A DNA stretch of 63,981 nt, counting the filler, from Hyphochytrium catenoides (lineage: Eukaryota > Protista > Hyphochytriomycota), in NCBI GenBank assembly GCA_900088475.1. It is 12 parts of 12 records of this genome, joined end to end, with 100 filler letters (N's around TTAATTAATTAA, not from the genome) between each part and the next. Parts side by side here need not be neighbours in the genome. Positions count along the whole stretch, not along the records: positions 55,290 to 56,948 come from FLMG01003193.1; 11 more parts are not named here. One strand, written 5' to 3'. Shown in pieces: positions 1-63,981 of the stretch. The notes below the pieces were generated by a model. That model worked only from the letters and a program-made list of their open reading frames with translations. It did not search any database and was not told where the DNA came from. The position numbers were made by a program, and so were the translations under genes. Every line of letters begins with the position of its first letter. Within the stretch, counting starts at the first letter, position 1.

Positions 1-1764
1 CTCAAGTCGTCAGTAGTAAGGGTGGAGAACTACTAGTAGGAGGTAACACACATATAACAGTTCCATATTTCACGCCTCCCTTTTAGGCGGCTCCATTTTG
101 CCCCAAGATGCTAGAATGCGACTCCGTTGTTGCCTGTAGAGGACCGGCGTGTTTGGTGGAACTTTACACTTCTTCTTGAGAAAGTAAGGAGCGAGTTCCG
201 TCGCGGCACGAAATTTTCTTGAGGAGATCATTGTAGTAGTCGACCCTCCGCTGTCTATCCCTCCTCCAGTGATGGTGGTGGTGATAGTAGTGACGTGGGC
301 CATTCTATCTTGTTGACACCAACCAGAGAAGAGACCACTAGCTAGTACCACTCGTTTTTTGGGTCTGTAGTAATATTATCATCTTAGTAGTAGGCCCCCC
401 GCGCGCATCATCGAACGACCATGATAGAGAAGAAGAGAGAAGATAGAAGAACAGAAGACGACGCAGGAGAAGAGGATGAAGTAAAGAAGGAAGGGGATGG
501 ATGATTGCGAAGAAGGAGGCAGTTGGCATGCGCGGACGACGTAGTAGTAGGTAATGCAATGCTGCTGCCCCTACCACTACTCCTCCTCCTCCTCACCTCC
601 CTGCTGTTGCTGTGTGCGAAAGCAGAGAGATGAGATATCAATCTAGATAAGGGTAGTATTATTACTGAAGTAAAAATGTGAGCTCCTGAGAACGAACTCC
701 TTTTAGAGGATCATGATGATGGGAAGGAAAGACATTAGCCCGACTTATTATGAGACGACGGCAGTGGTGAGAATGCTGCTGCCTGCGACGAACGTGTAGT
801 ACTGACAGGAGCAGATAGATACTTTAGCATCATGACTAACTGATGAGCCAGGAGGACCTCCTCCTACTGCTGCTGCATGCCACTGATGCTGCTGCTGCAA
901 TGATGATGCTCGATGATGATGATGATGGATCATCCCAGAAGAAGGGGAGGAGGTGGAAATGGAAAGATGGTGGGGGTACTACTAATAATGACCACCCGGG
1001 GAGGAGGACGGAGTGGGGAGGAGGTGGCAAGTCATCATTAAGCGTGCTGCTGGCTGCTGGAGGAGGAGGAGCAGGAGGAAGAGGACGCTTGCTGCTGCTG
1101 CTGCCACGAACAACAGGCGCAGCAGGAGGAGGAGGAGGCAGGAAAGGAAGAAGGAGCAGCAGCAGCTCTCTTCTCCTCTGGCGATCTGCTGTTGTCGTAG
1201 GTGTGCTGTTCGAGTGCCGTGCGGCGTATCCCAGGATAAGGTTCCGGTGGCGTGAAGCTATGGAAATATTCCGAGACAGTAAGTACTACGGACATTGGAC
1301 CCATGAACGTGAAATATTGCGCGGTTACTTTCAGGTTAAGGGCAAGCCAGCATTGCATGATACGGGCCGCCCGGCCGCCCAACGTAACCTCTCCCTCCTC
1401 TCCTCCCTTCTCACACTTCCAGGGCCGTGCCGCCCCGCCCCGCCCCGCGGCCCAGAGGCCCAGACCCACGCCCAGCGGCAGCAGCAGCAGCAGCAGCACA
1501 AAGAGGCAAGCCAAACTCTCCTCCCTGAGTGATCGATCGTCAACGGCCACTTCCTCACTTCTCACGAGCAGCACCGCCGCGCTGAACGACAGGCATTGGT
1601 CCGTTCCCGCCCCAGACCCACCAATAGACCGGCTTTAGCCTCACTTCCTGCCTTGCTTGCAGCACTTAACTGCCAAAAAGAAGATTGAAGAAGAGCGGCA
1701 GAGGCGCGGAACCTTTTGTGCTAGCGCATCGTAGCTTCGAATCGAGCCGCCCTTTAAGCACAAG

Positions 1765-3986
<2,222 letters not shown>

Positions 3987-4424
3987 AGAAGAGAAAGAAA
4001 AGATGTGGAGAGAGAGAGATGACCAGAAAGAAGAGGAGGGACACTATCTATCAAAGCCTTTCCGTGCACTACGTCGCTGGGCGTCTCTGGTGCTAATAAA
4101 TATGTGATGGATCGTCCGCGCTCTCCTGTCTCCTCCTCACCACCTTCCCTGTGTCTGCTCTCCGAAGCGCTGTCTCTCTACTCTTTTGGTTGTCTTCCTC
4201 TCCCTCATGTTGAGAGGACCGACTTGCATTTCCCAGTTCCTCTGATGCATCAGCTGCGTCAGCTGTCCTTCCTCTACAGTTATACCAGCTTATCTCTTCC
4301 TGTCCACCACTTGTGTGGGGTAGAATTCCTTCTCCCGCTCTGTCTCTCTCCCTGTTCCCTCTGACTCCTCTGCTGGCTTCTAGGAACCTTCACCTTATGG
4401 TTTGGCTTCCAAAAAGTTGACAAG

Positions 4425-4427
<3 letters not shown>

Positions 4428-4458
<31 letters not shown>

Positions 4459-4675
4459 GTCCGAAAGGAAGGAGGACATTCCTCTCCTTTCGTTTATCTA
4501 GTAGTATCAAAAGAGAGAAAGGACGAGGAACATCAGAAGAGACGGGTTACCAGCTGCTGGAGAAGCAGTGAGACACTGAAAGAGAGAGCGAGATAAGGAG
4601 AAAGATGAAAAAGAGAGGGAAGGGAGGGAGCGAGCAGAGAGGAAGAGAGAGCAGAGAAAGAAAAGAGAGAGAGGG

Positions 4676-4731
<56 letters not shown>

Positions 4732-5090
4732 AGAGAGAGAGAAGAGAGAGAAGAATCGAAGCTACAGTATGTCAAAGATATGTTCTCTCAGGGTGGGTGG
4801 GCTAGTAAAGGTGAATATAAAATCACCAGCTTTTGGGAGTATGAGGGTGGGTGGGTGGTACAAAGATGCGAAGATTCTGATCGCTGTAACAGCCGCTGCG
4901 GCGCTGGGTGCACACCTTTTAGAGAGAGACGTCGAGGGAGAGAAGGAGGAAGAGAGAGAGAGAGAGAGGGAGAGAAAGGAAAGAGAAAGAGAGAGAGAAA
5001 GGAAAGAGAGAGAGAGAGAGAAAGGAAAGAGAGAGAGAGAGCGAGAGGGGGAAACCATAGAGAGGGGCGAGAGAGGGAGAACAGGAGAGG
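4428..5090. repeat. (GA)n microsatellite cluster, representative of many across the window
   Basis: Long perfect and imperfect AG dinucleotide runs. Confidence 0.95.
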
Positions 5091-5312
5091 ATTAGTGATA
5101 CAAAGCGAGGTCATCTCATTGCCGAAACTCCGACCAACCATCAGCAGCGTCACCTCATCAAGAGTTCTCTCTCTCTCTCTTCTCTCTCTCCCCTTCAGAC
5201 TCCCACTCGATCAATCCTCTCTACTTTTGCTGTCTCGCGCTCCTCGCTCGCTGTGAAGCTCACAAAGGTCTCATCTGCCCGAGGCTTCTCGTATAAGCGC
5301 CCCGAAGGCAGG

Positions 5313-6143
5313 ATGGAAGACACAGATGATATCGGAGAGCAGACGCAGATCGGGCAGGACCAGGTCGTCCTCGCCCCTGCGCTCTTCTGGGGCGCCTGCA
5401 TGGCCCTCGGCTTCGGTCTCTGCTTCTGGGGCTACAAGTTCGTCCGACCCTCACTCGCTGCCATGGGATTCGTCGTCGGCGGGCTCCTCTGCGCGCAGAT
5501 CGCTTCGGATCTTTTAAATGAGAGCCAGGCGGCGATGCTGATCGCCTTCGTTCTCTGCGGCGGGCTGCTGGGCGTGCTCGTGTGGCAGCTTTATGAGGCG
5601 GGCGTCTTCCTCTCTGGAGTCTGGGGCGGGTACGTGCTTGCCTCTCTTCTCTTCACCTCCATCGTGGTGCACATCCAGAGTCACAACCTGCGGTTGGTAG
5701 GCTACTACCTGCTCGTCATCCTTCTCGGCGCTCTAGGAGGCTTCTTGGCTATCAAGCTGGAGAAGCCCGTCATGATTGCCGCCACTGCTTTCGTTGGCGC
5801 CCAGCTGGCCATGCAGGGCATGGGATTTTTCGTGGGCGGCTACCCCTCTCAGCGCGCGATGCGTGAGGTGTACGAGACCCTGAAGGAAGGAGAGACGCCA
5901 GGCCAAATCCCCGGTACATGGATCTGGTATGTGGTGGCCACGGTGCTGCTCGCCGTGCTCGGGATCGTCGTGCAGTTCCGATACACTGCTGTTGGCGTTA
6001 ACCACGCTCACTATGGGCGCAGCACCCGCTTCCGCTTTGAGGACCAAGATAATGAGGCCGCGCCCATCAACAGACACAACGGCGGCGGGAGCTATCAGAC
6101 CGCCGGACCCGATGCCAAGGGGCAGCCTATTCACTTGGCTTAG
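5313..6143 (+). CDS. Multi-pass membrane protein, TMEM198/TM7S3-like (DUF4203-type), intronless
   Basis: ATG at 5313. About 7 Gly-rich hydrophobic segments. GFGLCFWGYKFVRPSLAAMGFVVGG, GVFLSGVWGGY and KPVMIAATAFVGA match the family pattern. Confidence 0.75.
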   Translation: MEDTDDIGEQTQIGQDQVVLAPALFWGACMALGFGLCFWGYKFVRPSLAAMGFVVGGLLCAQIASDLLNESQAAMLIAFVLCGGLLGVLVWQLYEAGVFLSGVWGGYVLASLLFTSIVVHIQSHNLRLVGYYLLVILLGALGGFLAIKLEKPVMIAATAFVGAQLAMQGMGFFVGGYPSQRAMREVYETLKEGETPGQIPGTWIWYVVATVLLAVLGIVVQFRYTAVGVNHAHYGRSTRFRFEDQDNEAAPINRHNGGGSYQTAGPDAKGQPIHLA

Positions 6144-6333
6144 AAAGCTCACTAATCGAGCGTCCAGGCAATGCCAGTGATTAGGCTTCCGGGGGGCTAG
6201 GCAGCAGAGCATTTGGAGAAAAAGTTTGCTAGTGGTCAGAGGATGTGGCAGTGTCAGAGAGGAGTGAGTCCATTGTCTATAGTCTGTTTGCTACGTCAGG
6301 GATGGGCTGTCAGTGTCGACGATAATCTTTAAA

Positions 6334-8449
6334 CTATAACTCTTCCTTCTCATCGCCTGGTGGCTCTGTCTCTTTTCCCTTGCCCACAGGGCTCTTAGCG
6401 TGTGACTCTTGCAACTCTTCTTCGGTGGATGGTGGCCTCTGTATCTCTGCCGACCCCTGGTTTCTCTCTGAACCTTTCGCCTCTTCAGCTGGGGAGTTGG
6501 CGCTATTGCCAGTCGCTGTCAGTGGCACGTTGTCCTGTGTGCTCCGCGCTGTGTCCTTGTCCTCCGCAGTATCAATTCGCTTGAAGCGGCCGAAGCGCAA
6601 GCCTAACATTGCGGGCTCGGTCCACGTCTCCAATATCTTGACTCTACGGCCGGGCGGAAGAATGTAGGCGGGAGAGAATCCATGGTGAGAGAGCGAAACA
6701 GATAGGTTTACAGCAGATCCTAAGAAGTGACAGCTACGGACAGGAAAAAGCCGAAGAAGTCGGACGAACCATCAGTGGATGAGGAGGGAGGTAGAGCCGC
6801 ACAAACCGCCCTAGGAGCTCGCGAGTCAAAGGCAACGACGCGGATACGAGTGTCATAGCCGGTAATAGAGGGAAACAGCGCTTTCGAGGGGAGAGCAGAT
6901 GACCACGAAGAGAGGAGAGACAGAGAGTAACCTTAAGTAGGGACAAAAGAATGCACGGAAGAGATAAGAGAAGGTGGCCGCTCTCACCTCTCTTCCTTGA
7001 TAATGTGGATCTTCAGAGGCGTAGCTCCACGAAGATCGAAGCGCACGATGCGCACAATGAAGCCGTCCCTGTTGGGCCCGCCCAAATACTGATCAGAGAA
7101 GATGAAGCGCCGCGATCCCGCCTCCAGCAGGCGGCGGGCCATGAGGAGGTGTGGCCGCTCGGAAAGGAGAAGATGGACCACAGGGATTGTGGACGGGCAA
7201 CTTTGAAGGGACATGGAGGCTGGGCAGGCGTCTTTGTTTGAGGCCCATAATCTATAGCCGATGATCTGAGCGAGAGAAGGAGAGAAAGGGAGAAAGCGCG
7301 CCTTTCAGGATAGGGACAAGCGAGGGATAAAATGATGAACACGCAGAATCGATTCTGCGCTGATGGAAGGGAAGGGAAGAGACATGCAGAAAAAGAGAGA
7401 GGATGGGACAGAGCTGGAAGGGTGGAGGCAGAGACTGCAACTCACCCGTCACATCCAGTCGGTACAATCAGCCAATCAACAAAGAGAAAGAGCAAGAGAG
7501 AGCGAAAGAGAGAGAGAGAGAGGTAGGGTGGTTTGTGTGTGAAGGGTGCGGTGTAGGGGGGCCGAGGGAGAGAGAGAGAAGAGAAGAAGAAGGCAGAGCG
7601 AAAGCGAGAGGGAGAGAAAGAGAGAAGAGAGAGAATAAGAGAGAATAAGAGAACGCCTGACCGTGTACTCTCCCGCCAGGTCAAAGTCAATAAAAGCGTC
7701 AGTGGTCTGGCTGGTGGTCCACCAGTCCTCTTCTCCCAGCACATTCTGCGCCGCGCTATCCTCTCCTGAAACTCCTAGAATGCGGACGCCTGAGACCTCC
7801 TCGTTTTTGTCGGTCAAGAAGTGTATTCTGTTCACACCGAAGTCTGAAGAAGGGAGAGATGAGGGGAGGATGGTTAAGAGCAATAAATCAGAGAAAGAAG
7901 GTCGAAGCAGAGACAGCAGGAAGTATAACCCAATCCGAGCTTAACAGGAGCTGCAATCATGGAGCCAGGCCACGGACTAGAAAGACGAGACCAGAGGGTC
8001 GACCCACTGCCGAGGTCATCCTCTATCATCTTCGGAGATAGATCTTGGGGGCCAGAGCAGAGATCCTCCCTCGCAAGAGCAATCGAGGAGGTTGAGAGGA
8101 CAAGCAAAGAGAAGCAAGAGAAGTCCACGCGTGTACAGCGAGGAAGGGATGAGGGCAGGACACTAGACGGGACGTTTCTTCTTACAATGTGCGCCGTAGT
8201 TCTTATGAAGAGTGAGGCGCAGGTATCGCCCTCGGAACGGGCGATCAAGGGCGTACACCTCAGGCTGTTGGGACCGCCGCCCTTCGAACTTCTGCAGCAG
8301 CTCCACCTGTCCGCAGAGCCGCGAGCCCGCGCGCTGGCGGAGGAAGCTTCTGCCGTTTCCAAAGATTGGCAGTACATTCTCATCTCCACGGAAGAGAGAC
8401 AGAGCACCAGACTGAGGAAGAAGGGCGGTGGAGGAGCGACCAAATTGAC

Positions 8450-8486
<37 letters not shown>

Positions 8487-8966
8487 GATGGCTGAAGGAG
8501 AGATGGAAGGGGTAAGAGGGACGTTTACGAGTCAGGCAGCAGAAAAGGAGGTTAGAGGGGTAGAAAGAGAGCCATGGGCCCCGAGGCCGTTATGAGTGGG
8601 GAGAGAATGGTGCTACTGCGAAGGGATAGTGGGAGAAAGAGATGGCCTATGGGCAGGGTGATGAAGACAGAAGAGATAGAAGAGCCACGAGCGTGCAGGG
8701 AATGTCCACGCAGTTAAATAGGAGGAGTGAGGTTTGACGGAGCACAACGGCGGAGAGAGTAGAGGCCCACGTACTGGCTGACCAGGCTCTGAGTCTCTTG
8801 TGCCGCCATCCGCGATCCCTCCCAGCAGCACCGAGGGGCTGGCGTGGAAGGGGTTGATGTTTACTCCCAAGTGGGCCAGGAGGGGCAGGAGGACCACCAG
8901 GGGCGAGAGGAAGAAGCAGGAGAGAGAAAGCGGGATCCAGAGCAGGAGAAAGGTGCGCTCCTCCAT
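6334..8966 (-). CDS. Multi-exon hypothetical protein: N-terminal hydrophobic anchor, galactose-binding-like (F5/8 type C-like) segments, C-terminal KEEL
   Basis: Approximate exons: 8966-8775 (MEERTFLLLWIPLSL...), 8412-8187 (FRGRYLRLTLHKNYGAH), 7845-7662 (AAQNVLGEEDWWTT...FIDFDLAGEYT), 7251-6987 (LWASNKDACPASMSLQ), ~6665-6334 (...GDEKEEL*). One junction is not resolved. Confidence 0.5.
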
Positions 8967-9891
8967 CCTCCTCCTCCTTTTCCTGAGAACTCTCAGAACT
9001 AACTTACGATGTCGTCCCTCGTGCGCGGCGCGTGGGATGGACAGCGTCCCTACGGTTCAGAGCTCAGAGGCTCGGCCGTGTGATGCTCGGCCCGCGGGTC
9101 TCGTGGAGCTTGAGCTCTGCTGTGTAGCAGACGAGTATGGCAAACGGACTGCAGAGGGCCGTAAGGAGAGGGAAGGAGTTTCCCTGCCGGGGTGTGCTGG
9201 GCGTGTGCTGGGGCTGGTGCCCTAGGCTTCAGATGCATCAGTGCCAGAAGTAGAGAGACTGCAGGGGCGGGACCAGGTAGGCCGCGGAGTTCTGAGGAGG
9301 CGGAGGAGCGAGCTCGACGCTGCGGCGGCGCTGGTGCCGGCAGACAGATGGCCCTCTTCGTATAATCTACGCAGTGACCGAATTCCGGTGTTGCTCTACC
9401 GAAATACAGGTCAGCTCTATTCCCAAAGAGCTATCATTTACTTACACCGTTTTCTTGGTACCGAATTTAGAAATGTTATCAGAAGAGGAAGAGAGAAGCG
9501 GTACCGAAGTTTATTTTGACGATGCTCTTCATCTTTCCTCCTCCTCCCCCTTCCCTGCCCCGCTCCTCACTCACTGCTGCGGCTGGGAGAAGACAGACCT
9601 CTCCTCCTCCTCGGCCCTGTGCCCCCATCCCTGGCACATCTCCCTTCACTTGGTGCTGAGAGGGCGGAGAGTGATGAGAGAGAAGAGAGAGAAAGAGAGA
9701 GAAAGTGTGTCCAGATCAGCCACCAGCCTAGACTGGCATGGGAACGAATGGAGACCAGAACTGACTGATGAAGCTGGCTGAGGACCGAGAGCGGCTATCG
9801 TCGGAGAGGAAGCGAGCTCATGAGGAAAGAATGTGGCTTGGGGAGCGAAAGAGAAGGGACCAAGCCTTTTCATTCCTTTTATTGAAGTCTA

Positions 9892-12493
9892 TCATTTATT
9901 CTTCCGCCGCTTTTTCGCCTTGTACGCATCGTTCTCACCATCTGTCCGATAGTAGCGCTTTAACATGCCCATCAAGAATGCCCGTCGGTTCCTATTCGTC
10001 AGAAAATAAGGGCAGAGGGACGCAATGAGAAGATTGGTATGACGAACCAGGAGAGGAAGAGATGTGTGGTCAACCGCAAGAAAGATCGGTGGAGAGCCCA
10101 CGCAAGCCAGAGGCACGTCGGGAAGGAGAAGATGCCGACAGCATCGCCAAAGATGGTGATGGCGGGGACACCATGCCGGGACCCTATATCTAGAGAGAGG
10201 GAGCTCGAGGAAAGGAACACATAGGAGACGGGAAGGGTTGTCAGCCTACGTGACTGATTTCTTGTCCGCTGCCGCAAACTCCTCGAGCGCCTTTACAGCT
10301 GTCTCCTTATCGAAGCGAGACAGCGCTTCCAGAGCCCGGTCGTCCACGTCCTGCCTGTGCAAGTCCAGAGGACGGCTTGCTTCCTTTTTCTCCAGGACCT
10401 CTGCCACAAGCTGTTCTAGAGAGTGCAGGGTCTGCCGCTCCTGCTCTTTTCGGAGGCGCTTGAGACGGGTTTGCTTGCTCTGCCATAATGGTTGCAAGAG
10501 TTAGACAGAAGGCCAGTTTGGAGAGAGAAGGTTTGATGGCGCTGTGGAAAGATTGTGAGGAGAACCAAGCGACAAACCGACAGAAACAGCAAAATAGTGA
10601 CACAGCTTCTTGCATCTCGAGCCCCTACCGGTCCAGCGCCATCTACTGTGCGCTCGACATTGATCCTCCGGCCGTGAAAGAGGGTGTGGTGCAGCCCCAG
10701 CGCCTGTGCCGCTGCGGCCTCGTCTGCCACGTCAATAAAAGCCAGGCCTCGAAACTTTCCCGTTCCCTTTTCCGTTAACATCCTCAGGTCAACAGCGCCT
10801 GTCAGAGGAGCAAGTTAGCAGAGAGAATGTGCCCTTGAGGAGCGAGAGGTCCACAAAGATCGGCAGGGCCCTTGATGGACGATGGACGATTATGGGCCAG
10901 ATGCTAAGGTTGAGGCTCAAGAAATATACCGGTGACACTCTTGAAATGCTCCAAAATTGCCTCTTTGGTCGCGGAGTAGGGCAATTGGCCTATAAAGAGG
11001 GCGATCTTCTTGCTTCCTTCTCCGTCTCCTGAGATAGTTGACATAAGAGAAAAGGGCAATTTGTTAGACGCTCCTCCCTCAATAAGAGAGCGAGGAGAGC
11101 GATAGAAAGAGAGAGCAGCGTAGGGATCGAAGGAGGAAAGAGAGGGACTGGGGCAACGACACGGAGCAGCCCTGGAGGAGCAGCGGACAAAGAAAGGTTA
11201 GGGGAAGGAATGATGCTGAGTTGGACCTGCTTTCTTCCGTCTTTTCTTCTTCCCTTCACTACCAGGAGTAGATGCCGGCGTCGCTTCTTCAGTTGCTGCT
11301 AGAGCAGCCGCGCGGCGGGCTTTTCTTCGCTCCTTTGCATTCATCTTCTTCTCCTCTCCCTCTGTTTCTGTGACAGGCACAGTTGCGGTCTGGGCCGCAG
11401 CCTGCTCTGCTGCTCGACGCGCTTTCCGTCGGTCCTTTGCATTCACTTAAGGGGAAAATGAGTCAAATGAAGAGGAGATAACGTTAGTCTTCAGGAAGAG
11501 GAGAGGAGGGGAGACATCAGGAGAAGACATATCATAGGACAGAGGAGGGGGGAAGAGATAGCCAATTGGAAGCGGGAAGACATTTGTTGAGCTGGAGTAA
11601 GAGCTCAGAAAGGAAGGAACAGCGCTTGGAAGACAAAGAGAAGTGCACCAGGTACAGAGAACATCTATTCTAGACGGGACCTCAGAGCGAGTCAAAGTGC
11701 GGATGAGGGAGAAGAATGGCACGAAGACAGAAAGGACTAGAAGAATGAAGGATGGAAGGAAGAAGTGAGAGCAATGTCAGGCAAGGCAAGCTTGACTTGT
11801 CACTTACTCTTGGCTCCAGCAGCCGCTTCTGCTGGCTGGTCCAGAATGGATTCTGTGGGGCGCGGAGTACTTAGCCTCGCATTTCGGGAGGAAGAACTGA
11901 ATGGCCTACCTGCAGGAGCGGCTGCTTTTCTCATGTCTTCGTCTTTATCTTCTGGCGCCTTAGTCCTTTCGTTGACTTCGTTCTTTTCCTTCTCTGCATC
12001 CTGTCCGTTCCGCACCGTGCTGTCAGCCTGGAGCTGGGCCTGCTGGCGCTTCAGCTTGCGCCGCTCTTTGGCATTGAGCTTAGGCTGTGAAGCTTGAGGG
12101 CCAAGAGTTTATGAATGAGGGGACAGGGGTCGATCTCAGTTCAGTGGTTTACCTTCCTCTTTCTCCTTCGTGTTTGACTGCTCAACCTCTTCTCCTTCCT
12201 CTGGAAGAAAGACGAGTTTGTTCTTCACACGCATAACCTTGAGGTCCTCTGAGAGGGAGAGAGACACAGAGAGACAGAGGAAGGAGAACGGTGCCGCATA
12301 TGTGAATGAATAGAACATCAAAGGCAACCGATGAAGCGGGAGGGAGAGAACGAGCGAGAGTGAGCGAGCGGGAGCGGTGCATATTCGATAATAGAGCAAC
12401 AATGGGGTTAGATGGAGGAAGTGGGAGAAAGAGAGAGGATAAAGAGAGAGGTAAAAAGAGAGAGAAGGAAAGAGAGAATGAGGTAGAACGAGA

Positions 12494-12533
<40 letters not shown>

Positions 12534-12817
12534 GAGAGAGAGATCAATGAGGGGAGGAGCTCGCTCGCCAATCGGGGTAGGGCTAGCCCGACCTTCGTCT
12601 CCCTCTGTATCTCACCTCCATCTCCTTCTTGCGCGATACTCCCGGTCTCCGGTGCGATAATTGACGACTTGTCTCCTTTTCCTTTTTGTCCCTTGCCGTC
12701 AGCCGGAGGAATTGTTCCGTTGACCTTCCTCTTCGACGACTTAAAGACAGAAAACCCGCCCTCATCTTCAGATGAGGAGGTCGAGGCGGAGGCCTCAGAG
12801 CTTCCTGAACTTGCCAT
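9892..12817 (-). CDS. RNA-binding protein: basic NAK(E/D)RRK repeats, Nop6-type RRM, C-terminal NURR/hnRNP-Q acidic-domain-like module
   Basis: About 9 GT-AG exons. RNP2 LFIGQLPYSATKEAILEHF (~11000-10940) and RNP1 KFRGLAFIDV...LHHTLFHGRRINVE (10780-10650). Then DVDDRALEALSRFDKETAVKALEEF|NRRAFLMGMLKRY, stop at 9892. Confidence 0.8.
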
Positions 12818-13541
12818 TCAAACAGCGCAGCGCCAGGGACCCAGCTTGGCGCCTGACCTTCAATATCCCAGTGAGACTAGAGAGCAGCAAAAGCGGTCCA
12901 CCCCGCCTGAGATCTGGCTTGGCTGGGATGTGCGCTGGCCCTGCTGCAGTAGATGAAGAGCCGTAGGAGGCTGAAGACGAGAGGGGAATGCTGAGAGTGC
13001 AGGCTCCTCTCTGCTTCTGTTCACCTGTCGGGTCCCGTCCTGCTGGTCCACTCAGGGCGATCAGAATCCCTGCCCAACATGAGAGGTTACCAGCCAGCCG
13101 AATCTTGATGGAGACCGAAGCCTGAGGACGAAAGTAAAATATACTTTGAACATAGAGGGGAAGGACGACAATTGAGTCTTATTTGAAGGTTAAAATTACT
13201 TTCGGGAATGCTTTCGGTATCGAAGCTGATGATATCAGTGGTGGCACGATTCTGTGCTGCTGCTGCCGGGGCTGAGGCTGATGAAGGCTTGAGAGCTTCC
13301 TCCTCCTCCTGAATCCCTGCTGGCGCCATCATCAGGAGCCAATGCCAGCGCTGCAGGCCTGGCAGGAGACTCAGGATAGCCGGCGCAGGGGCACACTCAC
13401 GCAGTGTTTGCTGGGACTCCATGGCCCCGCTCAGGGTAGACAGAGTGGCAAGTGCATGAGAAGGCGGTGCCTTACTCTGGCAGGGAGGGACATCACGTGC
13501 CGAGCTCAGTCCTTGAGAGGCAGCTGAGTGGTGGGAAGGGC

Positions 13542-14228
13542 ATGGCTCAACCGACACTTCAGAGCTTCACCTCTCTGTATGGGAAGTATGACGGCAGACG
13601 GGAACATGGTGCTTCCACACTCTTCCAGGTGTACACAGAGATGCTCCAGAGCGTGCCTCTCTGGGAAGCCGTCCAGGTAGTGGAGCTCCCTTCGCTTCAG
13701 TGCTACGGCATCCTTGCGGCACGCAAGCTCAGCGGGTTGGAGGCTGATTCGGAAGGTCGAAGGGAAGGAGAGTCTGGCGCGGTAAGGACTAAGATGAGCC
13801 CAGGCCAAGCCGCAGAAAAATCCCCGTCTGAGAGGCACTGACAGAGCCACTGACAGGTGCCTGAGAAGCGAGTCATGGAGCTTGTGATCCCACTCAACCT
13901 GTTCCAAAGCCTGACTTATGAAAGGTGAGAGAAGAGGATGCTCTGCTAGCAGTATCAGCTGTCCTTGGCTCGTAAGCTGACCGTGACCCTCACAGGCTGC
14001 TCACTATCATCCGCACAGCCAACAGTGATCAGTCTCTGCTGCCGCAGCTCCGTACGGCTGGGGCGCTGAGAGCCAACAGGGCGGGAGTGGGCATCCGACT
14101 TGCTTTGTGTGGAGACAGCGCGGTCAGGTGATAGATGGATTGCGTTCGTGCTCTCCTGACGTGCTCAAAAGCTGATCTGTGCGCTGCTCAGCTACTACCA
14201 AGCCCAGGAGCTATTCAATGATGACTAG
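13542..14228 (+). CDS. tRNA-splicing endonuclease subunit Sen15-like protein, 4 exons
   Basis: Exons 13542-13781, 13857-13924, 13996-14127, 14192-14228 splice in frame: FQVYTEML..W..VQVV..., ELVIPLNLFQSLTYERL, IRLALCGDSAVSYYQ. The last motif resembles the Sen15 LAIVxxDSTxVYY signature. Confidence 0.6.
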
Positions 14229-14940
14229 AGCTGTGGGTCTTTCCCCTAGAGATCGGCACACAGGCACAGCTCCAGTGCTCGTCGCACAGTGCGGCCCACA
14301 CACTCCAGATGAAAGGTGATAGGGCTTTAAAAGCGCAATGTGGCAGAGAGAGGAAAGCGCCACCATCTGGATGATCCAGACAGCTTCCCATGTTCAGTGT
14401 TGCCGTGGCGCTGGATAGTAGGTATGACAAGCCATAGCGCCCCACCTCTAGATGGCCACCTTGGGAGCAGGAGCTCAGTCAGGGATTGAGAAGTTCCTTA
14501 CTTTCCCAACCTCCTGTCTACCTTACGCCTGGCAGCGGGTGTTTCTACTTCTAAGTCACATTCAGAGTGGGAAAGGCGAGTATTGATTTCTAATATCCGC
14601 CATTGCTCAGGCCAGTCCCTGCTTGCCGTGGTAACAGTGGCTATTAGCTGCCTTTCTTGCCATGAGACTAGCGAACGGAGCTGGTGGTCAGGCTGTAAGC
14701 GGTAACAGCGCCATAGACAATCTCTCATGTCCCTCAACCGAGCTGGTTCTCCTCTTCCCATCATGTTTTTTGGGGTACCACGGCTCCTTTGGCAGCTCCA
14801 CTGCCATAAGCTCCTGCAGGCATGGTACTGGCGTCTGCACTGATGGAGGAGTCAAGGATAGAGAGCGGGTGTGAAGTGCATGAATATCCTTAGATAACTG
14901 GCTCTCAAGTATAGCGCTCTTTGCTCCTGCTGGCCCAACC

Positions 14941-15070
14941 TTTGCACAGAGAGACCCTCCTCTAGAACTCTCGCTTTCCTCCTTCCCGTCTATATCCTTC
15001 TAGGTTTGCACAGAAGCGACCCTCCTTTCTAGAACTCTCGCTTTCCTTCCCGTGTAATATATCCTTCTCC
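14941..15070. repeat. Imperfect tandem duplication of about 63 bp
   Basis: TTTGCACAGA..GACCCTCCT..CTAGAACTCTCGCTTTCCT..TCCCGT..TATATCCTTCT occurs at 14941 and 15005. Confidence 0.85.
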
Positions 15071-15478
15071 TATCTTTCAATTATGCCGTGGGTTGGCCCG
15101 CGCTGCGGTTCCTCCTTGCTGCTTTCTAGGCCTCAAGCTCTTCTCTGCTCTGGCGTACATCCAGTTGCCGCTTCTGCGGTTACATCCTGCTGACTAGCTC
15201 TGTTTCCTAATGAAGTGGGCAAGCGCATTGATGGTTATGGGTGGAGATTTCTAAGGATGATAATAGGGCATGCAGTGGATAAGCGACGCCCATGCCCGAC
15301 AAGAGGTCTACGGGCTGTGCCGCTACTTCCTCTTCTATGAGAGGCCTGGGCGAGAGCAATCTTGCAGTTGACTCAATCTGAAGGTTTCCGTGGGAGACGC
15401 AAGGCCAAGTTCATTTATTTTGCTACGATGAATATATGAACGCTGACTATGCCCTTGCTCCTACCATGACCTACCAGT

Positions 15479-15560
15479 TATCTACACTATCGCTATGTAC
15501 AATGTACTCTATCGCTACGTACAAGGGGAGCTCTATATCTACACTATCGCTATGCACAAG
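15479..15560. repeat. Short direct repeat (24 bp, two copies plus a partial one)
   Basis: TATCTACACTATCGCTATG(T/C)ACAA at ~15479 and ~15535, with a partial CTATCGCTACGTACAA between them. Confidence 0.8.
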
Positions 15561-16445
15561 GGGAGTGTCTTTGATCCCCGTTCCCTCCTCCTCGGCCCGC
15601 TCCAGGTCTTCTGCCCAGGCTTCTGTCTTGGTACTTCCTGAGCGCTGCCAAGTAGAGCCAAAGAAGAGAATGATCCTGCTCGTGGGTGGGCCTTTGAACG
15701 AGCTGGGGCGGATCCGGATGCCCCAAGAAACTCGACTGGGTGTTGAGACGGGCGATCGGGGCAAGAACTAACGGATTCACCCCTTTCCAGTGACAGTGCG
15801 TAGAGATCCTCCTCCTTCCTTTCTGCTCTCTCCTTTTTTCCTTCTCCCTACTGGACTTGACCAGCTATCCCCTCGCCGCAAAAGAGAAAGGGTTACCTCC
15901 TCTCCCCAAAAGATGGCTCTGATGCTTCCACGAGGAAGGCAGGGAAGGAGGCCGCTTCAACCAGCCGCCAATCCACCCCAGGCAGGCATGCTGAGAGAGT
16001 CCAGGCCCGCAGCCTCCTATTTTGATGAGCTCTATGCCGTAAACCAGAAGACAGACAGAGCAAGCGACGAAGCCCAACAACTTGCATAAAGACTAAAGGT
16101 CAAGACCAAGAAGTGGAAGGCTGCAAACCAACAACGATCCGCCAGAAAAAAGAATGAAGAACAGTCCAAAAGGAAGAAAAGACAAGAACCAACAATAGAA
16201 AACAATCAAAAAAAGAGAACAGACGGGCAGACCGACAGGGCGTCACACAGAAGCACATGAAGAAGCAAAGTAGGAATCAACACATAGGTCCAAGGTCACA
16301 CAGCAGACAGCTCTCCAGACAAACAGGAATTATGATGATGATAATGAAGGGAAAGGACCACAAACCATCTTGTAAAGTCAAACAAGAAGATGCAGAATAT
16401 ACAAGTTGGAAGGACAACGCCTAAAGTGAAGACACAAGGGAAGGG

Positions 16446-16545
16446 NNNNNNNNNNNNNNNNNNNNNNNNNNNNNNNNNNNNNNNNNNNNTTAATTAATTA
16501 ANNNNNNNNNNNNNNNNNNNNNNNNNNNNNNNNNNNNNNNNNNNN
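16446..16545. other. Artificial contig-join spacer (first of 11)
   Basis: N44-TTAATTAATTAA-N44. Also at 36249, 40210, 44620, 46833, 49682, 51617, 55190, 56949, 60117 and 62827. Confidence 0.97.
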
Positions 16546-17185
16546 CTCTCTCTCTCTCTCACTCTCTCTCTCTCACGCTCTCAAACTCTTTCTCTCTCTC
16601 TTAGAACTGATGGGGCTCATTGAGCTCTGGAAGATGTCACCTGCAGAAGCTCCTGCAGACTTGCATCAGCCTCTGCGAGCGGAGGTTTGCAGCTCCGGGG
16701 TTATTGCCAGTAGTTCACACTCGTTGAAAGTCATTGATATCCAGTAAAGGGTAAGCCTGGAAGCTTGAACTGGACGAGAGACATGGATACTCGCAAGGAG
16801 ACGCCCGCCAAGGGAGCTCGGGAGGATGTGGAGAAGGAAGGGCGAAAGAAGAGAGACGTAAGACTACAGCCGTTCTCTTGTCCCCCTTCTCTCCTTTCCT
16901 TCATGGCGAGTGTACTCTTTAGGATGCCTAACGACATAGTTTCCTCTCTCTTTCTCTATCCTTGCGTTCTCGACCTCAAACTGTCTCTCTCCCTCCGAAA
17001 AGAATGCGGCTCGCCCTCGACCTTCTCTCTCACTCTCTGTCTTCTCTCTCCCTCTCCCTCGCTCTCCCGCCTCTCCCGCTCTCTCTTTCACACATATAAT
17101 CTCGCTGTCTCTCTCCCTCTAAATCGCACCCCTTCACCGACTCTCTTTTCTCCCTCTCTCTCTCTCTCTTCTCTTTCTTGGTCAG

Positions 17186-18612
17186 GTGACAGTCAGCTCC
17201 TCCTCCGCTGTGGTCACCACGGAGAATGTTGCTAAGCCCTTAGAGCCTCCTGCACTCCCGCCTCCACCGCCAGCCGAGGAAGTGCCGTTCACTTATCTTC
17301 TAAGGCTGAAAGTCAAGGGACAGAGGCGTAACATCGTCATTTTCAGAGATATGAGCGAAGCTTCTCTCTCTGTCTGCATCAAGGAGGCATTTCTCAATGG
17401 CGCCATGCCTGGGAGCCCCGTCGTCGTGTCAGGAGTCTTTCTTAGAGAAGTAGACCCTCACCGTCCTCAAGAAGGACAGGTGACGACCCTCTACCCCTTG
17501 GTCTGGGTGACGAAGCACCCTGGGCTGTTCCATAATAAGGTCTACGAGCTTGTGGATCCAACACCGCCGCCTCCAAGGGTAGGTGGCCTCCTCCTTACGG
17601 GGTCCAGCTACTCTGTCTTTATCCCTCTGTTGCACTTCTCTCTCCTTTCTTCTTCATACATTCTTGGCTTCTGGGACTCTTCCATTGCTTTGGTTCTCTG
17701 TCGCTCTGGCTACCTCCGCTGATTATCCCTCTCTCTCTCTCTCTCTCCCTCTCTTCGGCTTCTCCTGTTCGTATGCGCCGTCTTCTTCTCTCTGTCTCAC
17801 TCGCTCGTCCAGCTATCCCTGCATAGAAATCTTTTCTTTCTCTTCAACCTCCGACTCCTTTCCTCGGATGACTCAACGTCTCGGCGGCACCCCTATGGGT
17901 CTGTCTTTCTATCTCTCTCCCTTGGTCTCCCTGCTATAGGTGACGTGGCAGATGTGGTTTGAGAAGAACTGGAGAAACTTGTCCATCGGAGGCGCTATCC
18001 TCTTCATCTTCCACATTCTGGATCTCTATCGCATCCTCTTTGCCTGGATTTATCGGGTTCTGAACCTCCTGATGGAGATATTCCCAAGAGCTCCTCTGCG
18101 CATTCTATATCGCTACGGCCCAGGTAGGCTTGAAGCCAGTCTGTTCCTCCTGTGTCTCAACTCTTCTAGATCCCTAACTGCCCATCTTAATCTTATCCTC
18201 TGTCTTCTTTATCCATAATGCTCACTGCCTTTATCTTAGTCGATGCCCTTGGAAGATAGTCTCTCTCTTCCTTCATGTTTGCGCTCTCATCTTGCCTAGC
18301 TTGCATGCTTCAACACACCTGCCGGCTCTTCTCTTACGTTCATTAACCTTGGGCTTTTCTCCTACAGCTGTCCAAGTTGGCATCCTAGACGTCGGCTTCT
18401 GGCAAGGCATTCCTCGACGTGACATCTGCGCACGGATCACAGGGCAGCCAGCTACCTTCTGGGACCAGAACTCTAGAGAGTGCCGCTACCTTTTCAGTGC
18501 AAAGGAAGAGTCGTTCCTCACTCTTTGTGAGACAGTGATGTGGGTCGTACTGGGAGCTATGGCCTTTAGAGCGTTCTGGACTTATTTGGCAACAGGAAAG
18601 AGGTTCTGGTGA
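17186..18612 (+). CDS. Conserved-looking hypothetical membrane protein, 3' three exons, 5' end unresolved
   Basis: Exons 17186-17578, 17940-18124, 18369-18612 with canonical splice sites. Two TM segments flank PLRILYRYGP|...GFWQGIPRRDICARITGQPATFWDQNSRECRYLF. Confidence 0.7.
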
Positions 18613-18797
18613 AGGTAGATGGGAGCAACAAAGGACAACAGAGTATGGAGAAGACGGTTGACAGAGAGAGACCGTCATGGTCCTGTCTGGGTTGTCGTTT
18701 ATCGGGGCGGAAGAGCAGATCTCTCTTCTTCTCTCCTCCCATGTTTTATCAGTAATATAGGCAAACACCTCAATATACCTAGGTAGTCACGGTATAA

Positions 18798-21700
18798 CTA
18801 AGGGACCTCCACACACCGCTGGCTAGAGATCAGAAACTCTTCTCTTTTGTTAGCGGCAGCCGTACTCTTGCTGGCTGTTTGCTCTTTAAGCAAAGAGCGG
18901 ACAAATCTTCTCGCCACCTGGTAGCCCGCCGCGGTTGGGTCTTTAAGGAAACAGATGATAGTTAAGCTCAGCCAACATGGAGACAAGGCATGATAGGAAG
19001 CTCTATTCTTACCAAGTTGCTTCTCAACTTCCTCGACGATAGTCGGGGTTAGATACAGCGGAGAGTGGGGATCCATAAACGATTCATTGCGGGAGGAATA
19101 GCTCACTGTCCAGGAGAGAGAGCCTCCTCGATCCAGTCTTACTCGCCAATCCTTAGGATCTATCATGTGAATAGACAACGGTGTGAAAGAAAGCCTAGAA
19201 GGACAAAAAGTTGTTTGGTTTACACCGTCTCATAGCCTCTCCCTCATCTTGAAAGCTTTTGCGTCCTGCCAACTTCAAAGACATGATGGAAACCTACCTT
19301 TCAATATAGTCTTTCCTTGCTCAGAAAGCGTTCCATCAACGCAGAAGCCCAACATGACACAGCGGTCTTTAGAGGCGAGGTTCTGCTCTAAAGCCTTCAA
19401 TGTGCTTAGGAATAGACCTTGAGCAGCGTCTGAGGCCGCTCCCATAAATCTTCCGAATAAGACAACCTCGTAAGCCTGAAGGAAGTGCGACAAGCGGCGG
19501 AGCGGCACCTCAAACGGGTCCTGGATCAAGAGTAAGGAATAGGAAAAAGATATTGCCCGGATGGCGTGAGATCTATGAATGATCATAGAGATATGAGCCA
19601 ACGCCTGGAGAAATAGGACTCGACTATCTAGAGGAACAAAGAGAGACTGGGTTCGGACAATAATAAGAGTAAGATGTTACATGCTTACTTTGCCGCGAGA
19701 GATAGCTCGACGTGCTTGAGATCCTCCACGCTCACCATGCGAACTCAAACGCTGACGGCTATCCTCAAAGGTCATCAGACTCTCCTAAGACAATGACCAA
19801 TTAGGCGAAGAGGAAATGTGTTTGGTTGAAGAAGGCCAACGGAGAGGTCAAGAGAGAGCTAGCAATCCCTCTTTAGACAAAGAACGGTCCTTTAGACCCT
19901 CTTCTCAACCTTATGCATAAAGTGTTCAGCATCTCTCTGAACTTTCCACAGTCCAACCTCCAGCACTGCCTCAAGTGCTTTCTGGGGCTCGAGAAATGAC
20001 TGAGCCTCCTGAGCCCACGTTTTTGTGGTCTCTGAAGTAAAACAACATCACTTGTCAGCGGCTGGAAGAGAGAGGAGCTAATGCAATCATGATCACAGCA
20101 AAAGAACTTAACCAGAGCCCAAGGCAAAAACGTCCGCCGGTCAGGATCCAATGCGTAAACAGACGGGAGATGGGAGAAGGATCTGTGAGTCTAATGAATG
20201 TACCTTCCGAAGCCGCCTTATCTTCTTTGTTATATCTAATACTACGAGCGATCTCTATCCCAGCTCGCATGAGTACAGCTAAGGGAGAGGTATACGGGTT
20301 ATCGAAGACAGAAGAGGAAGGGACAGTATGCTTAGGCGGCAGCAAAGACCAAGAAACTGAGAGTCCCAGCAGACTGGCAATTCAATGGTCATGTGCGATA
20401 TAAAAGGAGAATGGAGTTCAGAGAACAATGAGAAGAGTAAGGCGCTAGAGGGACACAGTAAAGACACCAGAGCGGCTCTATATAAAGAGCCTATAATGGA
20501 ACTCTTCTTTGAAGAGAGTATACCAAGATGCGACCCTACCGAGAGCTGTCCCATTTTCCTGGTGAATGAATGGAAGCATGGATCCATTGGCGAAGCGCTT
20601 GAAGATCTCTTTCAGCACTGCCTGAAGCTCCGCCCCATTGACCGCTTCTCTTAGTACGTCCCAGAGTCGCTCCAGAAAGTCTAAGTCGGACCTCATAGGA
20701 ATGCCATCTGAGTGACAAGGTAGAGTATGATAAAAAAAAAGCATGGGAAGAGCAAGGGTGAAAGCATTGATAAGTACGGGTCTGAAGGCGAACAGACGGG
20801 AAGGATTAGGACATATAAGCCAAAAGAGAGAGACAGGAATAAAGACCAAGTTAAAGCACTAGGAGAACCCTCCGATAGTCAAAACAGTACGGTCCGGCGG
20901 TAGGGATAAGTACTTGAAGAAGAACGGTCAAGCAACACTATTGGCTGCTGTAAGGGAACGATAGGATAATAATAGATAGAGGATTGGGGAGAAGCCGAGA
21001 CAGTACGGATGTCTTTGGCCTTCGAAAGCATCTTGCTCTCTGGGGTCAGGTCCAGAAGTTCTTTCACTCTATGCTGCCAGTCGGCTCTGGGAAGAGAAGC
21101 AGCCAATCGATCGCGGATATGGTAATCACAACCACTGGTAAGGTCCTACATAGTCGGTGAGAAGAATGTATTGTCAGTATAGAATATAACGATGCCAAAG
21201 ACTCCTCGTCAGGAGAGCGTCAACATAGCAACGAAGAGTGATTTTGAGCAGAACCGAATCCATCGAGAGAAAGCGAGAACACAAGTAGTACCCAGAAAGA
21301 GGGAGCCCTGAAACAAGGAACAGCATCGAGCCAGTGGAGGGATGGTTAGGTCGAAAAGAGGTGATTAGGATGAGGCACTTGCCTCCGCCATTGCAGTTAG
21401 GGTGTCAAGGTTCTGCCCCATTAAGGCGGCTGGGGAATCACTGATAATGTGCTGCAAGCGGCTCTGTCGAAGAGAGAAGCTCGGATGAATGAGCACCAGG
21501 GATAGAGACACTGGGGGAGGTGCTGACAGGAGTCGGGGAACATTCTCCACGCCCTTCCAAGTACAGATAATCTGTGCGCAACAAAGAAAACTGGCTCAGA
21601 AGGTTATGACAGTGGTAGTGGTAGGCAGATTAGCAGTAGAGGAGAGAAGTTTATAAGAGAAGATCCGAGAGAGACAAGGCCAAGGAAAATAAATTTCGAT

Positions 21701-23700
21701 AGCAAGCAGTTCCTGTTGATATTGTCTTGAAAACCTATAGAGCTTACCCTCATCATCGCTTCCTTGCTTCGGCTGCTTCTGAAGTCGAAGGCCGAGAGCG
21801 CTTGCATGCTCAGAACCTGAAAGAAAGAGCGCGAAATGGTTTCTATGCTTAGGTCTTCTGGACTCTAAAGCCCGACCTGTCCTTTCCGCCTCTATTTTTC
21901 CCAACATCGTGCTTTGTATGGATAAATCTCCTGATACTGCTAATCCTTACCCCTTGACTTCTATCTATGACGGCAGCCTCCATAGCGTAGTCCCGACAGA
22001 TGTGATCAATGTCGACCCCTATAACAGTGTTATAAGGTTAGCATTTGGAGGGCAGGAAGTAGCGCAGTCCCAGGAAGGCAAAGAGTGGTCACATTGGACC
22101 TTGGGGCAGCACGATACACATGCTTTGGCCAAAAGAGAACTTCTATTCGGAGGCCGGACGAGCACACAGAACACATCTAACAACTGAAAGCGCACTGTGT
22201 TGGAGGGATAAAGCTGGCACGAATAGCGCATTGGTGCCTTGAGTGGGCGAAGAGGAAGACGTAAGCAAAGCAAAGTATCCGAAGTAGCAGAAAGAGCAAT
22301 AGTGGCACCATATGATAGCATGATGCTTAACGTCACCTGAGGCATGTTTAACTGTTATAATCCTGTATGATCCCTGGGTGTTGGTCCCATTGTTCTTGTT
22401 AACATCCTTGAGACCCAGATGGTACTTCTGGCCAAGAAACCTCCAAGAACAGGCGAGACCGGTTGCTCTTTTTGCGTTTGTATCGTTCTTGGTGTCGTCA
22501 TCTTGCTCCATTTCGGCAACCTCCTCCTCTTCATCCGTGACCGCAATGAGGAGTAATGGCCCCGTGTACCGCGTGGCTCGATTGTACGCAAAGAGAAGCG
22601 CCTTCGCAGCTCTGATCTCCAGCGGGACCAAAGAGGAGGGCGAAAGCGTAAAGGGCTTTGTTCTGTTGACCAAGAACATACGTTAGGACGTCAAGTGGTA
22701 CTCGACGTCGAAAAGAGGAGCGGGGGATAGTACGAGAGAAAAGACCATTGCGGCCGGATAGTAGAAAGGCGGTTTATAAGACCTTAGCTCTGCGTTGCTG
22801 CCAACCTCTGCCATGAATCGTTGTGCGGCTTTGCTGCTTACAGCTGGCGGCAGAGAGAAGGTCATCCAATCCTCTGTCTGCTTGATAAAGGGCTGCTTTT
22901 TGAATATAAACGCACTGCAAATCTTCTCGAGAAGAGGGACGGCCTACAACGTGGAGAAGTTGCGCTTAGCGGGAAAAGTGAAGGAGATAGGTCTCCGCAG
23001 ATGACAAGGAGAAAGAGAGACATACATAGACACATTGGGGAGAAATAACACGCTGGACTCTCCGTTGAGTTCACCAGACGAGAGAGAATGCCAAGTCCGA
23101 GAAGGCCAACGCCGAAGAGACTTCTTTAGGCCGCACACATCACCTGCTGACCAAACTTCTGCAGCACACCTTGAAGGTCTGGATGAAGCCGGAAGGCAAG
23201 AAGAAAGGTATCATCCCGATCTTCCCCTATCTCTGTTCTTGTCCCACCACTGGTGCCCCCACTGCCCGCGGGTCGAGGTGGCAACGCAGACTCTAAGGGA
23301 TGACCCACATGCTCTGCGAGGTATTCTTGCATTAGAAGTCGCAGGGATTGACATTGCGATACACAAGGGTATATCAGAGCAGAAACAAACAGGAATCCCG
23401 CTACAGAAGATCTAGTTGAAATGTAAAGCCCGAGCCATACTTAGCAGTGAAGAGTACACGATCGCTTCCTTAGGAAGTACCTCTAACTATCGCAAAGACT
23501 ATCGTCCCAAAGATGATCTTGACTCCGATATTCTGCTCTGTCTCTGTGTTCTTGTAGAGTTCCTTGACTGTCTCAAGGGCTTTTATTCCTTCCTCAGAGA
23601 GAAATGATTCCTCCGTACCACATTCTAGCGAGTTCTCTACGGCGCTGGCCGGAGTGCCGCCGTCATCCTCATGCATAGGCTCCACGGAGCTCTCACTCAT
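18798..23700 (-). CDS. Zwilch-like kinetochore protein (RZZ complex subunit), multi-exon
   Basis: The exon at ~20540-20710 reads PMRSDLDFLERLWDVLREAVNGAELQAVLKEIFKRFANGSMLPFIHQENGTALGRV, matching the Zwilch RxDLDFxExLW...PxxHxxN core. Also SPLAVLMRAGIEIAR and TWKGVENVPRLLSAPP. The start (23700) and several exon boundaries are approximate. Confidence 0.65.
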
Positions 23701-24191
23701 ACTGCTTAAGGCCTCCTGCAAGACTAAAGTCGGCCCAACTGTCGGCAACCTCGTCCAGACGTACTTGGCCGGGTGTTTCTTTCCTTCCCCCACGACGATA
23801 ATGGTCTCCGTATTTGTGCCCTTTCTCACTTTGGGAAGCCTATGTTGGTCTCTACCTGTCCTGGACAGTCTAACTCTGCGTATACATGTACCCTATCCTT
23901 CTTTCTTGTACATCAAGCCTGATAGTAGGAGGATCGTCTGTCCATCAATGCGGAGGCCGTCGAAACTTCAGAAATGCGATGTCTGGAAGCGACTGCCCGG
24001 CAATCTTCAGAAGACGAGCTCAAGAAGCCAATTTTCTTCATTCTTTTTCATCTTCGAAATCCCAGACAAACGCGCGAAACTCTCAGGAACACCCCAGGAG
24101 TAGAAGCTTCCAGCTCTCCTCCTGGATTGGCGCTTATGGTTCTCTAGACTACCCCCTGGAGGAGGGAGGAGAGAAACAAAGAGAGAGAAAC

Positions 24192-24226
<35 letters not shown>

Positions 24227-24447
24227 AAAAGCTAGCCCACGCCAAGACCATTCTACAGTTCGTCTTCCTTAGCAGAAGCACTTTGCTTCCACTGCCTATC
24301 ATTACATTTAGCTTACAATGGAGGTAGTCAAACGACAGCACCTGACGTCCCAGACCTACAAGTCTTCTTTTGACGTTCTCTCTCTCTTTCTTTCTCTCTT
24401 CCTTCCTCTCAGCCCTTTTCAAAAAGAGCCCAACCAATAAGTTAAGT

Positions 24448-27400
24448 TTAAGCGGCTGGGTCAACTAGCTGACCACAGTCTTCGATCACCACGTCCTTCT
24501 CAGGCTTGTCTTGCCGTCCAGTAGGCGTAGACTCAATCTTCCGGACAATCTCCATACCTGCAAAGAGTCATTGCACCGAGATGAGTGGTCGAGCAGCACA
24601 AGAAAGCAAGAATGAACGGGTGAAGGAGAGGAAGGTTCGAAGCTAATAAAAGTCTTCTCAATCGAAGAGAGGGAAGGCTCATATCGTGCTAAGAAAGACT
24701 GCGCAGCGGCTCATTTGAAAGAGAGAGAGTGGAAGAGGGAAGCTAGCGGTAGGAAGGGTAAAAGGAGAGAGAGAAAGATTAGAGAAGTCTTACCCTCAAT
24801 GACTCTTCCAAAGACGACGTGCTTATTGTCGAGGTGCGGAGTGGGCACGGTCGTGATAAAGAACTGTGAGCCATTGGTGTTCTTCCCTGCGTTGGCCATG
24901 GAGAGAAGCCCAGGCTCGGTGTGTTTGCACTTGAAGTTCTCGTCCTCAAATTTCTCTCCATAGATGCTCTGCAGCAATAGACACTGAGTTAGAAAGATAC
25001 ACAGACCGCTCAGAAGGCAGAAGAGGGACTGACAAAACGAATCGGAGGCAGTCTCGCCGCTGTAGACAGGCAAGGGGCCACTGAGACGGGGGCAGAAGGG
25101 GCGAAAAGGAGAGAAAGAGAGGCCTCAAAAGAGAGATAGAAGGCATGACATGGCTCACCTCTCCTCCAGTGCCATCTCCCTTCGTGAAGTCACCTCCTTG
25201 GATCATAAAGTCCTTGATCACTCTATGGAAACTGCAGCCCTTGTAGTGCAGCGGCTTGCCGCTCTTTCCTACTCCCTTCTCTCCTGTGCAGAGAGCGCGG
25301 AAGTTCTCTGCTGTCTTTGGCTGTGTATCTGCGAATAGTTCCATGACAACCCTGCCCTGCTTCTCCCCTCCAATGGCGATGTCGAAGAAAACCTTGGGGT
25401 TGTCAGGATCATGCTGCATCTCCTCGCCTACGACTGGCTATAAACAGGAGGGGAAGTGCCAGTTTGAAGTGGTCAGTTAAGCAGCTAAAAGCCGGCGATC
25501 TACAGAGGAAAGCAGCACCGGGGTGCATCACTCCTTGAGAGCGTTACACCTCAGAGAAAGAGAGAACGAATTGCCCAAGGAAGAGAGAGGTCGCCGATAT
25601 AACGAGAGAAATATAGGCGGACAGAGAGAAAGAACAGCGCTCATCAGAGAACAAGACGATAAACATAGAGAGAGAGGAGAGTGAAAGAAAGGAGGTCTAC
25701 AAGGGAAGAGAAGTCCTTTACCTTGTCATCGTACATGCTAACCTTGTTGAAGAACCCTCCAAACTTCTGCTTCTCCCTTTTCTTGGCTTCAGCGGCCTGT
25801 CATAGACCAGAGCCACATTAGAAAGAGTGTTGGCGGGATATAACGATGGTATAACAGTAGATGGGCAGTGTTCTTACCTTTCTCTTCACCAGAGCGAGCT
25901 CTCTCTTCGCATCCTTATTCTCTGAGTCTAATTCTAGGACCTTGTTAAAGTCAGCGGTGGCAAGCTCGTAGTCGTTCGTGTGCGCATAGGATACGCCCCG
26001 CCGAAGAAGAATCTTCACGTTGTTCGGGTCCAGCTTTAGCACGTCGTTTGCCTAGCAACAGTAAAGGATGAAAGAGGAATAGAAAGAGACCGTATACGTA
26101 AGCAGATAAGCAGAGAAAGCAAAAGAGCGCTTTGCCACAAGAGATAGAAGGTCTCTCTCTCCCCGAAATTGCCTCAGTCAAGTTAGCGATTGAATGGTTT
26201 TCTCAGCAGACGAGTCTCAGAGAATAGGGTGAATGTTTGACATCCTTGGCGCGTCGGTGCAAGCAACTGTCTTGCTTCCCTCTCTCACTGCTTACCTCAG
26301 AGAGAGCCTTTCCGTACTCCTCAAGCTTGAGGTGGCAGAGAGAGAGGTTCGAGTGAAGAGCGATCTTCATTGCCTTAAGTCTCTCTTCCTCCTCTGCCGT
26401 GGCATCATAAATATGGTCAACGTACTTGAGACCTTGGGTGTAGTGAGGGATGGCGTCTCGGTAGTCCTTCTCTTTCACTTTTTCTGTCCCTTTCTCTTTG
26501 CTCTCCTCTGCGGCTTGAATTCTTTCGGTCACGCTCATCTCCCAGATTTCCTTCGCCTTGGCCTTGAAGTCTAACAGCTCCACTTCGAACTTCAACGTCG
26601 CATTGGGTGGAATCTTAGGGGGAGAACCTCCCTCTCCGTAAGCGTAGGGAGCTGTGCACGTGAGCACTGATTTCTGAGGAACAAGAGAAGAAACCAAAGG
26701 GAAGGACGAAGGGAGAAACAGTGTTAGAGGACATACGGGTCCATCCGAAGCGTGAGAGAGAGAGATTTAGGGAAAGTAGTGGAGAAAGGAGCTGCAGTGT
26801 AGCCCTCTCACCTCTCCGCGCTTCATAGTAGCAACACCTTGGTCCCATCCCTTGATCACGTGGCCTTTGCCCAGAGTGAACTGTGCAGAGGAAGAGATAG
26901 TTGTCAGGCATCACTGCTTCGGTGTCAGCGGTACAAAGAGACCACCACGTTGAGAGAGAAAGAGAGAGAAAGATGACAAGGAAAGAGAAGAAGCTGAGAA
27001 AGAGGAGCTGTATCCACACTAAAGACCAGATCTTAAATATACTGTTAAGATACGGTGAGTGAGTGGGAAGTTGATCTTGCACATTTCCTTGACTCCGATG
27101 CCAATGATTTGATAAGCAGAGGAGGCGCAATGATATGTGCGGCTAGGAAGAGAGAGAAAGAGATAAGGGAGAGGGACAGAGAGAGAGAGAAAGAGAAACA
27201 GCTGATGCCCGAGAGAGAGAGTTAAGATGTCCCTTGGATCTTACCTTGAATGGTGTGCCTCGGTCGCGAGAAGAGTCAAACTTAGAGCCATCTAGGAGGG
27301 TGCCAACATAGTGAACTGCGGACAGAATAAGAGTTCATGGTGGAGCCGCCGAGTCCAAAAAGAGAGAGAGAGAGAGAGACTACGTTAGAACAACCAGTTT

Positions 27401-27701
27401 CTTTCTACTCTTTGTCATAAGAAACCAGAGAAGCGGAAGTGCAGTTTTCTCATCAGCAATGGGTAAGAGTCATGTGTCCTCACTGACAGTAGGAGAAACA
27501 ATGGACAATCATCATCGAGAGAGCACTCTTCACTATAAAAATGTTTCCCTTCTCTTACTTCTTCCCCTAGCCCAGAGACCCACTCCTTTCTTTCGTACCT
27601 TCTACTTCATAGCCGTCAGGTGGAGTCTCCCCGGCGCCCTGCACCAGGATCTCCTTGACGATGCCACCATCTCCAGAGACATCGATGGTCTCTAGAGCCA
27701 T
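24448..27701 (-). CDS. Dual-family immunophilin FCBP: FKBP + TPR + cyclophilin, about 9 exons
   Basis: FKBP: [65 protein letters not shown]: KEKGT...[24 protein letters not shown]. Cyclophilin: [58 protein letters not shown] 27701, TAA 24448. Confidence 0.93.
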
Positions 27702-51853: not shown

Positions 51854-54800
51854 ATGGCCTCTACCATGCAAGTAGCATCCAACGCGGGCACCATCAGCCC
51901 TCGCGCTAAGGCTCAGGCCAGCGCTCAGCAGAACCTTCTGCTAAAGAATCTGGCTAAGGCTTCAACCACTGAGGAGAGAAAGGCAGTCGCCTCTGATCTG
52001 GCTGAGTCTCTTGCCTCCACCAACCATGCTACTCTTCTCGCAGGCAGCATTGTCGATGGCATTGCCGCTGCTGCTCAGGACAAGAAGTCTCCAGCTGCTA
52101 GAGAAGGCGCTCTTCTCGCCATTGTGGCTCTTTGTGAGGCTGCTGGCGTTGCCTTCGAGGCTCACGCTGTACCCAAGCTCCTTCCTCTGGCACTGGAGCT
52201 CTACGCTGACAAGTCTGCCGATGTTCGCAACGCAGCTGAGGCCGCAGTGGCTGCACTGGTGAAGATCTCTTCCAAGTTTGCTATCAGGCTCGTTCTGGAG
52301 GTCGTCTTCGCTGCCCTTGTACCTGAGTCCAAGTGGCAGTCCAAGATTGGTGCTCTATCTGCGCTGAGGATCCTTGCCGATATCTCTCCAGCTGAACTTC
52401 GCGCTTGCCTTCCTGAGATCGTCCCTGTCGTATCTCAAACGATGTGGGAGACCAAGAAGCAGGTTAGCTCTGCAGCTAACGAGACCATGCTTAAGGTTTG
52501 CGGTGTTGTTGGCAACATCGACATTGAGCCTCACCTTCCCATGCTGGTTGGTGCTATCTCCAACCCCGAGAGAGTCCCTGAGTGCATGTTCAAGCTCGCT
52601 GCTATGACCTTCGTCACCCAGGTGGAGGCCCCAGCTCTCGCTATCATGGCTCCTCTTCTTGAGCGTGGTCTTGCTGAGAGACAGACCGCCATCAAGCGTC
52701 AGTCTGCTGTCATCATTGATAACATGTGCAAGCTTGTTGAGAACCCTGCCGATATCGAGCAGTTCCTTCCCAAGCTCCTTCCTGGTCTCCAGAAGGTTGT
52801 TGACACTCACTCTGACCCTGAGTGCAGAAATGTAGCAGAGAGAGCTCTGGGCACCCTCACCCACGTCGGCGGCGAGGCTGCAAAGGCCAAGGGCGCTCTC
52901 TTCAACTCTGCCGTGCAGCAGACTGCTCCTAAGGAGGTCGTTCTTGGGCTTCTCCAGAAGGTTGTCGAGGGACAGAAGCTCCAGGCAGGCGCTGAGGCAG
53001 CCAACACTCTTCCTTCTCTTGAGTACGCCGCTGGCCTTGCCACCTTCCTTATCGAGAGGAAGAACGTCGAGGAGGAGGTTTGGGAGAAGGAGGTCGTATC
53101 TCCTTACCTGGCCCCTTACTATGGGGCTGGAGCTGTCAAGAAGATCAGCGAGAAGTTCCTTGCTCTTGCCATTGAGGATATGGAGAGACGTGCTCCAAAG
53201 GTAGAGCAGGAAGACGACGAGGAGGGAGAAGAGCTCTGCAACTGCGAGTTCTCCCTCGCTTATGGTGGTATGATTCTTCTCAACAACACCCGCCTGCGCC
53301 TCAAGAGAGGCAAGCGTTACGGTCTGTGCGGTGCCAATGGTTGCGGAAAGTCTACCCTTCTCCGTGCTATCGCCAACGGACAGCTTGACGGCTTTCCTCC
53401 TCAGAGCGAGCTAAAGACTGTCTTCGTAGAGCACTCCCTCCAGGCTTCTGAGGCCGAGAACTCTGTGATTGAGTTCGTTGCCCAGGATAAGGAGTTCTCC
53501 TCCCTTGACAGGAAGGAGATTGAGGAGACTCTGGCATCTGTGGGCTTCACTGATGCTATGAGAAAGCAGCCAGTTGCATCCCTTTCCGGAGGTTGGAGAA
53601 TGAAGCTCGAGCTCGCTAGAGCTATGCTTATGCACGCTGACATCCTTCTGCTTGATGAGCCTACGAATCACTTGGACGTTGCCAACGTACGTTGGCTCCA
53701 GGACTACCTTTGCGGCCTGAAGAACGTGACCAGTATCATCGTTTCACACGACTCCGGCTTCCTAGACACTGTCTGCACCCACATTCTTCACTACGAGCAC
53801 CGCAAGCTGGTGCAGTACAAGGGCAACCTTGCTGAGTTTGTCAAGCAAAAGCCAGAGGCCAAGAGCTACTACGAGCTTGAGGCTACCTCCATCAAGTTCG
53901 CCTTCCCTGAGCCTGGTTATCTGGAGGGCATCAAGTCTAAGGACAAGGCTGTCCTTAAGATGAAGGATGTCTCTTTCACCTACCCTGGTGCTGCCAAGCA
54001 GGCTCTCTGCGGCATCAACGTGCAGGTCTCTCTTTCCTCTCGTGTCGCAGTCCTTGGACCTAACGGTGCTGGCAAGTCTACCCTTATCAAGCTGCTGACT
54101 GGCGAGATGAACGCTACCAGCGGTGACTGCTGGAAGCATCCTAACCTTAGGTTCGCCTACGTCGCTCAGCATGCGTTCCATCACGTTGAGCAGCACCTTG
54201 ACAAGACTCCAAACCAGTACGTCCAGTGGCGTTTCCACGGAGGTGAGGACAGAGAGCTGTTGGCGAAGGAGTCTCGTCAGATCAGCGATGAGGAGAAGAA
54301 GCAGATGGCCAAGCAGATCGTCATCAACGGAGAGAAGAGAGTCATTGAGATGCTCATGTCCAGAAGAAAGATGAAGAGAGGCTATGAGTATGAGGTCAAG
54401 TTTGTTGGCCTGGACTGGGAGAAGAACGAGTGGATCGACCGTGATGACCTTGAGAAGTGGGGCTTCACCAAGCTTCTTCAGCGCTTCGATGACAGGGAGG
54501 CAGCTCTGGCTGGCGTCTACAAGCGCACTCTCTCTGCCAAGAACATCCAGAAGCACTTCGAGGATCTTGGTTTGGACGCAGAGTTCTCTACCCACACCCA
54601 CATCCGCGGTCTGTCTGGTGGACAGAAGGTCAAGGTTGTGCTAGGTGCAGCTATGTGGCTCCAGCCTCATATCATTGTGATGGACGAGCCAACGAACTTC
54701 TTAGACAGAGAGAGTCTGGGCGCCCTTGCCCAGGCTATCAAGGAGTTCGGTGGAGGCGTTGTCATCATCTCACATAACACCGAGTTCACCTCTACCTGCT

Positions 54801-55039
54801 GTCCAGAGGTATGGAAGGTCGAGGCAGGTGTCCTCTCTGCCCAAGGACAGGTTAGCGCTGTGCCTGACAAGATTGAGTTCAAGCAGCAGGAGACAATGAC
54901 TGATGCTTTCGGTAACACCGAGAAGGTTAAGATCAAGAAGAAGCTCACCAGAAAGGAGCTCAAGGCCAGAGAGAAGAAGAGAAAGGAGGCTGCTAAGATG
55001 GGCATCGAGCTCAGCGATGACGACGATGACTACGAGTAG
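51854..55039 (+). CDS. eEF3: Translation elongation factor 3 (eEF3; ABCF family with HEAT repeats and chromodomain insert), intronless
   Basis: 1061-aa ORF. N-terminal HEAT region (KWQSKIGAL, TFVTQVEAPAL), CNCEFSLAYGG, Walker A GANGCGKST and GPNGAGKST, LSGGW/LSGGQ, LLDEPTNHLD. Chromodomain-like RRKMKRGYEYEV insert, Lys-rich then acidic tail, strong codon bias. Confidence 0.96.
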   Translation: MASTMQVASNAGTISPRAKAQASAQQNLLLKNLAKASTTEERKAVASDLAESLASTNHATLLAGSIVDGIAAAAQDKKSPAAREGALLAIVALCEAAGVAFEAHAVPKLLPLALELYADKSADVRNAAEAAVAALVKISSKFAIRLVLEVVFAALVPESKWQSKIGALSALRILADISPAELRACLPEIVPVVSQTMWETKKQVSSAANETMLKVCGVVGNIDIEPHLPMLVGAISNPERVPECMFKLAAMTFVTQVEAPALAIMAPLLERGLAERQTAIKRQSAVIIDNMCKLVENPADIEQFLPKLLPGLQKVVDTHSDPECRNVAERALGTLTHVGGEAAKAKGALFNSAVQQTAPKEVVLGLLQKVVEGQKLQAGAEAANTLPSLEYAAGLATFLIERKNVEEEVWEKEVVSPYLAPYYGAGAVKKISEKFLALAIEDMERRAPKVEQEDDEEGEELCNCEFSLAYGGMILLNNTRLRLKRGKRYGLCGANGCGKSTLLRAIANGQLDGFPPQSELKTVFVEHSLQASEAENSVIEFVAQDKEFSSLDRKEIEETLASVGFTDAMRKQPVASLSGGWRMKLELARAMLMHADILLLDEPTNHLDVANVRWLQDYLCGLKNVTSIIVSHDSGFLDTVCTHILHYEHRKLVQYKGNLAEFVKQKPEAKSYYELEATSIKFAFPEPGYLEGIKSKDKAVLKMKDVSFTYPGAAKQALCGINVQVSLSSRVAVLGPNGAGKSTLIKLLTGEMNATSGDCWKHPNLRFAYVAQHAFHHVEQHLDKTPNQYVQWRFHGGEDRELLAKESRQISDEEKKQMAKQIVINGEKRVIEMLMSRRKMKRGYEYEVKFVGLDWEKNEWIDRDDLEKWGFTKLLQRFDDREAALAGVYKRTLSAKNIQKHFEDLGLDAEFSTHTHIRGLSGGQKVKVVLGAAMWLQPHIIVMDEPTNFLDRESLGALAQAIKEFGGGVVIISHNTEFTSTCCPEVWKVEAGVLSAQGQVSAVPDKIEFKQQETMTDAFGNTEKVKIKKKLTRKELKAREKKRKEAAKMGIELSDDDDDYE

Positions 55040-55289
55040 ACTTTCTTCCTCTCCTCTTCTCACGCCGCGCTCTTCTCTCGTTAACTTATTTGGGGACGTT
55101 GCTTTTCCTTGGCCGTCCCTAGTCATTTGTCTCTCTGTTCTGTCTCCTTCCTTCCCTTTTATAATGAAGAATCTATTAAGTAGTTAGATNNNNNNNNNNN
55201 NNNNNNNNNNNNNNNNNNNNNNNNNNNNNNNNNTTAATTAATTAANNNNNNNNNNNNNNNNNNNNNNNNNNNNNNNNNNNNNNNNNNNN

Positions 55290-56948
55290 GAGCGCAACAT
55301 TGAGGTACGCAACCTCTTCGCCTGGGATCGAGGCTACGGTGGGACAGCTGGTGAGATTAACTCTAAGACGATCAAGGCAGGCTCAGACCTCATCGGCACC
55401 TCCAAGCGGATTCGCTCCTTTCCGTTCACTTTTGGGCAAAAGCCGTCCACCACCCAAGTTCTGGTCGAAGAGCAAGGTAGCCAGGCTTCATATTGGTGTC
55501 GCCGAGAGCTTGAGGGACCAAGAGGCTCCCGCAAAAAGCAGTTTGCGATGGCCTACAGGACTGGGATGGGTAAAGTAGTCCTGGCACAGACTACCTTGGA
55601 GCATGAAGCTGGTCCTGGCAAGTGGTGTTACGTACCCCAAGACGGTGATTACCATGATGATGTGCCCACCGAAGGCCCATTTCTTCGATTCGAGATCGAG
55701 AACGTCCAGCTTCTTACCGCATCCCAAAGGACGCCAGATTGGTTTCTTCTGCGGAAGTTTAGGGTTACCGGGTCAGTGGCGTGGCAGACATGGCAGGTGC
55801 TCGCGAGAGAAGAGAGACAGCGTCTTGCTGAGGATCAGCATAGGCTTCTATCCGAGGAGCATGAAAGATGCGCTAGAGATGGAGATCAACCTCGACCTGT
55901 AACATTTCCTGAGTCTACTCTTGAAGAGCCCGTGAAGAAGGTGATGCAGTTGTTGAGTCTGACATATCTCCCAACTGGTGGCCTCCAGTCCGTCATAGAC
56001 CAACAGCCAGACAATGCTTCATCTTATTTCTCTGAGGCGGAGTTAGGCCTGCGAAGGGTTAGTGACTTGAAGGCGATCTGCCGAGGACGAAATCTCTCAC
56101 CCACAGGTAGCAAGGCCCAGTTGATAGAGAGGATCCTGGCTGCTCAGGAAGATCGAGGATATCATTCTTCAGTGGAGAACCGGACGAACCTTGGCTCTCT
56201 TATCTTTGGGCTGTGGTTCTTGAAGCCGCTTAAAGGATCTTCTAAGGTCCCTGACCTCAAGCTAGGGACGAAGAATGAAGCTTATGTGCTGAGGCATCTT
56301 CCTGCTTTTATTTCCCGTCATTATATATATAATGATGTTGACATGGCTTCTGGGGAGAGGTACCTAGGCTGTGGACCCTTTGTTGAAGCCATAAAAGAGT
56401 ATGGGCTTCTATGTAAGCGAAACCAGCCGGAGGCTGCCTTTTCCCCTGATGGAATGATGGTAATTGTCTCTCCTGACCGCGGCCGTTATCTTGCGGGTAT
56501 AGAGATAAAGAGTAAGACGAGGACGGAGACCACTGAAGCTGAAGAGAAGCAGCTTATGACGGAGTGGGGTCGCTTTGTGCGGGTCAATGTCTCTCTCAAT
56601 CCCGATCGTCTCAAGCAGTGTATACCAAGCCTGTCTTATAGGTGCCAGATTCTGCACAATATGGCTTGTGCAGGAGTCACTGATTGGTATTATGTCGGGG
56701 CTTCGCTGACCAACATCATTCGGGTCGTCCACGTGACCATCAGCACCACCGACGCTGGCCTCTATCGAGCAGCTCTTCAAGGTGTCAGAGAGAAGTATTT
56801 TAGCTGGGTATATGATGCATCTCTCTCTCCTCCTGAATATCTCTTTATGGAAGACGCGAATTTGGGACACGCGGTCGATGCCCAGACAGTGGTTCAAACT
56901 TTGTCTCTCTGGCGCTCTTTGAGCAATCTGGTTATGGACAAGGGCCGC
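55290..56948 (+). mobile_element. Putative DDE transposase containing SAP and YqaJ/lambda-exonuclease domains (partial; open from gap to gap)
   Basis: The frame is open from 55290 (553 codons). AWDRGY 55320-55337, IGTSKR..FPF 55392-55427, QRTPDWFLLRKFRVTGS ~55725, SAP VSDLKAICRGRNLSPTGSKAQLIERI ~56058-56135, GTKNE, AFSPDG 56436, EIK 56502, YRCQILHNM. Confidence 0.7.
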
Positions 56949-57989
56949 NNNNNNNNNNNNNNNNNNNNNNNNNNNNNNNNNNNNNNNNNNNNTTAATTAA
57001 TTAANNNNNNNNNNNNNNNNNNNNNNNNNNNNNNNNNNNNNNNNNNNNGCCTCCGGAAGCAGCGCCTGCGCCATTGGAGGCTCCCATGGAAGCCTCTTCA
57101 ACCACCAGCACCGATGGAAGCGACTCTGCTGGACACAAGCATGGAGCAGGATGCGGACACTCTGCAGGTAGCTACTTGGTGGGCCACACAGAGACCATGA
57201 ACTCAGAGAAAGAGAGAATAGAACCTAAGCTGAAAACGGAAGGATGCTAACTTGCAGAAGAGAAATGAAAGGAAAGGCACAAGATTTTTAGACCAAGGAG
57301 ACGCAGAAGACTCTAGCAATTTCATTCGCTAACCAGATTTCTCGATGCTTTCTGATAGTTCTCCACGACGGGCACATGGACTTCCTACTAGAGGATGGCA
57401 CGTTGGACTGCGGCGTCAGCTTTCAGGACATTAATGAAGTCCTTGCGTCTCTCAGCTGCGGCGAGTGTCGATTACCTGCTAGCAGTACCAGCGGGGAGTC
57501 TTCAACAACCCCTGCGGTTGACAAGGAAGCACAGGAAGCACAAGATAGGTAGGTTAAGCACTCTGCGAACTAGTTTGCACCCAAACGGGAGAACACTTGT
57601 GAAGATGTCTTGTCATGGAATCAAGCCTCAGCTAGCGCTAACCAAGTGCTGTGCTCAGGCCTAGTGCCACGCTTTTGACGACAGGCTCGGAAGATGGGAC
57701 TCCTATCTTGGGCTCGTCTTCAGGACAGAAGACGAACTTTTTTGACACGATAGCCCTACCCAAGCCTTTCCCCTGGTTCAGAGAAGAACTCAAGCCTTCC
57801 CAGGATACAGAGAGTAACATAGGAAGGAGTCAGTTAGGGGAAAGGGTAGCTCCTAGTGCACTCCATCGTCACTGCTCGCCAGTGACGCAACCAGGAGAAG
57901 ACAGCACACACCACCACCACAGGGAGGACTGTGGGCATATCCCAGTGACTCATTTAGACCATGTAGACTTTATTGTGGGAGGCAAGCTC

Positions 57990-58740
57990 GTCCATCAACT
58001 GGGCTGTGGGCATGTCCGCACCCACGGGTCCATCAGGTCAGCGAGATCTTTCTTCTCCGCTATGCACGCTCTTCATCTTTCTTCCTGTGCCACTCATGGT
58101 GTTAGCCCTTCCTCGCCTTACTGCTGCTGTCGCCTATGGCCATCTTGCCATCCGTTAGGTTATCGCTCACTCTTCCCTGCCTTTTTTGAGCATCTGTACG
58201 TTCCCAACCTTCTGCAAGGCTGGCTCTATTTCTTCTAACCTGGTTGTGCTATTCTCTGCAGGCTCCTTGACGACGACGTCTTGCGCTTTATCGATGCTCT
58301 AGAGCAATTGAAGCAATAGCGAAGCAGGGCCTAGGATGCTGACGGGAAGGAGACATATTGACGTCTCCAGTTTTGCCTTCCGACTTATCTCAGAGCTAGA
58401 ATTGAGCATTATTTATTGGTCTATCACATGGTTTTGCTGTACAAACTTTATCCCTTGGTTGCTACTCTCACTTCGTCGACCTTCTCGTTTTCCCTTTCTC
58501 TGGGCTGGTCGCTGTCAGTGATACGCTTGGAACGTTAGTCTCTAGATTCTGTTGCCAGAAGCTTACAGAAGAGATACAGAGCATGTTGATGCCCCTACAA
58601 GTCGGTATTGGAGCTCCTGGAGGCTCTGAAGCTGTCATTCACCCTGTCAGGCATTTGCTTGAGAAGCTTAAGGACGTACCAGGCACGGTGTTATTAGAGG
58701 TTGACCTTAGTAACGCTTTTAAACACTGTTGATCGTTCGA
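57990..58740 (+). mobile_element. CRE-clade-like non-LTR retrotransposon RT relic
   Basis: SAPTGPSGQR (~58015), then AVSDTLGTLVSR...PLQVGIGAPGGSEAVIHPVR...LLEVDLSNAF, a frameshift, then NTVDRS (58505-58740). Truncated and decayed. Confidence 0.75.
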
Positions 58741-59594
58741 TGGAGACTGCGGTGGCTGCGTGCAGGGCGGACAGCCTCATCGCTCGCTGCACTCTCTTGC
58801 TGCGCCGCCTGGGCCGCTGAGCTGTCGGCTGCTGGGCGGTTGGCCGTGAGCTCGTGAGCTTGATAGTCTGATCCTAGGAAGAGGAAGGAAGGAAGACGGG
58901 GGAAGGGGAAAATAACGGACAAACTGAACTTCACCTTCAAGCTTCTCAAACATCTTTTGGCCCTTGGGCCTTGGGTCGCCGGACCCTTATTAGCTGCTAA
59001 TTCACTAGCCATACTAATCATAAATAAAGAGTAGGGTTATCGTTTATATTATGGAGCGAATATGATAATCAAAGATATTGGTTTATCTGGGTGAGTGTCT
59101 TGGATATTGTGGATTATGGGTCATGTGAAGGGACTTGACAAGGGCGACGAAGATCGACAGCGCTTGAGCTCCAGCTCCAGGTCCGGCGTCGAGCCTCGGC
59201 CAAAGCTCTGGAAGACCAAGCCTTGCAGCGCTAGGACTGTGAAGCTCTAAGGGTCTTACTCTAGACCATCCGGACGCTGAAGCTCTGAAGCTCTGGCCAG
59301 TAGGCGCTGGGACTGTGAAGCTGTACAGATCTAAGGGTTTGTGGGACGTCTGGCTGTGAAAATGCAGGCGATTTGATATATGTCGACTGCCCGACACTCT
59401 GAAGCCTGACAGTTTGACAGACCGAACTGCTAAATCTCTACGGACTCAAAGTCCTTATGCTCTGTTGCTCTTCTTTCACATCCAGGAAGCTCCATCGCGT
59501 ACATTTACTGCCGAGGAACATCTGCCTTACTCATCAAGTCAGAGGAATAGAGAGAGAGAGACATACTCTGTGACCTTGAGCATCCCAGGTCGAT

Positions 59595-60116
59595 ATGATT
59601 CGCCAAGGAGCGCGTGTTTGGAGACCGTCATCCCTTCCATCCAGAGCCGGGGCATGCCCATCCTATGGCCGCCTCTGCAAGTCCATCGCTGCCCCAATAA
59701 CTGTCACTGCGGCACCAAAGCTCATCGGCGCTCTTCGGGCATCATCCACAGCACACCCAGCCCACGCCGACAGCGGAGAAAAGCAAAGAAAGGAAGATGT
59801 CAAGCTAGACCTTAACCATGTGACCGCAGCCTTTGAGCTCAAGTCAGACTTCGAATTAACACGCGCTCTCCTTGTCTTCAAGCTCTGTGGCCTCCCTTGG
59901 CTCGTCAGACACAGCCGACAACTCACAGATCTTTCGTACAAGATCCTTGGTAGGAAGATTACCGACTACATGCTGAAGCTTACATTCTTCGGTCATTTCT
60001 GCGCTGGGGAAGACGGAGAAGATATCCAACCCGTCATTGAGAAGCTCAAAAAGGCAGGGATTGGCTCTATTCTGGACTACGCAGCGGAAGCGGACGTAGC
60101 CAAGCCTCGAGATGTG
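59595..60116 (+). CDS. PRODH: Proline dehydrogenase, N-terminal part with mitochondrial transit peptide, truncated by gap
   Basis: Arg/Ser-rich leader, then AFELKSDFELTRALLVFKLC...LKLTFFGHFCAGED...GIGSILDYAAE. Confidence 0.88.
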
Positions 60117-60217
60117 NNNNNNNNNNNNNNNNNNNNNNNNNNNNNNNNNNNNNNNNNNNNTTAATTAATTAANNNNNNNNNNNNNNNNNNNNNNNNNNNN
60201 NNNNNNNNNNNNNNNNT

Positions 60218-60252
<35 letters not shown>

Positions 60253-60482
60253 TGTGTTTTTCTCTCTCTCGCTCGGGAGCCTTTTCTGACGTCCCTCCTT
60301 CCGTCTGTCACGGAGTACCTTCTGCGGCTCAGTTGTCTCTTCCTTGCTTTCCCAGTCGCTCCTTCAATACTTGTCTTGCCCGACCTCATCGAAGCAGCGC
60401 GGCCCTGAACTCTCTCCTTTCTCGCCTGCCCATTTTCTTCGCCACTGATGCTAGTGTCTCTCTATTCCACCTAGAAGAGGAA

Positions 60483-60517
<35 letters not shown>

Positions 60518-60717
60518 GAGAGAGAGGGGAAGGGAGACAAAGAGATACAAAGGGAGAAAGAGAGGGACATAATAGAGGAGAAGGGAGTAGGAAGAGCGGC
60601 AATAAGAGAGAGACAGAGAAAGAGAGACAGCAAAGAGAGACAGAGAGAGAATAGGAGAGAAAGAGAGAGACAGACGAGGAGGGAGGTGACAGTAGCAGTA
60701 AAAAGACGGATCGCGCC

Positions 60718-61247
60718 TTGGCGTCGATGGAGATTTCTCAGATCCTGTCCGCTTCCGCCGCGGAGATCAAAAGAGAAAGAGAGGAGACGGCAAAGGTGGA
60801 GGAGACACCGAAGGAGAGAGAAGGAGAGACGTCAGGCCCCTCCGTCACCTCTGTCCTGCAGTCAGTGGCGAGAGAAACAGCAGAGAAAGGCCAAGAGAAG
60901 AGAAGAGAGAAAGAGAGAGAGAAGAGTGGAGAGACTTCTAAGCAAGATGTCGCAGATATTCTCTCCACAGCAGCCAAGGAGTCAGCGGTGAAGAGAGACA
61001 CGGGAAAGCGCTCATCGGAGTAGGTCCCCAGACCGAGAGAGCTTAGTCCTCTTTCCCCTATCAATCTTTGACTCTCTCTCTCTCTTTTCTCTCTTGATGT
61101 CTAAGAGTTCCCCTATCGCTTTTTCATGTAAAGCCCGGCTCTTTCTCTCTGTTTTCTTCTTTCTCTCTCCCTCTTTCCTTTCGCTCTCACGCTCTCGCTC
61201 TCTTTTTCTCTCTCTCCTTCTTTCTCTCTCTCTCCCCCTCTCTCTCC

Positions 61248-61288
<41 letters not shown>

Positions 61289-61868
61289 GCTCGTCTTCCT
61301 CACTCGCTCTCGCGTCTTACCCATCTTATCGTCTTAAACTTGCCCTTTGTGTCTCTTCTCTCTTTCTCTCTCCTCCTCTTTACGACACAGAAGTTTGACC
61401 TGCCCAACGTCTCCTCTCTCTCTCTCTCTCTCCCTGTCTTGCTTTGATCTGTTTAACCATCTCTCTCTCTCATCGCTCTCTCTCTCCTAACTTCTCTCTG
61501 ATGTTTGTTATCGATTCTCAATTTAGAGAGAAGCCTCCCGATGGAAAGTCCTCTCCGGCCAGCATTGGAAACATTCTTTCCAGCGCAGCAAAGTCCATCT
61601 CTGACCCAAAGGTCAGCTAAACGGAAGAGAGAGAGAGAGAGAGAGGGAAATAAAGGGAGAGAGAGAGAAATAAGAGGGAGAGAGAGAAAGAAGAGAAAGA
61701 GAGAAGCGGCAGAGAAAGAGAAAAAGGAAGCGAACCAAACAGTCTGGTCAATAAAAAGGCAATCCCACGGAGTAAGAGGCGGACAAAGCCAGCGATAAAG
61801 AGAGAGAGACAGAGAGAGAGAGGCAGAGATAGAAGGAGAGAGAGAGAGAGGAAGAGAGAGAGAGAGGA

Positions 61869-61899
<31 letters not shown>

Positions 61900-62339
61900 G
61901 AGAGAGAACGAGAGCTATCCTTACCTTAGACACACTGGCCGCAGGATCGCTTGGTAGGAGAGCTGCTCAAGGAGGCTGCTGCTGCTGGGAAGAGCACGGA
62001 AGGCGATGTAGGAAACATCTTAAAGGAAGCAGCAGGCGCAGCATCCTTTCTCTCTCCCTCTCTCTCCTCTTCTCTCCCCGTTCAGAGCGCTCTAAAGGCG
62101 GCAGCAGAGGAGGTCGCCGCCGCTCCAGTAGCGAGTCTGTTGAAAGAGGCGGCAGCAGAAGTGAGAGGAGAAGGGAAGACAGGCTCTGTGCAAGGTAAAG
62201 AAGAAAGAGTTCGCGGGAAAAAAGGAGCGAGAAGAGAGAAGAGTTGGCGAAGGAAGGAAGAGATAGATAGAGGGAGAGCAGAGGGAGATTTCTTTTGAAG
62301 AAAACCTATGACAGAGCCAGAGAAAGAAGTGTGACACGG

Positions 62340-62380
<41 letters not shown>

Positions 62381-62800
62381 CAAATGGGTCCTTTGAGCGG
62401 AGGTCGATAGCAGTGAAAGGGCCGCAAAGCCGGATACACACGCTGCATCCCAGTAGTATAAGGACAGAGAGGGCTGAGAGAGAGAGAACAAAAGAGGGTG
62501 CAAAAAGGAGAGAGAAGAAGAGAGAGAAGGAGAGAGAGGGCTGGAAAGACAGAGAGACAGAGAGAGAACAAAAAGAGAGGGGGAAAAAAAGAGAGAGGAA
62601 GAAAGAGAAAAAGGGAGAAAGAGAGAAGGAGAGTGAGAAAAGGGAGAGGGAGAGAGGAAGAAATCAATCGAGAAGGTCGGATAGGACAGCGCTCATGGCC
62701 TTGTTCAGTTCTTCTAAAGGAAGCCGCCAGAGAGGTCACTGCTGGTGGCAGCGTCGGGGACATTCTCAAAAGTGCCGCTAAAGAAGTGGCTAGCGGTAGG
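60718..62800 (+). CDS. Fragments of a repeat protein with (V/I)xx(I/L)LxxAAxE units
   Basis: ISQILSASAAE, VTSVLQSVARE, VADILSTAAKE, VGELLKEAAAA, VGNILKEAAGA, VQSALKAAAEE, VASLLKEAAAE, LLKEAARE and VGDILKSAAKE, in three blocks separated by GA/CT-rich intron-like DNA. Confidence 0.45.
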
Positions 62801-62926
62801 GTCTCTCTCTCTCTCTCACTCTCTCTNNNNNNNNNNNNNNNNNNNNNNNNNNNNNNNNNNNNNNNNNNNNTTAATTAATTAANNNNNNNNNNNNNNNNNN
62901 NNNNNNNNNNNNNNNNNNNNNNNNNN

Positions 62927-63914
62927 AAGGTGTGTTGAACGCCGTTTTGTGCACGTCTGACTCCGCCACTCGCACCTGATAGTATCCCTTTGTCAAATCA
63001 ATGCTGCTGAAAACCTTGTTTCCATGCAGTTTGGAGACAATGGCATCGAAGGATGGCAAGGCAAAGTTAAATTTCTGGCTGACTTGATTCAGCGCGCGGT
63101 AGTCCACGCAGAAGCGGAACTTGCCATTCTGCCTCACCATCAGCATTGGGGCGCCATAGGGAGAGAGAGAGGGCCTGATCATGCCCTTCGCCGTTAGATC
63201 CTTCAGAGTCCTTCGTAGCGCCTCCAATTCTTCTGGTCCAAGCTTGTATGCGGGGCGGAAAGGCGGCTTTGATCCAGGAGTGATAGGGATGGTACAATCA
63301 ACCACACGCTCCGGAGGAAGCTCGGGTGGCAGGGGCCCTTCGGGGAAGAGATGAGAGTACTTAGCGTATAGAGCTGCTGCCTCCTTAGGCGCCTCGTATG
63401 GCAAATTGTCGGGAAAGATCTCCTTAAACTTAGCCAGCACTTCCTTTGCTTCAAGAGAGTGCAACTCTGTTCCGTGTGCCTCCTCCTCCTCAGGGCGCAT
63501 GGACAGCAGAAATAGCTCGGGCTCCTCGTCGCGGTCCAGCAGATTACTCAGTTGGGTGAAGGACATCACATTGTTAGAGCCGTAAGGGTCGACCCTTTTG
63601 ACCATGCGTCCCTTGATCGTGAGTGATTTTCTTTCACAGTCCACAGTAACACCATTATCCTCCAGCCAATTCATACCCAGTATGATCGGGAAAGAGGTCT
63701 TCGCGGCTACCGCGAAGGTAGTACGGGATCTACAGTGCTTGCTGCCTGGAGCGCCTCCCACTCGGAAGCGTACTGAGACTTCGACCTTGGCCCGCTGGTC
63801 AAGCGTAAAACTCTCACCAGAACCTACCACCGCTCTCCTTGGCGACACCTTCTCCACTGGTATAGAAAACAACCCAGGAGGCCGTCCGGCCAAGAAATGA
63901 AGCCTCCGTGCCAT
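62927..63914 (-). mobile_element. Ty3/gypsy retrotransposon pol fragment (protease C-terminal half plus RT N-terminal part)
   Basis: IILGMNWL, LPPER, GMIRPSLSPYGAP, RFCVDYRALN, FSSIDLTKGYYQVRV, KTAFNTP. Confidence 0.95.
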
Positions 63915-63981
63915 CGGGATAGGAGACGGGAACCCCGATGGTACACGAGCTTCAATTCCCTTCGACCCTGGCGGTGGAGTG

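Follow-up and report, generated by a model that had tools for sequence, protein, structure and literature searches.

piggyBac is among the best-studied and most-used eukaryotic transposons, and its hallmark is seamless excision without DNA synthesis. The family of elements described here shares with piggyBac and piggyBat (PDB 6x67 and 9c0f; Pfam DDE_Tnp_1_7 and zf-Tnp_2) a DDD triad within an RNase-H-like fold that is split by an insertion domain, together with the motifs LS.DD/E at Asp1, D-x-x-Y and GT-x-K/R at Asp2, and (W/Y)N..KGG.D at Asp3. A C-terminal Cys-rich domain is also held in common, as are, for members whose ends were located, subterminal repeats, inverted repeats of the form 5'-CCC...GGG-3', and TTAA-like flanks of 4 bp. 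In place of the ~30-residue loop that lies ahead of Asp3 in piggyBac and piggyBat, however, the family carries a module of ~370 residues made up of a nuclease and a SAP domain; in addition, its flanks are not strictly TTAA, and its sequences are strongly diverged.

The combination of a DDE transposase and a PD-(D/E)XK nuclease, with two active sites per transposon end, is also found in Tn7, but there TnsA and TnsB are separate polypeptides, and TnsA is a restriction-enzyme-like endonuclease of the PD-(D/E)XK superfamily rather than a lambda-exonuclease-like enzyme. The nuclease of the present family shares its fold (Z 14-16) and its E, D, E-x-K, Q, and N-terminal W..LR..(I/V)T motifs with lambda exonuclease (Red-alpha), LHK-Exo, RecE, and the herpesvirus alkaline nucleases. 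These enzymes are free-standing and have a single-strand annealing partner, whereas the family nuclease is nested in a transposase and split by SAP, and the element encodes no annealing protein. Precedents for the acquisition of a lambda-exonuclease-like nuclease are provided, independently, by ISL2EU (PMC4122938), a eukaryotic cut-and-paste element that carries a YqaJ-type exonuclease as a separate second ORF alongside an IS5/Harbinger-type transposase with a THAP domain, and by KolobokE (PMC9587614). The latter, like the present family, joins a lambda-exonuclease-like PD-(D/E)XK nuclease to a DDD/E transposase in one protein and has TTAA targets, but it belongs to the Kolobok superfamily and has a C/DxxH signature and 5'-RR termini.

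The locus from Hyphochytrium catenoides (assembly GCA_900088475.1) reported here very probably comes from within the sole gene of a piggyBac-superfamily transposon, in which the nuclease lies between Asp2 and Asp3 and the SAP domain inside the nuclease. Counting ISL2EU and KolobokE, this brings to three the independent acquisitions of a lambda-exonuclease-like enzyme among cut-and-paste superfamilies; in the other two, the nuclease is not nested. No description of a nested transposase/nuclease/SAP layout was found in the searchable literature.

A 553-Codon Frame Open to Both Contig Edges

The window, that is, the whole stretch of DNA analyzed, is 63,981 nucleotides long, filler included. The piece under study (from FLMG01003193.1) is open throughout on one strand.

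55290-56948, + strand: ORF fragment of 553 codons, truncated at each contig edge; very probably from the middle of a piggyBac-type transposase that contains a nested nuclease

ORF analysis of frame +1 revealed zero stops in these 553 codons, with the frame reaching N at both edges; the chance of an open run of this length was estimated at ~1e-11 (~3 stop codons per 64). The start given in the ORF list is the ATG at 55548, and the upstream extension to 55290 is also stop-free in the same frame, which bears out a preliminary description of this DNA in which the frame was claimed to be open beyond the listed start and free of stops over 553 codons. All of the motif strings quoted there were located in the translation: AWDRGYGG at residues 11-18, IGTSKRIRSFPF at 35-46, AMAYRTGMGKVVLAQTT at 86-102, QRTPDWFLLRKFRVTGS at 146-162, GTKNE at 326-330, YGLL..QPEAAFSPDG at 371-388, EIK at 405-407, and YRCQILHNM at 450-458. 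Homologs of the encoded protein were 34-40% identical to it and covered 47-100% of its length.

The piece was covered by three sequencing runs, and Logan contigs lengthened it by 279 nt upstream and by ~1.7 kb downstream. A soil metatranscriptome contig of 181 nt also matched its sequence, with one mismatch. Inspection of the assembly graph revealed a fork close to the right-hand edge.

56897, no strand: assembly-graph fork, rightward of which contig depth is ~2-fold higher and where a second path with different sequence merges

A 29-nt loose end precedes this position in the graph, and contig depth across the fork was 74.6 versus 158, 991 versus 2080, and 10.8 versus 29.7 in the three runs. 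The fork and the depth doubling suggest at least two copies or alleles with a common 3' part.

The Two Ends of the Piece Belong to a piggyBac-type Transposase

Transposase segments were recognized at the beginning and at the very end of the translated piece.

55290-55625, + strand: piggyBac catalytic-core segment, residues 1-112, comprising the second-Asp strand (WDRGY), the GT-x-K/R motif, and insertion-domain beta-strands (..AYRTGMGKVVLAQTT)
55326-55328, + strand: codon of the second DDD-triad residue, Asp13, aligned with the piggyBat catalytic Asp motif
56919-56948, + strand: return segment into the transposase (..LVMDKGR), truncated here by the contig end; in homologs, RPLP..WN..KGG.D follows with the third catalytic Asp

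Residues 1-112 aligned with residues 286-400 of P0009, a homolog from Plasmodiophora, and in the family profile the core region was placed against piggyBat 300-375 such that DRGY fell on MDNYY and GTAKR on GTIRKNR. Of 64 family members, 62 had Asp in the column of Asp13. This is the only triad Asp inside the piece, the first and third falling beyond the contig edges; the corresponding columns held Asp in 56/61 and 69/72 relatives, respectively. Past the point equivalent to LVMDKGR, alignment of the homologs (34-40% identity) revealed RPLPxGRHxxPxxxALWN(R/K)xKG(G/P)(I/V)D, and the WN..KGG.D within it is the piggyBac-like (Y/W)NxxKGGVD motif that had been anticipated at this position.

Single-sequence scans of the encoded protein against Pfam, NCBIfam, PHROGs, and PDB sequences yielded SAP and weak nuclease hints and nothing more, and a profile of eight sequences retrieved only SAP domains from the PDB. 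piggyBac was reached with a family profile of 114 sequences, the present one included, which matched piggyBat 9c0f at E = 9.2e-20 and Trichoplusia ni (T. ni) piggyBac 6x67 at E = 3.3e-12. The match to piggyBat fell into two stretches (profile 18-341 on piggyBat 42-375, and profile 710-876 on piggyBat 405-576), and ~370 profile positions stand where piggyBat has ~30 residues. The profile also aligned to the piggyBat Cys-rich domain, which is seen in homologs, outside the piece. Pfam DDE_Tnp_1_7 scored above cut-off on homolog P0005 (31.9 bits), as did zf-Tnp_2 on exon 2 of L002 (25.6 bits; cut-off, 24); DDE_Tnp_1_7 was detected in only 5 of 43 members.

The encoded enzyme is a piggyBac-superfamily DDD transposase. 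Membership of ISL2EU or Kolobok was rejected: the transposase part matches piggyBac and piggyBat, and the fold ranked next is Tn5. Of the new transposon type put forward in the preliminary description, the nested architecture stands, but the lineage falls within the piggyBac superfamily and is not a superfamily of its own.

A Lambda Exonuclease Fold Interrupted by a SAP Domain

The remainder of the piece encodes a nuclease in two segments, separated by a linker and a SAP domain.

55713-55784, + strand: residues 142-165, the N-terminal part of the lambda-exonuclease/YqaJ fold; contains Q146, W151, and R155
55785-56189, + strand: helical linker and SAP domain within the nuclease fold, residues 166-300; SAP proper, 56046-56144
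56190-56918, + strand: PD-(D/E)XK nuclease core of lambda-exonuclease/YqaJ type, residues 301-543, assigned from fold and motifs
56277-56279 (E330), 56448-56450 (D387), 56502-56504 (E405), 56508-56510 (K407), and 56646-56648 (Q453), + strand: key codons of the nuclease

Pfam SAP (PF02037) was found at residues 253-285 with E = 7e-10 and 38.7 bits (cut-off, 23.9), and solved SAP domains were also matched in sequence and profile searches. By contrast with this clear assignment, Pfam YqaJ (PF09588) gave E = 0.007 and 17.1 bits on the same protein, below its gathering cut-off of 22, and was found at E ≤ 0.01 in only 2 of 43 members. Because of the sub-cut-off score, structure was needed for the nuclease assignment. 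The predicted structure of residues 135-553 (pLDDT 90.9) superposed on lambda exonuclease 3sm4_B with Z 15.6 and an rmsd of 3.4 Å, pairing 201/228 residues, on LHK-Exo with Z 14.5, and on mimivirus R354 with Z 12.6, and the top nine Foldseek matches were all lambda exonuclease or LHK-Exo. The fold proposed beforehand for this part was thereby obtained by both routes. The VIA alignment to lambda exonuclease begins at residue 8 of the model (protein residue 142) and spans model residues 8-409 yet pairs 201 residues, leaping over the linker and SAP; the SAP structure 2kvu matched the same model with Z 6.0.

Conservation among family members was high at each of the motif positions: Q146 (66/74), W151 (65/70), and R155 (68/72) in the N-terminal segment, and E330 (75/79), D387 (77/81), E405 (77/83), K407 (79/84), and Q453 (74/78) in the core. 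R155 belongs to the W..LR motif, and we take it to be the counterpart of the 5'-phosphate pocket residue of lambda exonuclease. The nuclease is thus a divergent lambda-exonuclease/YqaJ branch, recognized via fold and motifs and not via the Pfam model. The weak YqaJ score would also suit a catalytically dead nuclease retained solely as a DNA-binding or oligomerization module, but this is very improbable, given that the E, D, E-x-K, R, and Q residues are 92-96% conserved among members that are 20-44% identical to one another, the pattern expected from purifying selection on catalysis.

Nesting of the Two Folds in Full-length Homologs

The arrangement of the two enzymes was clearest in the AlphaFold model of P0009, the full-length Plasmodiophora homolog (pLDDT 87.7; pTM 0.82). 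This model matched piggyBac 6x67_C with Z 26.2 and an rmsd of 3.3 Å over 369 residues between model positions 62 and 879, and it matched lambda exonuclease with Z 15.8 between positions 420 and 762, inside the piggyBac span. Foldseek returned both folds for the same model, with E = 1.2e-7 for piggyBac and 4.7e-4 for lambda exonuclease. The nuclease is inserted where the piggyBac insertion domain ends, and the SAP domain follows the N-terminal helix of the nuclease. A DDE-type transposase resembling IS4, IS5, or piggyBac, with YqaJ and SAP domains nested after the second Asp, had been proposed from the sequence alone, and this is upheld by the profile, which flanks the nuclease on both sides, and by the nested folds of the P0009 model.

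Both active sites were retained. Across 43 near-full-length members, which share 20-44% identity, conservation was ≥90% at D215/D216, D298, D796, E569, D611, E629, K631, R434, and Q676. A tandem fusion, in which the first 100 residues of the piece would be the end of a separate transposase, was excluded because, in every full-length member, the third Asp and the Cys-rich domain come downstream of the nuclease.

Gene models of the homologs were inconsistent, those of P0004 and P0007 omitting parts. Such models, together with the fragmentary source assembly, might raise the suspicion that adjacent genes had been merged or that the contig is chimeric. The likelihood of an artifact of this kind is close to nil: the order Asp2-nuclease-SAP-nuclease-Asp3 occurs in single uninterrupted ORFs on many independent contigs, including the intronless P0010 (1130 amino acids, in five samples) and the 838-amino acid ORF of L003, and the window piece itself is covered by three runs.

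Element Ends and Mobility of Relatives

The terminal inverted repeats of relatives begin 5'-CCC, and subterminal palindromic repeats are present. In Plasmodiophora brassicae, the element at L003 9736-13566 carries inverted repeats of 13 bp, CCCTGGCTTTTTT, with ATAA at either side; the inverted repeat of the P0010 element is CCCCAATCC, and that of L002 is CCCCAACC. A degenerate copy from P. fragariae (L001) is flanked by short palindromes alone. The flanks recorded were ATAA, CTAA, TTAA, TTAG, CTAT, and CTAG. A matched target duplication (ATAA/ATAA) was observed in one genomic copy; the flanks in metagenome contigs were NTAN and unmatched, possibly as a result of chimeric assembly.

A 3499-bp stretch was 100% identical in another assembly, where the left flank was unrelated, and the 4212-bp P0010 element was 99.95-100% identical across five metagenome contigs with differing flanks. 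The relatives, which have inverted repeats and occur as identical copies at more than one site, are mobile elements.

Domesticated piggyBac genes exist, as exemplified by PGBD5 and ciliate PiggyMac, and in this organism the gene could be a host gene that descends from such a transposase and no longer moves. The clean 553-codon frame, the metatranscriptome contig, and the absence of element ends within the piece are consistent with domestication, which we nevertheless consider improbable. The fork and depth doubling at 56897 suggest more than one copy, the contig is short, as is common for repeats in assemblies, the catalytic residues within the piece are intact, and the relatives are mobile.

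A Possible Role of the Nuclease at the Donor Break

The conserved putative exonuclease and the SAP domain built into the insertion domain suggest that donor breaks are handled differently from those of canonical piggyBac. One mechanism, to which we would give somewhat less than an even chance, combines DDD cut-and-paste with resection of the donor flanks by the nested exonuclease, leading to homologous repair. The DDD site would excise and integrate the element in the manner of piggyBac, and the nested 5'-3' exonuclease, presumably located on the face of the insertion domain near the flanking DNA, would load onto the 5'-phosphorylated TTAA overhangs of the donor flanks and resect them. Such resection would block the seamless re-ligation typical of piggyBac, and the donor break would then undergo homologous repair off a sister or homologous chromosome still bearing the element, with one extra element copy per jump as the net result. 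The SAP domain may help to hold the DNA end or chromatin. Taken by itself, the nuclease probably serves for 5' resection at the donor break; the preliminary description had proposed that it could resect ends or promote recombinational repair. Lambda exonuclease acts as a ring-shaped trimer, and the possibility that this ring may not form within a transposase oligomer counts against the nuclease model.

The nuclease might instead act on the transposon ends, through a TnsA-like cut of the 5' strand, the opening or trimming of a hairpin, or the removal of 5' overhangs before or after integration. It belongs to the same PD-(D/E)XK superfamily as TnsA and is nested beside the catalytic core, and the relaxed NTAN flanks, as opposed to strict TTAA, could reflect altered end chemistry. 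An end-processing role nevertheless appears unlikely. The nearest structural neighbors of the nuclease, lambda exonuclease and LHK-Exo (Z 14-16), are processive 5'-3' exonucleases, not endonucleases; the conserved Arg of W..LR presumably lines a 5'-phosphate pocket, as noted above; and the DDD triad is conserved, such that the usual hairpin route is open to the family.

In its fullest form, the donor-resection reading is that of a piggyBac lineage, so far undescribed, that is widespread and was recently active, and whose two-active-site transposase, by resecting the donor, would make transposition effectively replicative; this combination is offered more tentatively than the mechanism itself. 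If it were correct, a seamless, non-replicative transposon would have been turned into an effectively replicative one, and a natural transposase with built-in resection would offer genome engineering a new scaffold. A folded insert of ~370 residues is accommodated in the piggyBac insertion domain, a point of practical relevance for the engineering of transposase fusions.

Distribution of the Family

At least 351 representative clusters share the family at E ≤ 1e-30, and the nested layout is present in hundreds of unannotated proteins, whose public records are labeled "hypothetical" or "SAP domain-containing." A metagenome pattern scan built on a four-sequence alignment gave 285 pattern matches, of which 0 were confirmed. 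Because the record labels are uninformative and both enzymatic domains mostly escape single-sequence Pfam searches, the annotation of transposons in oomycetes, plasmodiophorids, and chytrids is probably incomplete. Members with a named source belong to Plasmodiophora, Phytophthora, and a chytrid, a range that takes in Rhizaria, oomycetes, and chytrids.

Open Reading Frame and Homologs

The region proposed to encode the transposase was examined over its full length:

55290-56948, plus strand: 1659-nt piece, ∼51% G+C, with N on both sides

Translation of the piece showed that all 553 codons are open in frame +1; the mechanical ORF list begins at the ATG at 55548 because a start codon is required by that list. 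The motifs quoted in the preliminary description, which had proposed a DDE transposase with a YqaJ nuclease and a SAP domain nested in its catalytic core, were all present in the order stated, and that observation is real. Single-sequence scans detected SAP at residues 253-285 above the Pfam cut-off (E 7e-10). YqaJ was sub-threshold (Pfam E 0.007, 17.1 bits against a cut-off of 22), and NCBIfam and PHROGs yielded just faint lambda-exonuclease or RecE hints, so the nuclease claim was unproven from sequence scans alone. The transposase claim had been based on a few short motifs.

A word-based search revealed seven proteins with 34-39% identity to the piece, including Phytophthora fragariae PF004_g21779 (“SAP domain-containing protein”), with one more from Plasmodiophora brassicae and several from metagenomes. 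Upstream of the window's edge, these relatives contain the start of DDE_Tnp_1_7 (piggyBac family; Pfam 31.9 bits in the homolog P0005), within which an LS(M/L)DDD..LRS motif was aligned. Downstream, immediately past the equivalent of ..LVMDKGR, they carry RPLP.G(R/K)H..P....WN(R/K).KG(G/P)(I/V)D..SR and then a Cys-rich tail, which reached the zf-Tnp_2 cut-off in the related locus L002 (25.6 bits). A third-Asp motif had been predicted at this point, and WN(R/K).KG(G/P)(I/V)D was indeed seen there in the aligned homologs, beyond the window's edge.

When a profile was searched exhaustively against 1.84 billion representatives, 2765 matched at E<=1e-3; of these, 1208 had E<=1e-10 and 351 had E<=1e-30. 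Dozens of 1000-1300-aa proteins matched the whole profile in one stretch. Named members, labeled “hypothetical” or “SAP domain-containing,” were P. brassicae CEP03823.1 and XXQ33955.1 and Dinochytrium kinnereticum KAJ3209788.1; the remainder came from metagenomes and Logan assemblies. In some longer members (P0048, 1260 aa, and its cluster), a B-box zinc finger is added at the N terminus (Pfam zf-B_box, E 4.8e-6), indicating sub-lineages with other N-terminal DNA-binding modules. In members of this type, the best stretch matches the profile just from the nuclease onward.

A piggyBac Transposase with a Nested Nuclease

A profile built from 114 family members, the window included, matched the solved transposases of piggyBat (9c0f; E 9.2e-20) and Trichoplusia ni piggyBac (6x67; E 3.3e-12). 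The piggyBat alignment comprised two stretches. Profile positions 18-341 corresponded to piggyBat 42-375, pairing lslDDD with LSLDE, alDRGy with YMDNYY, and GTakr..P with GTIRKNRGIP, and positions 710-876 corresponded to piggyBat 405-576, pairing WNrlKGgiD with YNKHMKGVD as well as the Cys-rich domains. Between them, ∼370 profile positions stand in place of ∼30 piggyBat residues.

For the intact 1043-aa P. brassicae protein P0009, AlphaFold2 gave a confident model (mean pLDDT 87.7, pTM 0.82), whose top Foldseek match in the PDB was piggyBac (E 1.2e-7), followed by Tn5, piggyBat, and lambda exonuclease. VIA-align superimposed model residues 62..879 on piggyBac 6x67_C (Z 26.2, rmsd 3.3 Å, 369 residues) and residues 420..762 on lambda exonuclease (Z 15.8, rmsd 3.4 Å, 204/228 residues), which places the exonuclease fold wholly inside the piggyBac-superimposable span. 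By profile and model, the protein is a predicted piggyBac transposase with a nuclease nested in it. A DDE transposase with a nested exonuclease was thus recovered, but the suggested new transposon type is a piggyBac lineage and not a new superfamily.

The model of window residues 135-553 (pLDDT 90.9) had lambda exonuclease or LHK-Exo as all nine of its best Foldseek matches. Its VIA-align score was highest with lambda exonuclease (Z 15.6, rmsd 3.4 Å, 201/228 residues), compared with LHK-Exo (Z 14.5), mimivirus R354 (Z 12.6), and Epstein-Barr virus alkaline nuclease (Z 10.7). The lambda exonuclease alignment spans model residues 8..409 and uses just ∼200 of them; the part passed over comprises the SAP domain (solved SAP 2kvu, Z 6.0) as well as a linker and a long helix. 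The claim of a YqaJ/lambda-exonuclease domain with SAP inside it is borne out by this model, and a three-level layout follows: the RNase-H-like core contains the piggyBac insertion-domain region, which contains the nuclease, which in turn contains SAP.

Conservation of the Active Sites

In a 114-sequence alignment, the DDD columns were Asp in 56/61, 62/64, and 69/72 sequences for the first, second, and third positions, respectively. The nuclease columns, in window numbering, were similarly conserved: E330 (75/79), D387 (77/81), E405 (77/83), K407 (79/84), R155 (68/72), and Q453 (74/78). We take R155, in a W..LR..(V/I)T motif, to be the probable counterpart of the lambda exonuclease arginine that binds the 5′ phosphate. 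Among 43 near-full-length members, 20-44% identical to P0009, the same columns were on the short list of positions conserved at ≥90%, and the window retains every catalytic-column residue falling within the piece. Judged from these residues, both active sites of the family look functional; that the nuclease is a non-catalytic module is very improbable.

Transposon Features in Relatives

Two elements in relatives have the following coordinates:

L003 (P. brassicae OVEO01000017.1) 9736-13566: 3831-bp element, CCCTGGCTTTTTT at the start and the exact reverse complement of this sequence at the end, ATAA on both flanks
L007 (metagenome) 1183-5394: 4212-bp element of P0010, one intron-free 1130-aa ORF, inverted repeats beginning CCCCAATCC

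The L003 element holds the whole protein in two ORFs, with a frameshift or short intron between. In a second assembly (L004), a 3499-bp stretch is 100% identical to it, with an unrelated left flank and a right side running into an assembly gap; because of the different left flank, the L003 insertion may be polymorphic between isolates. The element lies between the two halves of a G-alpha gene (8842-9716 and 13390-14215), and the public gene model P0007 is a chimeric annotation in which transposase exons are spliced to the G-alpha C terminus.

The P0010 element is 99.95-100% identical across five metagenome contigs with differing flanks, the flanking 4-mers being ATAA/CTAT, CTAA/TTAA, and TTAA/TTAG. 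Two JGI metagenome contigs (L011 1-4212 and L010 1-4215) consist almost entirely of the element, inverted repeat to inverted repeat. Such contigs are expected of a multi-copy element because the assembler stops at element ends, and an excised form is possible.

Locus L002 has the ends CCCCAACC ... GGTTGGGG, then TTAA. A TTTTATCCTAGA motif occurs there ten times, in either orientation and to either side of the gene. Directly past the right end of the element (3981-4088) is another ORF, whose acidic N terminus resembles the start of these transposases and which may belong to a second, adjacent element. The four species that were examined all had similar subterminal palindromes (TTATCCC/GGGATAA, TTATTCTAA/TTAGAATAA, and TTTGTCCT../..AGGACAAA); piggyBac ends also have subterminal repeats, bound by the piggyBac Cys-rich domain. 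The P. fragariae copy (L001, QXGC01002098.1) has three frameshifts, and its gene model omits the second-Asp region. An RXLR effector gene (PF16810; 6325-6681) lies ∼1.2 kb downstream of this degenerate copy, which fits the transposon-rich, effector-rich compartments of oomycete genomes.

Inverted repeats and TTAA duplications had been suggested as a check; the former were found in relatives, but a matched duplication occurred in one case only, as ATAA/ATAA in L003, and repeats can give rise to chimeric metagenome contigs. Taken together, these features mark the elements as piggyBac-type; their target may be relaxed to NTAN.

Proposed Role of the Nuclease

In the established pathway, as reported by Mitra et al. 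(2008; cited in PMC4122938), piggyBac 3′ ends are nicked, hairpins form on the element, and 5′-TTAA overhangs remain on donor flanks; these overhangs re-ligate seamlessly, so that a jump brings no increase in copies. Exonucleases of the lambda type digest the 5′-phosphorylated strand of a duplex end. Straight after excision, the nested exonuclease would resect the donor flanks, destroying the sticky ends and making 3′ tails for homologous repair; with the chromatid still carrying the element as template, this would provide a route to net replication. Donor-flank resection is the most economical role and is proposed tentatively. The nuclease sits in the insertion domain of the transposase, for which a recent survey reports involvement in DNA binding and integration (PMC13461360). 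TnsA-like processing of the element's own ends is rather unlikely. Similar nucleases were acquired independently by ISL2EU (PMC4122938) and KolobokE (PMC9587614), which argues for a general benefit; the nuclease is a separate ORF in the former and lies downstream of the transposase in the latter, whereas here it is nested.

Full-text literature searches found no description of a piggyBac-nuclease/SAP fusion, and earlier deposition in Repbase or Dfam is possible. In the largest piggyBac survey, of 13,693 subfamilies, the acquired domains reported were all N- or C-terminal (PMC13461360). Single-sequence Pfam scans detected DDE_Tnp_1_7 in 5/43 members and YqaJ in 2/43, a possible reason that the family has escaped notice.

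Possible Copies or Alleles in Hyphochytrium catenoides

Three small DNA runs from one organism contain the piece, with contigs reaching 279 nt further upstream and ∼1.7 kb downstream. At window position 56897, the assembly graph forks in all three, a second path joining with the loose end AACATCCCTAAGAAAGGGTAAGTGATGAT, and rightwards from there contig depth is ∼2-fold that of the piece. Fork and depth indicate that the 3′ part is common to at least two copies or alleles; the second path may represent a non-autonomous copy with an internal deletion, or another family member sharing that part. Domestication of the gene in this host is improbable. Run X3 (depth ∼11) has a 1-nt deletion at 55680 relative to the window, which would be a sequencing error or else mark an allele or copy with a frameshift. 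A 181-nt soil metatranscriptome contig matches window 56589-56769 with one mismatch, weakly suggesting that the gene is expressed and that the organism lives in soil.
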